Source of the DNA: an uncultured delta proteobacterium
GTDB lineage: Bacteria > Desulfobacterota > Desulfobacteria > Desulfobacterales > B30-G6
Reading direction: 5' to 3'
Assembly: GCA_963848165.1 (NCBI GenBank)
Contig: CAWKCS010000025.1
Coordinates: 28,151-92,150, forward strand
Length of the DNA stretch: 64,000 nt
Part shown: positions 1 through 64,000 of the stretch, one piece after another
Layout: every line of letters starts with the position of its first letter
Numbering within the stretch: position 1 is the first letter of the stretch
Notes under the pieces: model-generated
Told to the model about the DNA's origin: nothing
What the model saw: only the letters and a program-made list of their open reading frames with translations
The model's database searches: none
Translations under genes and position numbers: made by a program

Positions 1-33
1 CGCTGCGGTCAGTCTTGTTTCCGCCTGAATCAT
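1..33 (-). CDS. rplN: 50S ribosomal protein L14, first 11 codons only (gene runs off the window)
   Basis: Reverse complement of 1-33 reads ATG ATT CAG GCG GAA ACA AGA CTG ACC GCA GCG = MIQAETRLTAA, a typical L14 N-terminus. It lies directly downstream of rpsQ as in the S10/spc cluster. Confidence 0.7.
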   Translation of the reverse strand, partial: MIQAETRLTAA

Positions 34-50
34 CTTTCTATTCCTTTATA

Positions 51-308
51 TCAAACAGCTTTTTTAACAATTTTAGCAATTCGCCATCTTTTGTTCTTGC
101 TCAAGGGTCTCGATTCCGTCATCAGCACCTCGTCTCCGATCCGGCATTCGTTGGTCTCATCATGAGCAGAAAACTTATTGCGCCTGCGAACGTATTTTCC
201 GTAAAGACGGTGTTTCACGAGTCTTTCTACCTGGACCGTTACCGTCTTATCCATTTTATCACTTACGACCGTTCCAACCTGTTGTCTTTTCATTCCTATT
301 GTTTTCAT
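51..308 (-). CDS. rpsQ: 30S ribosomal protein S17
   Basis: 85-aa ORF (…[32 protein letters not shown]…) with a typical S17 sequence, positioned after rpmC. Confidence 0.95.
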
Positions 309-323
309 AACAGCTTTTATCGC

Positions 324-524
324 CTATTCCTGGTTTTGGTTTTCTGTTTCACGAATAATGGTCATGACACGCGCGATATCGGATTTGGTCTGCTTTAGTT
401 TTGTCGGGTTCTCAATCTGTCCAATGCCATGTTGAAAGCGAAGATTAAATAATTCCTCTTTCAAATCTATCAGCTTCTGCTGCCGTTCATTAGAGCTGAG
501 ATCCCTGATCTCCTTGGGATTCAT
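324..524 (-). CDS. rpmC: 50S ribosomal protein L29
   Basis: 66-aa ORF ([31 protein letters not shown]…) with the L29 signature. Its start overlaps the rplP stop. Confidence 0.95.
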   Translation of the reverse strand: MNPKEIRDLSSNERQQKLIDLKEELFNLRFQHGIGQIENPTKLKQTKSDIARVMTIIRETENQNQE

Positions 525-937
525 TAGATCACGCTCCTTTCCACAAATTTTGTTTTAACGGAAAGTTTATGCGATGCAAGCCGGAGTGCTTCTTTAGCAA
601 GATCCCTGGGTACACCCGCCATCTCATACAGAACTCTTCCTGGACGGATAACCGCAACCCATCCTTCCGGGGCGCCCTTACCCTTTCCCATACGAACTTC
701 AGCCGGTTTTTTTGTGAAGGATTTGTCGGGGAAAATACGTATCCAGAGTTTTCCACCTCTCTTGACATGGCGTGTCATGGCAATACGCGCAGCTTCGATC
801 TGTTTATTGCTGATCGTACCACACTCAACAGCCTGCAAACCGAACTCCCCGAAATTGAGCTGACTGCCTCGTCGGGCCAATCCCCTCATTTTGCCTTTTT
901 GTTTTTTTCGATACTTTACCTTTTTAGGGCTCAGCAT
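524..937 (-). CDS. rplP: 50S ribosomal protein L16
   Basis: 137-aa ORF ([19 protein letters not shown]…) with a canonical L16 N-terminus. Confidence 0.97.
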
Positions 938-1028
938 TGTTTATCTCCTGTTAAAGGGCCTTGAAGCGATCTTTCGAAAACTAGTTCCGGCAACTTGCAC
1001 CCTTGATTTTGTTTTTTGTTTCGACTGG

Positions 1029-1682
1029 CTAGGCGCGACCTATTTCCGTATCTTGCTTGCTCAGAATCTCGCCTTTGAAAATAAACACTTTTATACCGAT
1101 GAGGCCATAAGTGGTCTTGGCTTCTGTAAAACCATAGTCGATATCCGCTCTCAAGGTATGCAGAGGAACCCTGCCCTCTTTGTACCATTCCGTCCTGGCC
1201 ATCTCGGCGCCACCCAATCTGCCGGAACAGATAATCTTGACACCCTGTGCGCCGAATCGCATGGCAGAAGTCACGCCTCTTTTCATTGCCCGTCTGAAGG
1301 CAACCCGACGCTCTATCTGCAATGCAACATTTTCAGCCATGAGTTGTGCATCAACCTCCGGTTTCCGGACTTCCTGAATATCAATAAGAACCTCCTGTGA
1401 AACCAGCGATTCCAGTTCCCGCTTGAGTTGCTCAATTTCAGAACCTTTTTTTCCGATAACAATCCCGGGCCTGGCAGTGAATATGCGCAGGCGTACACGC
1501 TTGGCAGATCTTTCGATTTCTATCCGGGAGATACCTGCATGATACAGTTTCTTCTTTATGAATTTTCGGACTTTATGATCTTCGAGGATATAATCCGCAT
1601 AATTCTTCCCGGCATACCATCTGGAATCCCATGTTTTGATGATCCCTAATCTTAATCCAATCGGATTTACTTTCTGACCCAA
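1029..1682 (-). CDS. rpsC: 30S ribosomal protein S3
   Basis: 217-aa ORF ([24 protein letters not shown]…), canonical S3. There is a 91-nt gap before rplP. Confidence 0.97.
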
Positions 1683-1697
1683 GCTCGTACCTCCTTT

Positions 1698-2036
1698 TTA
1701 TGAAGCTTTCTCAGCTAACACGACTGTTATATGGCTGGATTTTTTCAATATCCTGGCACCGCGCCCCCGTGCTCTGGCTCGAAATCTCTTCAGCGAAGGG
1801 CCCTGATCCACAATGAGGTTTTGGATCACCAGGGAATCAACATCGATACCGTGATTGTTGTCGGCATTTGCGGCAGCAGAGCGAACCGTCTTTTCCACTA
1901 AACCGGCAGCCTTTTGCGGCATGTACTTCAACATGTTCAATCCGGTTTCTACCGGTTGTCCTTTGATAGCGTCCGCTAATTTCCTGACTTTTTGGGGCGA
2001 AATACGAACGTATTTGCTTACCGCCTTGACCTCCAT
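1698..2036 (-). CDS. rplV: 50S ribosomal protein L22
   Basis: 112-aa ORF ([26 protein letters not shown]…), L22-like, in S10-operon order. Confidence 0.95.
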
Positions 2037-2061
2037 TACCGAAACTCCCTTTTAAAAAGTG

Positions 2062-2343
2062 TTATCTTTTTAACTTCGATTTTTTATCGCCGGCGTGACC
2101 GTAAAACGTTCGCGTCGGTGAAAATTCACCCAGTTTATGCCCAACCATGTTTTCTGTAACGAAAACCGGAATAAATTTTTTCCCATTATGAACCGCCAGC
2201 GTAATACCCACCATTTCGGGAATGACTGTCGATCTCCGGGACCAGGTCTTTATAACCTGATTGCTCCTGGATGACTGGGCAAGTTCCACTTTGTTCATTA
2301 ACTTCTGGTCGATGAATGGACCTTTTTTTAAAGACCGTGGCAT
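2062..2343 (-). CDS. rpsS: 30S ribosomal protein S19
   Basis: 93-aa ORF ([19 protein letters not shown]…[23 protein letters not shown]). Confidence 0.97.
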
Positions 2344-2418
2344 AAATTCTCCTGAACTGTGTTATCTTTTTCGGTTGTTCCCGCTTTAATCCTGCTTAGA
2401 AGCAGTATCGCGGACATC

Positions 2419-3247
2419 CTATCGTTTTGTACGTCTCTTGACGATAAAACGGTTGGTTCGTTTATTTTTTCGGGTTCTGTAACCCTTTGTGGGCACACCC
2501 CATGGTGTACATGGGTGACGCCCACCTGATGAACGGCCCTCGCCGCCGCCCATGGGGTGATCCACCGGGTTCATGGCCACGCCCCTCACCTTGGGTCGCT
2601 TGCCCAGCCACCGTTTACGACCGGCTTTGCCCAGATCGATATTCTCATGGGTCACATTTCCGATCTGCCCGACAGTCGCCAAACAGTTAAGCAGTACCAT
2701 TCGGACCTCGCTCGAAGGGAGTTTAACCAGTGCATAACGATCTTCCTTGGCCATTAACTGAGCATAGGTTCCTGCACTTCGTACGATCTGCCCGCCCTTG
2801 CCGATACGCAGTTCGATGTTATGAATGTGCGTTCCCAGGGGAATGTTTTTCAAGGGCAAGGTATTGCCCGGTTTGATATCGGCCTCGGGCCCGGACATCA
2901 CTTCATCCCCCACGGAGAGGTGCAACGGGGAAAGAATATATCGTTTTTCTCCGTCCGCATATTGAAGAAGAGCAATTCTGGCACTCCGATTCGGATCGTA
3001 TTCGATTGAAGCGACCTTGGCAGGAATGCCGATTTTGTCTCTCTTGAAATCGACGATCCTGTATTGTCGTTTGTGGCCACCTCCGCGATGACGACTCGTA
3101 ATCCGTCCATTTACATTACGGCCACCGCTCTTCTTTATGATGCGCAGCAAACTTTTTTCGGGCTCTTTTTTGGTAATCTCTTCAAACGAAGCATATGTTT
3201 GAAATCGACGTCCCGGTGATGTCGGTTTGACTCTTCTTATATACCAT
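2419..3247 (-). CDS. rplB: 50S ribosomal protein L2 (5' end irregular in this sequence)
   Basis: The ORF-track ORF 2419..3150 is clearly L2 (…[18 protein letters not shown]…, …HPMGGGEGR…). The conserved N-terminus [28 protein letters not shown] continues in frame up to the rplW stop (3250-3252). It has no in-frame ATG/GTG/TTG. The ATG at 3245-3247 is one base out of frame, so the start coordinate is approximate. Confidence 0.9.
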
Positions 3248-3249
3248 AT

Positions 3250-3537
3250 TTATACCCCTTCAAAAAAATCGATTCTCTCCCCCGGCATGAGGTTCACAAT
3301 CGCTTTTTTCCAGTCCCTGCGCTTACCCACAACACGACCCCGCTGCTTTATTTTGCCTTTAATCTGCATCGTGCGGACATCGGCCACCCTGACATTGAAT
3401 ATTTTTTCGATAGCCCTTCTGATTTCGACACGGTTTGCCCGACGATCGACTTCAAAGGATACCTGATTATGATCTTCTTTCTGAATACTGGTTTTTTCAG
3501 TAATCAGGGGTCGAATGATGATATCGTACTGAATCAT
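3250..3537 (-). CDS. rplW: 50S ribosomal protein L23
   Basis: 95-aa ORF (…[11 protein letters not shown]…), L23-like, between rplD and rplB. Confidence 0.93.
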
Positions 3538-4157
3538 TAGAGCAACCTCCCTTCGATTGCCTTTACAGAAGCTTCAAGCAGGACAAGTGTCCTGTGCTTC
3601 AGAATATCATATACATTGAGGCCCTCGTATCTCATCACTTTGAACTTCGGCAAATTTCTGGAGGAAAGCTCGAGATTTTCATTCTTCTGGTCGATAACAA
3701 TCAGCGCATTCTCCATATTCAGATTTCCGGCTACCTCAGAAAATGCCTTGGTCTTGATCTGATCAAGCTCGAACGTATCCAGAATCAGTATATCATCATC
3801 CTTGAATTTGCTGCTCAAGGCCATTTTAAGCGCCAGTTTTCTCACTTTTTTGGGTACCTTGTAGGCCCATGATTTCGGTTTGGGACCGAAAGCAACCCCA
3901 CCGCCCCTGAGCAGATTTGACTTGGCGTTACCCCTTCTGGCTCTGCCGGTTCCCTTTTGCCGAAACAGTTTCCTTCCGCTCCCTGTGACATCTGACCTGT
4001 GTTTGGTGGAAGCAGTCCCGGCGCGCCTGTTTGCCAGTTGCATGGTAACGACATCATGCAGGACGTTCTTCTTCACCGGCACATTGAATATCTCATCGTT
4101 CAAATCTACCTGTGAAACTTTTTTGCCTTTACTGTTTATAACATCTACGACAGCCAT
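3537..4157 (-). CDS. rplD: 50S ribosomal protein L4
   Basis: 206-aa ORF (…[26 protein letters not shown]…), L4 signature. Confidence 0.95.
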
Positions 4158-4172
4158 GGATTCCCTCGGTTC

Positions 4173-4805
4173 TTATTTTACAAATTTCGGTTTTCGAATG
4201 GTGACAAATCCTGAAGTATGTCCGGGCACCGCTCCCTTCAAAAGGATGAGGTTTTCCTTGGGCCTGATATCGAATATTTCAAGATTCCGGACTGTTTTTC
4301 TATCCGTTCCGTAATGCCCGGGCATTTTCTTGCCTTTGATGACCTTGGCCGGCCAGGCACTGCATCCAATTGATCCGGGTATCCGGTGACTATGACTTCC
4401 ATGCGTCTTTTTCCCGCCATGAAAACCATGTCTCTTGATGACCCCGGCAAAACCGCGTCCCTTTGTCGTTCCGGTCACCTCAACACGCTCGCCAACAGTG
4501 AACATCTCTACGGTCACTTCCTGCCCCGGGCTGAACTCTTCCGGGTTTTCAACCGACACCTCTTTAAGAATCCGGGCGGTTTCGACCCCGCTCTTTTTCA
4601 GGTGCCCCTGCAGTGGCTTGCTGGTTCGTTTTTCTTTTTTTTCTCCAAAACCGATTTGCAGGGCGTTGTATCCATCACTGTCGACGGTCTTGACCTGTGT
4701 CACGACACATGGTCCCGCCTCGATAACCGTTACGGGAACAGACCGGCCTTCCGATGAAAACTGTCTGGTCATACCCAATTTTTTTCCGATTAAACCTTTA
4801 CACAT
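4173..4805 (-). CDS. rplC: 50S ribosomal protein L3
   Basis: 210-aa ORF (…[13 protein letters not shown]… …[16 protein letters not shown]…). Confidence 0.96.
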
Positions 4806-4825
4806 AATTCACAACCATTCCTATG

Positions 4826-5137
4826 CTATAACTTGATCTCTACATCGACACCTGGAGAAAGATCCAGTTTCATCAATGCATCAACCGTCTGTTGTGTCGG
4901 TTCTAAAATATCGAGCAGTCTTTTGTGCGTTCTCATTTCAAACTGCTCACGTGACTTCTTGTCGATGTGGGGAGAGCGAAGAACACAGTATTTATTGATC
5001 GTAGTGGGAAGTGGTATCGGCCCAACGACCTTTGCGCCCGTTTTTCTGGCAGTATCCAGGATGTCTGCGGCAGATTGATCGAGCAGCTTGTGGTCATATG
5101 CTTTGAGCCTGATTCTTATCTTTGAATTCATTATCAT
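4826..5137 (-). CDS. rpsJ: 30S ribosomal protein S10
   Basis: 103-aa ORF (…[17 protein letters not shown]… …[20 protein letters not shown]…). Confidence 0.97.
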
Positions 5138-5153
5138 GATTCGGTCTCTCTCT

Positions 5154-6347
5154 TTATTCGATTATTTCGCTAACCACTCCGGCACCGACGGTTCGACCGC
5201 CTTCACGTATGGCAAACCTGAGCTCTTTTTCCATCGCAATGGGTGTGATCAGTTCGGCCGTTATCGTTACGTTGTCGCCCGGCATCACCATCTCGACGCC
5301 CTCGGGTAGATCCAGAATCCCGGTCACATCCGTTGTCCGAAAATAAAACTGCGGCCGGTATCCATTAAAAAACGGCGTGTGGCGTCCACCCTCTTCCTTG
5401 CTCAATATGTAGACTTCCGCTTTGAACTTCGTATGCGGCGTGATCGTTCCCGGTATCGCTACAACCTGGCCACGCTCAACCTCGTCACGCTTGGTACCTC
5501 GCAGCAGAACACCGATGTTGTCTCCGGCGCGACCTTCGTCCAACAGTTTCCGGAACATCTCAACTCCCGTACACACCGTCTTCTGCGTCGGTCGAATCCC
5601 TACGATCTCAACCTCATCGCTCACATGCACAATCCCGCGCTCCACACGACCCGTTACCACCGTGCCACGACCCGATATGCTGAAAACATCCTCTATCGGC
5701 ATCAAAAACGGCTTGTCTATTTCACGCTTGGGCTCCGGTATAAAACTGTCCACGGCGGCCAGAAGCTCGAAAATACACTTGGCATCTTCGCTGTCGGCGT
5801 CGTCACTCTCTAACGCCTTCAACGCGCTACCCCGGATGATCGGTGTGTCGTCCCCGGGAAACTCGTATTTGTCCAATAACTCCCGAAGCTCCAACTCCAC
5901 CAGCTCCACTAGCTCCTCATCGTCCACCATGTCGCATTTGTTCAAAAATACAACGATCTGGGGCACACCCACCTGACGGGCCAGCAATATGTGTTCCCGG
6001 GTCTGGGGCATGGGACCATCGTCCGCGCCTACCACCAGGATGGCACCGTCCATCTGCGCCGCTCCCGTAATCATGTTCTTGATATAGTCGGCATGACCGG
6101 GACAGTCCACATGGGCATAATGCCGGTTGGCCGTCTCATACTCCACATGCGCCGTCGCAATCGTAATCCCCCGCTCTTTCTCCTCGGGGGCCTTGTCTAT
6201 CTGATCAAACGGTATGAAATTCGCCATACCTTTCAATCCGCAATGCTTGGTTATCGCCGCTGTCAAGGTCGTCTTCCCGTGATCGATATGGCCTATCGTT
6301 CCTACGTTTACATGCGGCTTGGTTCGATTAAATTTTTCCTTTGCCAT
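5154..6347 (-). CDS. tuf: elongation factor Tu, copy 1 (str-operon position)
   Basis: 397-aa ORF ([28 protein letters not shown]…), unmistakable EF-Tu. The protein is identical to the copy at 20252-21445. Confidence 0.99.
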
Positions 6348-6432
6348 CTTCTCACCCTCCCCTTTGATTTTTTGATCGGCTCAACACACCTGACCGTAAG
6401 ACTTTTATGATTCGATTGGTTCAATAACGTCG

Positions 6433-6903
6433 CTACCACCGATAATGTGCGAACGCTTTGTTGGCATCGGCCATTTTGTGCGTATCTTCTTTTTTCTTGA
6501 CGGTCGCTCCACGGTTGTTGGCTGCATCCATAAATTCTCCAGCGAGCTTCCCGGCCATTCCTTTTTCTGAACGACTCCGGGCATAATTGATCAACCAACG
6601 GAGCGCCAGGGCTGTTCTGCGCGAAGGTCTGATTTCCGTGGGAACCTGGTAGGTCGATCCTCCTACCCGCCGTGACTTGACCTCGATCATGGGCCGGGTG
6701 TTGTCTACCGCCTGCTCAAATATCTTCAGCGGTGGTTTACCCGTTTTCTCTTCTATGATGCCAAACGCACCATAGAGGATAGACTCTGCAGTACTTTTTT
6801 TGCCATCCCGCATTATGCAGGCAATAAACTTAGACACCAGTTGACTGTTAAACCTTGCATCTGGAATGATAACACGTTCCGGTACTTCTCTTCTTCTTGG
6901 CAT
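6433..6903 (-). CDS. rpsG: 30S ribosomal protein S7
   Basis: 156-aa ORF ([27 protein letters not shown]…[10 protein letters not shown]). Confidence 0.97.
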
Positions 6904-6950
6904 CCTCTAAATCCTTTTGGTTCGTACCTTGACTTGAACCGAAACAGCGA

Positions 6951-7010
6951 GCGCATTCCCCGTAGGTTCTGCCGTTCGGCAGTGCTTCGCATGCTGCGAG
7001 GTTCTTCAAT
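6951..7010. repeat. Intergenic structured repeat, family A (copy 1)
   Basis: The reverse complement (attgaagaacctcgcagca…ctgccgaacggcagaacctacggggaa) aligns with 24923-24990. It contains the hairpin ctgccg-NN-cggcag. It sits between rpsL and rpsG. Confidence 0.6.
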
Positions 7011-7016
7011 CTTTAG

Positions 7017-7388
7017 CTATTTTGGTTTCTTTGCGCCGTATTTGGACCTGCCCTGTTTTCTTTCCACCACACCTAGTGTGTCGAGGGTTCCTCTCACAAT
7101 ATGGTAACGGACACCGGGAAGGTCCTTTACACGTCCACCGCGTACCAGGACAACCGAATGCTCTTGCAGATTGTGACCGATACCCGGGATATAGGCTGTC
7201 ACCTCTATTCCGGTCGTCAACCTGACCCTTGCAACCTTACGTAGCGCCGAATTCGGTTTCTTTGGCGTTGAGGTATAAACACGCGTGCAGACACCTCTCT
7301 TTTGGGGTGCCCGCTTTAGAGCCGGTGTATTGGTTTTCTTGATTACCCTTTTGCGACCCTTTCTGACTAACTGGTTGATGGTTGGCAT
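7017..7388 (-). CDS. rpsL: 30S ribosomal protein S12
   Basis: 123-aa ORF ([13 protein letters not shown]… …[16 protein letters not shown]…). Confidence 0.98.
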
Positions 7389-7455
7389 ACGCTCCTCATT
7401 TCATCTGTTTTCAATAGTTACATCAGCAAAATATGCGTCATCGCACAAAAGCGAA

Positions 7456-7484
7456 TATGTATACATTTTGCATGGGACTGTCAA
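7456..7484 (-). promoter_or_regulatory. Candidate sigma70-type promoter for rpsL-rpsG-tuf
   Basis: On the minus strand, TTGACA (7484-7479) is followed by a 17-nt spacer and TACATA (7461-7456), about 70 nt upstream of the rpsL ATG. Sequence pattern only. Confidence 0.4.
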
Positions 7485-7553
7485 GCGATTTATCTATTTA
7501 TTTCTTGGAAATCACCGCTTATTATCAATAGTCCCCGGTGGACCGCTGCAAAA

Positions 7554-10500
7554 TTATTCGGCCTGTTCAATCATGACGTCCCGGTGGACCTTCAAACCTG
7601 TTCCGGCAGGTATAATCCTTCCCATAATCACGTTTTCCTTCAGACCCCGCAAGTGGTCGACCGCTCCGGAAATACTCGCCTCGGTAAGAACCTTGGTCGT
7701 CTCCTGGAAAGAGGCCGCTGATATGAAGCTTTCCGTACTCAACGAAGCCTTGGTGATACCCAAAATCAGGGGTTCTGCCACAGCAGGCCTGCCGCCCTTT
7801 TCGATGACCGCCCGGTTGGCCGTCTCGAATATGATTTTATCAACCTGCTCTTCGATGATGAAATCGGTGTCACCAATTTCACGAACCTTTACCCGGCGCA
7901 TCATCTGCCGGACGATTACCTCGATATGCTTGTCATTAATACGGACACCCTGCAGCCGGTAAACCTCCTGCACTTCATCCACGAGGTATCGCGCGAGGGC
8001 TACTTCACCCTTGATATTCAAAATGTCCTGGGGAATTGCCGACCCCCCGATCAAGGGTTCACCGGCTCGCACATAATCGCCCTCATAGACATTGATGTGT
8101 TTTCCACGGGGAATCAGGTATTCCTTCTTCTCACCCACATCCACCGGGGAAACCGTGATTTTCTGTTTACCCTTCTTGGTTCCCTTGGCAATCGACACAT
8201 AGCCGTCGATTTCGCTGAGAACAGATATCTCCTTGGGTTTCCTGACTTCGAAAAGTTCTGCAACCCTTGGCAAACCGCCGGTAATATCCTTGGTTTTCGT
8301 CGTGGCTCTCGGTAATTTTGCTAGGACATCACCGGCCTGGATGGTATCGCCTTCTTCAACCAGGAGAATGGCATTGACCGGCAGTATGTATCTGGCCTGG
8401 CCTGTTTTTTTCGGCAGGGAAGCGGTTTTACCCTCCTTGTCCTTGATGGAGATCCTGGGTCTTTCTTCTGCGGTCTTTGATTCAATAACGGTACGACTCG
8501 ATTTACCTGTGACAGGATCCACTTTTTCCTGGAGCGTTTTTCCGAGAGCCAGATCGCCGAACTTGACGGTTCCATTCACTTCCGAAAGGATCGGTGTGGT
8601 AAAAGGGTCCCAGTTAGCAAGCAGATCTCCGGCCTCGACCGTGTCGCCGTCATTTATATCCAGATGGGCGCCGTAAATAACCGGAAACCGTTCCCGCTCC
8701 CGTCCGGATTCACTGACGATGGCAAATTCACCACCCCGTCTATTCATAACCACGTATTTATTGTTGGCATTTTTGACGACATCAAGGTCGATAAACTTGA
8801 TGGTGCCTTCGACGCGTGCGCGGATGTCGGCCTGCTCGACCCGTCGACTCGCAGTACCACCGATATGGAATGTCCTCATGGTCAGCTGTGTACCGGGTTC
8901 ACCGATGGACTGGGCTGCCAGTATACCGATGGCTTGTCCTATCTCCACTTTCTTTCCGTAGGCAAGATCACGGCCATAACAACCCGCACAGACACCATGC
9001 TCGGCTTTACATGTCAAAACCGAACGGATTTTCGCGCTGGTTATGCCTGCGTTTTCGATGAGATCTACAGCGGCTTCATCAATTTCTTCTCCGGCCTTCA
9101 CCAACACCTTGTCCGTAAACGGGTCCAGAATATCTTCGAGGGCCGTCCTTCCCAGAACGCGTTCCGACAGACGTTGTATCACCTCGCCGCCTTCCATGAG
9201 GGGCTCCACTTCCACACCCATCATGGTACCACAGTCATCTTGCAGGATAATGCAATCCTGAGCGACATCGGCTAATCTTCGGGTCAAATAACCGGAGTTC
9301 GCCGTTTTAAGAGCGGTGTCCGCCAGCCCCTTTCGGGCGCCGTGCGTGGAAATAAAGTACTGCAGAACCGATAGCCCTTCACGAAAATTTGCCGTAATCG
9401 GTGTTTCAATGATCTCGCCGGATGGTTTGGCCATGAGCCCACGCATACCGGCCAGCTGCCGCATCTGATCCTTGCTGCCCCGGGCGCCGGAATCCGCCAT
9501 CATATAAATCGGGTTCATGCTTTCCATGACAACGGGTTTATTATCCTTGCCCAGAACCGGGTTTCCGTCTTTGTCGATAACGGGTGCGATCTTCATGGAG
9601 TTCATCATCTCGTTGGCAACATCATCCGTTGCCTTGGCCCATATATCGACGACCTTGTTGTACTTTTCACCCTGGGTGATGAGACCCTCGGTATACTGCC
9701 TGCCGATTTCCGTGACCCGAGTTTCCGCCGCCTTGAGAATGTCCCACTTGGCATCCGGGATAATCATGGCATCGATGGAAATGGACAGGCCCCCTTTGGT
9801 GGAATACTTGTAACCGATATTCTTCAAGCGGTCTGCTAAAATAACGGTCGCCTTGGGCCCCAGGTTCCGGTAGGCATAGTCAACGATTTTTCTGAGCTCG
9901 TTCTTGTCCATGACCTTGTTGACGATGTCAAATGGTATTTCCGGTCGTTTTTCAACGGCTTCGAACAGATGAAACATCAGATCGTTGGACATGATAATGC
10001 CGCTGGTTTCACCTGCTTTCAAAGCAAACAGACTTTCGGCATCGGTTTCGTCGATATGCAGTATCTCATTAAGGTCGTGCTTTTTGACCAGTCCGATATC
10101 ACCGTCGAAACGTTTGTCTGCACTTTCAGAATAGGAATCAACCAGGTTGATAAAGGCATCGCCATTGTTGATCTTTTTCAGGACAGCCCGCGCGGATTTC
10201 TCGTCGGTTACCATGATATGCCGTAAACGCATGATTTCTTCCCTGGGCATGATCTCCCAGAGCAGAATCCGGCCAACGGTGGTTTTCACACGCGTACCCG
10301 CTATTCGAACGGTTATCCGGGCATGCAAATCAACGGAACGGGCATCGTATGCAGAGCGCACCTCTTCAGGATTTGAAAAAAGCCGTCCTTCCCCCTCGGC
10401 ACCCTCGATCGACCTGGTCATATAATAAATACCGAGAACAATATCCTGACTGGGGACGATGATAGGGCTGCCGTTTGCAGGCGATAGGATGTTGTTACTG

Positions 10501-11957
10501 GAAAGCATCAATGCGCGTGCTTCGATCTGGGATTCAACGGACAGAGGCACATGAACCGCCATCTGGTCACCATCGAAGTCTGCATTGAACGCCGTACAAA
10601 CCAGCGGGTGCAGTTGAATCGCCTTGCCCTCGATGAGTATCGGTTCAAACGCCTGAATACCCAGACGGTGCAGTGTCGGCGCACGGTTCAGAAGCACTGG
10701 ATATTCTCTTACCACCTCATCAAGGGTGTCCCAAACTTCCGGGACCTCCTTTTCAACCATTTTCTTGGCACTTTTAACGGTAGAAACCAGACCTTTCTGT
10801 TCGAGTCGATAGTAGACAAACGGTTTGAAAAGTTCCAGCGCCATCTTCTTGGGCAAACCACATTGGTGAAGCCGCAATTCCGGTCCCACCGAAATAACGG
10901 TTCGCCCGGAGTAATCCACGCGCTTGCCTAAAAGATTCTGTCTGAAACGTCCCTGTTTCCCTTTCAGGGTGTCACTCAGGGATTTCAGGGGTCGCTTATT
11001 GGAACCTGTTATGACCCTGCCGTGCCGTCCGTTGTCAAAAAGCACATCAACGGATTCCTGAAGCATTCGCTTTTCATTACGCACGATAATATCAGGTGCT
11101 TTCAGGTCCATAAGCCGTTTCAAACGGTTGTTTCTGTTTATAACCCTTCGGTAAAGATCGTTGAGATCGGATGTTGCAAAACGTCCGCCCTCCAGGGGGA
11201 CAAGGGGACGCAAATCCGGGGGCAACACCGGGATGACATCCATGATCATCCACACCGGATTGACTCCGGATCGTCGAAAGGAATCGACGATTTTAAGTCG
11301 CTTGGAAAGCTTCTGCCGTTTGGCAATGGAGTTTGTGGCCCGGATATCTTCTCGGAGCTGGACATAGAGCGCCTCAAGATCGATCTCCTCAAGGAGCCTC
11401 TTGACAGCCTCAGCACCAATACCCGCTTCAAATTTCGACCCATAAAGCTCCTGGGCTTCGCGGTATTTCTCGTCGGTCAACAACTGGCACTTGGACAGCC
11501 CTGTATCCTTCGGGTCAATCACGATGTAACTGTCGAAATAGAGAACCTTCTCCATGTTCTTCAATGTCAGGTCGAGCAAATTTCCGATCTTACTCGGCAG
11601 ACTCTTTAGAAACCAGATGTGGGATACCGGTGTTGCCAATGCAATATGGGCCATCCTCTCCCGCCGTACTTTGGACTGGATGACTTCAACCCCGCATTTC
11701 TCGCAGATGACACCACGATGCTTCATGCGCTTGTATTTGCCGCAGTTGCATTCATAGTCCTTGGTTGGGCCGAATATTTTTGCACAGAAAAGACCATCAC
11801 GCTCCGGTTTAAACGTCCTGTAATTGATCGTCTCCGGCTTTTTGATTTCGCCGCTGGACCACTGCAGGATCTGTTCCGATGATGCAAGCGATATTCGAAC
11901 ACCACTGTAAAGCTTCGGGTCTTTGGGCTTGGCAAAAAAATCGTATAATGTATCCAT
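7554..11957 (-). CDS. rpoC: DNA-directed RNA polymerase subunit beta'
   Basis: 1467-aa ORF with the zinc-binding [23 protein letters not shown] motif, the catalytic NADFDGDQM motif and a trigger-loop region. It contains an extra ~100-aa block (see finding). Confidence 0.99.
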
Positions 11958-11979
11958 AGATAATTACCTTTTTATGCGT

Positions 11980-14900
11980 TTAGTTGTTTACGTCGTCTTC
12001 CAGGAGCATCACGTCCAAACCTAAACTCTGTAGTTCCTTTGTCAGAACTTTAAAGGATTCGGGTATGCCGGGTTCCAGCACATTCTGACCTTTTACGATC
12101 TTTTCGTACATACGGGTTCTACCGGCCATGTCGTCAGACTTGACGGTAATAAATTCCTGGAGAGCATGCGCAGCGCCATATGCTTCCATGGCCCAGACCT
12201 CCATTTCCCCCAGACGCTGACCTCCGAACTGTGCTTTGCCGCCCAGCGGCTGCTGGGTTACGAGGGAATACGGCCCGATGGATCTGGCATGAATTTTATC
12301 GTCCACAAGATGATGCAGTTTTAGCATGTACATGGTACCCACGGTAATTTTTTCCTTGAAGGCCTCTCCTGTATGGCCGTCATAGAGTGTCGTCTGAGCA
12401 GTCGTGGATAGTCCCGCTTCCTTCAGGAGCGCTTTTACCTCATCCTCTTTTGCACCGTCAAATACCGGAGTAGCCATGTGAACACCGTTCGCATATCCCT
12501 GAGCAAAATCCCTCAATTCCCCTTCATCCATCTTTTGAACCATTTGATGAATGGCGTCATCGTCAAAGATCCGTTTCATCTTTTCCCGGATCAGATTCAT
12601 TTCATTGTCTCTTATGAACTTGTTGAGTTGATCGCCGAGGCCTTTTGCAACACATCCCAGATGAATTTCCAGAATCTGGCCCACATTCATACGCGATGGA
12701 ACACCCAATGGATTAAGAACCATGTCCACTGTTTCACCGTTCTCGAAATACGGCATATCTTCCACCGGCAGTATTCGTGACACGACACCCTTGTTGCCGT
12801 GTCGTCCGGCCATCTTGTCGCCCACAGAAAGCTTGCGCTTCATGGCCACATATACCTTGACCATCTTGATGACGCCCGGCGGCATTTCATCCCCTCTTTC
12901 GTACCGAAGAAGCTTGTTCTCGAACTCTTCCCGCACACGTTCCTGCTCATTGCGATAGAGCTCCAGGTAATCGTGAATCTTCTCGGTGATTTCTGCATCG
13001 CTCAGAACGATGCCTTCAAAATGGGCAACGGAGATGCCTTTCAACATTTCGCTATCGATCAGTTTGTCTTTCTTTAGAAGCGTCTTCTGGCCTTTTTTCA
13101 GGGGTGATGCGCATTTCTGCCCCACCAGGAGCTTCTCGATCCGTGTTTGCATCATCCCGCTCATGACGGATAGTTTGGCATCCCTGTTACTTTCGAGGAT
13201 GCCGATCTCCTCATTCTCTATGAGCTGTGCCCGCTCATCTTTTTCGGTCCCTCTTCTGGCAAAAACCTTTGCATCGATGACGATACCTTCAACGCCCGGC
13301 GGCACGCGCAGAGATGTATCCTTGACGTCTCCGGCTTTTTCACCGAATATCGCCCGCAGCAGTTTTTCCTCGGGTGAGAGTTGTGTATCTCCCTTGGGCG
13401 TAATTTTCCCAACCAGAATATCTCCCTGAGTCACCTCGGCTCCGAGTCGTATAATCCCGCTTTCATCCAGGTCTTTGAGCGCCTCTTCGCCGACATTCGG
13501 AATATCTCTCGTTATTTCTTCCTTGCCCAGCTTGGTATCTCTGGCGACCACTTCGAATTCCTCGATATGCACGGAGGTATAAATGCCGTCCCGAACCAGT
13601 CTTTCGCTCACCAGAATGGAATCTTCAAAGTTATAACCGCCCCAGGGCATAAAAGCCACGGTAACGTTTTTCCCGAGGGCAAGCTCTCCCTGGTCTGTGG
13701 CAGGGCCGTCTGCAATGATATCTCCGGCAGAAATGATGTCACCTTTTCTGACGATGGGCCGGTGATTAAAGCAGGTGTTCTGATTTGAGCGGCTGAACTT
13801 GGAAAGGTTGTAAACGGTCACCGGCTTTTCAAATTCATTATCCGTCCGGCCATGGGAAAGAACGATACGGGAAGCATCGACATCTTCAACAACGCCATCC
13901 CGGTCCGCCACGATAGTGACACCGGAATCCTTGGCAACAACACCCTCTATACCCGTACCCACAAGCGGCGCTTCGTTCATGATCAACGGAACAGCCTGCC
14001 GCTGCATGTTGGATCCCATCAAGGCCCTGTTGGCATCATCATTTTCAAGGAAGGGAATCAATGAGGCGGATACGCTCACGAGCTGATTGGGTGAAATGTC
14101 CATGAATTCGAGATTTTCCCTTTCGACCATCATAAACTCACCCTCAACCCGCGATGTTACAAGCGGATTGACGAATTCCCTTTTTTCGTTGATGACAGCA
14201 TTGGCCTGGGCAATGGGATGCTTTTTTTCTTCAAATGCGCTCAGAAACTTGACCTTGTCTGTTACCTTAGCATTTTCAACGACCTGATAAGGCGTTTCGA
14301 TAAACCCGAAATTGTTCACACGCGCATACGTGCTCAGAGACACAATCAGACCGATGTTGGGGCCCTCGGGGGTTTCGATGGGGCAAATTCTGCCATAGTG
14401 AGAAGGGTGCACATCCCGAACTTCAAATCCGGCACGCTCACGCGTCAGCCCGCCCGGCCCCAGGGCGCTTAGTCGCCGCTTGTGTGTCGTCTCGGACAAC
14501 GGATTGGTCTGGTCCATGAATTGGCTGAGCTGGCTCGTTCCGAAAAATTCTTTGACGACAGCTGAAACCGGCTTGGGATTGACGAGATCATGCGGCATGA
14601 GTGCATCGACTTCCTGCAGACTCATCCTTTCCTTTATGGCACGTTCCATCCTCACCAGTCCGATTCGGTACTGGTTTTCCAGAAGCTCGCCCACCGCACG
14701 TACGCGACGGTTGCCCAGGTGATCGATATCATCGACAACGCCCTGTGTGTCCTTGAGCGCCAGAAGTGTCTTGGCGGTAAGAAAAATATCTTCTTTCCTG
14801 AGCGTGCGGAGCTGGATCGGGGTTTCAATACCCAATCGCAAGTTTAACTTGAGCCGGCCCACACTTGATAGATCATAATAAGACGATTTAAAAAACAGAT

Positions 14901-16083
14901 GATCCATGAAATCCTGGGCCACTTCAGGTGTTGCAGGATTCCCGGGTCTCAAGCGCCTGTAAATTTCTATGAGGGCATCTTCCTTTTTCTCGACCTTGTC
15001 GAGATTGAGGGTTTTATGAATCGATTCACTGCTTGTGACACCGTCAATGTGCAGGATATCAAATTCGGTGATGCCGGCGTCGAGGATCCGGTCCAGAACC
15101 TCCGCATCGATAACTGTATTGGGTTTAGCAATTATATCACCGGTTTCCGGATCGATAATGGTATAGGCCGAGATACGGTTTTCCAACGATTCCTTGCTCA
15201 CGGGAATCGTTTCGATCCCACTGTCGGCCATCTGCTTGAGAGACCGTTTGGTGAACATGCGTCCTTTTTTAGCGATGATCTCTCCCGATTTGGGATCCTT
15301 GACACTCTCGGCAGCCCGTTGACCTTTCAGTAGTTCCGGGTTGAAGGCTTTAAGAATTTTCTTCCCTTTCAAAAATATCCGGTCAAAACTGTAGAAATAG
15401 GAAAGAATATCCTCGGTTGAATAGCCAAAGGCTTTGAATAGAATCGTTATCGGAAATTTGCGCCGCCGGTCAATTCGGATGTGTAAAATATCTTTGGGAT
15501 CGATTTCCATGTCGATCCAGGAACCCCGCACCGGTATGATCCGCGAACTATAGATAATCTTACCACTGGAATGTGATTTTCCCTTGTCATGGTCGAAAAA
15601 TACGCCGGATGATCGGTGCAGCTGGCTGACGACGACACGCTCGGTTCCGTTAATGATGAAAGTCCCCTTTTCCGTCATAAGGGGAATCGTTCCAAAGTAG
15701 ATCTCCTGCTCTTTGATATCACGGATATTGGACACGCCGGATTCTTTATCTACCTCGTAAACAACGAGGCGAACCGTAATACGTACAGGCAGCTCATAGG
15801 TCATGCCCCTCTGCACACATTCCTCTTCACTGTGCTTGATTTCTCCAAAGCGGTAAGAGACGAATTCGAGAGAAGCGCTTCCCGTAAAATCTTTGATCGG
15901 GTATACGGACTTGAATACAGCCTGCAGGCCGATCTCCTCTCTTTGTTCCGGAGGAATATCCATTTGCAGGAAACGCGCAAAAGATTCCCTCTGCATACCG
16001 ATCAGATCCGGAATGTCCACTATTTTACGTATTTTACCAAAATTTTTTCGAATGCGCTTTATGGCCGAAGGTCTATTCGACAT
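11980..16083 (-). CDS. rpoB: DNA-directed RNA polymerase subunit beta
   Basis: 1367-aa ORF (…[39 protein letters not shown]…). Confidence 0.99.
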
Positions 16084-16154
16084 GGCATCTCCAATTTTTT
16101 AAAAGGTTCTGTATCGGTTTAATTTACAGTTCCTATCTTTTACCTAAGATGAGC

Positions 16155-16231
16155 GTTTCAAATTTTAAGAATATGGGATCTATAAATAATTTCAAAGGAT
16201 TTGATTCATTTAAATTCTTAAAATTTGAAAC
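16155..16231. repeat. Perfect 18-bp inverted repeat in the rplL-rpoB spacer
   Basis: gtttcaaattttaagaat (16155-16172) pairs with attcttaaaatttgaaac (16214-16231) across a 41-nt AT-rich spacer. It would form a long hairpin in the rplL-rpoB transcript. Confidence 0.8.
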
Positions 16232-16373
16232 CCGTTGGGATTGCCGATCTTGCCGCATCTACGGTGTCAGATGCCATCCCGCATAGTTCACTATAGCGGA
16301 ACAGCATCTTCCTTGTAGCTACGGCAACCTCGACAATCGCTCAACTTAGGTTTTACATAACAAATCACCGAAT

Positions 16374-16413
16374 AACTCGGTTCGGCTGTTTTTCAAAGGG
16401 ACCGAACCGAGTT
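16374..16413 (-). terminator. 12-bp hairpin just downstream of rplL (possible attenuator or processing site)
   Basis: aactcggttcgg (16374-16385) pairs with ccgaaccgagtt (16402-16413) around a 16-nt loop. There is no clean U-tract after it on the minus strand, so at best it is a partial terminator. This matches the known rplL-rpoB attenuation arrangement in E. coli. Confidence 0.45.
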
Positions 16414-16452
16414 AACAGGCATATTGGCCAAACAGACTAAATAGATAAACTG

Positions 16453-16839
16453 CTATTTCATTTCTACCTGGGCGCCCGCTTCTTCAAGCTGAGCAACGAG
16501 TTTCTCTGCTTCTTCCTTGGCAATACCTTCTTTGACGGGTTTGGGTGCTTCATCGACAAGCGCCTTGGCGTCTTTCAGGCCAAGCCCGGTAATTGCCCGG
16601 ACTTCCTTGATAACCGCTATTTTTTTATCGCCTGCGGCTACCAGGATAACATCAAATTCGGTCTGCTCCTCTTCCTGTGCACCAGCGCCTGCATCACCGG
16701 CACCCACTGCCATCATGGCTACAGGGGCGGCGGCTGAGACGCCAAATTTTTCTTCCATTTCCTTGACAAGTTCCGAAAGATCCAGAACCGACATATTCGC
16801 TATAAATTCAATTACATCTTCTTTTGTGATATCAGCCAT
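16453..16839 (-). CDS. rplL: 50S ribosomal protein L7/L12
   Basis: 128-aa ORF with an Ala-rich hinge and the C-terminal …[29 protein letters not shown]…. Confidence 0.98.
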
Positions 16840-16875
16840 TTTAATGTATCCTCCAATTGATTTTTTTTCTTTTAA

Positions 16876-17397
16876 TTATCCGGCTTCCTTCTGATCCTTT
16901 ATCGCGGTCAGGACATTGAGGAAATTTCCAGTAACACCATTGAGTACTCTTACAAATGCGGTCGGTACGCCATTCATGGCAGAAAGCACCTGTCCCAGGA
17001 GAACTTCCCGAGATGGCAGGAATGCCAGAGATTTGATGGCGTCGACATCCAGCATCTTATTCCCCATGACACCCGCTTTGATCTCAAGTTTTTGATTCTC
17101 TTTGGCAAATTCAGTAAGAACTTTTGCCGGCGCAACCGGATCCTCATAACTGATAGCTATCGCGCTGGGACCGACAAAATATTCCTTAATAACGGCAACG
17201 TCGGTACCTTCCGATGCCCTGATGAGAAGCGTGTTCTTGGCAACCTGATAATCGATGTGCTCTTCCCTGAGTTTCCGACGCAGGGCGTTGATGGCCATGA
17301 CGTCAAGACCCTTGTAGTCTGTGACGATGACGACCTTCGATTTCGAAAATCTTTCCTTGAGATTCTCGGCGATCAGTTTCTTTTTTTCTTTTTTCAA
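16876..17397 (-). CDS. rplJ: 50S ribosomal protein L10
   Basis: The ORF-track ORF extends to 17499. The likely start is the in-frame TTG at 17397-17395, preceded by GGAGGTG, giving a typical ~173-aa L10 (…KKEKKKLIAENLKERFSKSKVVIVTDYKGLDV…). Confidence 0.9.
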   Translation of the reverse strand: MKKEKKKLIAENLKERFSKSKVVIVTDYKGLDVMAINALRRKLREEHIDYQVAKNTLLIRASEGTDVAVIKEYFVGPSAIAISYEDPVAPAKVLTEFAKENQKLEIKAGVMGNKMLDVDAIKSLAFLPSREVLLGQVLSAMNGVPTAFVRVLNGVTGNFLNVLTAIKDQKEAG

Positions 17398-17545
17398 TGT
17401 TAACTCACACCTCCTTCCTTTTTTCTGAAAAAAACCGGAGGAGACAAACCTTTGCAGCGTTTGCTTCAATAAGCCGCCTCGGTAGGATGGCATGGCCACT
17501 TAGGCACGAATAGGTGCACCTACTGTCTTTGACAGGCTTTTTTCA
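17398..17545 (-). promoter_or_regulatory. Putative L10 (rplJL) leader region
   Basis: A 268-nt untranslated spacer lies between rplA and rplJ, with local stems (gtagg…cctac at 17481-17522; ctgtc ttt gacag at 17523-17535). Assignment is by position and analogy to the known L10-L12 autoregulatory leader. It was not verified against a covariance model. Confidence 0.35.
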
Positions 17546-17665
17546 TTGATATTGACTGCACAAAAGACTATCCATCTCCGCAAGAGCGTCAGAACGGCAC
17601 CCTCAGGTTGTGGATTGGGTAGTCTTGGCAGATTCAAACCTGTGATATCCTTTTTCAGGAACAGT

Positions 17666-18376
17666 CTACTTGATCAGGTCTTTGATAGAGGAAATGTCGA
17701 TCTTAATCCCGGGTCCCATTGTCGTAGAGACAGCAATTCCTTTAAGATAGGTTCCTTTGCTGGACGCCGGCTTAAGTCGAACGATGGTTTCCAGAAATGC
17801 GGTTACATTCTGAAAAATTTTGTCTACACCAAATGACACTTTTCCCATGGGCGCATGAATGATTCCCGCCTTTTCGACTCGAAATTCAATTTTCCCAGCC
17901 TTGAGCTCCTGGACGGCCCGGGCCACATCAAATGTCACCGTGCCTGTTTTGGCATTCGGCATCAGACCACGCGGACCGAGCAATTTTCCTATTTTACCGA
18001 CAGAACCCATGATGTCCGGCGTAGCCACTGCTTTGTCAAAGCCAAACCAGCCCTCTCTAATCTTTTCAATCAACTCGTCGTTGCCTACAAAATCAGCACC
18101 CGCTTCCTGCGCCTCGGTTTCTTTTTCTCCTTTGGCGAAGACAAGAACGCTTACCTGTTTCCCGAGACCATTGGGAAGAATAACAGTGCCCCGGATCATC
18201 TGATCCGCATGTCGAGGATCGACACCCAGGCGTACGGCAACGTCTATTGTTTCATCAAATTTGGCGAACGAAGCATCGATGGCTGTTTTCAAGGCATCCG
18301 CCATGCTCTGTCTCTCGCCGCTCAGGTTCTTTGTAGCACCTAAATAATTTTTGCCCCGTTTTGGCATTTTGCTCAC
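17666..18376 (-). CDS. rplA: 50S ribosomal protein L1
   Basis: 236-aa ORF (…[26 protein letters not shown]…). Confidence 0.96.
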
Positions 18377-18457
18377 TTACTCCCTTTTGCCATTAAAATA
18401 TAACAACCCACGTACCTATATGATAATTAGGGCTGCCGTGTCATATCCGCAAACAGA

Positions 18458-18880
18458 CTATTTCACCTCTATTCCCATGCTTCTTGCAGTACCGCTGATG
18501 ATCTTGCATGCTGCGTCCAGATCATTTGCGTTCAGATCGACCATCTTGAGATTAGCGATCTCTTCTACCTGTGCGCGCGTAACGGACCCGACGCGGTCAC
18601 GCTTGGGATCACCGGCACCTTTTGCGACTGCAGCTGCTTTTTTAAGAAGCACAGCCGCCGGTGGTGTTTTGGTGATGAATTTGAATGTTCTGTCCTGGAA
18701 AACCGTTATCACGACAGGTATAATCATTCCCTCATCATTGGCTGTCCTGGCATTGAAAGCCTTGCAGAAATCCATGATATTGACGCCGTGCTGCCCCAAT
18801 GCGGGTCCAATCGGGGGGGAAGGATTTGCTTTCCCGGCCGTAACCTGAAGTTTAATTAGAGCCATAACTTTTTTTGCCAT
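18458..18880 (-). CDS. rplK: 50S ribosomal protein L11
   Basis: 140-aa ORF ([43 protein letters not shown]…). Confidence 0.98.
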
Positions 18881-18904
18881 TTAATATACTCCTGATTTCT
18901 GTTT

Positions 18905-19435
18905 CTAAATTTTTTGAACTTGTACAAACTCCAGTTCGACCGGTGTAGATCTACCGAAAATGCTTACCAGAACCTTGATTTTTCCCTTTTCAGGGTTCAC
19001 ATCTTCTACGGTTCCATTAAAATTTGAGAAGGGGCCGTCAATAACCCGAATTTCGTCGCCCGATTCGAAATAGTACTTGGGCTGGGGTTTTTCTTTGCCT
19101 GCTTCCATGCGGTTGATGATCTGTTCCGCTTCTTCGTCCGATATGGGTGTCGGTCTTTCTCTGCCGCCTAAAAAACCACTGACCTTGGCAGTGTCATTGA
19201 CAATATGCCAGGTTTCGTCATCAAGTTCCATTCGTACTAGAATATACCCAGGATAAAATTTTCGAGACGATGTCTTTCTTTTACCCTTGACCAATTCAAC
19301 GATTTCCTCTGTGGGCACAAGTACTTCACCAAATTTTTCGGGATGAGGAGATGAAGCAACCCGTTCTTCCAGCGCAATCTTGACCTTGCTTTCAAATCCC
19401 GAATAAACATGGACGATATACCATTTAAGTGCCAT
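18905..19435 (-). CDS. nusG: transcription termination/antitermination factor NusG
   Basis: 176-aa ORF (…[16 protein letters not shown]… with a C-terminal KOW-like …[21 protein letters not shown]…). Confidence 0.96.
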
Positions 19436-19454
19436 CTCGCTTTTCTCCTGATAT

Positions 19455-19856
19455 TTAATTGAGGACGACCCGGATCAGTCCTGACAACCCCATATCAACA
19501 ACACCGAGGAAAAGGGATATGATCATGGCAAGTATCACCACGACAACAGTAGATCCGATGGTTTGTTTTCTGGAGGGCCATGTCACCTTTTTAAGCTCTA
19601 CCTTGACCTCTCTGAGAAATTGGAGGCTCTTATCAATAAGGTTGGGTTCCTTCTTGCCACTCACGGCCTTAACCGGCTTAGAAGGTTTCCTGATCGGTAC
19701 GAGTTTTTTGGCTTTGGTTCCCGTGTCGGCGCTCTTTTTTTCCGGATTCGTTTCCGGCGTCCCCGTCTCTGCCGATTTCGGCGACAGCACGTTATCCACA
19801 GCCCCTGCCGATGATTTTTTCTGGCCTGAAGGCTTCTTCCGTTTTAACCGTCCCAT
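19455..19856 (-). CDS. secE: preprotein translocase subunit SecE (long Lys/Pro-rich N-terminal extension)
   Basis: The C-terminus (…FLREVKVELKKVTWPSRKQTIGSTVVVVILAMIISLFLGVVD…) is the SecE core with one TM segment. The gene lies upstream of nusG. The start codon is uncertain, and the N-terminal ~75 aa are low complexity. Confidence 0.85.
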   Translation of the reverse strand: MGRLKRKKPSGQKKSSAGAVDNVLSPKSAETGTPETNPEKKSADTGTKAKKLVPIRKPSKPVKAVSGKKEPNLIDKSLQFLREVKVELKKVTWPSRKQTIGSTVVVVILAMIISLFLGVVDMGLSGLIRVVLN

Positions 19857-19959
19857 TGGTCTCCTGAAAACGTGAACATTTGCCGAAGAAGCGCATATCA
19901 GCTCTTCGATGGTTCACGGATGAATGCATTAATCGTTTACAAATCTCTTCCCATAAAAG

Positions 19960-20035
19960 TGGCAGGCCAGGAGGGATTCGAACCCCCAACACCCGGATTT
20001 GGAGTCCGACGCTCTACCGTTAGAGCTACTGGCCT
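19960..20035 (-). tRNA. trpT: tRNA-Trp (anticodon CCA)
   Basis: Minus strand reads AGGCCAG TA GCTC…GAGC G TCGGA CT CCA AA TCCGG … GGTTCGAATCC … CTGGCCT G CCA. It folds as a cloverleaf with an encoded CCA end. Confidence 0.92.
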
Positions 20036-20083
20036 GCATGGGGCGAGTCATCATGAACATTATCACCTGTATCGCTTTTCTCG

Positions 20084-20233
20084 CTATTTCGTTTCCTTGT
20101 GCGACGTGTGTTTGCGACAGAATCGGCAGTATTTATTGAATTCCAGCTTATCCGGTGTCGTCCTTTTGTTCTTCGTGGTTGTATAATTTCTTCTTTTGCA
20201 TTCTGTACATGCAAGGGTAACTATTATTCTCAC
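20084..20233 (-). CDS. rpmG: 50S ribosomal protein L33
   Basis: Not in the ORF track because it is under 60 aa. A GTG start (20233-20231) is preceded by GAAGGAG. The translation is [49 protein letters not shown], with the L33 zinc-ribbon CxxC…CxxC. Confidence 0.9.
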
Positions 20234-20251
20234 CAGTAAACTCCTTCGCCG

Positions 20252-21445
20252 TTATTCGATTATTTCGCTAACCACTCCGGCACCGACGGTTCGACCGCCT
20301 TCACGTATGGCAAACCTGAGCTCTTTTTCCATCGCAATGGGTGTGATCAGTTCGGCCGTTATCGTTACGTTGTCGCCCGGCATCACCATCTCGACGCCCT
20401 CGGGTAGATCCAGAATCCCGGTCACATCCGTTGTCCGAAAATAAAACTGCGGCCGGTATCCATTAAAAAACGGCGTGTGGCGTCCACCCTCTTCCTTGCT
20501 CAATATGTAGACTTCCGCTTTGAACTTCGTATGCGGCGTGATCGTTCCCGGTATCGCTACAACCTGGCCACGCTCAACCTCGTCACGCTTGGTACCTCGC
20601 AGCAAAACACCGATGTTGTCTCCGGCGCGACCTTCGTCCAACAGTTTCCGGAACATCTCGACTCCCGTACACACCGTCTTCTGCGTCGGTCGAATCCCTA
20701 CGATCTCAACCTCATCGCTCACATGCACAATCCCGCGCTCCACACGACCCGTTACCACCGTGCCACGACCCGATATGCTGAAAACATCCTCTATCGGCAT
20801 CAAAAACGGCTTGTCTATTTCACGCTTGGGCTCCGGTATAAAACTGTCCACGGCGGCCAGAAGCTCGAAAATACACTTGGCATCTTCGCTATCGGCGTCG
20901 TCACTCTCTAACGCCTTCAATGCGCTCCCCCGGATGATCGGTGTGTCGTCCCCGGGAAACTCGTATTTGTCCAATAACTCCCGAAGCTCCAACTCCACCA
21001 GCTCCACTAGCTCCTCATCGTCCACCATGTCGCATTTGTTCAAAAATACAACGATCTGGGGCACACCCACCTGACGGGCCAGCAATATGTGTTCCCGGGT
21101 CTGGGGCATGGGACCATCGTCCGCGCCTACCACCAGGATGGCACCGTCCATCTGCGCCGCTCCCGTAATCATGTTCTTGATATAGTCGGCATGCCCGGGA
21201 CAGTCCACATGGGCATAATGCCGATTGGCCGTCTCATACTCCACATGCGCCGTCGCAATCGTAATCCCCCGCTCTTTCTCCTCGGGGGCCTTGTCTATCT
21301 GATCAAACGGTATGAAATTCGCCATACCTTTCAATCCGCAATGCTTGGTTATCGCCGCTGTCAAGGTCGTCTTCCCGTGATCGATATGGCCTATCGTTCC
21401 TACGTTTACATGCGGCTTGGTTCGATTAAATTTTTCCTTTGCCAT
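20252..21445 (-). CDS. tuf: elongation factor Tu, copy 2 (tufB-like position)
   Basis: Same 397-aa protein as copy 1. The ORF-track extension to 21541 runs into tRNA-Thr and is rejected. The start MAKEKF is at 21445. Confidence 0.99.
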
Positions 21446-21495
21446 CTTCTCACCCTCCCATGAGTTTTCAAATGATGCTGAAATAAATTCGTTTA

Positions 21496-21572
21496 TGGAG
21501 CCCACGATCGGAATCGAACCGATGAACCTCTTCCTTACCAAGGAAGCGCTCTACCGACTGAGCTACGTGGGC
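21496..21572 (-). tRNA. tRNA-Thr (anticodon GGT)
   Basis: Minus strand reads GCCCACG TA GCTCAGTCGGTAGAGC … CTTCC TT GGT AA GGAAG … CGTGGGC T CCA. Confidence 0.9.
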
Positions 21573-21627
21573 GGATCGTAATCCACAGCGTCAACTGATA
21601 ATGGCCGCATCTTCTGCGAACTTAATT

Positions 21628-21703
21628 TGGAGCGGGAGACGAGGCTCGAACTCGCGACATTCAGCTTGGAAGGCTGAAGCTCTACCAACTGAGCTACTCC
21701 CGC
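21628..21703 (-). tRNA. tRNA-Gly (anticodon TCC)
   Basis: Minus strand reads GCGGGAG TA GCTCAGTTGGTAGAGC … TCAGC CT TCC AA GCTGA … CTCCCGC T CCA. Confidence 0.9.
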
Positions 21704-21852
21704 TTCGGATATCAGTCGACTTTCAGTCAAACAGGGCATGGAGACAACAACGTTTCTTCAAATTGCAGACAACGCATTCAGAAAGAAGCCGTGTAGTTCT
21801 TTGCGACCCCGATTCATAACCGAAATCTCCTACATACAACTTACCAATTGGC

Positions 21853-21937
21853 TGGTGGTGGGGGGAGGATTTGAACCTCCGAAGGCTTCGCCGACAGATT
21901 TACAGTCTGTTCCCTTTGACCACTCGGGAACCCCACC
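21853..21937 (-). tRNA. tRNA-Tyr (anticodon GTA, long variable arm)
   Basis: Minus strand reads GGTGGGG TT CCCGAGTGGTCAAAGGG A ACAGA CT GTA AA TCTGT, then the variable arm CGGCGAAGCCTTCG, then GAGGTTCAAATCCTC CCCCACC A CCA. Confidence 0.9.
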
Positions 21938-22013
21938 TGAACGATTGAAAATCCCATCACCGAAAACAAGCCGCCATGCCCGCTTCGACGATGCAGTAAC
22001 ACGTGATTTAAAA

Positions 22014-22089
22014 TGGAGCCAGCGGAGGGATTCGAACCCCCGACCCACTGATTACAAATCAGTAGCTCTGCCAGCTGAGCTACGCTGGC
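22014..22089 (-). tRNA. tRNA-Thr (anticodon TGT)
   Basis: Minus strand reads GCCAGCG TA GCTCAGCTGGCAGAGC … CTGAT TT TGT AA TCAG … CGCTGGC T CCA. Confidence 0.9.
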
Positions 22090-22872
22090 ACATTTTTTAA
22101 TATTTACAACTTGTTGGAAATAAACAGTACCTGCAGCCAGACAGAAAAGATTAATGAATTTAGATTCGCCCGCAACCCCCGCAGCATGCCACAGGTGCTA
22201 CGCTCGTTGTTGCGGCTCGAAACAGTGACTTGTATCTTATAGAATTGTTTTTTTCAACCTCCATAATAATACATTAAATCAAATTATGGGCTATTATATA
22301 ACAATATAGGCAACAATCATCCATTTATATCCAAAATTGGCAATTTTCGATTATTTTTGAGTAAAACAGCAACTCCGATAACCGGAATTTCCCTTGCACT
22401 CGAACATGCCACGGAGAATACCCTGGTTATTGTGGTTCAAATATCAATTCCATGACTTCTGATCAATTTCTCGACCTGAATATATATAGTTAAAATGCCG
22501 ACAGCCAATTCATCTGGAAAACATGCGGAATAAATGCCCCAATTAGGTTCATTGACCGAACTATGAGGCTGTTTTCGATATAGCTCTGTGATAACGGAAA
22601 GTGTAATCATATCAGGATGATATCGTATGAAGACACCGGCCCCAGGCCGTATTTCGACTTGACAATACTCGTAAACAGTCCGATTTGACGGTTTATATAA
22701 TGTGTTCTTAACGGAAAGCGTAAATTTCTAATATAGGCGTATCGATATCTGCCTATAGGAAATGAAGCAATAACGAAACGTTGGACACTCGAACGCTCAA
22801 CCTTGGGATAAAACCTTGACAGTGGATGACCTTATTGTATATTCCTTCGACGCCAGAATGTAGGTTATAATT

Positions 22873-24912
22873 ATGCAACATGAAACAGACCATACCAAAC
22901 ACCAGGCATGGAAGGGTTTTCCATACCTCCTGTGTTTGTCCCTTTTTTTCTTTTTATTGACCGGCTGCCAGCATCTGGCGCACGAACCTGACGTGCCATC
23001 TGAACCGGCGTCCAACAATGAATTTGGACTGCTGCGAGATGCCGCTGTCTCGCCGGAAATGCCCTCTGATCCAGTGGCCCAGCCATCCGAAGTGTCCGTG
23101 GAAGAAGCTTTACCGACAGAAAAAGCTGAGGATCACACACTGGACGAAAACCCGCCCAATACCCCCGATGATGCAGACATTGTAGAATCGAACATTGTTG
23201 ACGAGGAGATCCCTGAAAAAGCACTCAGTATCGCCGCCCTGCAGCAATTACAACCCGAAAATGGTCAGACACCCTATCAGAAGGACGAGGTTCTGCCGGA
23301 AGAACCTGACGCGCAGATACCGGAGCTGGAAAACGATAAAACGACGCCTCCTCAAAAAACGACCCAGATGGTTCTTGACGAGGCCCTTGGCTTTTGCGAA
23401 GCCGCTCAGGAATTCTGGCAAAAGGGAGAACTTGATAATGCCCTTGAAGCGCTGGACCAGGCTTATTCCCTGATTCTCGACATCGAACGTGAAGACCAGC
23501 CACAACAGATGCAGCAGAAAGAAGATCTCCGCTTACCTGATATCCAAACGTATTCTGGAAATTTACGCCTCGCGCAACACGGTGGCAAATGGCAGCCACA
23601 ATGCCATTCCATTGGAGATGAACCGCCACGTTCAGGCCGAAATACGACTTTTTACCCAGGGCGGGGAAAAAAACTTTTTCAAGCAATCCCTGGTCCGGTC
23701 AGGAAAGTACCGGCCCTTTATCCTTTCCAAGACTGAAAGAAGCCGGAATGCCCGAAGAACTATCCTGGCTGCCCCTCATCGAAAGCGGATTTCAAGGTGA
23801 AAGCCCTATCCAAAGCCCGGGCCCTCGGTCTCTGGCAGTTTATTCCATCCACCGGTTACAAGTTCGGCTTGAAACGCAACCAATACATCGATGAACGTAT
23901 CGATCCCGCTAAATCCACCGAAGCCGCCATTGCCTATCTGCAGGAACTGCATGGTATTTTTGGAGACTGGATAACGGCACTTGCGGCCTACAATTGTGGA
24001 GAGGGCCGGGTTCTGCGGGTCATCCGCGGCCAGAATATCAACTATCTCGACAATTTCTGGGACCTGTATGAACGACTCCCCAGGGAAACGGCCCGGTATG
24101 TTCCCAGATTCCTGGCCGCTGTTCATATTATCAATAATCCCGATAAATACGGTCTCGGGTCGGTCGTACCGGACACCCCCCTCGATTTCGAAATCGTAGA
24201 GGTGTCCAGGCAGGTTCAGTTGACGGACATCGCCAGCAAAATAGGGGAATCCAGTAATGTGCTGAAAGAGTTGAACCCCGAGCTGCGCTACAACATCCTG
24301 CCGCCGGAAAGCTATTTTTTGAAAGTGCCACCGGCAAAGGTCGGCCAGTTGCTGGCATCCATCGACAGCATCCCTGTTTCCCATCCACCGAGACCCGCCT
24401 ATGTGACCCATCTTGTCCGGTCCGGAGAAACTCTTTCCGGCATTGCCGATAAATACAGAACCAGCGTCCGGCGCATTATGCAGGCCAATAATCTCCGGTC
24501 GTCGCATCTTATCGTGGCAGGAAAAAAATTGAAAATCCCCCAGCGGGGAACCGTCATAGTCCATGCAGACACCGCCGTAAAAGAACCTACCGGAAAGATC
24601 ACTATCCACAAGGTGCGTAGCGGCGACTCTCTCTGGATCCTTGCCCGGCGATATGAGACCACCGTCAAGAAGATCCAGGAATTAAACGGTCTGAAAAATA
24701 CCAACCTTTATATAGGGCAACGCCTGAAGGTGCCGGAATACCGCTACGAAACCCCAACGACAACCAGCACCAACCAATATCTCGTACGTAGCGGCGACAG
24801 TCCGTACAAGATCGCCAGAAGCCACAACATGTCTCTCGGACATTTTCTGCGTATTAACGGCCTGACCCCCAGGAGCAAGATCTTTCCGGGTCAAGTGCTG
24901 AAAGTCGAGTAG
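22873..24912 (+). pseudogene. MltD-like membrane-bound lytic murein transglycosylase with three C-terminal LysM domains, interrupted by three +1 frame changes (or sequence errors)
   Basis: The N-terminus has a lipoprotein-like signal (…LLTGC). Conserved blocks sit in different frames: LISKRILEIYASRN…RSGKYRPFILSK (frame 2), EAGMPEELSWLPLIESGF (frame 3), KALSKARALGLWQFIPSTGY…AAYNCGEGRV plus three LysM repeats (frame 1, ORF 23797..24912). Frame changes are near 23535, 23735 and 23790-23796. Confidence 0.8.
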
Positions 24913-24922
24913 AACATGCGCA

Positions 24923-24990
24923 ATTGAAGATTCCTCGCAGCAAGCTACGAGGAATGTCCTGCCGTGCGGCAGAACCTACGGGGAAGATGC
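24923..24990. repeat. Intergenic structured repeat, family A (copy 2, inverted relative to copy 1)
   Basis: attgaagattcctcgcagcaagctacgaggaatgtcctgccgtgcggcagaacctacggggaag. It has two hairpins (attcctcg…cgaggaat and ctgccg tg cggcag) and aligns with the reverse complement of 6951-7010. Confidence 0.6.
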
Positions 24991-25058
24991 ACGAAGGGAA
25001 GTTCTAATACGTTTGACGTGTCATTCAAGTTTTATTCATTGGCACAATAAGGTGGGGT

Positions 25059-25636
25059 CATTTCTTATTATTTGACGAATCTATCAAGCAAGAAATCTTC
25101 GACATTCCTTCTTGAATCAATAGATGAAGTTATCCAGATGCCTCCTGGCACTCGTCTGCCCAAGCAAATAACTCAGGAGTGCCGCCGGTATGCCAGAAAA
25201 ACACCGTGTGGTTTTTTGTAAAATAGCCCTTTTGGATCAGGTCCAGAAACCCGCCCATGGCCCGCGCTGTGTACACCGGTCCCAAAAGGATCCCTTCATG
25301 AAGTGAGAGATCTCAAATAGCATCGAATTCCAGATCCCCAGGCATAGCATACCCTGCCCCCAGATAGTCACAATTAAGAGAAAAATCCGATTCCGTCATC
25401 CGGATGGCAGACCCGATTCTTTCAGCCGTGGCATTGGCAATCTTGGCCAGAACTGGAGCAAATGGTTCATCGCCGGTTATTTTTTGATCAATGCTGATGC
25501 CAAGAACCTGACCCTTAAAGTTTATGATCTTTGCTCCTAATGTCAGACCGGCCTGGGTCCCTCCGGAGCTTGTTGCAAAAACGATTGCATCCAGCTGGAT
25601 GTGCATGTCTTTCAACTGGGTTTCAAGTTCTAGCAT
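25059..25636 (-). pseudogene. Duplicated 3' fragment of the dcyD-like gene plus its downstream flank
   Basis: 578 bp are collinear with 36084-36661 (constant offset 11025, about 4 mismatches seen). One mismatch turns AGA into a TGA stop at 25313-25315. The fragment begins at codons MLELETQLKDMHIQ… of the intact gene. Confidence 0.85.
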
Positions 25637-26081
25637 GTCGCGCGTTACCTGATAACTTGTCCTGTTTTCAAAACGACATAGCGTTGATGAACTGGCAAGA
25701 TCACGATCTCGCTCAACTGCTGTCTGAATCGCCTTGTCTTTACGCAACGTTTGATGGTCGTTCAAATCCTCATAGCCCAAGGCAATGCCATAGATTCTCT
25801 GGCGGAGCATAGGCAGCAATGGATGGCGGACTTTGCCCTTGCAGCGGGTATCTTCAAATAATTCTGCCACGCGTGCAGTGAGATTCAGTCTTTTGTCAAC
25901 TTCTCTTAAAAGCATAACACCGCCATCTGATGTGATGTCGCCTCCAGTAAATTCGGCTTCAATTTTTCGCCTTTTGAACCTTGCATATTCTACTTTGGGT
26001 ATGGTACAAACTGTCATGGCAAAACCTTCTTTGTTTATCATTCTAATCAACTGATATATAACATAATAAAGAAGGTTTTGC
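25637..26081 (-). mobile_element. IS1380-family (IS4-like DDE) transposase N-terminal fragment with 5' hairpin
   Basis: MTVCTIPKVEYARFKRRKIEAEFTGGDITSDGGVMLLREVDKRLNLT…LGYEDLNDHQTLRKD…STLCRFENR resembles IS1380-type transposase N-termini. It is fused in frame at 25636/25637 to the dcyD fragment (single ORF 25313..26050). Only ~130 of the expected ~450 aa are present. Confidence 0.65.
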
Positions 26082-26259
26082 TAGTTTTTTATGCATTGTC
26101 CGGGTTAGCTGGGTGGATATGGATGCAGATCTGACCGATGCCATGAGCCAAAGATTGGCACTGTTCCCCAAGGAGCCCGCCATTTTGTTTACCAGGTGCT
26201 CATAGAATGATAGTATTCTCCTGTCGCAGGTTTGGATGGGGTGATGGGCCGAAAGGAGT

Positions 26260-26796
26260 GTGTTCGAGATGAAAACGATAATTCTGGTCAGACACGCCAA
26301 ATCAAGCTGGAAAGATCTCAGTCTGGACGACTTTGACAGACCTTTGAACAAGAGAGGTAAAAAGAATGCACAATTTATGGGGGGGAAACTAAAAGAGCGA
26401 CAAATTATGCCTGACCTGGTTCTGTCAAGTCCTGCTAAAAGGGCCAGAAAAACAGCCACAGCTTTTGCCAAAGCCATCGGTTATCCCAAAAAAAAGATTG
26501 TCTTTGACGACAATATGTATCATGCTAGTTCAAGATACCTAATTGAGATAATTAGAAATATTGATGATAAACATGAAACAATCATGCTTTTTGGACATAA
26601 CCCTGATTTGAATGGCTTGGCCAATATATTGCTTAATAAAAATCCGGTTGATAACATTGTTACCACTGGCGTATACTGTATCAAAGTTAATGTGAATCAA
26701 TGGCAAAACATGCGTGAATGGAAAGGCGAATCCGTCTTTTACGATTATCCAAAGCGATACCAGGTGGATACTAAACATTTTATGGATCAAAGTTAA
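26260..26796 (+). CDS. sixA: SixA-like phosphohistidine phosphatase (histidine phosphatase superfamily)
   Basis: MKTIILVRHAKSSW… (RHA catalytic motif) …LSSPAKRARKTA… …LFGHNPDL. The likely start is the ATG at 26272. Confidence 0.8.
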   Translation: MFEMKTIILVRHAKSSWKDLSLDDFDRPLNKRGKKNAQFMGGKLKERQIMPDLVLSSPAKRARKTATAFAKAIGYPKKKIVFDDNMYHASSRYLIEIIRNIDDKHETIMLFGHNPDLNGLANILLNKNPVDNIVTTGVYCIKVNVNQWQNMREWKGESVFYDYPKRYQVDTKHFMDQS

Positions 26797-26799
26797 GGA

Positions 26800-28359
26800 A
26801 TGTGCGATCATTTAAAATTCAGCTTGCCTGACGCGTACATCCAGCAGCGGCTGACCGGCGCATTGGCTGATCATTATGTGATCAAAAAAGAGCGAGCCGT
26901 TCTCAAGCGCATGGCGATTTACGATACGTTTGATTGGCGTTTGTTTAATAAATCATTTGTTTTGTACACTTCCGAAAACAAACTCTTTTTACGCAGACTG
27001 TTCAAAAACGCCATTATTCACAGTGCCGCAATTACCTCGCCACCTGTTTTTGTATGGGATTTCCCCGACAGTGAATTAAAACAAAAGCTATCACCGGTTT
27101 TAAACGTGCGCGCGCTTTTAAAACTTATTGAGCTACATTCCCGATTAGCAGCTCATCGCATTTTAAACCAGGATGAAAAAACAGTGGCCCGCTTGATCTA
27201 CGAGGAAATTAGGCCTGTACAAGGAAAAAACGCCCCGGTTTTGGCAAAATATTTGTGGTTGCAACCGGTTAAGGGGTACACAAAGGCCTGCCAAAACATC
27301 ACCAAATACTTGGAAGAAGTCGGATTTACAGCTCTTAAAAAAGAAGACATCTACTTTAAAGCGATGGATGCAGCCGGCAAAAGTCCGGGCAGTTATTCTT
27401 CAAAATTGAAAATACAGCTCGACCCTGCCATGCGTTCTGATGAAGCCACTAAAATCATTTTACGTTATTTGCTACAAATAATGAAGATCAATGAAGCCAA
27501 CCTTAAGAAGGACCTGGATACGGAATTTTTACATGATTTTCGAGTCGCAACTCGGCGCACCCGCTCTGCTTTGGGTCAAATAAAATCCGTGTTTCCGAAA
27601 CATATAGCCGGCCGATTTAAAAAAGAGTTCGCTTTTGTGGGCAAACTCTCCAACCAGTTGCGCGACCTAGACGTCTACCTCCTCAAGGAGAAGGCCTTTA
27701 AAGCGATTCTCCCACCCGTCTTGCGCGATGACATTGCCCCCCTGTTTGACTATTTGCGAAAAAATCGATCAAAGGCTCTGCAAAAAGTTATCCGTGGTTT
27801 AAATTCTAAAAAATATGTACGGATCATGCAGAATTGGGAATTCTTCCTGGATGAACCCGTTCAGGATCCGCCAGCGGCATCCAATGCTAATGTGCCCATT
27901 ATTACCTTGGCGCGAAAAAGAATCTATAAGAAATACCGGAGCATCGTAAAAGTCGGTAGCCAGATCCTTGAGAACACCGAGGACGAGAAATTGCATGCAC
28001 TGCGAATTGAATGCAAAAAATTGCGGTATCTGATGGAGTTTTTCTACAGTCTGTTTCCACGCAAAAAAATCAATATATTGATTGCCCAATTAAAGATATT
28101 GCAAGACAATTTAGGGGATTTTAATGACCTGTGTGTTCAGGAACAATACCTGCTGAACATTGCCGAGGAGCTGCCCGCAACCCATCGGATATCTAAAAAG
28201 ACACAGGTGGCAATTGGCAGTCTGATCGGAACGTTGGATAAGGAAAAGCAGATCATTAAAGATGCATTTGCCAAAACGTTTACAGACTATGCATCGTCTT
28301 CGAATAAAAGAGCATTTAGTAAACTTTTCGCCTCAAAGCAGAAAGAGACGGTTCCATGA
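26800..28359 (+). CDS. CHAD domain protein with N-terminal CYTH-like region
   Basis: 519 aa. The C-terminal half shows CHAD hallmarks (…LHDFRVATRRTRSAL… …LRDLDVYL… …LHALRIECKKLRYLMEFF…). The N-terminal ~200 aa have the size and position of the CYTH-like domain that often precedes CHAD, which is less certain. The start is 3 nt after the sixA stop. Confidence 0.8.
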   Translation: MCDHLKFSLPDAYIQQRLTGALADHYVIKKERAVLKRMAIYDTFDWRLFNKSFVLYTSENKLFLRRLFKNAIIHSAAITSPPVFVWDFPDSELKQKLSPVLNVRALLKLIELHSRLAAHRILNQDEKTVARLIYEEIRPVQGKNAPVLAKYLWLQPVKGYTKACQNITKYLEEVGFTALKKEDIYFKAMDAAGKSPGSYSSKLKIQLDPAMRSDEATKIILRYLLQIMKINEANLKKDLDTEFLHDFRVATRRTRSALGQIKSVFPKHIAGRFKKEFAFVGKLSNQLRDLDVYLLKEKAFKAILPPVLRDDIAPLFDYLRKNRSKALQKVIRGLNSKKYVRIMQNWEFFLDEPVQDPPAASNANVPIITLARKRIYKKYRSIVKVGSQILENTEDEKLHALRIECKKLRYLMEFFYSLFPRKKINILIAQLKILQDNLGDFNDLCVQEQYLLNIAEELPATHRISKKTQVAIGSLIGTLDKEKQIIKDAFAKTFTDYASSSNKRAFSKLFASKQKETVP

Positions 28360-29114
28360 CAACCTTGGCACTATACAGTAATAAAGGGGGCGTGGGCAAA
28401 ACTACGACAGCAGTAAACCTGTCCTATTTGGCTGCGCAGGCAGGTGCTAGAACCCTGATCTGTGACCTAGACCCCCAAAGCTCCGCAACCTATTATTTTC
28501 GGATTAAACCTAAACTGAAGTTCGGTGCAAAGAGGTTCATTAAAGGTGGCGAGCAGATAAAAAAAAGCATTAAAGGCACTGATTATGAAAATTTGGATCT
28601 GCTGCCGGCCGATTTCACCCTTCGAAAGTTAGATGCCGTTTTTGGCAAATTGAACCGCCCCAAAGAGCGGTTGAATAAATTTCTAAAACCGCTTAAGGCT
28701 GAATATGATCTGGTCATTTTGGACTGTCCGGTCACAATCAGCATCCTGGCCGAAAATATTTTCAATGCTGTTGATTTCATCCTCGTTCCGCTCATTCCAA
28801 CAACGCTTTCTGTTAGAACCTATAAACAATTACTGTCATTTTGCAGAAAGAATAAATATGATGCAGGTAAAATTTACGCCTTTTTTTCCATGGTCGACAG
28901 ACGCAAAAGAATGCACAAAGAACTCATGGCGATGATGTTGAAGGAATTTAATGGCGTGCTGCGAAGCCTTATTCCATATTTATCGCAGATCGAAAGAATG
29001 GGAATTGAGCGGGAGCCGGTTGCGGTTTCTGCACCGGGTTCAGTGGCTTCAAAAGCATATCAAAACCTGTGGACAAAATTCCAGGAAGCCGCTTTTGCGA
29101 ACCCGAACAATTGA
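28356..29114 (+). CDS. ParA/Soj-family (deviant Walker A) ATPase, orphan
   Basis: 252 aa (MTTLALYSNKGGVGKTTTAVNLSYLAA…LICDLDPQSSAT… …LVILDCP…). The ATG overlaps the CHAD stop (ATGA at 28356-28359). No parB is nearby. Confidence 0.9.
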   Translation: MTTLALYSNKGGVGKTTTAVNLSYLAAQAGARTLICDLDPQSSATYYFRIKPKLKFGAKRFIKGGEQIKKSIKGTDYENLDLLPADFTLRKLDAVFGKLNRPKERLNKFLKPLKAEYDLVILDCPVTISILAENIFNAVDFILVPLIPTTLSVRTYKQLLSFCRKNKYDAGKIYAFFSMVDRRKRMHKELMAMMLKEFNGVLRSLIPYLSQIERMGIEREPVAVSAPGSVASKAYQNLWTKFQEAAFANPNN

Positions 29115-29224
29115 ACCCGGATTTGAGAAACTCCTGACATCTGAAACAGGATCCTCGAATTCCGATGATAAGTAATGCATGACTGCCGTTAACCAAAAGC
29201 CATGAATTACATCCACGTGCAACT

Positions 29225-31418
29225 ATGTGCCGGTTAACGAACGTTCCGGCCGGGAAAAAAAGCATGGGAAAAGCAAAAACAAATACGGTAAAACCTGGTA
29301 AAATCGATACGGATTCGCCAAATGCGCTCATCAACCGTGAGTTAAGTTGGCTCAGCTTTGCACGCCGTGTGCTCGCGCTCGCGGAGGATCCCGAATTACC
29401 CCTGCTGGAGCGTGTCAAGTTTGCCGGCATCATGGGCATGCTGTTTGACGAGTTCGCGATGAAACGCATGGGGGGGCTCAAACGCAAGATTGAGAAACGG
29501 AAACGGAAAAAGAAGCTATCCCCCGACGGGCTCAGCCCGGAAGAGGAATTGCAAGCCTGCCGGAACGAATTGCATAAACAAACCCGACGTGTTTCCAGGC
29601 TGATGAGTCATAAGCTTGGCCCCGCTTTGTCAAAGGCCGGAATTCCCATCCTGGAATATAAGGAGTTGAACGATCAACAGCAGTCGCATTTGCAGCACTA
29701 TTTCCTTGAATCGGTGGAACCCATTCTGACACCGCTTGCCGTAGATGTTTCACATCCGTTTCCCTTCATCAGTAACCTGGGGTTAAACATAGCGGTGGAA
29801 GTCAAGGAAACTAAGAAGAAACGCAATCGCTTCGTGCGGATCAAAGTACCGGCAAACCGCCCGCGCTGGGTGCCTCTGCCCGATGGCGCCGGTTATGTGC
29901 CTCTGGAGCAGGTGATCGAGGCGAACCTTAAACTTCTGTTTCCCAGGGCAGCCGGTTTGAAGTGCTATTTTTTTCGCGTAACTCGCGTCGCCAAGGATGA
30001 CCCGTGGGAACGGACATACCTTGAAGGCCCAGGAACCGATCATATTCCAGGTCGCCTGATCGGTATGGTCACGGAAGAACTGACTGCCCGAAAGTTTGCC
30101 GGCGTGATACGACTCCAGGTGAGTTCTAACATGCCCAAAAAACGTCAACGCTGGATCGCCGAACAGCTCAAGGCAGATCTAAAAGATCTGGAACCCACGA
30201 AAGGTCTGCTGAGTCTTTCGGATTTAATGAAGTTCCAGGTGGGAGGTTACTCGAAACTGCGCGATCCTCACCATGAGCCCGTAACCCATCCTCGCCTGGT
30301 CCACCTGGATCCCCTCGACTCTGCAGATATTTTCGACGAGATTCGCCGAGGGGACATCCTGTTGCATCATCCTTACCACAGCTTCGACGGCTCAATATTG
30401 CATTTCCTGCAATGTGCAGCAGTTGACCCGCATGTGCTGGCAATCAAGCTGACCATTTACCGCACCAGCAGCGAGTCACCGATCATTATAGCGTTGATGA
30501 ATGCAGCGCGCCAGGGCAAGCAGGTAGCCGTGCTGGTGGAGATTACCGCACGCTTCGACGAGGCCCCCAACATCGCATGGGGCCGGCAGCTTGGAGCAAG
30601 TTGGCGTACACGTCGCCTATGGCGTGGAGCGTCTTAAAACCCACGTCAAATTGGCTCTCGTCGTCCGTGAAGAGAAGAACGGCATTCGCCGCTATTTCCA
30701 CGTGGGCACCGGAAACTACCACGAAGGCACAGCCCGAATTTATGAGGACATGGGCATTCTCAGTTGCGACAGGGAACTGGGTGCTAATGTCGCAACTGTG
30801 TTCAACGAACTAACGGGGGCCACTCCGGCTCAAAGCTATGGAAAATTATTGGTCGCCCCCCACAATCTGCGCGAGCACTTTACCGAATTGATCCGGCGCG
30901 AGGCCCGGCTCAGTCAGTCAGGCCGTTCTTCTGGCATTCGCGCCAAAATGAACCAACTTCAGGACGCGCTCATGATTCGCGAACTTTACCTCGCCAGCCA
31001 GGCGGGTGTGCCCATCAGTCTGAATATCCGCGGCTTATGCTGCCTGCGTGCGGGGGTTCCCGGATTGTCCGATACAATTCGGGTTTTCAGTACACTGGGG
31101 CGCTTTTTAGAACATTCACGCATCTATCGTTTCGAAAACGGGGGTGACCCTGAATTTTTTATTGGTTCGGCCGACTGGATGCAGCGTAATCTCAACCGTC
31201 GTGTGGAAACCATAACGCCCGTTTCCGACCCGACACTGAAACAGGAATTAGAGCAGACCTTACAGGTTTACGAAAACGATAACTGCTCGGCCTGGGATAT
31301 GCGACCTGACGGCCGTTATATTCGGCGGCGTCCGGCCAAAGGCGAAAAGCGCCGCGCCGCTCAAGAAGTATTCATCGAGCTTGCCGAGCATCAATCAAAG
31401 AATAAGGGCAAGGTCTAA
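29225..31418 (+). pseudogene. ppk: polyphosphate kinase 1, split by a 1-nt frame change near 30590 (pseudogene or sequence error)
   Basis: ORF 29225..30637 carries …LINRELSWLSFARRVLALAEDPELPLLERVKF… through …VAVLVEITARFDEAPNIAWGRQL. ORF 30591..31418 continues as EQVGVHVAYGVERLKTHVKLALVVREE…HVGTGNYH… The likely true start is the ATG at 29264. The gene is clearly more GC-rich than its neighbours. Confidence 0.9.
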
Positions 31419-31472
31419 TATAGGCATGGAGCCTCTTCCGGAATATAAAATTTGTGATTTGACGAGGCACTG

Positions 31473-31592
31473 ATGGCTTTGGAAATCGAAAGAAAATTCT
31501 TGGTTAAGGAAGGTAAATTGCTCGATAAATTTCGTGAAACGTTGGGGATAGAGAGTATAAGGCCGGAAGGAGATGATAATGAAACAGGATGA
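31473..31592 (+). pseudogene. CYTH-domain N-terminal remnant (39 codons)
   Basis: MALEIERKFLVKEGKLLDKF… matches the characteristic EIERKFLV start of CYTH/triphosphate tunnel enzymes. It stops after 39 codons and overlaps the next ORF. Confidence 0.5.
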
Positions 31593-31839
31593 TCTTACCA
31601 AAATAAAACATATTGGTCTCAATCGCATGAGATTGTTCAACGACCTTGGCATCAAAACAATAAAGCAACTGCGAGAAATGCCGCTGGAAAAACTGGCCGG
31701 GATTAAATCGATCGGCACCCATTATGCCAAGCTGATCAAAAATTCTGTTGCCGAATATGATAGGGTAAAACACGAAAAATTGTCTGACCAGACCGCAGCG
31801 GCCAAAGAAGGAAAGCCCCGGAGAGCACTCGGGATTTAA
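31573..31839 (+). CDS. helix-hairpin-helix motif protein (small; possibly truncated by a frame change)
   Basis: 88 aa (…DLTKIKHIGLNRMRLFNDLGIKTIKQLREMPLEKLAGIKSIG…), two HhH-like motifs. GGAAGGAG precedes the ATG at 31579. An open frame continues in another frame to 32003. Confidence 0.55.
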   Translation: MIMKQDDLTKIKHIGLNRMRLFNDLGIKTIKQLREMPLEKLAGIKSIGTHYAKLIKNSVAEYDRVKHEKLSDQTAAAKEGKPRRALGI

Positions 31840-32075
31840 AGAAAAGAGTTAAAAGACTTCACAAGAATTTAAACCGGGTGAACGAAAATCTAAAACCCTT
31901 GTGGCAAAAAAAGTATCTGGAATTGTATATTGATTTTAAAAAGCAATTCAGGAAATTCAATCATTTTCCAGATTGCTGCGGGATTTTATTTCCTGAATGT
32001 TGACGACGGCCACTTTCGCCAATTCATAGATAATGCATCCCGATTGCACAACTGCAGTTACGGCTTCTAAAATTC

Positions 32076-32798
32076 ATGAAAAAAATACTTGTACTGGGTG
32101 ATATTCATGCAAATTATCCGGCATTGCAAGCGATATGGGGCTATGTCCGGAAATACCGGTTCGATCGGATCATTAACACGGGCGATTTAACCGTATACAG
32201 CACTTTCCCCAATGAAACGATCCAATGGCTCCGCAAGAGAAAGAAATCTGTCTCTATATTGGGGAATACGGACCGAAGGGTATTAAGAATCTTAAAAGGC
32301 AAAAAATTGAAAAGACCCAAGAAAGAAGAAAAACGGGTCATGTATTATTGGACATCGGAAAACCTGCTTCCGGAAAATGCAGTGTATTTGAAGTCTTTAC
32401 CCGGACAAATCGATCTGACCATTGGCAATATCCGTATTGGTGTGTTCCATGGAACTTGCGATGACGAGGCTGAAACTCTGTTTCCAAGCGCCCCTGAAAG
32501 CCGCTTTCGCGAGCTGGCAGCGGGCTCTCCCTTTCAGATTCATATCATGGGTCATTCTCATACACCCTATCATAAAATAATCGACGGGGTTCATTTTATC
32601 AATCCGGGGAGTGTGGGACGAATGTTCGATGGAGATCCGCGAACGGCTTTTGCAATTCTCAAGCTCTCTTCAGGAAAGATAGCCGTTAAGCATTTCCGCA
32701 TCCCCTATCCGGTGGAAGCGGTGATTCAAGGGCTGAAACAAAACCGTCTGCCGGATATCTATGAAAAAATGTTCCGCATGGGGAGGAAACTAAATTAA
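32076..32798 (+). CDS. metallophosphoesterase (calcineurin-like, YfcE/MJ0936-type)
   Basis: 240 aa with the motifs LGDIHAN, GDL, GNTD, HGT, GHSHTPY and NPGSVG. Confidence 0.85.
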   Translation: MKKILVLGDIHANYPALQAIWGYVRKYRFDRIINTGDLTVYSTFPNETIQWLRKRKKSVSILGNTDRRVLRILKGKKLKRPKKEEKRVMYYWTSENLLPENAVYLKSLPGQIDLTIGNIRIGVFHGTCDDEAETLFPSAPESRFRELAAGSPFQIHIMGHSHTPYHKIIDGVHFINPGSVGRMFDGDPRTAFAILKLSSGKIAVKHFRIPYPVEAVIQGLKQNRLPDIYEKMFRMGRKLN

Positions 32799-32807
32799 TC
32801 GGAAAGA

Positions 32808-32912
32808 TTATACCGCTTGTCATAATAATGTTCCGAAAATAGGATGGCGGCATAAGGCGTTGTAGCAGAAAAAAGGTCCTCAATCGGAACGTTTTTCTGA
32901 CAACCCCTATAA
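32808..32912 (+). repeat. 105-bp direct repeat, copy 1
   Basis: Identical to 39222-39326 except for one base (32858 c versus 39272 g). It contains an imperfect hairpin gg(c/g)gttgt(ag)cagaaaaa…tttttctgacaacccc. Confidence 0.9.
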
Positions 32913-32942
32913 CATTGGATCGAAAATCTCAAAAATTCCTGT

Positions 32943-33236
32943 CTATCGAGTTAACTCCTCGTAGATATCGTAAAAAGTCTTTTCTCCGATCAGAGAATCC
33001 ACCTTGCCTTGAATATCTCTTCTTTCTTTGCTGTGCAGCCATTTCTTCCAGTCTTCGGCTGTCTCCCACTTGCTTATAACCAGGAAAGCTGCGGGATCTT
33101 CAAGGTTTCTTAATGTCTCGCCTGAAATATATCCGGGTTGTTCTTTTGCGCGGGAATGCAGCTCTTCGAAAAGCGGCAAAAGGTCTTCCGGCTTATAGAC
33201 TTTCCATTTGCGCTTAATCATAACGTAAACAGGCAT
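32943..33236 (-). CDS. antibiotic-biosynthesis-monooxygenase (ABM/Dabb-fold) domain protein
   Basis: The likely start is MPVYVMIKRKW at 33236, preceded by AGGAGGG. …GYISGETLRNLEDPAAFLVISKWETAEDWKKW… is typical of the ABM fold. The ORF-track ORF extends to 33281. Confidence 0.6.
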   Translation of the reverse strand: MPVYVMIKRKWKVYKPEDLLPLFEELHSRAKEQPGYISGETLRNLEDPAAFLVISKWETAEDWKKWLHSKERRDIQGKVDSLIGEKTFYDIYEELTR

Positions 33237-33297
33237 TAATCCCTCCTTGTAAATTAAAATCTTAATACGTTGCGGAACCAAAGCACACTAAAAAATA

Positions 33298-34152
33298 TTA
33301 TCCGGGCAATTCATCGCCCGTCATGAGATGATCTTCCATGAATCTGATTTCATCAATGCCCGATATCACGATCTCAGGATCTATCAGGAGTTCTTCCGGG
33401 GGGACTTTGCCTTTATAATCGACTTTGGACAGAATATGTTTGATACAGTTGAGTCGTGCCTTTTTCTTGTTGTCGGATCGGATAATCGTCCAGGGAGAAA
33501 TGGTTCGGTTGGTTTCATTGAGCATCTGAAACTTTCTTAGGGTGTAATCATCCCACCTTTCCTGTGCCTCTCTGTCCACCGGAGAGATTTTATACTGTTT
33601 CAACGGGCTCGTCTCTCTCCCAATAAACCGGCGCAGCTGCTCCTTCTTGGAAACAGAGAAAAAGAACTTGAATAAAACAATTCCGTTCTTTACCAGCATT
33701 GATTCAAGCATCGGTACATCTTTCAAAAAACGCTTATTCTCTTCATCCGTGCAGAAACCCATTGTCGGTTCAACCATGGCGCGGTTGTACCAGCTGCGGT
33801 CGAATAGGACAATTTCTCCGGCGGACGGGAGGTGTTGGATATATCTTTGGAAATACCATTCGGTGCGTTCCCTGTCGCTGGGCTTTAAAAGGGCGACAAC
33901 CCGGGCGCCCCGTGGATTCAAATGTTCGACAATCCTCTTGATCGTGCCTCCTTTTCCGGCGGCATCCCGCCCTTCAAACAACATCAAGACGCGTTCCTCG
34001 TTGGCAATGACATGCTTTTGCCATTTCAAAAGTTCGATCTGCAGCTTGTTCAGCCCCTCTTCGTATTCGAGGGTGAATTTTTTTACCCAAATCGCCTTCC
34101 GTCCTTTTGATTTTTTCTTATTAACATTTTTAAAGCTGGTGTGTTCGGTCAA
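33298..34152 (-). CDS. ppk2: polyphosphate kinase 2 (PPK2 family), copy A
   Basis: …VLMLFEGRDAAGKGGTIKRIVEHLNPRGARVVAL… …FDRSWYNRAMVEPTMGFC… are PPK2 Walker A and lid motifs. The ORF-track start is a TTG. Confidence 0.9.
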   Translation of the reverse strand: MTEHTSFKNVNKKKSKGRKAIWVKKFTLEYEEGLNKLQIELLKWQKHVIANEERVLMLFEGRDAAGKGGTIKRIVEHLNPRGARVVALLKPSDRERTEWYFQRYIQHLPSAGEIVLFDRSWYNRAMVEPTMGFCTDEENKRFLKDVPMLESMLVKNGIVLFKFFFSVSKKEQLRRFIGRETSPLKQYKISPVDREAQERWDDYTLRKFQMLNETNRTISPWTIIRSDNKKKARLNCIKHILSKVDYKGKVPPEELLIDPEIVISGIDEIRFMEDHLMTGDELPG

Positions 34153-34298
34153 TTTCTTCTTTTTCTTTTTTCTTTTTTCTTGCCTTCTTCCTTTGCTTTC
34201 CTATCGGCCTTAGAAGTCTTTTCCGCGGATTTCACTGCAGCTTTAGACTCTACGCCTTTAGCTTTCTTTTTGTTTTTTTCCGCCTTTTCTTTAGCCAT
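34149..34298 (-). CDS. Lys-rich 49-codon ORF, either a separate mini-protein or the frame-shifted N-terminal tail of PPK2 copy A
   Basis: My translation is MAKEKAEKNKKKAKGVESKAAVKSAEKTSKADRKAKEEGKKKEKRKRRN*. The ATG at 34298-34296 is preceded by AAAGGGGA. The stop TGA (34151-34149) overlaps the PPK2 TTG start (34152-34150) by 2 nt inside an A-rich run. Confidence 0.45.
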   Translation of the reverse strand: MAKEKAEKNKKKAKGVESKAAVKSAEKTSKADRKAKEEGKKKEKRKRRN

Positions 34299-34351
34299 CT
34301 AATCCCCTTTTTCTTATATAACATCCATTCAGGTTTGAAAATATTCAGAAA

Positions 34352-35326
34352 TCATATCATTGATCTGCCGTATTTTTTTCGCTGCGTTTTCATTTCCTTC
34401 AATTCTTTGTTCCCAGGTATTACAATCGTTGGGTCCAAGGCTAAATCGAGTTTTCGGCTTCTGCCTTTATATCGCACTGAATTGAGAATCAGCTTCATGG
34501 TTTCCCTTCGGGCCAGATGCTTATTGTCGGATCGAATCACCCACCATGGCGATTTTTTCGTGTGAGTTTTTTTCAACAACATGAGCTTCTTTTCAGTGAA
34601 TTCATCCCACAGTTCCTGGGCCTGCAAGTCCACCTCGGAAAGTTTCCATTGTCGAAGCGGGTCGTTTTTTCTGCGATCAAATCGCCTTTTCTGCTCCTCC
34701 TTGGTTACTGAAAAGTAGAGTTTAATCAATATGGTCTTGCCGGCATCTTCGAGAAAATTTTGTTCGTAAGTAATGACCTTCTTCATGAAACGCCTATATT
34801 GCGCCTTAGTACAAAACCCCATCACCGGTTCGACCAAAGCCCGGTTGTACCAGCTTCTGTCAAATAAAACGATCTCTCCGGCATGTGGGAATTGTTCGAT
34901 ATACCGCTTGATATGGAGTTCTGTTTTTTGCTGCTCGCTCGGTTTGCCCAAGGCGACGACCCGATATCTTTTTGTATTCATATACCGGATAATTCGTCGA
35001 ATCGTCCCACCTTTGCCGGAGGCGTCCCGGCCGTCAAAAAGAATGACCATCTTTTTACCGGTATTTTCCAGATGGCGTTGTAGCTTGATGAGTTCCGCCT
35101 GATACGGTTTCAACTCCTCTGAACGGTAATGTTTTTCCAATGCCTCCTTGATGATTTCTTCTTTTTCTTTCTTTTGGGAAAGCTTCGGGATCTTTAGAAC
35201 CGGCTTTTTAGAATCGACGGATTTGATTTTCGAATCGACTTTTTTCACGATTCCTTTCCCCGGTGCGTTCAAATCGCCGGCTCTTTTTTCCGATTCTTTT
35301 TGCTTGTCTTTCTCCTCAGTTTTCAT
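34352..35326 (-). CDS. ppk2: polyphosphate kinase 2 (PPK2 family), copy B, with Lys-rich N-terminal extension
   Basis: …MVILFDGRDASGKGGTIRRIIRYMNTKRYRVVAL… …FDRSWYNRALVEPVMGFC…. The likely start is MKTEEKDKQKE at 35326; the ORF-track ORF extends to 35404. Confidence 0.9.
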   Translation of the reverse strand: MKTEEKDKQKESEKRAGDLNAPGKGIVKKVDSKIKSVDSKKPVLKIPKLSQKKEKEEIIKEALEKHYRSEELKPYQAELIKLQRHLENTGKKMVILFDGRDASGKGGTIRRIIRYMNTKRYRVVALGKPSEQQKTELHIKRYIEQFPHAGEIVLFDRSWYNRALVEPVMGFCTKAQYRRFMKKVITYEQNFLEDAGKTILIKLYFSVTKEEQKRRFDRRKNDPLRQWKLSEVDLQAQELWDEFTEKKLMLLKKTHTKKSPWWVIRSDNKHLARRETMKLILNSVRYKGRSRKLDLALDPTIVIPGNKELKEMKTQRKKYGRSMI

Positions 35327-35420
35327 AGTTGATCCCAGACGTATCGTTTTCAATATCTTTATTGAAATATTTTGCAGCCCCGTAACCAAAGGCCGTGGCC
35401 TCAATTCGGGGCTGCATGGT

Positions 35421-35573
35421 CTTTTTTATTTCTTTTTCTTTTTTCCCTTTTTCTTCGCTTTTTTCTTTTCTTTCTTTTTCTCTACCTTTTTCTTTTCTTT
35501 CTTTTTCTTTTTTCCCTTTTTCTCCGCCTTATTCTTTTCTTTCTTTTTTTCCTTTTTATCTTTCTTTTTCTCT
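35421..35573. repeat. Polypyrimidine/polypurine mirror-like tract with an internal 69-nt-period repeat
   Basis: On the + strand about 153 nt contain only ~6 purines. ctttttcttttttccctttttct occurs at 35432-35454 and again at 35501-35523. Confidence 0.85.
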
Positions 35574-35653
35574 GCTGTTACCCCTTCGCCTTTTTTTTCT
35601 TCTTTGGCTTCCTCTTCGGGTTTAGCTTTTTCGAGCTTTTTTTCTTTTGCCAT
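35426..35653 (-). CDS. 75-aa extremely Lys/Glu-rich protein (histone-H1/AlgP-like composition)
   Basis: MAKEKKLEKAKPEEEAKEEKKGEGVTAEKKKDKKEKKKEKNKAEKKGKKKKKEKKKVEKKKEKKKAKKKGKKKKK. AAGGAGAG lies 5 nt upstream of the ATG. There is no recognisable domain. Confidence 0.55.
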   Translation of the reverse strand: MAKEKKLEKAKPEEEAKEEKKGEGVTAEKKKDKKEKKKEKNKAEKKGKKKKKEKKKVEKKKEKKKAKKKGKKKKK

Positions 35654-35802
35654 GGGACTCTCCTTTCTTTAAAGTTTTCAATTCCTCATAGTTTGCTGTG
35701 GAATTAGAAAATATTGAGATTGGCTGTTTTATCGAGATTGATAAAGCATGTCTCTTAGGAAACTAAAAACCGGATTTACTTTATATAGCTAAAGAAATTC
35801 TA

Positions 35803-35964
35803 CTATAATGACACGGGTTTGTGCAACCACTTTTTCTTGTCAGCCACCCTGCCGCATTTTTTACATACAAATTTCGGATCACTAACTATCGTTATATATT
35901 TATCAAATTTTTCGGATATTTCATCTTCCTTCCACTTGCACAGACGTTTTTCCTTTTTAGCCAT
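35803..35964 (-). CDS. 53-aa hypothetical protein with CxxC motif
   Basis: The likely start is MAKKEKRLCKWKEDEISEKFDKYITIVSDPKFVCKKCGRVADKKKWLHKPVSL, with the ATG at 35964 preceded by GGAAGAGGGAGAA. The ORF-track ORF extends to 36063. Function is unknown. Confidence 0.45.
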   Translation of the reverse strand: MAKKEKRLCKWKEDEISEKFDKYITIVSDPKFVCKKCGRVADKKKWLHKPVSL

Positions 35965-36154
35965 GGTGTTCTCCCTCTTCCGAAATGAATTCAAGAATTT
36001 CATGAAATCCGGATCGTTTTTACGTTGGGATATAGGGACGTATATCAGATCATAAGATTCCATAAAGTTCCAGCAAATGTTGGCATTTCTTATTATTTGA
36101 CGAATCTATCAAGCAAGATATCTTCGACATTCCTTCTTGAATCAATAGATGAAG

Positions 36155-37153
36155 TTATCCAGATGCCTCCTGGCACTCGTCTGCCCAAGCAAATAACTCA
36201 GGAGTGCCGCCGGTATGCCAGAACAACACCGTGTGGTTTTTTGTAAAATAGCCCTTTTGAATCAGGTCCAGAAACCCGCCCATGGCCCGCGCTGTGTACA
36301 CCGGTCCCAAAAGGATCCCTTCATGAAGTGAGAGATCTCTAATAGCATCGAATTCCAGATCCCCAGGCATAGCATACCCTGCCCCCAGATAGTCACAATT
36401 AAGAGAAAAATCCGATTCCGTCATCCGGATGGCAGACCCGATTCTTTCAGCCGTGGCATTGGCAATCTTGGCCAGAACTGGAGCAAATGGTTCATCGCCG
36501 GTTATTTTTTGATCAATGCTGATGCCAAGAACCTGACCCTTAAAGTTTATGATCTTTGCTCCTAATGTCAGACCGGCCTGGGTCCCTCCGGAGCTTGTTG
36601 CAAAAACGATTGCATCCAGCTGGATGTGCATGTCTTTCAACTGGGTTTCAAGTTCTAGCATAGCATTGACATATCCAGCAGACCCTATGCTGTTAGATCC
36701 ACCAACAGGTATTACATAGGGTTTCTTTCCGGCAGCTGCAAGATCTTCAGCAACCTGGTTTAACCTACTATCCCTGTCTTTTCTATCACAGTAATGTATA
36801 TTGGCCCCAAATATTCTATCCAGTAAAAGGTTACCATTAAGGCTCTCCGGCTTTATCCCGTTTAAGACCAAATGGCATGACAGGCCCGCTTTTCTTGCTG
36901 CAGCTGCTGTCAGGCGGCAGTGGTTGGACTGTAGTCCCCCGGCGGTAACCAACGTGTCTTTATCCTGTTTCAGGGCTTCACCAATGAGAAATTCAAGCTT
37001 CCGGGTTTTATTTCCACCCATACCAAGGGAAGTTATATCATCCCTTTTCATAAATATTTCAGGGCCATTGCAGGCATGTGAAAATGATTCAAGCGTATGA
37101 ATCGGCGTTGGGAATTCAGCCAGATGAAACCGGGGCAACGTTTCTAAAATCAT
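36155..37153 (-). CDS. dcyD: D-cysteine desulfhydrase / ACC-deaminase family PLP enzyme
   Basis: 332 aa (…FPTPIHTLE… …KRDDITSLGMGGNKTRKLEFLIGEAL… …GGLQSNHCR…), typical of this family. Confidence 0.8.
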   Translation of the reverse strand: MILETLPRFHLAEFPTPIHTLESFSHACNGPEIFMKRDDITSLGMGGNKTRKLEFLIGEALKQDKDTLVTAGGLQSNHCRLTAAAARKAGLSCHLVLNGIKPESLNGNLLLDRIFGANIHYCDRKDRDSRLNQVAEDLAAAGKKPYVIPVGGSNSIGSAGYVNAMLELETQLKDMHIQLDAIVFATSSGGTQAGLTLGAKIINFKGQVLGISIDQKITGDEPFAPVLAKIANATAERIGSAIRMTESDFSLNCDYLGAGYAMPGDLEFDAIRDLSLHEGILLGPVYTARAMGGFLDLIQKGYFTKNHTVLFWHTGGTPELFAWADECQEASG

Positions 37154-37219
37154 AAAAACAATCCTTTTAGTTCAGAATATATCCAATTTTTATGGGAGAA
37201 ACTTCCATAAATTGCTATC

Positions 37220-37858
37220 CTATTCCTGTTTCAGGCTACGGACCGGAAGAACATGACCAGCACGATTATTGATACCATCGTAACAAGTGGTTCCTGATTC
37301 GATATATACTATCCAGGCCAATGAAGAACAACTCTCAAGCGTTGTCGCGGACCAATGGTAACCTGAAGGAATATTCAAAAATAAATGGTCGTCGGGTAAA
37401 GCAGGGGCTCTTCTGCTAAAATCGATCAGAGTGCATAGTTCATCCATTGTCGGCAGACGCCAGTCGCCGGCCGATGACCTGTCAGCAAGGAGGAGCTCGG
37501 GATTCGGTCCACAGTCACCATCTTTGAGACTTTTTGCTGCCAGGATAGCATTTTCCCAATTCATCATCCCGAAACAATTTGCATTTTTTAGCCAGATGAG
37601 CCCGGTCAGTTTATCGGTAAAGGTACCGTCATTATTATCTGTAAAACGAGAAATGGGGATGGGTTGGTTCAGCAGAAGTTCTGCATACTGTCGTTTAAAT
37701 TCACAGGGAACAACATCCCCTCTCCAGTCATAGCAGGTTGAATTATGCGGGTTAACTATTCCGGCTAATGTATCATCATTTGAATGACCCCGGCAGCAGA
37801 CCATACTCACCAGCATGAATGCCAAAGCAAAATATATGGGTGTCTTCACCATCTTCAT
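37220..37858 (-). CDS. DUF1566 (Lcl C-terminal domain) secreted protein
   Basis: …DNNDGTFTDKLTGLIWLKNAN… …DWRLPTMDELCTL… …YHWSATT…AWIVYIESG… is the DUF1566 pattern. A likely signal peptide starts at MKMVKTPIYFALAFMLVSMVCC (37858). The ORF-track ORF extends to 37978. Confidence 0.7.
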   Translation of the reverse strand: MKMVKTPIYFALAFMLVSMVCCRGHSNDDTLAGIVNPHNSTCYDWRGDVVPCEFKRQYAELLLNQPIPISRFTDNNDGTFTDKLTGLIWLKNANCFGMMNWENAILAAKSLKDGDCGPNPELLLADRSSAGDWRLPTMDELCTLIDFSRRAPALPDDHLFLNIPSGYHWSATTLESCSSLAWIVYIESGTTCYDGINNRAGHVLPVRSLKQE

Positions 37859-38013
37859 CCTGGCCAGGAAGACCTTGATATGAATGCCAGCTCGCTTAGC
37901 CATGCTCCCTGATCGCTGCGTTTGGAACAGGTTTAGCTTCAGGGCCATTGCAGAATCAAATCTCTTGTGGCAGCCCATCTACAAGGACGAGCAGCACAGC
38001 GAATAATATTCCC

Positions 38014-39204
38014 TTAAGTAGCTATCCGCTCAAAAGTATCCGTTACGTTAATGCCTCTTGTTTTCAGTTCGGCTATAAAAAGATCAGGAGGGATGTCTTT
38101 GGCCGGTGAAAGAACTCCCCTTTTCTCTATTTTTCCTTTCACAATCATGTTCGCGGCGATACAGGCAGGATAGGCTACACCCATACTCATGGCCATCAAT
38201 CCGGTATTCAGATCTCTTTCAATTGAAAGAGAACACGTCATTAATATCCGCTCGCCATCTTTCAGGCCTTCAAACACATTCAACATCACTGCTAAATCTT
38301 TTTCATCCTTTTTGTATTGCAGTTGCGGCGCCAGCAGTTTGGCCACAAACTCGTTTGGCGTTAACGCACAGGGCAGACCCTTTACCGGTTTGTCACTTAA
38401 AAAACCAAGCTGTTTCATCGGTTTCCAAAAATCACACCAGCCCGGCCATCGAAGCGAATACCTGCCGGTTTCAATAATTTTCTCTTCAATATTCAGCAAT
38501 CCGCAAAAATAGGCTGCATTCCCATTGGGGATGGCTTCCAACCTGCCAAGGCCTGGAAATTCAATTTGATGTATGAATTCGTTGTCGTGCTGATGGGCAG
38601 CGGGGATCTGTATGGACTTGCGGTCCTTTACCAGGGTCGCATCCCTGTTCTGGCTTTTCAATACCGCATCAAAATTCCAACTGACCTTGTAATTAATGGG
38701 ATTGTCACAGGCTGTTTTTTCCGGAATACCCCCGCAATAGGAATTGATTTTGTACACCTCGTCGAAATGCATCAGACCATGCTGGTAGATGACAAGGTCG
38801 ATGCCCGGATCAAGCCCACATTCCGGCACAATGGCAATACCTTTTTCTTTTGCTTTTGTATCGAGGTCGAGGATATCGTATGCATAGTTGGTATTGACAA
38901 GATGAACCCCACTAGTAATCGCAGTCTCTGCAACGGCCCGAATACATTGTGGTGGCAAAAAATCAAGAACGACATCATAATTATTGCCCATGATGGATGC
39001 CAGTGCGTTGGGGTCATTGGCATCCAACCCAACAGGTTGAATTTTGGCCGTGTCTAAAAAGTCAAAGGAATGAAGGAGTTCAGGCTGAATATCAGCGCAG
39101 GTTACCCGGTTAACACTTGAGTTACGTGACAAATCGTATAGTGCCGCTCTTCCTTGAATACCACAACCACCTAAAACGAGCACATTCATTGGTTTTAACT
39201 CCAA
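38014..39204 (-). CDS. saccharopine dehydrogenase-family NAD(P)-binding protein
   Basis: 396 aa with an N-terminal Rossmann motif (MNVLVLGGCGIQGRAALYDL). Its length and C-terminal region are consistent with saccharopine dehydrogenase-like enzymes. Confidence 0.6.
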   Translation of the reverse strand: MELKPMNVLVLGGCGIQGRAALYDLSRNSSVNRVTCADIQPELLHSFDFLDTAKIQPVGLDANDPNALASIMGNNYDVVLDFLPPQCIRAVAETAITSGVHLVNTNYAYDILDLDTKAKEKGIAIVPECGLDPGIDLVIYQHGLMHFDEVYKINSYCGGIPEKTACDNPINYKVSWNFDAVLKSQNRDATLVKDRKSIQIPAAHQHDNEFIHQIEFPGLGRLEAIPNGNAAYFCGLLNIEEKIIETGRYSLRWPGWCDFWKPMKQLGFLSDKPVKGLPCALTPNEFVAKLLAPQLQYKKDEKDLAVMLNVFEGLKDGERILMTCSLSIERDLNTGLMAMSMGVAYPACIAANMIVKGKIEKRGVLSPAKDIPPDLFIAELKTRGINVTDTFERIAT

Positions 39205-39221
39205 TTAAAACCCAAATTTAT

Positions 39222-39326
39222 TTATACCGCTTGTCATAATAATGTTCCGAAAATAGGATGGCGGCATAAGGGGTTGTAGCAGAAAAAAGGTCCTCAATCG
39301 GAACGTTTTTCTGACAACCCCTATAA
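39222..39326 (+). repeat. 105-bp direct repeat, copy 2
   Basis: See 32808-32912. Same orientation, 104/105 identical. Confidence 0.9.
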
Positions 39327-39343
39327 TTATATCTGCATACTTT

Positions 39344-40426
39344 TTACGCCAACAGTTTGTCCAATTCTTTCGCAGTGAGATTTGAAAGCCCTAATGATTC
39401 CATTGTGCGCCTGGCTTCACCCAAATAATCTCGATTCATCAACAGAGAAACCAGTGTGATCACAGCCGACATAACCGGTGTCGCTACCCCGATCTGTTCC
39501 CCAAGTTTCTGGAGGAACACCAGGCCATACCCCACATCTTCATTGAAATACCGGTAATCCAGGCTGCTCTGGGCTTTGACCCCCGCAAATCCCGGCGCGG
39601 TGTTAAATCCTTTGTCATACGTGGCTTCCAGCATATAGCCCTGCATGACGCCTAATTCCGGATCGGGAATAACGTCCACGCCCAATTTTTTCCCAATGGC
39701 GATCCGTTCTTTGTCAACCGCTTCGATCAGCCTGCCAACCGCAGGCGTAACGCCCTCGTGATAAAAATCGAAATCACCCTTGGTGCGTTCGATTAATGCG
39801 ACATTCATGAGCGTAATCGCGGGATGGATGACCGGGTTGCCGTTCTGCAAGCTGGTCTGGAGTATATTCTTTGCCGCGCTCATCGTCGGATAGACATCGC
39901 GCACCTGCTCCAACACATAATTGGTCTTTTGCGCGGGAACCGCCGCCAGGAACAACCCGCCCTTGAGCTTGTTAAAAATCCTGATTTTGCCGGGTTCAAG
40001 CAGTCGTACGGCATACGGCAGGGTCGAAGTCTCTGCAACGACAATATCCTCATCCCGAAGATCCAGACCTGCGCCGTTTTTATATTCAATACTGCCGCCG
40101 CAGGAACTTGGGTTTACGATTACGATCTGCCCTCGTTTGAGGTAGGGTTTACAGGCTTCGGCAAAGGGTCTAGTGCTGTACGCCGGGCCTACGGCATATA
40201 TGATATCAGCTCCCTCCAGCGCTTTTTCAATCTCATGCCCGGCAGAGACTATCGGCTGAAATCCTTCAAGGACACCCTCGCAGTGGATGCCTCCGCTGTT
40301 TTGGACAGCCTTGATACTCACCGGAAACTGTTCAAAATCAAACAGATTGACCTGATGCCCATGGGCTGCACAGTCGAAAGCAACGGCACAGCCCCCGTTT
40401 CCCGAACCCAATACAGCGATGTTCAT
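39344..40426 (-). CDS. NAD/NADP octopine/nopaline (opine) dehydrogenase-family protein
   Basis: 360 aa. The N-terminus MNIAVLGSGNGGCAVAFDCAAHGHQVNLFD and the overall length resemble opine dehydrogenases. Confidence 0.6.
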   Translation of the reverse strand: MNIAVLGSGNGGCAVAFDCAAHGHQVNLFDFEQFPVSIKAVQNSGGIHCEGVLEGFQPIVSAGHEIEKALEGADIIYAVGPAYSTRPFAEACKPYLKRGQIVIVNPSSCGGSIEYKNGAGLDLRDEDIVVAETSTLPYAVRLLEPGKIRIFNKLKGGLFLAAVPAQKTNYVLEQVRDVYPTMSAAKNILQTSLQNGNPVIHPAITLMNVALIERTKGDFDFYHEGVTPAVGRLIEAVDKERIAIGKKLGVDVIPDPELGVMQGYMLEATYDKGFNTAPGFAGVKAQSSLDYRYFNEDVGYGLVFLQKLGEQIGVATPVMSAVITLVSLLMNRDYLGEARRTMESLGLSNLTAKELDKLLA

Positions 40427-40530
40427 ATTGTTATCCCCCTGATTTCTTTGAGTGAGTGATAGGAAATTGCTTTTAATATACCGTTTCGCGAATCTTTACG
40501 AAGCTCAAGCTACGACAACGGCCTCGGATA

Positions 40531-41274
40531 TCAGTGGGTGAGGATCGATTTCAGAAAACTCGCACCCCGCTCGGTCTGGGGGTTGGTAAAAAAATCATTG
40601 GGTGGCGCGACTTCGATGATCTGCCCCTGATCCATGAAAACAACCCGGCTGGCAACCTCTCTGGCGAATCCCATCTCGTGCGTAACCACCATCATGGTCA
40701 TTCCGCCCTTGGCCAGATTTCGCATGACGTCCAGCACTTCATTGATCATTTCCGGATCAAGGGCCGATGTGGGTTCATCAAAAAGCATGATCTTGGGTCG
40801 CATGCCCAAGCCTCTGGCGATGGCCACCCGCTGCTGTTGACCTCCCGAGAGTTGGGCTGGATAGTGATTGATTCTATCGCCCAGCCCCACCCTGATGAGC
40901 GTCTCCTTACCGAGTTTTTCGGCTTCTTCTTTCTTGACTTTCCTGACCCTGATGGGGGCAATGGTTACGTTCTCCAGGGCGGTCATGTGAGGATAGAGGT
41001 TGAATGATTGAAAGATAAACCCGATCTCCGCTCGAATCTTGGTCATATTGCTCTTCTTGTCGTGGACGTTCATGTCGTCGACGATGAGCTCGCCTTCCTG
41101 AATGGGCTCCAGACGGTTGATACAGCGAATCAAAGTGCTTTTACCCGATCCGCTCGGACCACAGACCACCACCACCTCCCCGTGAGAAACCTCGAGGTTG
41201 ATGTTTCTCAGGACGTGAAGTTCACCGAACCATTTATTGACATTTTTAAAAGAAATCATGGTCTCATTCCCCAA
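40531..41274 (-). CDS. amino-acid ABC transporter ATP-binding protein (GlnQ/HisP-like)
   Basis: 247 aa with [24 protein letters not shown] and [10 protein letters not shown]. Confidence 0.93.
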
Positions 41275-41315
41275 TAAAAATTAACAGGTTTCTGCAGCTG
41301 CCGTGTAGATCTCAT

Positions 41316-41984
41316 TTAGAGCCTGGTAGCTGTCACCGTCATCCGCCTTTCCATGTAATTCGACAAATTGATTAACGGATAACAAATCGCGAAATACAAA
41401 ATGCCCACAAGGCCGAACACCATCAAACCTTCCGGAATGCGCTGCACCGTCAGCCAGCCGACTCGGGTAACATCAACCACTCCGATCGCAGAGACCACGG
41501 ATGAATCTTTAACAATAAGAACATATTGTCCCACCAGAGGGGGTATGATGGATCGCATGGCCTGGGGCAAAACAATATACCGCAGTTGCTGGTAATTGGA
41601 GAGCCCGGATGCGGTCGCAGCCTCTCTCTGGCCTTGCGGCACAGCCAGTATGCCGCTGGCGACGATCTCACAGATAAAGCTGGCACCCATATTACTCAGT
41701 GCGATAACCGCCGCCGGAAATGCTTCCAGTTCTATGCCGGCGCTCGGCAGGATAAAAAAGACAATGAATACCTGGACCAGAAAGGGTGTTCCACGAATGA
41801 GGTCCACCCACGCACCGATAATGGATCGCAGAATTTTATTCCGACCGGCCCTCACAATTCCTAATATAAAGCCGATGATGGTCGCTGCGATCAGACCCAG
41901 CCCGGCAACCGCCACGGTCATCCAGAGTCCCTTGAGGAAAAAGGGCAGACTGCGCATCAGTTCATGAAAATAGAAACTCCACAT
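41316..41984 (-). CDS. amino-acid ABC transporter permease (His/Glu/Gln/Arg/opine family)
   Basis: 222 aa, multi-TM, with an EAA-like loop (…EAATASGLSNYQQLRYIVLPQA…). Confidence 0.9.
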   Translation of the reverse strand: MWSFYFHELMRSLPFFLKGLWMTVAVAGLGLIAATIIGFILGIVRAGRNKILRSIIGAWVDLIRGTPFLVQVFIVFFILPSAGIELEAFPAAVIALSNMGASFICEIVASGILAVPQGQREAATASGLSNYQQLRYIVLPQAMRSIIPPLVGQYVLIVKDSSVVSAIGVVDVTRVGWLTVQRIPEGLMVFGLVGILYFAICYPLINLSNYMERRMTVTATRL

Positions 41985-42001
41985 ATCTTATTCCCCTATC
42001 A

Positions 42002-42670
42002 TCAATGAGCTTCCCGAAAGATCAGTCGTTTTTCAGACCAACCCGAGAAGGTTTTGAGCAGGTAGTAAAGAACTAGATAAAAAGCCGCAGTGGTCAGGAA
42101 CCCTTCTGTGGGCATGAATCGATCCGATGTCAACATCTGGCCTGCACGTGTCAGCTCCATAATCGAAATCAACGAGAGCAGGGACGAGTCCTTAACCAAA
42201 ACAATGGCTTGTCCCAGCATGGGCCGAATCGTCATACCAAGTGCCTGAGGCAGGATGATATAGCGCATACGCTGGAAATAGTTCAAACCGGAAGCGATCC
42301 CAGCTTCGATCTGTCCGTAGTCAATGGCCTGAATGCCCGCCCTGATTATCTCGGCATAATAGGCCCCACTGTTCAGGGTCAGGGCAATAACACCGGTAAC
42401 CCATTCCGGAAGCATGATACCCAGGGTTGGAAGACCGAAATAGAAGAAATAGAGTTGCACCAACAAAGGTGTGGAACGGATGCTTTCGATATAAACAGCG
42501 GCGGTTCTGGAGATGGCCCGGGATGGACTCAATCGCATGGCGCAGGAAATTATTCCCACCAGGATAGCTCCGATCAGTGACAGGACAGACAGCCAAAGGG
42601 TGGCCATGAAGCACTGCAGATAGAGCGGCATGTATTCCAAGATAACTCTAAAATTGAAGGCTTCGAGCAT
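42002..42670 (-). CDS. amino-acid ABC transporter permease (His/Glu/Gln/Arg/opine family)
   Basis: 222 aa (…EAGIASGLNYFQRMRYIILPQA…). Confidence 0.9.
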   Translation of the reverse strand: MLEAFNFRVILEYMPLYLQCFMATLWLSVLSLIGAILVGIISCAMRLSPSRAISRTAAVYIESIRSTPLLVQLYFFYFGLPTLGIMLPEWVTGVIALTLNSGAYYAEIIRAGIQAIDYGQIEAGIASGLNYFQRMRYIILPQALGMTIRPMLGQAIVLVKDSSLLSLISIMELTRAGQMLTSDRFMPTEGFLTTAAFYLVLYYLLKTFSGWSEKRLIFREAH

Positions 42671-42780
42671 AATTTTTACCTGTAATTTATTTATGCCATG
42701 GGTTTTATTCGGCGGGGTGCGAACCGGTATAACCGGTTCGCACCCGACAAAATGTCATCCGCCTGAAAAGCGAAAATTGT

Positions 42781-43578
42781 TTAATGATCTTTCTTCCAAT
42801 CCAGAGAATTGACCCAGTAATTCAAGTTATCATCCAGACGACCGTCCAGGCTGATGTGCAGAAAGAAAAGATTGAGCCACTCGCGTAAATCCGGAGAGTC
42901 ATAACGCAGTGCAAAGGCCAGCGGAGATTTGGACAACTGCCCGTCAAGAATCCGGAGGCTACCGGGCGGGAAACTGGCGGCCTGGCCGCGCACGGCCGAC
43001 CCGTCATTCACCCCGGCATCGGTGTGACCGGCAACCACCGCATTGATCAGAATCGGTCCTCCGCCTTTATAGGTCTTCAATTGGGCCTCGGGAAATGCTT
43101 TTTTGGCATCGTTTTCACCGGTTGAGCCTAACAAAACAGCCAGCTTGGTTCCTGGTTTCCGAACATCTTCGAGGGACTTGATCGGGCTGTCTTGCTTCAC
43201 GAATACCACGCTTCCGGTGTACATATAAGGATCAACAAAAGAGATTTTCATGGCCCTTTTCAAGGTCGGGGTCATATCGGCCGCAAGCATGTCGGCCTTC
43301 TTGGAAAGCAGGGCCGGAATCAGACCGTCCCAGTCATAGTTGAGGTACTTGATCTTTACGCCCATTTCCTTGGCGATCATCTCACAAAGCTCTATGGAGC
43401 TGCCGGTCCGTGCGCCATTTCTATCCACAAAACTGAAAGGTGCGCCCTGGGTCTGACAGGCGACACGGAGTTCCCCTCTTTGTGCAATTTCATCAAGGGT
43501 TCCTGCTGAGGCGGCACCGCAAAAAACGAAAAGAATCGCCAATGAGACAATTACCAAAAATGCGTTTACTTTTTTCAT
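42781..43578 (-). CDS. ABC transporter substrate-binding protein, family 3 (polar amino acid/opine type)
   Basis: 265 aa with a signal peptide (MKKVNAFLVIVSLAILFVFCGAASA) and …GELRVACQTQGAPFSFVD… …YDWDGLIPALLSKKADM…. Confidence 0.88.
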   Translation of the reverse strand: MKKVNAFLVIVSLAILFVFCGAASAGTLDEIAQRGELRVACQTQGAPFSFVDRNGARTGSSIELCEMIAKEMGVKIKYLNYDWDGLIPALLSKKADMLAADMTPTLKRAMKISFVDPYMYTGSVVFVKQDSPIKSLEDVRKPGTKLAVLLGSTGENDAKKAFPEAQLKTYKGGGPILINAVVAGHTDAGVNDGSAVRGQAASFPPGSLRILDGQLSKSPLAFALRYDSPDLREWLNLFFLHISLDGRLDDNLNYWVNSLDWKKDH

Positions 43579-43659
43579 CTTTCCCTCCTTTTAATTTCTC
43601 ATGGTATGATTGTTATATTTTCCCTGCCTATCATTGAATTGGGATAATATATTTCTCGA

Positions 43660-44136
43660 CTATATTTCCTCAACACCCTTGGGCAACGGTAACCAGTTAT
43701 GCCTGGATTTCATGAGGATAAATGTTTCACTCCTAATGACATTGCCCATTTTGAGAATTGTATCAGTAGTGAATCGATATAATTCGTCCATTCCTTCTGC
43801 ACAAATTACCTCAGCAATAATATCGTAACGCCCAGTAACCACTCCTGCCCAAGCGACATTCGGCAGATGCGCTATCTTATCCAGTATCTGATCCAATTTT
43901 CCCTCTGACCGGACGCTCATGGCAACCAACGCGGTTACCATTTCATGATGTCGGATTGGATCGATCAGTCCTGAGACTTTAAACATGCCATTTTTTTCAA
44001 GACTTTTTATTCGGCTTCGAATGGTCGGTGCCGTCACATTGAGTCTTTTCGCCATTTCACCGATCGGCATTCGCCCGTTCTCTGTTAGCAGATGAATGAT
44101 CTCATTATCCAATGTATCGAGTTTTGTTTTATCCAA
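43660..44136 (-). CDS. Lrp/AsnC-family transcriptional regulator
   Basis: 158 aa (…LDTLDNEIIHLLTENGRMPIGEMAKRLNVTAPTIRSRIKSLEKNG…). Confidence 0.9.
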   Translation of the reverse strand: MDKTKLDTLDNEIIHLLTENGRMPIGEMAKRLNVTAPTIRSRIKSLEKNGMFKVSGLIDPIRHHEMVTALVAMSVRSEGKLDQILDKIAHLPNVAWAGVVTGRYDIIAEVICAEGMDELYRFTTDTILKMGNVIRSETFILMKSRHNWLPLPKGVEEI

Positions 44137-44544
44137 AGGTCTCCTCTGTTTTTTTATTGGAAGTATTTATATGGTAGATACATCTGAACAAATAATATGT
44201 CAAGAAATAATTATTCTATTAGAAAAATATATTAATTATTATTTTCTTTTTACAAATGAACAACTCCCGGGGCAAGCCCCGGGTATCAATCTACCATTCT
44301 GGGTTTTCATCGCAGCAAGCTGCGGGGAATAAACCCAAATTGAGATTAAATGACATATAGGTCGATATTAAAATATGCTCTATTGGTGTGATGCGATGGA
44401 AGGCTCTGGGGGGACGCGGGGACATAATAGGGGACATCGTGCACAACGTGCATAAAACACTTCCGTCAACCATTGATGATCTTTTACCTGTTGCGATAGG
44501 AGCGACAGCGTTGTGTTCGATAAAATCGTTTCTTCGGTATTATT

Positions 44545-45537
44545 TCATGCGTAGAGGTGACAACTCACCGTATGACCCGCCTTGTCCGTTTCCTTTGGCA
44601 CCTCTTTGCGGCAGACATCCATTACGTCCGGGCATCGGGGATGGAAACAGCACCCTTCCAGGGGAACGGATAGGGAGGGGGGGTTCTCCTCGATCGCCGG
44701 CTGTTGCGCCCTGTGGGATCCCGGACGCGGAACAGCAGAGATGAGCGCCTTGGTGTAGGGGTGCTTCGGGTGATAAACCATGTCCCCCGTCTCCCCGAAC
44801 TCCACAATTCGCCCCAGATACATCACCGCAATCCGGTTGGCGATGTGACTGACAACACTCACATCGTGTGAGATAAACAGATAGGACAGATGGTATTTCT
44901 CCCGGAGATCCAGAAGCAGATTGATAATCTGGGCCTGTATGGAAACATCCAGGGCACTGACCGGCTCATCGCAGACAATAAAATCAGGCTTCAGCGATAT
45001 TGCCCGGGCGATATTGATACGCTGGCGCTGACCGCCTGAGAATTCATGGGGGTAGCGGTACAATGCATCGGCATCCAGGCCCACATCTTTGAGGATGCCC
45101 CTGGCCGCTTCCTCACGATCGCCATGGATCAATTTAAATTCGGATATCCCTTCCGTGATGATATCCAGAACATTCATGCGCGGATTCAAGGACGAGAGGG
45201 GGTCCTGAAATATGATCTGAATTTTGCGCCGCAAGGCTCTCAATTCTTTGCGGGACAGAGCGGCAAGATCCCTGCCCTGGAACTTTATATGACCCGCATG
45301 AATCTTTTCCAGACCCACCAGGGTCCTGCCGAGGGTTGTCTTGCCGCAGCCGGATTCCCCCACCAGACCGATTGTTTCCCCTTTCTGCAGCGCAAAAGAG
45401 ACGCCGTCCACCGCCCGGACATGACCGATGGTCCGGGACAGAATCCCCCTGCGAACAGGAAACCAGGTTTTCAGATTATTGACTTCAAGCAGTGGGCTTG
45501 TTGAGTTCATTGAGTTTGTTGAGTTTGTTGGGTTCAT
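44545..45537 (-). CDS. peptide ABC transporter ATP-binding protein (OppF/DppF-like)
   Basis: 330 aa with [23 protein letters not shown] and a C-terminal oligopeptide-type extension with Cys residues. The N-terminal residues [13 protein letters not shown] are encoded by a 9-bp tandem repeat, so the start could be the second ATG at 45510. Confidence 0.9.
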
Positions 45538-45568
45538 TGAGTTTGTTGAGATTGTTGAGATTGTTGAA
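45497..45568. repeat. Eight tandem copies of a 9-bp unit (consensus tttgttgag)
   Basis: cttgttgag ttcattgag tttgttgag tttgttggg ttcattgag tttgttgag attgttgag attgttgaa. The array overlaps both candidate start codons of the OppF-like gene. Confidence 0.9.
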
Positions 45569-45665
45569 GGTTTACAATGCCTGGAAGCTGGGAGGCTGGG
45601 AAGCTATGATGTTGCCATCAGCTACCCTTCAAACCTCCAACCCTTGTATCCCCCTTCAACCCTTT
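45569..45665 (+). repeat. Intergenic repeat, family C (copy 1)
   Basis: ggtttacaat…atcagctaccc…ctccaacccttgtatcccccttcaaccct shares its ends and core with 55211-55298. Confidence 0.6.
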
Positions 45666-45678
45666 CTCGCCTGTTAGT

Positions 45679-46656
45679 TTACTGGAATTTCCCCGCAATA
45701 AAACATGCCGCCCTGTGGTTGTCTGATACAGGCCTTAATTCCGGCATCTCAGTTCTGCATTTTTCAAATGCAAAGGGGCATCGGTCACGAAACCGGCACC
45801 CGGACGGATAATTCTCCGGAGAGGGAACACTGCCGGGTATCACAGCCAGTCGATTTCCCTTGCCATCCGACAAAGTGGGAATCGATTTTAAAAGGCTGTA
45901 GGTATAGGGATGCGACGGCGCCGAAAATATGTCCTCCATCCTCCCCTCTTCAACGATCCTGGAGGCATACATCACCAGGACCCGATCACACATTTCCCAT
46001 ACCACGCCCATGTCGTGCGTAATCAAAAGAATGGAAGTATGCTCCGTCTTCATCTCACGAATCAGTTGAAATACCTGGGCCTGTATGGTCACATCCAGGG
46101 CGGTTGTGGGCTCATCGGCAATTATCAACTCCGGGTTCATCATCAAGGCCATGGCAATCATGATGCGTTGCTGCATTCCTCCTGACAACTGGTAGGGATA
46201 GGCATGCATCTTTTCCGCGGCATCGGGTATTTTTACCTTTCCAAGCCATTCAAGCGACATCTGCCAGGCCCTTGATTTTGGCATATGCTGGTGTATCTGG
46301 ATCGTCTCCACCATCTGCTGACCGATTCTTTGCAAGGGGGACAGGGCCGATAAGGGTTCCTGGAATATCATGCTGATTTCTCTGCCGCGTATCTTACGAA
46401 CCGTCTCGATATCGGCCGTCAAGAGATCGTTGCCTTTGAACAGAACCTTGCCGTTCTCGATGCGTCCCGGTGGAGACGGGATCAGACGCAGCAAACTTAA
46501 GGCACTCACCGATTTCCCACATCCGGACTCGCCCACAAGACCGACGATTTCCCCGCGCTGAATGTCAAAAGACACATCGTCCACCGCGGTAAAATAAGCA
46601 TCATCGGTTGTAAATGACACCTTCAGATTCGATACGGAAAGAAGTGTCTGCAGCAT
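45679..46656 (-). CDS. peptide ABC transporter ATP-binding protein (OppD/DppD-like)
   Basis: 325 aa with [24 protein letters not shown] and ADEPTTALD. Confidence 0.92.
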
Positions 46657-48290
46657 CAGGTCAGCCTCGTGTATCGTTTGGGGTCATAGGCATTGCGGAC
46701 ACCTTCGCCCACGAACACCCCCAGGAGCATGACGGTAAACAGAGCAAGGGATGGATAGAGAATCAACCACCATGCCCACCGATACTGCTGGGCCTGGTAA
46801 AGCAATTCCCCCCAGCTCGGTGTGGGTGACGGCAGACCAAAACCGAGATAGTCCAGCGCGGCCAGTGAGCCGATGGCACCCACCAGCGAAAACGGGAAAA
46901 AGGTAATCACCGGAACCATGCCGTTGGGTAAAATATGCTTGAATATGATCTTAAAGGATGAGCCCCCCATGCATTTGGCAGCCTCCACAAAGGGAAGTTT
47001 CCGTAGACGCAGAAATTCCGCCCGAATATAGTAGGATATCCCGATCCAGTTAAAGAGCCCGTAGCAGAACAGCAGCAGGGAAAAACTCCGGCCGTAAATG
47101 GACCCCATGAGTATCATGATGTATAAAAACGGCAGGGCGCTCCAGATTTCAATGAACCGTTGACCGGATATGTCCAGAAGACCGCCATAATAGCCTTGAA
47201 GTGCCCCGGCGGCAATACCCAGAACCATGGACCCCACAACGAGCAGCAATCCAAAGGACATGGACGTTCTCAGCCCGTAAAGAATGCGTGACAGAACATC
47301 TCGTCCAGCCCCGTCAATACCCATGATGTGTCCCTTGACCGGTCGAAAAGGGAATCTGACGTCCTCCTTTAGAAATTCGACGCGGTACTTTCGATGGCCC
47401 ATGGAAATCGTGAGCCTGTCCACGGGGCCGAAATACCGGTTACGCACATTTTCTTTAATGGCCGTTTGCTGCGTTTCCAGCATCGCGTTCCAGAAATGTT
47501 CGGTTCCAGGTTTCGAGGCCTCCCCGACCAGGGCCAGTTCTCTATTAAACGTAACTTTGAATGCATCCCCTTCGCCATCCGCACCCGGCGTCGCCCCTTC
47601 CCTGAATGTAATTCTAACGGTTTCCGGTTTATGCGCCTTTTCCGTGTGGGTCGACAGGGACGCTGTAATACTTTCACCTTCGGGTCCCGTGGTCACCATG
47701 GAGAGAGATGGGGCTCCTTTACCTTCGAACCTAAGCTGGATGGCAGCCCTGAGTTCCAATGGGGTCTTGAAATAGTCTGTGATACGCCTGTTTAGGATGT
47801 CTTTGTCTGCCAAGCCCAGAAATGGCCCGAGTCTGAATGACTTTGCAATGGAAAAATCGTTTCGGATATTGGCTGTCCCCACCATGGGGAGCGGCTTGAA
47901 TAAGGCCGTGACATGATCGGACACGTCAATAAGCGCCGGGTCGAGGCTTTGATACGGGCCATAAGGAATCGGTGGAAAAACCATAAAATTTTCATCGCTG
48001 TCCAAAAAATCAGCATGGGTATTGATCTGGTGGTAATCAGGCCGTGTGTGTTTGCCGTTTCCCAAAAAGGTGTCTTCCGGATAAAATTTGAGCACAGGAA
48101 AATACGACTCGCCCTGAAATTTTACATAGAGCGGAACATTGTTGCAGATGATCTCAGAGCAGAGGCTGAAGAGATACAGGAGCGCAAGAATCCATAGCGA
48201 AATATAGGCCCGCTTCATCTCCTTGAAGCGTGATATACGCCTGCGGGTCATGGGATTTTTAACAAAACGCGATATCATCGGAGGCTTCAA
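46656..48290 (-). CDS. ABC transporter permease, YejE/OppC-like, with a large extracytoplasmic insertion
   Basis: 544 aa. The N-terminal TM is followed by NNVPLYVKFQGESYFPVLKFYPEDTF (YejE-like), then a ~190-aa extra segment, then GIDGAGRDVLSRILYG and the permease core. Confidence 0.85.
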   Translation of the reverse strand: MKPPMISRFVKNPMTRRRISRFKEMKRAYISLWILALLYLFSLCSEIICNNVPLYVKFQGESYFPVLKFYPEDTFLGNGKHTRPDYHQINTHADFLDSDENFMVFPPIPYGPYQSLDPALIDVSDHVTALFKPLPMVGTANIRNDFSIAKSFRLGPFLGLADKDILNRRITDYFKTPLELRAAIQLRFEGKGAPSLSMVTTGPEGESITASLSTHTEKAHKPETVRITFREGATPGADGEGDAFKVTFNRELALVGEASKPGTEHFWNAMLETQQTAIKENVRNRYFGPVDRLTISMGHRKYRVEFLKEDVRFPFRPVKGHIMGIDGAGRDVLSRILYGLRTSMSFGLLLVVGSMVLGIAAGALQGYYGGLLDISGQRFIEIWSALPFLYIMILMGSIYGRSFSLLLFCYGLFNWIGISYYIRAEFLRLRKLPFVEAAKCMGGSSFKIIFKHILPNGMVPVITFFPFSLVGAIGSLAALDYLGFGLPSPTPSWGELLYQAQQYRWAWWLILYPSLALFTVMLLGVFVGEGVRNAYDPKRYTRLT

Positions 48291-49333
48291 TTCTCTTGAA
48301 AATTAATTCTCGGATCGATGAGAACATAACAAAAATCCGACAGGATATTGCCGATGAGTCCCAATATGGCGGTGATGGAAAGGATCCCCATGAAAACCGG
48401 ATAATCCCTCCCCACAATGGCTTCGAGACTCAAACGACCCATTCCGGGGATTTCAAAGACCTGCTCGATGATGACGGAGCCGGCAAACATGACCGTGAGG
48501 ATGGATCCGAAACCGGTTGCAATGGGAACCAGGGAATTCCTCAGGGCATGTCCCCAGATTGCCCGGGAAAAACTGCCGCCCTTGGCCAGTACCGTGCGGA
48601 TATAATCTTTCCCGATCTGCTCTATGAGCGAATTTTTCATCAGCAGTGTCAGTACGGCGAAATTGCCGATCACATAGCACAGGATCGGCAGGAACATGTG
48701 CTGGAAAATATCCTTTGTCTTACCCCAAAACGTGAGCTGATCAAACAGGTCCGAATGAAAACCTGAAATCGGAAATATATCCCACAACCCTTCAACCGTA
48801 CCGGCAAAAAGCATTTTGAGCACCATACCAAAGGCAAAAGGCGGGATGGCATATCCCACAAAAACGACGATGCTCGAAACGATGTCAAAAGATCGGTCGT
48901 GGTGCAAGGCCTTGAAAATGCCCAGAGGGATACAGACCAGATAGGATAGAATAAACCCGGTGATCCCAAAGACCAGGGACACCTTGAATCGTTCCTGAAT
49001 CAACTGCCACGATGTTTTGTTGGGGAAGCGATAGGATTCCATCTTCATGCCCATACGATCCATTACCAGCCACTTCCAGTACCTTTTATAGAACGGCTGA
49101 TCGAACCCGAAATGCGCTTCAATGGCTTTGCGCTGGTCTGCTGAAATACTCGTGGCCGCCCCGGCACCCCCGCCGGATTCCGAAGCGCCGATACCGCCAC
49201 GCATCTGCATGATGGCCTGCTCCACAGGACCCCCGGGAACAAACTGAATGACGCCGAAACAGAGCAGCGTAATCCCCAGAAATGTGGGAATCACGAGCAG
49301 AAACCGCCGGATGAAATAATCGATTCTTTCCAT
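48287..49333 (-). CDS. ABC transporter permease, YejB/OppB-like
   Basis: 348 aa (…RRFLLVIPTFLGITLLCFGVIQFVPGGP… …KDYIRTVLAKGGS…). Confidence 0.88.
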   Translation of the reverse strand: MERIDYFIRRFLLVIPTFLGITLLCFGVIQFVPGGPVEQAIMQMRGGIGASESGGGAGAATSISADQRKAIEAHFGFDQPFYKRYWKWLVMDRMGMKMESYRFPNKTSWQLIQERFKVSLVFGITGFILSYLVCIPLGIFKALHHDRSFDIVSSIVVFVGYAIPPFAFGMVLKMLFAGTVEGLWDIFPISGFHSDLFDQLTFWGKTKDIFQHMFLPILCYVIGNFAVLTLLMKNSLIEQIGKDYIRTVLAKGGSFSRAIWGHALRNSLVPIATGFGSILTVMFAGSVIIEQVFEIPGMGRLSLEAIVGRDYPVFMGILSITAILGLIGNILSDFCYVLIDPRINFQEN

Positions 49334-49569
49334 GCGTTGCTTATAGCATTAGGCGACTGACATTTTCAATAGGCTGTTAGGTTGTAGACTATTAGACTAT
49401 TAGGTGTGGTCCGTAAAAAAAATGAACGTCCAACATCGAAGTCAACGTTCATCTTTCTAAAAACCTAACAGTCTAACAGCCTGTCTATCTAAACTTGTCG
49501 CTTGCTTTTTTTCCTCAAAATCGAATAAACTCTTCTCACAATTTTATGATACCAGCCCGAAAGGAAACC

Positions 49570-50793
49570 ATGGCCGCACCAGACCCCACAACACATTTCC
49601 AGACCGATGATAACGTTCCAACTCATGAACTGAAAAACCGTATTACCGCATTGCAGGAGCGCCTGTCCCGCAACAAAGTGGATGCCGCGCTGATTCTTCA
49701 AAGCAGTGACCTGTACTACTTTTCCGGTACCACCCAGCAGGGGCACCTGTATGTGCCTGTCGACGCCCCGCCGATTCTTTTGGTGCGCAAAAGTATCCAT
49801 CGGGCCACAGCGGAATCGAATCTGGATACGATTCTTCCCATATCCGGTCTTTCCCGGCTTCGATCCATTTTAAAAGACAATGGCTGCAAGGCACCCCGAA
49901 CCCTCGGCATGGAGCTGGATGTGCTGCCCGTCAACCTGTATCACAAATACCGGGATATTTTTGACGAGGCCCGAATCGTCGATATATCCCACGACATCCG
50001 GATGGTCAGGTCCGTCAAATCTATGTTCGAGATAGATCGGATAACCCAGGCAGCCGCGTTCTCAGATCAGGTGGCATCCTTTGTAAAAGAAGAACTGCGA
50101 GAAGGGATCACCGAAGTTGAACTAGCAGGCAAGCTCGAAGCCAGGGCCCGGAAACTTGGTCACCAGGGGATGGTGCGCATGCGCTTGTGGGGCAGCGAAA
50201 TGTTTTACGGACACCTCATGTCGGGTGCATCAGCAGCCGTCCCCAGCGCCCTCGCCTCCCCCACCGGAGGTGCGGCCATGAGCCCGGCGTTTTCCCAGGG
50301 TCCCGGTTTCAAAAAAATCCAGCGTCATGAACCCGTTCTCTTCGACTATGTTTTTGCCTACAAGGGTTATCTGGCAGACCACACACGGATCTTTTCATTG
50401 GGAAGTCTTCCCGATGACATGCTGAACGCGCATCAGGCCATGCTGGATCTCCAATCCCTGCTGATAAAAAAGATGCTGCCGGGTGTTCCTGCCGGCCATG
50501 TCTACGATATGGCCATGGCCTTCGTCGATAAATCCGGTTATGATCGTTTTTTTATGGGTGCTGAAACGCAACGCATCCGTTTCATCGGGCATGGTGTCGG
50601 GCTGGAGCTGGATGAATATCCATTTTTAGCCCAGGGGCAGCAGCTCCGTCTCCAGGAAAACATGGTCATCGCCCTGGAACCGAAACTCGTCTTTCCCGGA
50701 AAAGGGGTCGTGGGGGTGGAGAATACCCATGTGGTCACATCGGACGGATTGCAGCCCCTGACCACGTATCCCGAGGAGATAGAAATTATCTAA
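49570..50793 (+). CDS. M24-family Xaa-Pro aminopeptidase/creatinase-like peptidase
   Basis: …FDYVFAYKGYLADHTR… …GHGVGLELDEYPF… …ALEPKLVFPGKGVVGVENT… The likely start is the ATG at 49570; the ORF-track ORF begins at 49495. Confidence 0.85.
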   Translation: MAAPDPTTHFQTDDNVPTHELKNRITALQERLSRNKVDAALILQSSDLYYFSGTTQQGHLYVPVDAPPILLVRKSIHRATAESNLDTILPISGLSRLRSILKDNGCKAPRTLGMELDVLPVNLYHKYRDIFDEARIVDISHDIRMVRSVKSMFEIDRITQAAAFSDQVASFVKEELREGITEVELAGKLEARARKLGHQGMVRMRLWGSEMFYGHLMSGASAAVPSALASPTGGAAMSPAFSQGPGFKKIQRHEPVLFDYVFAYKGYLADHTRIFSLGSLPDDMLNAHQAMLDLQSLLIKKMLPGVPAGHVYDMAMAFVDKSGYDRFFMGAETQRIRFIGHGVGLELDEYPFLAQGQQLRLQENMVIALEPKLVFPGKGVVGVENTHVVTSDGLQPLTTYPEEIEII

Positions 50794-50798
50794 GGCAC

Positions 50799-50851
50799 TA
50801 AAAAAAGCCGCCCCATTCCAAAATAAAGTCTTTCTTGAAATGGGGCGGCTT
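50799..50851 (-). terminator. Rho-independent terminator after rpsI (stem shared with the convergent peptidase gene)
   Basis: A perfect 13-bp stem, aagccgccccatt (50805-50817) with aatggggcggctt (50839-50851). On the minus strand it is followed by TTTTTTT (the + strand A-run at 50799-50806). Confidence 0.75.
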
Positions 50852-50877
50852 GAAAACGATATGGATATAAACAGGTT

Positions 50878-51273
50878 CTAACGCTTGGAGAACTGATAGC
50901 GGGCTCTGGCACCTTTTTGCCCGTATTTCTTGCGCTCCTTGACCCTGGCATCACGTGTGATAAACCCGGCCTTTTTCAGCACCTGCCTCAGGTCCGGCTC
51001 CACCTGGAGCAAGGCCTTGGTGATGCCGTGACGGATAGCACCCGCCTGACCGGTAATACCGCCACCCAGTACACGCACCCTGATATCGTAGGCCGCCTGG
51101 GTATTGGTGAGTGACAGGGGCTGCAGCATGATAATTTTGGCCGTACCCGCCTTGAAATAATCATCAAGAGGTCGGTCGTTAACGGTAATTTTACCGGTTC
51201 CCGGTTCCAGCCATGTCCGGGCAATAGAGGTTTTTCGTTTGCCGGTTGCGTAATATACGTTTTGTTCTGCCAT
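50878..51273 (-). CDS. rpsI: 30S ribosomal protein S9
   Basis: [22 protein letters not shown]… …[17 protein letters not shown]. The start at 51273 is preceded by GAGGAAA; the ORF-track ORF extends to 51285. Confidence 0.96.
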
Positions 51274-51356
51274 AGGTTTCCTCAACTCTTGTCTCTTGGT
51301 AATTTAATTGATTTGTCTTCGGTTCATTGCCTGCCGCCCCTTGCCAATGGTCCACA

Positions 51357-51794
51357 TCACTGGAATGCCAGCGGTTCAGGCTGCTGAGCTTCATGGGGGT
51401 GTGCATCGCCGGCATATACTTTTAATTTCTTGATCATGGCCTTGCCCAGTCTGTTTTTAGGCAGCATCCCTTTGACCGCAAAACGGATCAGATCTTCGGG
51501 CCGATCCTCCCGCAATTTCTTGGCAGGAATGGTCGTAAGACCACCGATATACCCGCTGTGGCGGTAATAATTTTTCTGATCCCACTTTCTGCCGGTAAGC
51601 ACAATTTTCTCCGCGTTGATGACCACAACCGAATCCCCGGTATCCACATGGGGCGTAAACAACGGGTTGTGTTTTCCTCTCAAGTGCGCCGCGATGGAGG
51701 ATGCCAGCCGGCCAAGAACCTGCCCCTCTGCATCGACAACCCACCACTTGTCATTGTTGTCTTCTTTTTTGGCACTGTATGTATACTTTTTCAC
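51357..51794 (-). CDS. rplM: 50S ribosomal protein L13
   Basis: …[43 protein letters not shown]… The likely start is a GTG at 51794 preceded by GGGAGA; the ORF-track ORF extends to 51827. Confidence 0.95.
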
Positions 51795-51889
51795 ATCTAT
51801 TCTCCCTGGGAAATCGCCTTTGAACAACGGACGGCGCTTTCACGAATTCTTTAAAAATGAATCTGGATATTTAAGTCATATATTTTAGG

Positions 51890-52726
51890 ATGTCAAGGAA
51901 TAATTTGACACGTCACAACTTTTCCCCTAATATCCATGCCATCATGCACCCCGACAACGACCACGTTTCCGTGATGACCCTCAATCTTCGCTTCGGTCTG
52001 GCAGAAGACGGGCCCAATGCTTGGAAATATCGCAAAAAACTGATACCGGAATTGTTTCGGGCATATCCGGTGGATTTTATCGGATGCCAGGAGGTCAATG
52101 ACTTTCAAGCCGACGATCTTGCAGCCATTCTCAGCGATTATCGACTGATCGGCCGTCGGCAACCCGCGCCCTCTTTCTGGCAGAACAATATCATCTTTTT
52201 CCGAAAAGACTGGCAGGTACAAAACAGTGAACATTTCTACCTGAGCGAGATGCCTGATATACCGAGCCGCTCACATAATAGCCAGTGGCCCAGGCAGTGC
52301 ACCATCGGCACATTCAAGAGGATGTCACGCAAGTTGACCTGTATCAACACGCATTTCGATTTTTCTTCTTCTGTTCAGGCATTCAGCGCCGGACTCATCA
52401 TGCAACGTCTCTTACAGCGCCCCGACCCTGTTCCCGCCGTTCTCATGGGTGATTTCAACGCACCCTTTGACTCGCCCCATTACCGGATTTTTATAAATAA
52501 ATCCGCCGTCGGACAAGAACCGGGCATTTCCTTTCACAATGCCTTTGATGACCCACCGTCCGGTACCCATCATGGATTTTCCGGAAAACCCGGCCGGGAC
52601 TGTATCGACTGGGTCCTTCATACAAACGGCATTACACCTGAAGATGCCCTGGTGGTCCGGGATCACGTGGAGGGGTCTTATTATTCCGATCACTTCCCGG
52701 TCGTTGTCTCATTTTCATTCACATAA
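51890..52726 (+). CDS. endonuclease/exonuclease/phosphatase (EEP) family protein
   Basis: 278 aa (…VMTLNLRFG… …FIGCQEV… …GDFN… …SDHFPV…). Confidence 0.85.
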   Translation: MSRNNLTRHNFSPNIHAIMHPDNDHVSVMTLNLRFGLAEDGPNAWKYRKKLIPELFRAYPVDFIGCQEVNDFQADDLAAILSDYRLIGRRQPAPSFWQNNIIFFRKDWQVQNSEHFYLSEMPDIPSRSHNSQWPRQCTIGTFKRMSRKLTCINTHFDFSSSVQAFSAGLIMQRLLQRPDPVPAVLMGDFNAPFDSPHYRIFINKSAVGQEPGISFHNAFDDPPSGTHHGFSGKPGRDCIDWVLHTNGITPEDALVVRDHVEGSYYSDHFPVVVSFSFT

Positions 52727-52737
52727 TTAATTTCCGG

Positions 52738-53106
52738 TTAAATACTCTGAGCCACCGGTCCGCAGCTTATTTCTCCATTCAATACGCCCCCTGGTTCCAG
52801 TTCCATCTCCCGGCATACGATATTACCGGAACAGGTTCCGGTGGAGAGGATAACCAATTTACCGGATAGTGTAAGCCGCCCCCTGAAAATTCCACCGATG
52901 GTGATAAATGAAGCCCGTGTTTCCGCCTCGACCACACCTTCTTCGGTAATAACGATATGATCGCCCACGAGGGTCCCCTTGACCGTACCATTGATGATCA
53001 ACTGCCCCTTGAACGATACCGAGCCATCAATGGTCAGTCCTTTTTCAACGATGGATAGTTTCTTCTGTGGATGCTGCAATGGGTATCTCCCGTTATGGAC
53101 ACACAT
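52738..53106 (-). CDS. bactofilin (polymer-forming cytoskeletal protein, DUF583)
   Basis: …LTIDGSVSFKGQLIINGTVKGTLVGDHIVITEEGVVEAETRASFITIGGIFRGRLTLSGKLVILSTGTCSGNIVCREMELEPGGVLNGEI… is the typical beta-helical bactofilin repeat. The true start is probably internal, because the 5' end overlaps the upstream ORF. Confidence 0.8.
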   Translation of the reverse strand: MCVHNGRYPLQHPQKKLSIVEKGLTIDGSVSFKGQLIINGTVKGTLVGDHIVITEEGVVEAETRASFITIGGIFRGRLTLSGKLVILSTGTCSGNIVCREMELEPGGVLNGEISCGPVAQSI

Positions 53107-53993
53107 CGGATGGGTTCCAGAGAAAAGTCTCTTTCGAATATCAATTCGCCCGTATCCTTGAAGATAAAGATGGTCGCCTGCACGAACACCCCTGGATTTT
53201 CATGCACAACCTTGAATTTAATGGTCCTGTAATTGTAAATTCGAAATCGCTGTCCTTTTGATTGAACTGGTTTTCCATCCATCAGCATGGCCCTGGGAAC
53301 TACCAGCCATTGGTCTTGCTCGGCATGCGCATCTTTCAGTATTACAAACGCATGCCCGGATACGGGCGCATCTCGGGATCCCATGTTGATAACCTTGAAC
53401 TCGATGCTCAGCAATGTCTCGTCAGGACTGGCGCAGATAAACAGATTATCCGCGGTAACCTTTTCAATGGCAGCATCCATGTCGGTGGCGTCAGGCTCCG
53501 GTGACATTCCAGATGCCTTGATGGTCTGCGGCGGCACTGTTGCCTGAGGTGCTTTCGGGGTGTTGCCGGAACTGGTCTTTTTGTCAGGCGGTACTTGCTC
53601 TTCTTCTTTCACCGCCGGGGGTTCACTCTGTTTTTCCATTGGAGGGCCGGAAACAAATGCTTTAAGTTTTGACTCTGTAATGGCCAGGCGGACCAAAACA
53701 CTTTCTTTTTCATTACGGATCGCTTCCATGGCACTATTCTGCCTGGAAACATCCTCCTGAATTGCCACCAGCTTTCCCCTGGTGTCCAGCCATTCAACCA
53801 GCAGCCACCCAATGGCACCTGCCATGACAAAGATCAGACCCGCCACCATCATGGCCACGCCTCTGAAATGAACAAACGGCCTCAGACTGCCGTTTTTCTC
53901 GACTCTCAGGAGATGCCAGCGGGTTTCTTTGTATGAGGGATGATCCTGTTTCAATTGTTTCATATAAGCTTGAAATTTTTTAACCATAAGCAC
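53034..53993 (-). CDS. hypothetical membrane-anchored protein with coiled-coil and Pro-rich linker
   Basis: 319 aa with one TM segment (…GVAMMVAGLIFVMAGAIGWLLV…), then a coiled-coil-like segment, a P/E/K-rich linker and a C-terminal globular region. No family was recognised. Confidence 0.5.
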   Translation of the reverse strand: MLMVKKFQAYMKQLKQDHPSYKETRWHLLRVEKNGSLRPFVHFRGVAMMVAGLIFVMAGAIGWLLVEWLDTRGKLVAIQEDVSRQNSAMEAIRNEKESVLVRLAITESKLKAFVSGPPMEKQSEPPAVKEEEQVPPDKKTSSGNTPKAPQATVPPQTIKASGMSPEPDATDMDAAIEKVTADNLFICASPDETLLSIEFKVINMGSRDAPVSGHAFVILKDAHAEQDQWLVVPRAMLMDGKPVQSKGQRFRIYNYRTIKFKVVHENPGVFVQATIFIFKDTGELIFERDFSLEPIRCVSITGDTHCSIHRRNYPSLKKD

Positions 53994-54019
53994 TAAGCCG
54001 CTTACAGCTTAATGCTTAA
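53987..54019. repeat. Intergenic hairpin, family B (copy 1)
   Basis: taagcactaagc (53987-53998) pairs with gcttaatgctta (54008-54019), 12 bp with one mismatch. It uses the same aagc/gctt word composition as copies 2 and 3. It lies just 3' of ruvB. Confidence 0.55.
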
Positions 54020-54032
54020 CGCTCAAAGCTAT

Positions 54033-55124
54033 CTAAAATAGCGCCTGCTGCTCATCGATCTTGAGCCCCAGATGCCGGAAGGCGGCTTCGGAAGCCTTGC
54101 GACCCGACGAGGTCCTGATGAGCAGCCCTGTTTTAAGAAGAAACGGTTCAACCACATCCACCAGGGTATCACTCTCCTCCTGCAGGGTTGCGGCAATGGC
54201 TTCGATGCCGACAGGCCCTCCGTGGTAAAAGTCGATGATCGTCTTCAAATATTTCCGGTCCAGCTTTGTCAGCCCTTTTGCATCCACCCCTTCCAGGGAC
54301 AAAGCCGCCTCGACAGTATCGAATGTGATAACGCCGTCAGCCCGCACCTGGGCATAGTCCCTGACCCGCTTGAGTAGGCGGTTGACAATTCTGGGGGTTC
54401 CCCGGGAGCGTTTGGAAAGTTCCTCAGCGGCAGCTTTATAAATTTGAATATTCAACAGCTTTGCGGATCGTGTTGAAATCTGAACCAGTTCCCGTTCATC
54501 ATAGAAATCAAGGTTTCGGAAAATGCCGAACCGATCCCTGAGGGGCGAAGAGAGAAGCCCTGCGCGTGTGGTAGCACCCACGATGGTAAATCGATTCAGG
54601 CGGTATCGGTGGCTCCTGGCATGGATGCCCTTGTCAAATACAAAATCAATGGCAAAATCCTCCATGGCCGGGTAGAGCAATTCTTCCACCGACTTGGGTG
54701 TACGGTGGATCTCGTCGATGAACAGGATATCGCCTTCTTCGAGATGTGTCAGCATACCGATGAGATCCCCCCCTTTTTCAAGGGCCGGACCCGACGTTGT
54801 GGTTAACTTGCCCCCCATCTCGTTGGCGATAATGTGTGCAAGGGTTGTTTTTCCAAGTCCGGGAGGGCCGTGAAACAGAACATGGTCGATGGGTTCCTGG
54901 CGTCTTGTGGCCGCCTCGATGGCGATTTTCAATGTTTCCACAATCTCGCCCTGACCGATATATTCAGAAAGCCTGGCCGGTCGAAGGGACAATATTTCAT
55001 TTTCCTCATCGCAGGGAAGACAATCACCGGAAACGATCTCCTGGGGTCCGATGGTACCGCTTTTGAAATGGTCTGGCATGGTTTGAGATATCTCCGAAGC
55101 CGATACATGAGTAAAAACCGGCAC
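54033..55124 (-). CDS. ruvB: Holliday junction branch migration DNA helicase RuvB
   Basis: 363 aa (…[15 protein letters not shown]… …[18 protein letters not shown]… …LFIDEIHR…). Confidence 0.98.
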
Positions 55125-55161
55125 TGCTTTAACCCTGTAGGATTTATTGTTCTAAGCGATA

Positions 55162-55196
55162 AGCCATAAGCTGCTAAAAGCTTAACGCTTATGGCT
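55162..55196. repeat. Intergenic hairpin, family B (copy 2)
   Basis: agccataagc (55162-55171) pairs with gcttatggct (55187-55196), a perfect 10-bp stem. Flanking words agcgataagc…agcttaacgc are shared with copy 3. Confidence 0.7.
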
Positions 55197-55210
55197 AACC
55201 GCGGTAATCA

Positions 55211-55298
55211 GGTTTACAATTTGGTGCAATCGCTGCCGTCCACTGATAGCTATCAGCAACCCTCCAACCCTTGTATCACCCTCAAACCCTCGGACCCT
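55211..55298 (+). repeat. Intergenic repeat, family C (copy 2)
   Basis: ggtttacaat…ctgatagctatcagcaaccctccaacccttgtatcaccctcaaaccctcggaccctt. It shares modules with 45569-45665, and ccctcggaccctt recurs at about 62398-62410. Confidence 0.6.
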
Positions 55299-55922
55299 TC
55301 ATATCGGGTTGTCCTTTTGAATATGATACACCGCATCAAACAACTCCTCGGCTGTTGTATATGCCGGGCCCTGTTTGATAGCCTGCGCCACCATAGTCCT
55401 GGCATCCGCTATTTTGTGTCCCAACTGATTCACCAGTACATCGATGACCTGTTTTTCCAGGTCTTCGATTTCGGGCAGATCCGGCTTGTCGTCTTCACGC
55501 ATCAAGGCAAATTTTCCCATCTTGCCCTCCAGGGAAGCGACAATTTTCTGGGCCGTACGGATACCGATTCCCTTCAGCTCTTTGAGCCGACCGACATCCT
55601 TGGATTCGATGGCACTTGCGATCTCCCGGATCGGTCGGGTAAGAGCCCTGGCCGCTTTGAGTGGGCCGATGTCTTCCACAGAAATGAAGCGCTGAAAAAA
55701 TTCCCTTTCCACTTCCAGGTTGAAACCGATCAATATCGGTTTTGGCTGACGTTCCGTCTGTTGATGGTAAATGTACAGTGAAATCGTATCTCCTACCTGG
55801 GTGCCTTTCAACGATCGCATGACCACCGCCGGAAGTAGTATTTCATATCCGATATGATTGGTCAGAAGCAGGATGTGATCTTCATCCCTGCGCATGAGTG
55901 TGCCTTCGATATATCCGATCAT
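55299..55922 (-). CDS. ruvA: Holliday junction branch migration complex subunit RuvA
   Basis: 207 aa (MIGYIEGTL… …FQRFISVEDIGPLKAARAL… …LKELKGIGIRTAQKIV…). Confidence 0.96.
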   Translation of the reverse strand: MIGYIEGTLMRRDEDHILLLTNHIGYEILLPAVVMRSLKGTQVGDTISLYIYHQQTERQPKPILIGFNLEVEREFFQRFISVEDIGPLKAARALTRPIREIASAIESKDVGRLKELKGIGIRTAQKIVASLEGKMGKFALMREDDKPDLPEIEDLEKQVIDVLVNQLGHKIADARTMVAQAIKQGPAYTTAEELFDAVYHIQKDNPI

Positions 55923-55957
55923 AATTCGCCTGTGTTTTGTATTAGCTCTTAGCGATA

Positions 55958-55999
55958 AGCTGTAAGCGGCTTAGAGCTTAATGCTAAATGCTTACAGCT
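55958..55999. repeat. Intergenic hairpin, family B (copy 3)
   Basis: agctgtaagc (55958-55967) pairs with gcttacagct (55990-55999), a perfect 10-bp stem. Relative to copy 2, the two changed stem positions are compensated on the other arm. Confidence 0.7.
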
Positions 56000-56002
56000 G
56001 TA

Positions 56003-56479
56003 TTACCCATACCGGTATAATCCGATCAGCGCCAATCCTAATGCATCCGAAGCATGATACGGCTTTATGGGGTCAACCAGATTCAATTTCTGGCGGACCG
56101 CTTTCTCGAGTTGCTGCTTGGTTGCACGTCCGTTACCGGTCAAAACTTTTTTGGCTTCCCTGACCGCCACTTCAGATACGGAAACACCGGCTTTGAATCC
56201 TGCCAGCAACAAAATTCCCGTGACCTTCCCCAGCAGAATTCCTGATTTGGGATAATTGTTCAACGAAAAAACATCTTCTACTACCATGTGGTCGGGATGT
56301 TCTCTCTGCAGGACTTCTGTGACTTTTGAATAGATTTTATCGAGGCGATGCGGCAAAGAGATATCTTTTGAGGTATGAATGGTGCCATATGAATAGGCCT
56401 GAACCGAAAGCCCTTTACCCGTGACAACGCCGATACCGGTTGCAGATAAGCCAGGGTCTATGCCGATAATCTTTATCAT
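56003..56479 (-). CDS. ruvC: crossover junction endodeoxyribonuclease RuvC
   Basis: MIKIIGIDPGLSATGIGVV… …HMVVEDVF… …ASDALGLAL. The start is at 56479; the ORF-track ORF extends to 56503. Confidence 0.96.
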   Translation of the reverse strand: MIKIIGIDPGLSATGIGVVTGKGLSVQAYSYGTIHTSKDISLPHRLDKIYSKVTEVLQREHPDHMVVEDVFSLNNYPKSGILLGKVTGILLLAGFKAGVSVSEVAVREAKKVLTGNGRATKQQLEKAVRQKLNLVDPIKPYHASDALGLALIGLYRYG

Positions 56480-56548
56480 GTTGCGCGCTTCAAAGTGCCG
56501 CAAAGAACGCCGGGAAGGTGATGCATGGCTGCGAGGTTCTTCAAAATC

Positions 56549-57517
56549 CTATTGAAGTTCTTTTAATTTCTGAAGTGCTATTTTCCCTTCATTGGTTTCA
56601 GGGTACTTCTGACTCAGTTCCTTCAATATCAGCCTGGAATTGGCCTTGTCTCCCAGCGAGATAAAGGCAAAACCTTGTTTCAGCAAGGATGCGGGGACCT
56701 TGTTCCCTTTGGGGTAATTCTCGATGACTTTCTGATATTCCAGGATAGCTTTTTCATACCACTTTTCCCGGTAATAGATTTCACCTATCCAGAATTGCGC
56801 ATTGTCCGCATGTTCTGATTTCGGAAAATCCTTGATGATCGCTTCGAAAGCGGTACGGGCCGTCTCAAAATCACTCCGATCAAATGCCTGCTTGGCAGCG
56901 ACATAGCGTTCCTGGTCGGTGAGTGTCTTTTCGGCTGTTTGAGAGGGTTTTTTCGGCGCGATAGGCGACCCTGCCGATTCCAGGTTCAGGTACTGTTCGA
57001 TGTGCCGAAGACGGGCTTCGATCTGGTTAAGATTAATGGACAGCCTATCGAGCAGTATCTGAGTTCCTTTATCGGCATTCTCCCCGGCATCCAGTCGCTC
57101 CCGCATCATGAATTCCGATTCCTCGAGTCGACCTCCCAACAGCTGAACATCATCTTTGAGGGTCTCTATACCTGCATTCAGTTTTGCATACTCGGTTCTG
57201 AGCTGGATGTCTTCCTTCCCGAGGTTTTTTTCAAATTCGGAAATCTTGGTGCTGAGATAGACTCTGTTCTGCTCGATTTCCTTGCCGCTGCTCTCGTTTA
57301 CTCTTTCCAGACTGACGGCTTTTTCCTCAAGACTGGAAGCTTTTTGATCGAGCTTTTTGGCGAGGGCCTCCATCTTCGATAGCCGTTGATCAAGGATAAT
57401 GACGTCTTCCTGATGGGCACAACCGAGGAACATGGCCAAGATCGCAATTGAGAGAATAGATCTGAATCTCATATGGCAACTCTTCATTTCATAAAGCGGA
57501 CGGATAAAACACGGCAA
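56549..57517 (-). CDS. ybgF: tol-pal system protein YbgF/CpoB
   Basis: 322 aa with a lipoprotein-type signal (…LAMFLGC), an N-terminal coiled coil and C-terminal TPR repeats (…AQFWIGEIYYREKWYEKAILEYQKVIENYPKGNKVPASLLK…). Confidence 0.85.
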   Translation of the reverse strand: MPCFIRPLYEMKSCHMRFRSILSIAILAMFLGCAHQEDVIILDQRLSKMEALAKKLDQKASSLEEKAVSLERVNESSGKEIEQNRVYLSTKISEFEKNLGKEDIQLRTEYAKLNAGIETLKDDVQLLGGRLEESEFMMRERLDAGENADKGTQILLDRLSINLNQIEARLRHIEQYLNLESAGSPIAPKKPSQTAEKTLTDQERYVAAKQAFDRSDFETARTAFEAIIKDFPKSEHADNAQFWIGEIYYREKWYEKAILEYQKVIENYPKGNKVPASLLKQGFAFISLGDKANSRLILKELSQKYPETNEGKIALQKLKELQ

Positions 57518-57581
57518 GCAGCAGCCTTGCCGCTGCTTGCCGTTTATCTTGTCGATTCACTGAAGGAATCACACGCCGGAA

Positions 57582-58202
57582 TTATTCGACCACAAAATGA
57601 GCACGTCTGTTTTTGGCCCAGGATTCTTCATTCTTTCCCGTGTCTACAGGACGTTCCTCACCATAACTGATGGTGGATAACTGGTTGGCGTTAATGCCAA
57701 GATCCAAGAGAAAAGCCTTGGCGCTCTCTGCCCGGCGGTCACCTAAGGCAATGTTATAAGCACTGGTGCCGCGTTCATCACAGTGTCCTTCGATGATGAC
57801 GGAAGCATCCGTGACCATGCGAAGCCACTCAGCTTTTCGGGATAGCACTTCTTTGGCCATGTCCCCAAGAGCAGAGCTGTCGAAATCAAAGTAGACATCT
57901 TCATTCATGAACATCTGCATGGCAGCCATTTGGGCTCTTTCCAGTTCGGCCTCTTTTGCAGCCTGCTCAGCCAGCTGGGCCTGCCGGAGTTCCTCTTCGG
58001 CCTGCATTTCCCACTGTCTGGCAGCCTCTTCCTGGGCGGCCTGTTCCTGCGCGGCCAGAGCTGCTTCGTCAACTACCGGTTCAACCGGCGCTTCCTCGGC
58101 CACCGGTTCAGACTGGACAACTTTCTTTGCACATGAAACCGTGAAGAGCAGTCCTGGAACAATTACCATCAGACCTATGAGTACCCATAATTTTTTGCGC
58201 AT
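57582..58202 (-). CDS. pal: peptidoglycan-associated lipoprotein Pal (OmpA-family C-terminal domain)
   Basis: The lipobox is …LFTVSC. A long Q/A/E-rich linker precedes …VYFDFDSSAL… …IEGHCDERGTSAYNIALGDRRA…. Confidence 0.92.
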   Translation of the reverse strand: MRKKLWVLIGLMVIVPGLLFTVSCAKKVVQSEPVAEEAPVEPVVDEAALAAQEQAAQEEAARQWEMQAEEELRQAQLAEQAAKEAELERAQMAAMQMFMNEDVYFDFDSSALGDMAKEVLSRKAEWLRMVTDASVIIEGHCDERGTSAYNIALGDRRAESAKAFLLDLGINANQLSTISYGEERPVDTGKNEESWAKNRRAHFVVE

Positions 58203-58233
58203 ATTTTCCTCCTTTTTACTTTCGTGCTCGGTT

Positions 58234-59583
58234 TTAATTGGGAATAACGTTTGGAGACCATTTCGGATTTGTCTGCTCCCCCGGCATCGATATCAAGCGT
58301 CGCTGATCCGTTCCAAACGCCGTCATGATATATATTTTTGATCTGCCTTCACGGGTAGAATTGAAAACGATCAGGCTTCCATCGGGCGACCAGGAAGGCG
58401 CTTCGTTATCTCCCTGATTTTCTGTCAACTTTGCCCTGCTGCTGCCATCCACCACAATGGTGTAGATATCGATCCTGCCGCCATCCATGGAGGAGTATGC
58501 GATTTTATCCCCCTTTGGAGACCAATCCGGCTGCGTGTTGTACCTCCCCTGAAATGTCAACCTCCGGACACGACCCGATGTCATGTCCTTGATATAGATC
58601 TGGGGCGTCCCGGACCGCTTGGAAACAAAAGCCATTTGCTTTCCGTCCGGGGACCAGGTCGGTTCAACATCGATTCCACGACTATCCGTTAATCTTTTAA
58701 TAATTTTCCCTTCTCCGGTCAACAAATATATTTCCTGATCACCTGAAAAAGAGAGCGTCGCTGCCAGTTCAAATTTTCCCGGGACCCATGCCGGCGTAAT
58801 CTGGATGCCCTGTATGTCAAGGGTAGTACTCTTGTTTTCTGTTATATTTCTTATATATAGGTCGGGACGGCCCTTGGCATACGAGGTGTAGGCCATCCAT
58901 TTGCCATCGGAAGACCAGGCCGGAAAAAGCGTGATGTTCTCGTGATGGCTGAACTGCTCCGGATTGTGGCCGTTAAATTCACTGATAAAAATCTCCTTAT
59001 TACCGGCCACAGATGATAAAAACGCAATTTTACTGTCGAAAACACCCCTGTGACCCGTCAAGTGAACCATCACTTCGCCGCAAAATCGTCGTATCATGCG
59101 TGTTGTGTCATCGTGCCCCCCTTTATATCGCTTCCCGATAATCAGTTTTCCCTTGATGGTATCGAACAGGCGAAGCTCCGTTTCCATGAGACCGTCCTTC
59201 ACCAGAATTCCTCCTGTTATGAGCAATTCGGCGCCAATGGCCGTCCAATTTCGAAAATTGATCTGCGTAGCAAGAATATCGGGGTTTTTGGGATCCATGA
59301 GAAATGCCTGCCGGTCGAGCATTTTAAAATAGCCTGTAAATTCCAGCGTGTCAGACAAGAGGTCCGGCAAGTTGACAGTCAGGGCTTCGACGTCCGCCCC
59401 TCCTGAAATATTTTTAAACCAGGGTACGGCCAAGGGTATTTTATGCAGAAAAGGGTTGCTGATATCAATATAGTCATATTCGGCGGCATTGATGCTTGTC
59501 TGAGACACCATCAGGGCCACGACACATCCAATAATGGCACGCAAAACAACTTTCATGGGCTTTGAATTTTCAACTGATTCCAT
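58234..59583 (-). CDS. tolB: Tol-Pal system beta-propeller protein TolB
   Basis: 449 aa with repeated …PAWSSDGKWMAYTS… and …PTWSPDGKQMAFVS… WD-like propeller blades. Confidence 0.95.
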   Translation of the reverse strand: MESVENSKPMKVVLRAIIGCVVALMVSQTSINAAEYDYIDISNPFLHKIPLAVPWFKNISGGADVEALTVNLPDLLSDTLEFTGYFKMLDRQAFLMDPKNPDILATQINFRNWTAIGAELLITGGILVKDGLMETELRLFDTIKGKLIIGKRYKGGHDDTTRMIRRFCGEVMVHLTGHRGVFDSKIAFLSSVAGNKEIFISEFNGHNPEQFSHHENITLFPAWSSDGKWMAYTSYAKGRPDLYIRNITENKSTTLDIQGIQITPAWVPGKFELAATLSFSGDQEIYLLTGEGKIIKRLTDSRGIDVEPTWSPDGKQMAFVSKRSGTPQIYIKDMTSGRVRRLTFQGRYNTQPDWSPKGDKIAYSSMDGGRIDIYTIVVDGSSRAKLTENQGDNEAPSWSPDGSLIVFNSTREGRSKIYIMTAFGTDQRRLISMPGEQTNPKWSPNVIPN

Positions 59584-59586
59584 TCG

Positions 59587-60486
59587 TTATTGTATCCCCT
59601 CGGGAGTAAAGCGTAATCCCATTTGAACATATGGCTCGGAAACCGATTTGGGGTGAGGATCCACGGGATCCGATTTCATAACTGCACGAAAAGCCGATTC
59701 ATCAAAATGGCTGTTCCCGGATCGATCGGTAAAAAAGAGATCTTTTATCTCCCCATTGGGCATCACCTTAAATACGATCAGTGTCTGCAAATCAGATCGG
59801 CCCTCGGCTAGTTGCTCGGGGAAGGCCCAATTTTGCTGTACTTTATAGGCAATTTCCACACGATAGATATCAACAATCTCCGCCAGCTTTCCACCACTGA
59901 CCTCACCATTTCCCCCAAGGCTTTTGGATTCAGGCACTTTGACCGCACTTTCCTTGGATGGCGCCCTGTCTTTTTCCTGGTCAACCTTGGCCTGGATCTC
60001 ATCAATGGCTTTGGCAATTCGATCCGACGTGGATGTCTCGATCTTTTTTTCCAGTTTTTGTAGGGTGCTCTTTTTGACCTTTTCCGCTTTATAGGTCTCC
60101 TTTTTCAATGATACCTTTTTTTTGACCGGTTTGGGAGCATCGGACGGTTCGGCCGCCGGCTCTATCTTGACGGTTACACGTTTCTTGCTTGTTTTTTTTG
60201 GCCCTGAAGACGATGGTTTCGCAACCGGCTTGCTCGGTCCGACATATTCCGGAAGAGAAACCAGGCTGACGTTCATGATGATGGGTGCGGGTTGGCGTTT
60301 GGGTTTATGGGTCTGCGCGTAAATCAATAGCGAGAAAATGATACAATGGCAGATCAGGGAAACTGTAAAAGCGATCATGACCAGGCGGTTTTCGTTACCC
60401 CCGCCGTAAAGCGTGACCAGGGATACCGAATTCTTTGGATGGGGTGCCCTATGGTTGTTTTTTACGGTCATTTTCAGTGTCATCAA
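59587..60486 (-). CDS. tolA: TolA/TonB-family energy transducer (C-terminal TonB_C-like domain)
   Basis: It has an N-terminal TM segment (…MIAFTVSLICHCIIFSLLIY…), a Pro/Lys-rich linker and a C-terminal …YRVEIAYKVQQNWAFP… domain, positioned between tolR and tolB. The true start is probably the ATG at 60378. Confidence 0.75.
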   Translation of the reverse strand: MMTLKMTVKNNHRAPHPKNSVSLVTLYGGGNENRLVMIAFTVSLICHCIIFSLLIYAQTHKPKRQPAPIIMNVSLVSLPEYVGPSKPVAKPSSSGPKKTSKKRVTVKIEPAAEPSDAPKPVKKKVSLKKETYKAEKVKKSTLQKLEKKIETSTSDRIAKAIDEIQAKVDQEKDRAPSKESAVKVPESKSLGGNGEVSGGKLAEIVDIYRVEIAYKVQQNWAFPEQLAEGRSDLQTLIVFKVMPNGEIKDLFFTDRSGNSHFDESAFRAVMKSDPVDPHPKSVSEPYVQMGLRFTPEGIQ

Positions 60487-60883
60487 CAGGATCTGTTATC
60501 ATTCCCAGTTTTTCGATCCCGGCGCCTTTTATCTCCGACATGACATAGACAACCATGCCGTAGGCCACTGTCTTGTCTGCACGCAGGTAGATCTCGTCGG
60601 CTTTCTGATTCTTCGTGATCTGCATCAATTTTTCCTTGAGGTTCTCACTGCCGACATGAAAGTCGTTAATGTATACCTGATTGTTTTTATCGATGGTTAC
60701 AACCAGCTGTTCCTGCAACGATTCCAGAGGTTTGGAGGTTGCTTCCGGCAAGGACACGTCAACCCCCTGAATCATCATGGGGGCCGTCACCATGAAGATG
60801 ATCAACAAAACCAGCATGACGTCCACAAAGGGTGTCACGTTGATTTCCGACATCAACCGGTCATCATTTCCACCCAGGGTCAT
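60449..60883 (-). CDS. tolR: biopolymer transport protein TolR/ExbD
   Basis: …MSEINVTPFVDVMLVLLIIFMVTAP… is typical ExbD/TolR. Confidence 0.9.
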   Translation of the reverse strand: MTLGGNDDRLMSEINVTPFVDVMLVLLIIFMVTAPMMIQGVDVSLPEATSKPLESLQEQLVVTIDKNNQVYINDFHVGSENLKEKLMQITKNQKADEIYLRADKTVAYGMVVYVMSEIKGAGIEKLGMITDPVDDTENDRKKQP

Positions 60884-61605
60884 CGTCGCCCCCTTTCCAT
60901 CAATAAAATATCCCGTTCGATGATGTTGAGAAAATCGGCGGAGAAGCTGTTCAATTCGGATTCCAGAATCTTGATTTTCTGCATAAAATAGTTAAAGGCG
61001 ATCACCGCCGGTATGGCAACCGCCAGCCCTGCAGCTGTCGCTACCAAGGCCTCGGATATCCCAGGCGCCACCACTGCCAGGCTGGCAGACCCCCGCAGGC
61101 CGATGCCGTGAAACGAATTCATGATCCCCCAAACCGTACCGAACAAGCCGATAAAGGGGGTGGTGTTGCCGGTTGTCGCTAAAAAGGGCACCATTTGCGT
61201 CATTCTTGTGGTCTCGGTGTTGATGGCTCGTCGCAATGACCGTTTGATATTGTCCATTCCTGCAAATCGAGCACCCAAGCCCGAGGATCTATCCGGTCGG
61301 TCATCGCCACCTTCCGAAACCCCGCTCTGGCTGATCTTTTTCAACTCCACATATCCTATCCGGAATATACGCGCGATGGGACTTCCCTCAAGTTCTTTAG
61401 CCTGCCGGTAAGCATTTGAAAGATCTTTGCTTTTCCAGAACAACTCCGTAAAAACAGCTGATTCCTGATAGGCCCTCTTGATATACCGGAATTTTATTAA
61501 TATGATCGCCCAGGATGTAATCGAAAAAAAGAGCAGCAGCAGCAGCACAAACTGCACCATCAATCCAGCGTTGCTGATCATGTTGATCAAGTTAATCTGT
61601 TGCAT
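60880..61605 (-). CDS. tolQ: Tol-Pal system protein TolQ (MotA/TolQ/ExbB channel)
   Basis: 241 aa (…FLATTGNTTPFIGLFGTVWGIMNSF…). Confidence 0.92.
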   Translation of the reverse strand: MQQINLINMISNAGLMVQFVLLLLLFFSITSWAIILIKFRYIKRAYQESAVFTELFWKSKDLSNAYRQAKELEGSPIARIFRIGYVELKKISQSGVSEGGDDRPDRSSGLGARFAGMDNIKRSLRRAINTETTRMTQMVPFLATTGNTTPFIGLFGTVWGIMNSFHGIGLRGSASLAVVAPGISEALVATAAGLAVAIPAVIAFNYFMQKIKILESELNSFSADFLNIIERDILLMERGRR

Positions 61606-61726
61606 CGTCGTTTCGCTCCACGTTTTAGATGTCGATAATTAGCCTTAATTAGAATTAATTATAAATCTGTTCAGTAATATACGAGCATGGTTAATGTGTC
61701 AAGAATTTTGAGCGGAGGAAAACTGA

Positions 61727-62281
61727 ATGAAAGACATCGCCAATCTCTTGTTTGAGGCGGCCCACTTGAAAAGAACACCCAGATCCGGTTTTAACTTCCT
61801 GGGTGCCGGCAGGGAGTCCGTTGCCGAGCATACTTTCTGTACCCTGTTTATCGCCTGGGTCATGACCCGGATGGAACCGGGGGTCGATGCCTTGCGCCTG
61901 ATAAGCATGTGCCTGGTGCACGACCTGCCGGAATCGCGCATGGGAGATATTAACTATGTCCAGAAACAGTACGTGACAGCTGATGAAAACTCGGCCATGA
62001 ATCATATGGGCGGTGATACATCGCTGGGGTCCGACATCTCGGATCTGGTACATGAATTCAACAAGGCAGAGACACGGGAAGCATGTTTGGCCAAAGATGC
62101 AGACCAGATCTCCCTGGTCATCGAATTGAAGACACTCGCAGATATCGGGTTTAAACCACCCCTTAAATGGCTGCCATATGTCCTGAAGAGACTTCAGACC
62201 GATACCGGAAAACAGATTGCCGAAGCCATCGCTCAAACCGATTGGGATACTTGGTGGCTCAAGAATTATGTTGACAGATAG
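61727..62281 (+). CDS. HD-domain phosphohydrolase (YfbR-like 5'-nucleotidase type)
   Basis: 184 aa (…LKRTPRSGF… …ESVAEHTF… …CLVHDLPESRMGDIN…). The overlapping minus-strand ORF 61691..62356 is rejected. Confidence 0.8.
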   Translation: MKDIANLLFEAAHLKRTPRSGFNFLGAGRESVAEHTFCTLFIAWVMTRMEPGVDALRLISMCLVHDLPESRMGDINYVQKQYVTADENSAMNHMGGDTSLGSDISDLVHEFNKAETREACLAKDADQISLVIELKTLADIGFKPPLKWLPYVLKRLQTDTGKQIAEAIAQTDWDTWWLKNYVDR

Positions 62282-62471
62282 GCGCGAACTCATTAAAAAT
62301 TTGTTTTCTCCCAACTGGATGGAAAAAAAAGGTTTGATCGTTTTACATACATCCAACCAAAACTCATTTGCGTATAGCTTTTGAGCATTTCACTTGGCCC
62401 CTCGGACCCTTGAATCCTCGACCCCTTGGATCCTTTTTTGGGGCTAAGGTTATTATTTTCTGGAGGCATAC

Positions 62472-63113
62472 ATGCAATGGATCGGTAATTTTTTTGGGTC
62501 ATCTATGGGGAAAAAGCTGTTAATGGCCCTGACGGGCTGTTGTTTCATCGGTTTCCTGTCTGCTCACCTTGCAGGCAACCTGACCTTGTACGGCGGCGGA
62601 GAAATGTTCAATTCCTATGCCGAACACCTTCATGGATTCGGTCCGCTTGTCACCCTGGCCGAGTGGGGACTCCTGGCACTGGCCCTTGTTCATATCACCA
62701 CCGGAACCATCCTGTTTTTCCAGAATCTCATGGCCCGACCACAGCGCTACCACATGAACAAATGGGCCGGTGGACGCACGATCAGCTCTGCAACCATGCC
62801 GTATACCGGTTTTGTCATTCTTGGGTTCGTTATTTTTCACCTGTTGAATTTTCATTTTGTCGACAAATCGACCACCACCATATACGAGATTGTGGTGAAC
62901 GCTTTTCAGAGCACCCCTTATGTCATTCTTTACATTGCGGCCATGATCATCGTTGCGCTGCATATCCGTCATGGTTTCTGGAGCCTGTTCCAGACGCTGG
63001 GCGCCAATCACCCCAAATATATGCCTCTGATCATGGGGGCCAGTATCGTATTGAGTCTGCTTTTCGGATTCGGATTCGGCTACCTCCCGATATTTCTTTC
63101 ATTTTCGGGATAA
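62472..63113 (+). CDS. sdhC: succinate dehydrogenase/fumarate reductase cytochrome b subunit (b558-type, single membrane anchor)
   Basis: 213 aa with about five TM helices and conserved His residues, immediately upstream of the flavoprotein subunit. Confidence 0.8.
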
Positions 63114-63124
63114 GGAGGATTTTT

Positions 63125-64000
63125 ATGCAGTTGGATGCACACATACCTGGTGGCCCGCTGGCCGATAAATGGGACAAGCATCGTTTCGACCTGAAGCTGG
63201 TAAACCCGGCCAACAAGAGAAAATTCAGCATTATTGTCGTCGGCACGGGTCTGGCAGGCGGTGCTGCCGCGGCCTCTCTGGCGGAGCTTGGCTATTTTGT
63301 GAAAAACTTTTGTATCCAGGACTCCCCGCGGAGAGCCCACAGCATCGCGGCCCAGGGCGGTATCAACGCAGCCAAGAACTACCAGAATGAAGGCGATAGT
63401 ATCCGGCGTCTTTTTTACGACACCATCAAGGGGGGTGATTTTCGATCCAGGGAGGCAAACGTCTATCGCCTGGCCCAGATCAGTAATGCCATCATCGACC
63501 AGTGCGTCGCTCAAGGGGTCCCTTTTGCACGGGACTACGGCGGATTGCTGGCCAACCGATCCTTTGGCGGGGCACAGGTTTCACGGACTTTTTACGCCAG
63601 AGGTCAAACAGGTCAACAGCTGCTGTTGGGTGCATACAGTGCCCTCATGCGCCAGGTCTCTACCGGGCGGGTGACCATGTTCCCCCGTCAGGAAATGCTG
63701 GATGTGGTTATCGCCCATGGCCAGGCACGGGGCATCATCTCCCGGAACCTCATCACCGGGGATATCGAACGTCATGTTGCGGATGCCGTGGTGCTTTGTA
63801 CCGGCGGCTACGGAAACGTTTACTTTCTATCGACCAATGCCATGGCCAGTAATGTATCGGCCGCCTTCCGTGCCTATAAGAAAGGGGCTTGTTTCGCCAA
63901 CCCCTGTTTCACACAGATCCACCCCACCTGCATACCGGTGCATGGCACCTACCAGTCCAAACTGACGCTCATGAGCGAGAGCCTTCGAAACGATGGACGG
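63125..64000 (+). CDS. sdhA: succinate dehydrogenase/fumarate reductase flavoprotein subunit, 5' part (runs off window)
   Basis: AAGGAGG lies 7 nt upstream of the ATG at 63125. My translation is [52 protein letters not shown]…[14 protein letters not shown]…, a FAD-binding fold with the covalent-FAD His region. The frame stays open to the window end. Confidence 0.9.

Follow-up and report, generated by a model that had tools for sequence, protein, structure and literature searches.

A conserved CHAD-ParA gene pair as a candidate ATP-driven module for polyphosphate granules

The window analysed here, a stretch of 64,000 nt from an uncultured delta proteobacterium, carries a block of polyphosphate (polyP) genes that opens on the + strand with a sixA-like gene (26260-26796; His_Phos_1 E 9e-12; TIGR00249 65.6 bits, below the 74.5 cut-off), a gene for a 519-aa CHAD protein (26800-28359; Pfam CHAD at aa 221-451, E 7.5e-52) and parA, encoding a 252-aa ATPase (28356-29114; AAA_31 1e-35, CbiA, KGGVGKT). 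The coordinates, strands and identities originally predicted for these three genes were borne out, and the predicted junctions are also in place: the gap between the stop of sixA and the ATG of CHAD is 3 nt, and the CHAD stop overlaps the parA start in an ATGA at 28356-28359. The sixA-like gene likely begins at the ATG at 26269. Within the CHAD protein, an N-terminal domain modelled as a TTM/CYTH-like tunnel (aa 1-205; 26800-27414) precedes the CHAD domain and C-terminal helices (27460-28359). Further along the same strand, ppk1 (29225-31418), predicted as a single gene, proved to be two ORFs in different frames with complementary PPK1 domains (29225-30637 and 30591-31418; the sequence points to the ATG at 29264 as the likely start), one extra C at 30590 shifting the frame by +1 in comparison with the closest relative (L081), whose ppk1 is intact and encodes 718 aa. 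It is followed by a 14-codon remnant (MALEIERKFLVKEG; 31473-31514; tblastn, 92% identity over 13 aa) of a stand-alone CYTH triphosphatase gene. The remainder of this gene is deleted, homology to the related loci L001, L002 and L081 breaking off at 31512-31514 in the remnant; in relatives, an intact CYTH gene sits after ParA or ppk1. Next come genes for a helix-hairpin-helix (HhH) protein with a Lys-rich tail (31573-31950, +) and a YfcE-type metallophosphoesterase (32076-32798, +; Metallophos_2 9e-21; TIGR00040 59.7 bits, above the 56.25 cut-off). The HhH gene region is syntenic with L001, L003 and L081 (blastn), with Lys-rich C-terminal tails; the L081 homologue has 192 aa and a weak HHH_5 match (1.8e-4), while here the ORF spans 88 aa and homology carries on in another frame.

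The opposite strand holds two PPK2 genes in tandem, one preceded by a Lys-rich leader (33298-34298, the gene itself at 33298-34152; PPK2 1.4e-96) and one with a Lys-rich N-terminal extension (34352-35404; PPK2 7.9e-76), and two genes for small Lys-rich proteins to which we return below. A 578-bp direct repeat, found by blastn of the window against itself, brackets the whole block, its copies (25059-25636 and 36084-36661) being 99.3% identical. The right copy lies inside an intact PALP gene (36155-37153, -); the left copy, at which the block has its left edge, carries the 3' part of a PALP-family gene. There, a chimeric ORF (25313-26050, -) joins an N-terminal fragment of a DDE_Tnp_1_4 transposase (Pfam 2.9e-39, profile positions 5-130 of 435 only) to a PALP fragment matching the PALP gene at 36341-36829 (tblastn). 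The CYTH remnant, the tandem PPK2 genes with the metallophosphoesterase and the direct repeat had not figured in the original prediction. Its statement that replicon and phage genes are missing nearby agrees with the chromosomal context (tuf, nusG, rplA and rpoB at 12-21.5 kb of the window), but an absence of mobile genes is not quite right, because the transposase fragment lies 210 nt upstream of sixA.

The frameshifted ppk1, the deleted CYTH gene, the split HhH gene and the transposase fragment with its flanking repeat could mean that the locus is decaying and non-functional, a reading that concerns the window instance and not the family. We regard this as unlikely: CHAD and ParA are intact (dN/dS 0.27 and, for ParA against L081, 0.10), the two ppk1 halves have dN/dS values of 0.18 and 0.11, and similar single-gene splits, in the CHAD gene of L004 and the metallophosphoesterase gene of L001, occur in related MAG loci, a pattern typical of assembly indels. 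Since both halves are under purifying selection, the ppk1 frameshift is either recent or a sequencing or assembly error.

The pairing of ParA with CHAD extends far beyond this genome; its confinement to this genome would have spoken against the original prediction. In 63 species-level genomes sampled across at least 12 phyla, each with a ParA at least 42% identical, a CHAD gene adjoined ParA in 62 of the 63 loci among the matches listed; in 58 it lay upstream on the same strand, and the two genes overlapped by 4 nt in 30 loci and by 1 nt in four. None of 17 more distant (outgroup) ParAs among the matches listed had a CHAD neighbour. Seen from the CHAD side, in a sample of 66 metagenomic loci (again among the matches listed), a family ParA lay directly downstream of CHAD in 54 and upstream in three more. 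About 17% of close CHAD relatives among the matches listed have polyP genes yet lack ParA, and ParA is therefore dispensable for whatever CHAD does. Unbiased clustering of neighbours returned ParA and CHAD as the sole universal genes, and their pairwise identities correlate (r = 0.87, 1596 pairs). Functional coupling of the two proteins is thus well supported. Linkage to ppk1, part of the original proposal, is not a defining feature: among the matches listed, linkage of ppk1, ppk2 and sixA to the pair is variable, about 13 of 63 loci having ppk1 no more than 10 kb away and about 14 of 63 a SixA-like gene nearby.

Comparison with characterised CHAD proteins suggests that the CHAD domain is a polyP-binding module. 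It matches CtCHAD from Chlorobium tepidum (Q8KE09; PDB 3E0S/6QV7/6QVA) at E 1e-58, and its model superimposes on 6QV7/6QVA with TM 0.92-0.93. H245, R248, R252 and R288, invariant across 57 CHAD partners, are the counterparts of CtCHAD H253, R256, R260 and R296, where mutation validated them for polyP binding; moreover, a Chlorobiaceae CHAD sharing 64% identity with CtCHAD sits before a family ParA. By these sequence comparisons CtCHAD is an orthologue of the window CHAD domain, which shares its polyP-binding residues with CtCHAD and other phosins. Like the window protein, Q8KE09 has ∼520 aa with an N-terminal extension, although the published study covers the CHAD domain (208-522) alone. The N-terminal 205 aa of the window protein gave an AF2 model with pLDDT 86.5 whose top Foldseek matches were all TTM/CYTH proteins (3BHD, 5A60 and 5A5Y; prob 1.0, TM 0.45-0.56). 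The ExExK motif is absent from this domain, none of 57 members matched Pfam CYTH in it, and a PDB profile search with it returned no match; its conserved residues are D42, F44, R104, K127, G159 and Y160. The predicted CYTH-like character accordingly holds for the modelled fold and not for the Pfam family. The Escherichia coli short-chain polyphosphatase YgiF likewise has a TTM fold followed by CHAD, but it has no ParA partner and its TTM domain is catalytic with ExExK and is recognised by Pfam CYTH, whereas the window domain lacks the motif and is invisible to Pfam. The N-terminal domain is a candidate ParA-contacting module. The gene adjacency and overlap, the correlated identities and the retained polyP residues all support the original idea of CHAD as adaptor, with a contact to ParA that we infer.

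Sequence identity places ParA in a discrete clade (at least 42% inside, at most 35% outside, among the matches listed), and 384 of 30,759 ParA-like representatives reach E 1e-30. Akin to the type Ib ParA proteins of ParABS systems (Soj/Spo0J), it belongs to the same fold class, has ∼250 aa, lacks an N-terminal HTH and carries a deviant Walker A motif; the signature lysine K10 as well as K15, CDLDPQ and DCP are conserved family-wide, with the catalytic motifs at least 95% conserved. Its nearest solved structures, ParA/Soj proteins (8RAY, 4.6e-19; HpSoj; TtSoj), together with the repeat and transposase fragment that bracket the block, are what an ordinary DNA-partition ParA, maintaining a plasmid, chromosome or island and adjoining polyP genes by chance, could also present. 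We consider such an identity highly improbable. As originally predicted, no ParB-like gene was found in the block, nor does one occur among the universal neighbours in the neighbour clustering, and a search for parS-like sites gave one match with three mismatches against 1.4 expected, none above chance. ParA scores below every curated NCBIfam partition, MinD and BcsQ cut-off (ParA_partition 87 bits against 180), its clade has no parB, and the family occurs on only ∼8 of 72,556 plasmids, there with CHAD and CYTH beside pstB-phoU-phoB. The near-constant CHAD neighbour across phyla, missing from the outgroups, likewise departs from ParABS. With the chromosomal context, these results effectively refute the DNA-partition candidate.

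We propose, with a probability of about 0.5, that the CHAD protein and ParA, conserved and co-translated, make up a two-protein module acting on polyP granules and positioning them; ParA is so far the strongest candidate for an ATP-driven machine by which such granules are placed or controlled. The CHAD domain would coat or bind polyP, as demonstrated for an orthologue; ParA, whose deviant Walker A, A' and B motifs are intact, would be an ATP-dependent dimerising switch that attaches, with ATP bound, to a polyanionic matrix, of which the nucleoid is the likeliest. On the granule, the CHAD protein would touch ParA, probably by way of its own N-terminal domain, TTM/CYTH-like and catalytically dead, and stimulate ATP hydrolysis, so that granules climb self-made ParA gradients and are spaced and inherited like carboxysomes under McdA/McdB. 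CYTH triphosphatase (stand-alone or fused), SixA-like phosphatase, PPK1, PPK2 and metallophosphoesterase would be variable accessories of the polyP locus. For the original claim that ParA spaces or segregates polyP granules, the conserved module is now in evidence and the positioning itself would follow by analogy. The McdA/McdB system shares a small orphan ParA-type ATPase encoded beside a cargo-binding partner in the cargo's cluster, the absence of parB/parS, and the proposed logic, a Brownian ratchet of two proteins working on the nucleoid. It differs in that an inorganic polyP granule would here take the place of the carboxysome as cargo, the partner is a folded 520-aa TTM-like and CHAD protein while McdB is small and disordered or coiled-coil, the gene order is partner before ATPase with a 4-nt overlap, and the window ParA has signature lysine K10 and resembles McdA (6NON) at just E 1e-9, more weakly than Soj. 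Reviews of 2024-2026 describe the machinery that positions polyP granules and its ATP dependence as unknown (PMC13052382, PMC13556221, PMC11407121). Counting against our model, phosin deletions in other species hardly change granules, according to work cited in PMC13556221.

ParA keeps a basic residue where Soj has R189 (R183/K184), but the position of R218, the second DNA-binding arginine of Soj, is Q211 in the window and is not conserved as basic across the family, and nucleoid binding by ParA is therefore uncertain. The main model has a variant in which polyP itself, a dense polyanion, would replace DNA as the matrix, and ParA cycling on the granule surface would block fusion or drive fission. 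The family's conserved basic residues (R49, K55, K73, R90, K172, K184 and R219), the loss of one canonical Soj DNA-binding arginine and the several Lys-rich proteins at the locus, which could compete for polyP or DNA, are compatible with this variant. We nevertheless hold it to be quite improbable, as polyP binding is already supplied by the CHAD partner and we know of no ParA that binds polyP.

Enzymes recur beside and within ParA. Among the matches listed, 23 of 63 loci have a catalytic-type CYTH gene directly after ParA; the one in Nitrosomonas europaea encodes NeuTTM, a characterised triphosphatase, and its start overlaps the stop of ParA. Fusions of the ParA::CYTH type, with CHAD upstream, form at least seven independent protein clusters, and one type of ParA::S6PP fusion was found (L033/P0324). 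The CYTH fusions link ParA to TTM-fold domains, and the CHAD partner too is predicted to have a TTM-like domain. Taken together with a neighbourhood in which NUDIX, SixA-like, metallophosphoesterase and PPK genes abound, the fusions are as compatible with a regulatory or recruiting switch as with a motor. The recurrence of the CYTH gene and the fusions, neither of them part of the original prediction, open a rival reading. In it, a ParA dimer with ATP bound would dock on the granule's CHAD coat, where it would either recruit or activate phosphohydrolases (CYTH triphosphatase, HAD or SixA-type) or control coat assembly, and would thereby set polyP turnover, granule size or number independently of nucleoid gradients. 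MinD provides the template, its ATP-dependent dimer recruiting an effector such as MinC to a surface from which a partner releases it; here, however, there is no sign of a membrane-targeting helix, minC or minE, and TIGR01968 scores 50 bits against a cut-off of 213. The non-basic R218 equivalent also suits a switch. Most loci nevertheless lack CYTH, which is deleted in the window, while CHAD-ParA is constant (among the matches listed), and no enzyme is universal among the neighbours. To our knowledge, the small ParA proteins with this motif set that have been characterised all position a cargo. We therefore treat the switch as a tentative possibility, and granule positioning remains our preferred reading.

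The only storage-granule (polyP, PHB) spacing determinants described are AlgP of Pseudomonas aeruginosa and PhaM/PhaF/PhaH, which combine granule binding with non-specific DNA binding by Lys-rich regions, and whose ATP dependence reviews list as unknown. They include no ATPase, whereas at the locus studied here the ATPase is the conserved element. The window does encode Lys-rich and HhH proteins, and the Lys-rich mini-proteins predicted at 34149-35964 exist, on the minus strand; by neighbourhood comparison they are lineage-specific, which does not suit the general adaptor role first proposed. A 49-aa ORF (34149-34298, -; MAKEK...) overlaps the start of the first PPK2 gene in another frame, while in L001 and L003 the Lys-rich extension is in frame with PPK2. 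The 75-aa, extremely Lys-rich protein (35426-35653, -; 23 K in 30 residues) keeps its position in L001 and L003, and the 53-aa Lys-rich protein with a C..CxxC motif (35803-35964, -), identified as an ORF, is conserved in both by sequence comparison.

Each of the four plus-strand open reading frames of the original prediction lies where it had been placed: a SixA-like protein (26260-26796), a 519-aa CHAD protein (26800-28359), a 252-aa ParA-type ATPase (28356-29114) and ppk1, which had been taken for a single gene at 29225-31418 and instead consists of two ORFs in different frames. The 3-nt spacing between sixA and the CHAD gene and the ATGA overlap between the CHAD gene and parA were likewise found as described. 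The sixA call stood in part: a profile search matched the protein to His_Phos_1, but its TIGR00249 score (65.6 bits) lies just under the cut-off of 74.5, and we thus term it SixA-like. The surroundings of parA-CHAD are chromosomal (tuf, nusG, rplA and rpoB at 12-21.5 kb), and the best homologues among the matches listed come from uncultured Thermodesulfobacteriota, Desulfobacterales or Desulfosarcina. The polyphosphate (polyP) gene block spans ~9.8 kb (26.24-36.0 kb), is syntenic with four loci from our homologue surveys (L001, L002, L003 and L081), and runs in the order SixA-like protein, CHAD, ParA, ppk1, CYTH (a remnant in the window), a helix-hairpin-helix (HhH) protein with a Lys-rich tail, a YfcE-type metallophosphoesterase, two minus-strand PPK2 genes with Lys-rich leaders, a 75-aa extremely Lys-rich protein and a small Cys-containing Lys-rich protein. 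L081, the closest relative found, is 91.4% identical in DNA over CHAD-parA-ppk1 (window 26757-31512) and, in a separate alignment, 91.0% over sixA; dN/dS against L081 was 0.10 for ParA and 0.27 for CHAD. Promoter and terminator counts in the window locus equalled those of shuffled sequences, so the scan was uninformative on operon structure.

The pairing of ParA with CHAD extends well beyond the window genome. The ParA-side survey took one genome per species and comprised at least 80 loci; neighbours were scored by searching the six-frame ORFs of 80 loci with the window proteins, and the junctions were measured. Like the CHAD-side survey described below, it is a sample and not a census. Among the matches listed, a gap in identity separates 63 loci whose ParA shares ≥42% identity with that of the window (family ParA) from 17 loci at 35% or less (outgroup ParA). 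A CHAD gene is directly adjacent to ParA at 62 of the 63 family loci among the matches listed, which span at least 12 phyla, and at 0 of the 17 outgroup loci. The family occurs in Desulfobacterota, Poribacteria, Chloroflexota, Dadabacteria, Binatia, Entotheonella, Chlorobiota, Calditrichota, Bacteroidota, Kiritimatiellota, Actinomycetota, Acidobacteriota and alpha-, beta- and gammaproteobacteria, including Nitrosomonas europaea. Again among the matches listed, CHAD lies upstream on the same strand at 58 of the 63 family loci, with a 4-nt overlap in 30, a 1-nt overlap in 4 and a junction gap mostly below 30 nt in the remainder; the order is ParA then CHAD at three (Binatia, Entotheonella), CHAD is on the opposite strand at one, and one (L054) is without any CHAD. 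L033 (a Bacteroidota MAG) retains only a CHAD remnant, its ParA being fused to a sucrose-6-phosphate-phosphatase (S6PP)-type phosphatase. L084, a contig that begins at the ParA gene, was uninformative. At one Entotheonella locus (L013 10848-13064), in which ParA precedes CHAD, a single fusion protein combines CHAD with a SixA-like histidine phosphatase.

All-against-all ORF clustering of the 63 family loci among the matches listed returned ParA and CHAD alone as universal neighbours, with no third such as ParB; the next families were generic (ABC ATPase, response regulators) or PPK1/PPK2, at ~9-13 loci each. This variable linkage rules out ppk1 as a core member. Pairwise identities of ParA and CHAD are correlated (Pearson 0.87, 1596 pairs), with ParA the slower-evolving of the two (mean pairwise identity of 51% vs 32%). 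Approached from the CHAD side, by searching full-length CHAD proteins against metagenome contigs (relatives of 38-86% identity), family ParA was directly downstream of CHAD at 54 of the 66 loci with enough downstream sequence, and upstream at 3 further loci, among the matches listed. A subclade of six loci without ParA (L112, L115, L116, L117, L120 and L147; CHAD 51-58% identical) keeps the N-terminal domain of the CHAD protein and the SixA-like, PPK2 and metallophosphoesterase neighbours; these loci are cases of ParA loss and provide natural ParA-minus controls. Among the matches listed, ParA is thus essentially never found without CHAD, while CHAD can occur without ParA, and the view that the two work on polyP as an obligate functional module is well supported. 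One representative protein cluster, P0425, resembled a natural CHAD-ParA fusion and was discounted as a frameshift or gene-call artefact because its linker looks like out-of-frame sequence; extensions in two other clusters, P0320 and P0333, were likewise discounted as such artefacts.

Pfam CHAD matches the window protein at aa 221-451 (E 7.5e-52; 177 bits vs a cut-off of 25.6), and aa 198-510 align with the Chlorobium tepidum CHAD (CtCHAD) structures 3E0S, 6QV7 and 6QVA (E 1e-58), the last with polyP bound; the CHAD model superimposes on 6QV7 and 6QVA with a TM of 0.92-0.93 and an rmsd of about 2 Å. Mutants of CtCHAD in H253, R256, R260 and R296 have lost polyP binding (PMC6537752), and the equivalent window residues (H245, R248, R252 and R288) are invariant in 57/57 ParA-linked CHAD partners. 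CtCHAD itself belongs to the ParA-linked group, as the CHAD protein encoded ahead of a family ParA in a Chlorobiaceae locus (L037) is 64% identical to it. In the cited literature, other CHAD proteins have been shown to localise to polyP granules in vivo.

The crystallised CtCHAD comprises residues 208-522 of a 522-aa protein, and in the window protein the CHAD domain follows an N-terminal domain of ~205 aa. This domain has no Pfam match, CYTH included, in any of 57 members; a profile of 30 N-terminal domains gave chance-level matches only against PDB sequences, and hhalign against one CYTH sequence returned a probability of 0.2. A full-length AF2 model from a shallow alignment (≥64% identity) had a pLDDT below 50 over aa 1-201. 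A second model, of the N-terminal domain alone and from more diverse alignment rows (including fragments from the N-domain profile search), reached a pLDDT of 86.5. Its Foldseek matches include the triphosphate tunnel metalloenzymes (TTM) ThTPase 3BHD, YgiF 5A60, AtTTM3 and SaTTM (probability 1.0, TM 0.45-0.56), and the best 39 matches (E <0.005) all belong to TTM/CYTH proteins or to Mediator Med18/20, which is related in structure. The domain is accordingly predicted from the model to adopt the eight-stranded TTM/CYTH tunnel fold. Thus, of the original assignments, CHAD and ParA are borne out by profile searches, whereas Pfam CYTH is not and the CYTH resemblance is one of fold alone. The ExExK motif is absent from the N-terminal domain: the protein begins MCDHLKFSL, the first strand is not conserved across the family, and the conserved residues are D42, F44, R104, K127, G159 and Y160. 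We read it as a putative, catalytically dead TTM-like module.

The ATPase carries a deviant Walker A motif (S8-N-K10-GGVGK15-T, within YSNKGGVGKTT) with the signature lysine K10, K10 and K15 being at least 95% conserved across 63 members, as well as Walker A' (C36-DLDPQ) and Walker B (L122-DCP) motifs whose CDLDPQ and DCP are conserved to the same extent. Together with the profile scores (AAA_31 1e-35, 123.7 bits vs a cut-off of 27; CbiA 58 vs 25), these motifs indicate membership of the ParA/MinD deviant Walker A superfamily. Family members are uniformly 245-260 aa long, without an N-terminal extension. A search of 1.84 billion representatives gave 30,759 matches at E ≤ 1e-3 and only 384 at E ≤ 1e-30; CHAD-ParA amounts to about 384 clusters at 50% identity.

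Among solved structures, the nearest are those of ParA/Soj proteins (8RAY at 4.6e-19, HpSoj and TtSoj). None of the curated NCBIfam cut-offs is reached by the window ParA: it scores 87.4 bits vs 180 for ParA_partition (NF041546) and 70 vs 158 for BcsQ, and RepA, SopA and PrgP scores are far under theirs. ParABS systems of the Soj type operate with parB and parS, whereas the window ParA, itself under the ParA_partition cut-off, has neither. The original prediction had reported both to be missing, and indeed the parS consensus scan gave 1 match with 3 mismatches vs 1.4 expected, i.e. chance, and no ParB-like universal neighbour was present among the matches listed. Plasmids tell against DNA partition too: 4,597 of 72,556 have a ParA match, all below 60% identity, and family-level ParA (≥41%) is on about 8 of the 72,556, namely Paracoccus and Halomonas megaplasmids or chromids; at the two plasmid loci inspected (H2 and H6), family ParA again sits beside CHAD. 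An ordinary DNA-partition ParA is on these grounds highly improbable. McdA (6NON) aligns with the window ParA at E 1.2e-9, carboxysome genes are absent, and no conserved small ORF follows ParA across the 63 loci among the matches listed. MinD is matched at 50.5 bits vs a cut-off of 212.9 (TIGR01968) and, among solved structures, at 1e-8, and the window neighbourhood contains no minC or minE.

Recurrent links to triphosphatases and phosphatases bear on what ParA might do at the granule. A catalytic-type CYTH gene (EIERKF...) directly follows ParA at 23 of the 63 family loci and at 0 outgroup loci among the matches listed. The N. europaea CYTH gene, whose start overlaps the ParA stop, is NE1496/NeuTTM, a characterised inorganic triphosphatase (PDB 2FBL, 3TYP; E 2.7e-99). 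ParA::CYTH fusions number at least 7 among the best 150 representatives; two of these loci have a ~520-aa CHAD gene directly upstream, one of which also holds a PPK2, a Na/Pi cotransporter and a SixA-like gene. ParA::S6PP fusions, with an HAD domain of the S6PP type, occur in L033 (9992-11674) and in the cluster P0324. At one Alcaligenaceae locus (L017 10801-11361), a DUF2058 protein stands directly after ParA, in the place of CYTH. The RefSeq annotation of the complete Paracoccus marcusii CP157 genome reads pstB-phoU-phoB ... CHAD, AAA family ATPase, CYTH, NUDIX, CYTH; this CHAD-ParA-CYTH-NUDIX-CYTH operon comes just after pstB-phoU-phoB on a 158-kb replicon (L085, pCP157_03), which hints at its control by the Pho regulon.

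Such fusions to CYTH and S6PP, along with neighbourhoods rich in enzymes, speak for the main rival explanation, in which ParA would work on the granule as a MinD-like switch, to recruit or regulate phosphohydrolases or the coat. B. subtilis Soj R189 and R218, described by Hester and Lutkenhaus in 2007, are reportedly surface arginines involved in non-specific DNA binding. Aligned with TtSoj (1WCV), the window ParA has R183/K184 at the R189 position, K184 being at least 95% conserved, and Q211 at the R218 position; the missing second DNA-binding arginine is a further point for the switch, which we judge unlikely. Positioning of granules by CHAD-ParA, proposed on the analogy of McdAB and ParABS, would merit even odds. 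CHAD would anchor its partner protein to polyP granules, ParA-ATP would bind the nucleoid, and the partner, possibly via the TTM-like domain, would set off ATP hydrolysis by ParA, such that the resulting ParA gradients could space and segregate the granules; the TTM-like domain is proposed as the ParA contact because ParA is recurrently fused to CYTH domains. A polyP-matrix variant of this positioning model seems improbable. We assign a probability of about 0.45 to the reading that CHAD-ParA, with CYTH as an optional component, is a widespread dedicated ATP-driven system for the spacing and segregation of polyP granules. At the comparative level, the original interpretation passes its own refutation tests.

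The ppk-parA-CHAD cluster has been drawn in two Acidithiobacillus papers, in which ParA is labelled a plasmid/chromosome partition protein and no functional hypothesis for parA is offered (PMC10892726, PMC6416229). A 2024 review of ParA/MinD proteins does not mention polyP granules, a 2025 review of organelle positioning has AlgP as its sole polyP-granule entry with ATP dependence given as unknown, and, according to a 2026 mBio paper, the rules of polyP organisation are still open; across these 2024-2026 reviews, the polyP spacing component and its ATP dependence are listed as unknown, AlgP (Pseudomonas) being the only named factor. Searches of the open-access literature turned up no prior characterisation of a ParA-CHAD polyP system, and a report in a subscription journal may exist. 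The proposed system would be a ParA/MinD cargo system in which both cargo and adaptor type are new. If correct, no active partition machinery would have been described before it for an inorganic storage granule, and it would widen the cargo range of ParA/MinD systems, with an adaptor of a new class that combines a folded, dead triphosphate-tunnel domain with a polyP-binding CHAD domain. A function would also follow for the N-terminal half of the crystallised CtCHAD protein, so far unexplained, and for bacterial CYTH triphosphatases, about which little is understood. The question of granule placement and inheritance gains a testable gene pair, with culturable carriers and solved component structures in N. 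europaea (NeuTTM is the next gene), the Chlorobium lineage (CtCHAD-polyP structure) and P. marcusii, and with relevance to polyP-accumulating organisms in phosphorus removal and to biomining.

Several features of the block are peculiar to the window or its relatives. The first ppk1 ORF (29225-30637) encodes the N domain, the middle domain and half of C1, and the second (30591-31418, other frame) the remaining C1 and C2; all four PPK1 domains are present, yet not in one polypeptide. L081 has a single 718-aa PPK1, and the window has 1 extra C at 30590, where the frame splits. Because both halves are under purifying selection (dN/dS 0.18 and 0.11), the frameshift would be either a recent mutation or an assembly error (indel). 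A remnant made up of the first 14 codons of a CYTH gene, MALEIERKFLVKEG, follows at 31473-31514; L001, L002, L003 and L081 have a complete CYTH gene (~153 aa) at this position. The HhH-type protein homologue at 31573-31950 consists of an 88-aa ORF with further homology in a second frame; its relatives, conserved in L001, L003, L004, L005 and L081, are ~190-215 aa long (192 aa in L081), match the helix-hairpin-helix profile weakly and end in a Lys-rich C-terminal tail. The protein may serve as a tether to the nucleoid or to polyP.

The minus-strand proteins at 35426-35653 (75 aa, 23 Lys within 30 residues) and 35803-35964 (small, Lys-rich, with C..CxxC) have zero family matches in Pfam or NCBIfam and keep their place beside the PPK2 pair in L001 (15344-16103) and L003 (14654-15198). 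The original prediction had cast such Lys-rich mini-proteins as a possible adaptor, a general role ruled out by their conservation in close Desulfobacterales relatives only. A ~33-aa peptide, M(A/G)KKKK..CC(E/G)K(Y/F)KKKKG(K/E)RCxxCPK, stands directly after ParA at four Desulfobulbales-like loci (L026 10671-10895, L027 10746-10868, L040 2775-2915 and L044 10793-10909) and is a candidate lineage-specific third component. The first PPK2 with its Lys-rich leader (33298-34298, minus strand; 13126-14143 in L001) has, in the window and in L001, its MAKEK... start and PPK2 body in separate frames across an A-rich run, and in L003 PPK2 and a Lys-rich extension share one frame; slippage on poly(A) during translation or transcription, or homopolymer errors, could account for the frame break. 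The whole polyP block is flanked by a 578-bp direct repeat of 99.3% identity (25059-25636 and 36084-36661), with a DDE transposase fragment at its left edge, which suggests that an IS element has moved or duplicated the block, or that the repeat has induced a join in the assembly. In the left copy, a truncated PALP gene is joined to the DDE transposase fragment; the PALP gene that contains the right copy is intact.

What the first reader, a model, noticed from the sequence alone, without database searches (positions are those of the whole stretch)
34149..35964. Three small ORFs starting MAKEK/MAKKEK, two of them extremely Lys-rich, embedded among ppk2 genes
Seen in the sequence: there are three small ORFs. 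One is 75 aa (35426-35653), more than half Lys, with KKGKKKKK repeats. One is 49 codons and Lys-rich (34149-34298). One is 53 aa with a CxxC motif (35803-35964). All have Shine-Dalgarno-like sequences and begin MAKEK or MAKKEK. PPK2 copy B also carries a Lys-rich N-terminal tail.

Established knowledge: polycationic, histone-H1-like proteins such as AlgP bind polyP granules. Partners of ParA-type ATPases stimulate them through Lys/Arg-rich N-terminal peptides.

Inference: these could be polyP-granule coat or adaptor proteins and possible partners for the ParA at 28356.
Basis: partly seen in the sequence, partly recalled or inferred. Interest (0 to 1): 0.6.

Follow-up and report, generated by a model that had tools for sequence, protein, structure and literature searches.

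The report
Lysine-rich proteins of a polyphosphate island
Of three small lysine-rich reading frames beside polyphosphate kinase genes, one is only the cut-off tail of a kinase (a one-base assembly slip), while the other two are real, conserved, uncharacterised small proteins (a polylysine protein and a zinc-finger-like protein) that travel with polyphosphate and ParA genes in sediment sulfate reducers and are candidate polyphosphate-granule parts.

Summary
All three ORFs exist exactly as described, but they are three different things.

- **ORF1 (34149-34298)** is not a gene. It is the roughly 50-aa Lys-rich N-terminal tail of PPK2-A. The tail is fused in frame in 25 of 29 relatives. Independent metagenome and RNA contigs, one near-identical, carry one more base in the T-run 34166-34171, which restores a 333-aa protein.
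- **ORF2 (35426-35653)** is a genuine, length-variable polylysine protein. About 36 Desulfobacterales loci keep it in the same island. The Lys frame is phase-locked (zero Arg in 24 of 30 homologues), internal repeats are multiples of 3, and A-runs are capped.
- **ORF3 (35803-35964)** is a genuine small basic protein under strong purifying selection, with an invariant Cys-Cys-Cys-His/Cys site. It belongs to a large unnamed family (1256 clusters). In Desulfobacterales it sits in the CHAD-ParA polyphosphate island, often right after parA.

Binding to polyphosphate granules is inferred from composition and synteny only. The ParA-partner idea is untested; only ORF3 has gene-order support, and its distant relatives lie outside polyphosphate contexts. 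Moderately interesting as a candidate parts list for an uncharacterised granule system.

The parts
34149..34298 (-). ORF1: the Lys-rich N-terminal tail of PPK2-A (49 codons), detached in this assembly
   Evidence: The tail is fused in frame in 25 of 29 relatives. With the extra base seen in independent contigs it reads ...GKKKEKKKKKKLTEHTSFKN, giving a 333-aa PPK2.
34166..34171 (.). T6 run (A6 on the coding strand) where independent contigs have one more base; this is the site of the frame break
   Evidence: 'put in behind 34165: T' in X1 (a contig with 1 mismatch in 171 nt), X3 and X4; the same in RNA contig X24.
33298..34152 (-). PPK2-A catalytic body (class I PPK2)
   Evidence: PF03976, E = 1.4e-96. 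TIGR03707, 361 bits against a cutoff of 301.8.
34352..35326 (-). PPK2-B with a roughly 60-aa moderately Lys-rich N-tail (start MKTEEKDK, as in relatives)
   Evidence: PF03976, E = 6.3e-76.
35426..35653 (-). ORF2: a 75-aa disordered polylysine protein with a mixed-charge N-terminal block of about 30 aa and a polyK block; net charge +26
   Evidence: About 36 syntenic homologues, a phase-locked Lys frame, capped A-runs. RNA contigs cover it.
35424..35567 (.). Internal in-frame duplication within ORF2 (period 69 nt = 23 codons, 2.1 copies)
   Evidence: The best-scoring periods are 69, 42 and 27 nt, all multiples of 3.
35803..35964 (-). ORF3: a 53-aa basic protein with a Cys9/Cys34/Cys37/His48 metal site, from an uncharacterised family
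   Evidence: invariant Cys; position 48 is His or Cys; pN/pS about 0.1-0.3; AF2 pLDDT 75.8; 1256 clusters.
28356..29114 (+). ParA/MinD-type ATPase of the island
   Evidence: AAA_31, 1e-35; orthologues in 15 of 61 relatives, co-occurring with every strong ORF3 orthologue.
26800..28359 (+). CHAD-domain (polyphosphate-binding) protein, overlapping the parA start
   Evidence: PF05235, 7.5e-52.
26260..26796 (+). SixA-like histidine phosphatase; in the type II layout it lies between ORF3 and ORF2
29225..31418 (+). PPK1, split into two ORFs by one base near 30590
   Evidence: Near-identical contigs lack one base at 30590-30593.
32943..33281 (-). ABM-domain protein, always downstream of PPK2-A
32076..32798 (+). 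Metallophosphoesterase of the island

Best explanation
The three ORFs are components of a conserved Desulfobacterales polyphosphate (polyP) island, and they are three different things.

1. **ORF1 (shown).** It is the Lys-rich N-terminal extension of the class I polyphosphate kinase PPK2-A. In this assembly it is cut off by a one-base shortfall in an A-run. The native protein is about 333 aa.
2. **ORF2 (shown to be coding; function inferred).** It is a fast-evolving, intrinsically disordered 'diblock' protein. A mixed-charge Glu/Lys N-terminal block of about 30 residues is followed by a block of almost pure lysine, with a net charge of about +26. Its most likely function is to bind the polyP polyanion electrostatically. 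It would then act as a granule scaffold, coat or counter-ion protein, with the polyK block on polyP and the neutral/acidic block facing the cytoplasm.
3. **ORF3 (shown to be coding and conserved; metal binding and function inferred).** It is a small basic protein with one Cys3His metal site (Cys4 in other phyla), probably zinc. In this order of bacteria it has been recruited to the CHAD-ParA module.

The common theme is inferred. Lys-rich disordered segments, either free-standing (ORF2) or appended to enzymes (PPK2-A, PPK2-B), would serve as polyP-targeting modules that concentrate the island's proteins on the granule.
For: **ORF1 is the PPK2-A tail.**
- 25 of 29 PPK2-A orthologues carry an in-frame MAKEK...KKEKKLKKKLTEHTSFKN tail.
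- Independent DNA contigs, including one with 1 mismatch in 171 nt, and one RNA contig have one extra base at 34165/34166.
- With that base the reading becomes a 333-aa protein matching the relatives.
- A second frameshift in ppk1 is likewise absent from near-identical contigs, which points to consensus errors in this assembly.

**ORF2 is coding.**
- It is present at the equivalent position in about 36 loci, 37-152 aa long.
- The frame set by the conserved ATG and N-terminus has zero Arg in 24 of 30 homologues. The other two frames would give 5-68 Arg plus stop codons.
- Repeat periods are 69, 42 and 27 nt.
- The longest A-run is shorter than codon-shuffled expectation in 30 of 30 homologues (mean 7.7 against 10.4).
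- RNA contigs of close relatives cover the ORF and its leader.
- It co-exists with an intact PPK2-A tail in L062 and L073.

**ORF3 is coding and conserved.**
- 58-94% identical orthologues, with pN/pS about 0.1-0.3.
- Invariant C9, C34 and C37, with H48 exchanging with Cys.
- All 8 strong orthologues among 61 relatives co-occur with the ParA orthologue.

**Island synteny:**

**Established knowledge.** CHAD domains bind polyP (PMC6537752). The Lys-rich AlgP associates with polyP granules, and PPK2 enzymes are granule-associated (PMC9239181, PMC8776046). Lys-rich tracts bind polyP non-covalently (PMC12077175).
Against: - No binding, localisation or proteomic evidence exists for any of these proteins.
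- The organisms are uncultured. The RNA evidence consists of low-depth contigs from relatives (90-99% identity), and such libraries may contain DNA.
- A polylysine protein would bind DNA or RNA as readily as polyP.
- Distant ORF3 homologues in other phyla are not linked to polyP genes. Some lie beside ferritin, Dps or imelysin genes.
- The AF2 model of ORF3 is only moderately confident and has no significant structural neighbour.
- The one-base difference in ORF1 could be a real strain-specific mutation rather than an assembly error.
Confidence: 0.6

Rival explanations
1. The small proteins, through their basic MAKEK/MAKKEK N-terminal peptides, are the ATPase-stimulating partners or adaptors of the island's ParA. 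They would link polyP granules to a ParA gradient, in the way ParB or McdB do for their cargos.
For: - ORF3 lies immediately downstream of parA in 5-6 loci, and after parA-CYTH on the same strand in 14 more.
- All strong ORF3 orthologues co-occur with the ParA orthologue.
- The N-termini are basic and conserved.
- From established knowledge, ParA partners act through Lys/Arg-rich N-terminal peptides.
That note is unchecked.
Against: - In this window ORF3 and ORF2 are 6-7 kb from parA and on the other strand.
- ParA orthologues occur without ORF3 (G019, G055; unlinked in G053).
- An earlier follow-up reports that CHAD-ParA pairs exist in many phyla, including ones that lack ORF2 and ORF3, so the CHAD protein itself may be the partner.
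- ORF3 relatives without any ParA nearby also have basic N-termini (L096).
- MAKEK is also the N-terminus of EF-Tu.
- No interaction test was possible.
Confidence: 0.2
2. ORF2 is a histone-H1-like nucleoid-associated protein. It would bind DNA rather than polyP, and its position in the island would be regulatory or coincidental.
For: Polylysine binds any polyanion. AlgP binds DNA as well as granules (PMC9239181).
Against: - The genome already encodes a classical Lys/Ala/Pro-rich H1-like protein elsewhere (C15:15616-15861).
- ORF2 is found only inside the polyP island and follows it through three different gene orders.
- It has almost no Ala or Pro repeats.
Confidence: 0.15
3. ORF3 is a general small metal-binding or metal-homeostasis protein (Zn or Fe). 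Its link to polyP would then be through the role of polyP as a metal chelator, not through ParA or granule architecture.
For: - The family is very large and spans many phyla (1256 clusters).
- Distant members sit next to ferritin, Dps, or imelysin/DHOR iron-uptake genes.
- Tandem and His-rich variants (H-x-x-H-L-C) exist.
- The fourth ligand exchanges between His and Cys.
Against: - The iron-related neighbours are a minority, about 4-6 of 29 distant loci.
- In Desulfobacterales, Fibrobacteraceae and some others the gene is consistently next to ppk1, CHAD or parA.
Confidence: 0.3
4. ORF1 is a genuinely separate, translationally coupled leader ORF (TTGA overlap) in this strain, or the fusion is made by frameshifting or slippage on the A-run.
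For: - The assembly shows the split.
- A second genome (G015, locus L034) also shows a split tail.
- A-runs are slippery.
Against: - The split sites differ between the two genomes. The three frame-broken tails among the 29 relatives (L031, L034, L059) are all in MAGs whose contig names suggest long-read assemblies (my inference).
- Near-identical short-read contigs and an RNA contig are in frame.
- The A-runs do not lie in the canonical X XXY YYZ register, by my reading of the sequence.
- ppk1 shows the same kind of one-base artefact.
Confidence: 0.08
5. ORF2 is not translated. The polypurine tract would be a structural or slippage-prone DNA element (H-DNA), and the ORF would be incidental.
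For: Purine tracts lack stop codons in all three sense frames.
Against: - The Lys phase is locked across 30 lineages despite extensive length change.
- The ATG, Shine-Dalgarno sequence and N-terminal 25 aa are conserved.
- Repeat periods are multiples of 3.
Confidence: 0.03

Closest known systems
AlgP (AlgR3) of Pseudomonas aeruginosa, a histone-H1-like protein associated with polyP granules (PMC9239181)
   Same: A Lys-rich, disordered, polycationic segment proposed to contact polyP and to organise granules.
   Different: - AlgP is much larger, with a structured N-domain and a 154-aa tail of KPAA repeats.
- ORF2 is 75 aa with a Lys/Glu composition (1 Pro, 6 Ala) and no detectable homology.
- ORF2 is encoded inside the polyP gene island.
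- Its function is untested.
PHA-granule proteins with Lys-rich tails (PhaF, PhaM) and phasins
   Same: Small granule-surface proteins. A Lys-rich tail couples a storage granule to another polyanion.
   Different: The cargo here would be polyP, not PHA. There is no phasin domain and no sequence similarity.
McdB and ParB-type partners of ParA/MinD ATPases
   Same: Small, highly charged proteins encoded next to a ParA gene, with a basic N-terminal peptide. In many relatives ORF3 directly follows parA.
   Different: - There is no homology.
- No interaction has been shown.
- In this window the genes are not adjacent to parA.
- ORF3 has a metal site, which those partners lack.
CHAD-domain 'phosins' (PptA and relatives; PMC6537752)
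   Same: Basic proteins that bind polyP granules. A CHAD protein is encoded in the same island.
   Different: ORF2 and ORF3 have no CHAD domain.
Targets of non-covalent lysine-polyphosphate modification, with PASK-like Lys-rich tracts (PMC12077175, PMC12345225)
   Same: Lys-rich tracts flanked by acidic residues that bind polyP strongly.
   Different: In those cases the tracts lie inside ordinary housekeeping proteins. Here the whole protein (ORF2) or a dedicated enzyme tail is the tract, and it is genetically linked to polyP enzymes.
Class I PPK2 polyphosphate kinases
   Same: PPK2-A and PPK2-B match PF03976, and PPK2-A passes the TIGR03707 cutoff.
   Different: A roughly 50-aa Lys-rich N-terminal extension is not described in the PPK2 review I searched (PMC8776046).
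Small zinc-knuckle, zinc-ribbon or C2H2-like domains
   Same: A CxxC knuckle plus two distant ligands. There is weak local sequence resemblance to C2H2 fingers and to L37a.
   Different: There is no significant fold or sequence match. The ligand spacing, C-x24-C-x2-C-x10-H/C, is unusual.

Membership tests
PPK2 (PF03976 / TIGR03707), for PPK2-A including ORF1 | Match to the PPK2 profile above the curated cutoff | tested here: met
   E = 1.4e-96; 361.1 bits against a cutoff of 301.8. ORF1 itself is outside the domain and aligns with the tails of orthologues.
PPK2 (TIGR03707 equivalog), for PPK2-B | Score above the equivalog cutoff | tested here: not met
   292 bits, below the 301.8 cutoff. It is still a clear PF03976 member.
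AlgP / histone-H1-like proteins | Lys/Ala/Pro-rich KPAA-type repeats | tested here: not met
   ORF2 has 42 Lys, 15 Glu, 6 Ala and 1 Pro, with no KPAA unit.
AlgP / histone-H1-like proteins | Physical association with polyP granules | not testable with these tools
   This needs localisation experiments or granule proteomics.
ParA partner proteins (ParB/McdB-like) | Encoded adjacent to the cognate ParA gene | tested here: inconclusive
   ORF3 is adjacent to or near parA in about 20 relatives, but not in this window or in the other type I loci. ORF2 is never adjacent.
ParA partner proteins (ParB/McdB-like) | The N-terminal basic peptide stimulates the ParA ATPase or binds ParA | not testable with these tools
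   No multimer prediction or biochemical assay was available.
CHAD polyP-binding proteins | CHAD domain (PF05235) | tested here: not met
   none of the three small ORFs has a Pfam hit.
Zinc-ribbon / zinc-finger small proteins | Four conserved metal ligands | tested here: met
   C9, C34 and C37 are invariant. Position 48 is His or Cys in all 21 aligned sequences.
Zinc-ribbon / zinc-finger small proteins | Fold or profile match to a known zinc-binding family | tested here: not met
   Best Foldseek hit against the PDB has E = 1.1. There is no Pfam or NCBIfam match. The PDB sequence hits are only sums of weak CxxC matches in multi-finger arrays.

The most novel reading that the evidence does not exclude
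The island encodes a dedicated machinery for building and partitioning polyP granules, with four parts:
- CHAD and ParA as the positioning motor.
- The Cys3His protein ORF3 as its previously unrecognised adaptor or activator.
- The polylysine diblock protein ORF2 as a phasin-like surfactant that sets the size of polyP condensates and prevents their fusion.
- Lys-rich tails as a general 'address label' that recruits PPK2 enzymes to the granule.
Probability: 0.2. Interest if true: 0.75.

Novelty: new variant of a known kind. Interest (0 to 1): 0.45.

Why it matters
How bacteria build, size and place polyphosphate granules is largely unknown. Only CHAD proteins, PPKs and AlgP are established granule proteins. 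No ParA-based positioning system for polyphosphate turned up in my literature searches.

This analysis turns a vague observation into a concrete and conserved parts list:
- a polylysine protein;
- Lys-tailed PPK2 enzymes;
- a small metal-binding protein that often follows parA.

Each of these can be expressed and tested in laboratory hosts.

It also shows that one of the 'genes' is an assembly artefact. More generally, single-base indels in this genome (PPK2-A and ppk1) should not be read as biology.

Tried and rejected
- **Family searches on the small ORFs.** Pfam, NCBIfam and PHROGs gave nothing.
- **Structure of ORF3.** AF2 plus Foldseek against the PDB gave no significant neighbour. The PDB profile search gave only additive CxxC matches to zinc-finger arrays.
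- **Function of ORF3 from neighbours of distant homologues.** The contexts were heterogeneous, with only a weak iron-storage and iron-uptake theme.
- **Literature.** No hits for a ParA/CHAD polyP positioning system or for Lys-rich PPK2 tails. The cable-bacteria paper was a false lead.
- **Programmed frameshifting at ORF1/PPK2-A.** Rejected. The A-runs are not in a canonical slippery register, and independent contigs are simply in frame.
- **ORF2 as a detached tail of PPK2-B.** Rejected. In type II loci it lies after the SixA-like gene, convergent to the PPK2 genes. In L062 and L073 it lies between the two PPK2 genes while both tails are intact.
- **Basic N-terminus of ORF3 as a marker of ParA linkage.** Not discriminating, because L096 is unlinked yet basic.
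Full report
**Observation.** The three minus-strand ORFs are present exactly as described.
- ORF1, 34149-34298: 49 aa, MAKEKAEKNKKK...
- ORF2, 35426-35653: 75 aa, with 42 Lys, 15 Glu and no Arg.
- ORF3, 35803-35964: 53 aa, MAKKEKRLCKWK...CKKCGRVADKKKWLHKPVSL.

Each is preceded by a GGAG/GGGA-type ribosome-binding site. They lie among PPK2-A (33298-34152) and PPK2-B (34352-35326). Nearby are a CHAD protein, a ParA ATPase, PPK1, a metallophosphoesterase, an ABM protein and a SixA-like phosphatase. None of the three matches any Pfam, NCBIfam or PHROG family.

The cluster is not a chance feature. In the whole 3.43-Mb genome only three ORFs of at least 35 aa are at least 33% Lys, and two are here. 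MAKEK/MAKKEK starts with a ribosome-binding site occur only here and in the two EF-Tu genes.

**ORF1 is the tail of PPK2-A.** The ORF1 stop overlaps the TTG 'start' of PPK2-A (TTGA).
- In 25 of 29 orthologous loci PPK2-A is 333-341 aa. It begins with a roughly 50-aa Lys-rich extension that runs in frame into ...KKEKKLKKKLTEHTSFKN.
- The closest relative (L032) reads MAKEKAQKVKKKANGVNSKAAVKSAGKTSKVDKKAKAEGKKKEKKIKKKLTEHTSFKN, which is almost ORF1 plus the PPK2-A start.
- Of the other four loci, one is cut by the locus end. Three are frame-broken at different places, all in MAGs whose contig names suggest long-read assemblies (my inference).
- Contigs assembled independently from public marine-sediment and aquatic metagenomes carry one additional T after 34165. 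One of them has a single mismatch over 171 nt. A metatranscriptome contig carries the same extra base.
- With that base the frame reads ...EEGKKKEKKKKKKLTEHTSFKN and gives a 333-aa protein.
- The frameshift that splits ppk1 near 30590 is likewise absent from near-identical contigs.

The simplest account is single-base consensus errors in this assembly. A genuine strain-specific mutation cannot be excluded without the source reads.

**ORF2 is a real gene.** A Lys-rich ORF of 37-152 aa occupies the equivalent position in about 36 Desulfobacterales loci, in three layouts:
- directly after ORF3 and before PPK2-B, as in this window;
- after ORF3 and the SixA-like gene, convergent to the PPK2 genes;
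- between the two PPK2 genes (L062, L073), where PPK2-A still has its own tail.

The third layout shows that ORF2 is not a detached enzyme tail.

Purine tracts have no stop codons in any sense frame, so openness alone proves nothing. I therefore tested the phase.
- In the frame fixed by the conserved ATG and N-terminus (MAKEKKxEE... or MAEKKE...), 24 of 30 homologues have zero Arg. The other two frames would encode 5-68 Arg and contain stop codons.
- The few homologues with Arg have it only at a visibly frameshifted 3' end.
- Internal repeats have periods of 69, 42 and 27 nt.
- The longest A-run is shorter than expected from shuffling the same AAA/AAG codons in all 30 homologues (mean 7.7 against 10.4 nt). 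This fits selection against poly(A) tracks, although DNA-level instability of long runs would have the same effect.
- Metatranscriptome contigs from close relatives cover the ORF and its leader up to about 35779. This is weak support for transcription.

The protein has no hydrophobic core. It is a charge-segregated diblock, with a near-neutral Glu/Lys N-terminal block and a polyK block, and a net charge of +26.

**ORF3 is a real, conserved metal-site protein.**
- Orthologues at 58-94% identity occur in many Desulfobacterales. Non-synonymous divergence is 0.03-0.28 against synonymous divergence of 0.21-1.0.
- C9, C34 and C37 are invariant, and position 48 is His in this clade and Cys elsewhere. 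This ligand-type exchange argues for a tetrahedral metal site.
- AF2 gives a moderately confident model (pLDDT 75.8) of two short helices followed by a knuckle-like C-terminal part.
- There is no significant structural match or sequence match.
- A profile search finds 1256 clusters at 50% identity, nearly all stand-alone proteins of 50-60 aa. They carry no informative name and no Pfam domain. Some are tandem duplications with an extra H-x-x-H-L-C motif.

**Context of ORF3.** Within Desulfobacterales the gene is embedded in the polyP island. Three layouts occur:
- type I: ORF3-ORF2-PPK2B-PPK2A-ABM, as in this window;
- type II: PPK1-CHAD-ParA-(CYTH)-ORF3-SixA-ORF2;
- a third order beginning ORF3-SixA-CHAD-ParA.

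ORF3 directly follows parA in 5-6 loci and follows parA-CYTH in 14. Among 61 relatives all eight strong ORF3 orthologues co-occur with the ParA orthologue. ParA also occurs without ORF3.

In Fibrobacteraceae and a few other lineages ORF3 is divergent from ppk1. In Chloroflexota, Planctomycetota, Verrucomicrobiota and Paraferrimonas its neighbours are unrelated to polyP. A minority are ferritin, Dps or imelysin/DHOR genes.

**Mechanism.**
- *Shown:* gene reality, conservation, synteny and composition.
- *Inferred:* Lys-rich disordered segments act as electrostatic polyP-binding modules.

ORF2 would be a free-standing granule scaffold or coat. The tails would recruit PPK2-A and PPK2-B to their polymeric substrate. 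This rests on established knowledge:
- CHAD domains bind polyP (PMC6537752).
- PPK2 enzymes and the Lys-rich AlgP are granule-associated (PMC9239181, PMC8776046).
- Lys-rich tracts bind polyP tightly and non-covalently (PMC12077175).

ORF3 is best described as a small basic Zn-type protein recruited to the CHAD-ParA module. Whether it is the ParA partner, a polyP- or nucleic-acid-binding factor, or a metal-handling protein is open.

The shared MAKEK N-terminus may be a functional peptide. It is also the N-terminus of EF-Tu, and A-rich codons after the ATG are a known feature of efficiently initiated genes (my knowledge).

**Comparison and novelty.** ORF2 works like AlgP or the Lys-tailed PHA-granule proteins but is not a member of those families: it has no KPAA repeats and no homology. 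ORF3 belongs to no described family. I found no description of Lys-rich N-tails on PPK2 enzymes and no paper on a ParA system for polyP granules.

I therefore classify the finding as a new variant of a known kind, namely polycationic granule-associated proteins, with one artefactual component.

Earlier scan notes agree on several points, and I verified the first two of them independently:
- the one-base separation of ORF1;
- the ppk1 split;
- the CHAD-ParA pairing, which I checked only in part.

Noticed in passing
window 30585-30595: The frameshift that splits ppk1 into two ORFs is absent from near-identical independent metagenome contigs, which have one base fewer at 30590-30593. This assembly therefore carries at least two single-base indels that break genes of the island.
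   Followed up: partly
genome contig C15:15616-15861 (outside the window): An 81-aa Lys/Ala/Pro-rich histone-H1-like ORF (MVKKAEPKEKTLKKTTPKATSKK...). It is the only other strongly Lys-rich ORF in the genome.
   Followed up: no
L074:7995-8773; L099:7995-8664; L089 and L091 around 6700-8150: Distant ORF3 homologues in Paraferrimonas, a Verrucomicrobiales MAG and Chloroflexota lie next to ferritin, Dps and imelysin/DHOR genes. This hints at a link to metal (iron) handling for the wider family.
   Followed up: partly
proteins P0151, P0174, P0183, P0173: Some family members are tandem duplications of the ORF3 module, with an added His-rich H-x-x-H-L-C motif before the first Cys.
   Followed up: no
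window 35344, for about 14 nt: A 14-nt deletion variant in the spacer between the hairpin downstream of ORF2 and the PPK2-B start appears in one DNA contig and one RNA contig of relatives.
   Followed up: no
window 35797-35825 (minus strand): A sigma-70-like promoter match lies inside the 3' end of ORF3. RNA contigs covering ORF2 end near 35779, so ORF2 may have its own promoter. The number of promoter matches in the region is not above shuffled expectation.
   Followed up: no
window 35377-35417: A GC-rich hairpin (CAGCCCCG...CGGGGCTG) lies immediately downstream of the ORF2 stop and before PPK2-B. It could be an attenuator or a bidirectional terminator.
   Followed up: no
L037:12492-13103; L063:5723-6322; L020:5618-6193: In relatives the island's HhH protein is about 190-200 aa and carries a Lys-rich patch (KKAGKKPKKKKY).
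   Followed up: no
window about 6347 and about 21445 (C25:34497 and C25:49595): Two EF-Tu gene copies with identical N-termini ([12 protein letters not shown]) lie in the same window.
   Followed up: no
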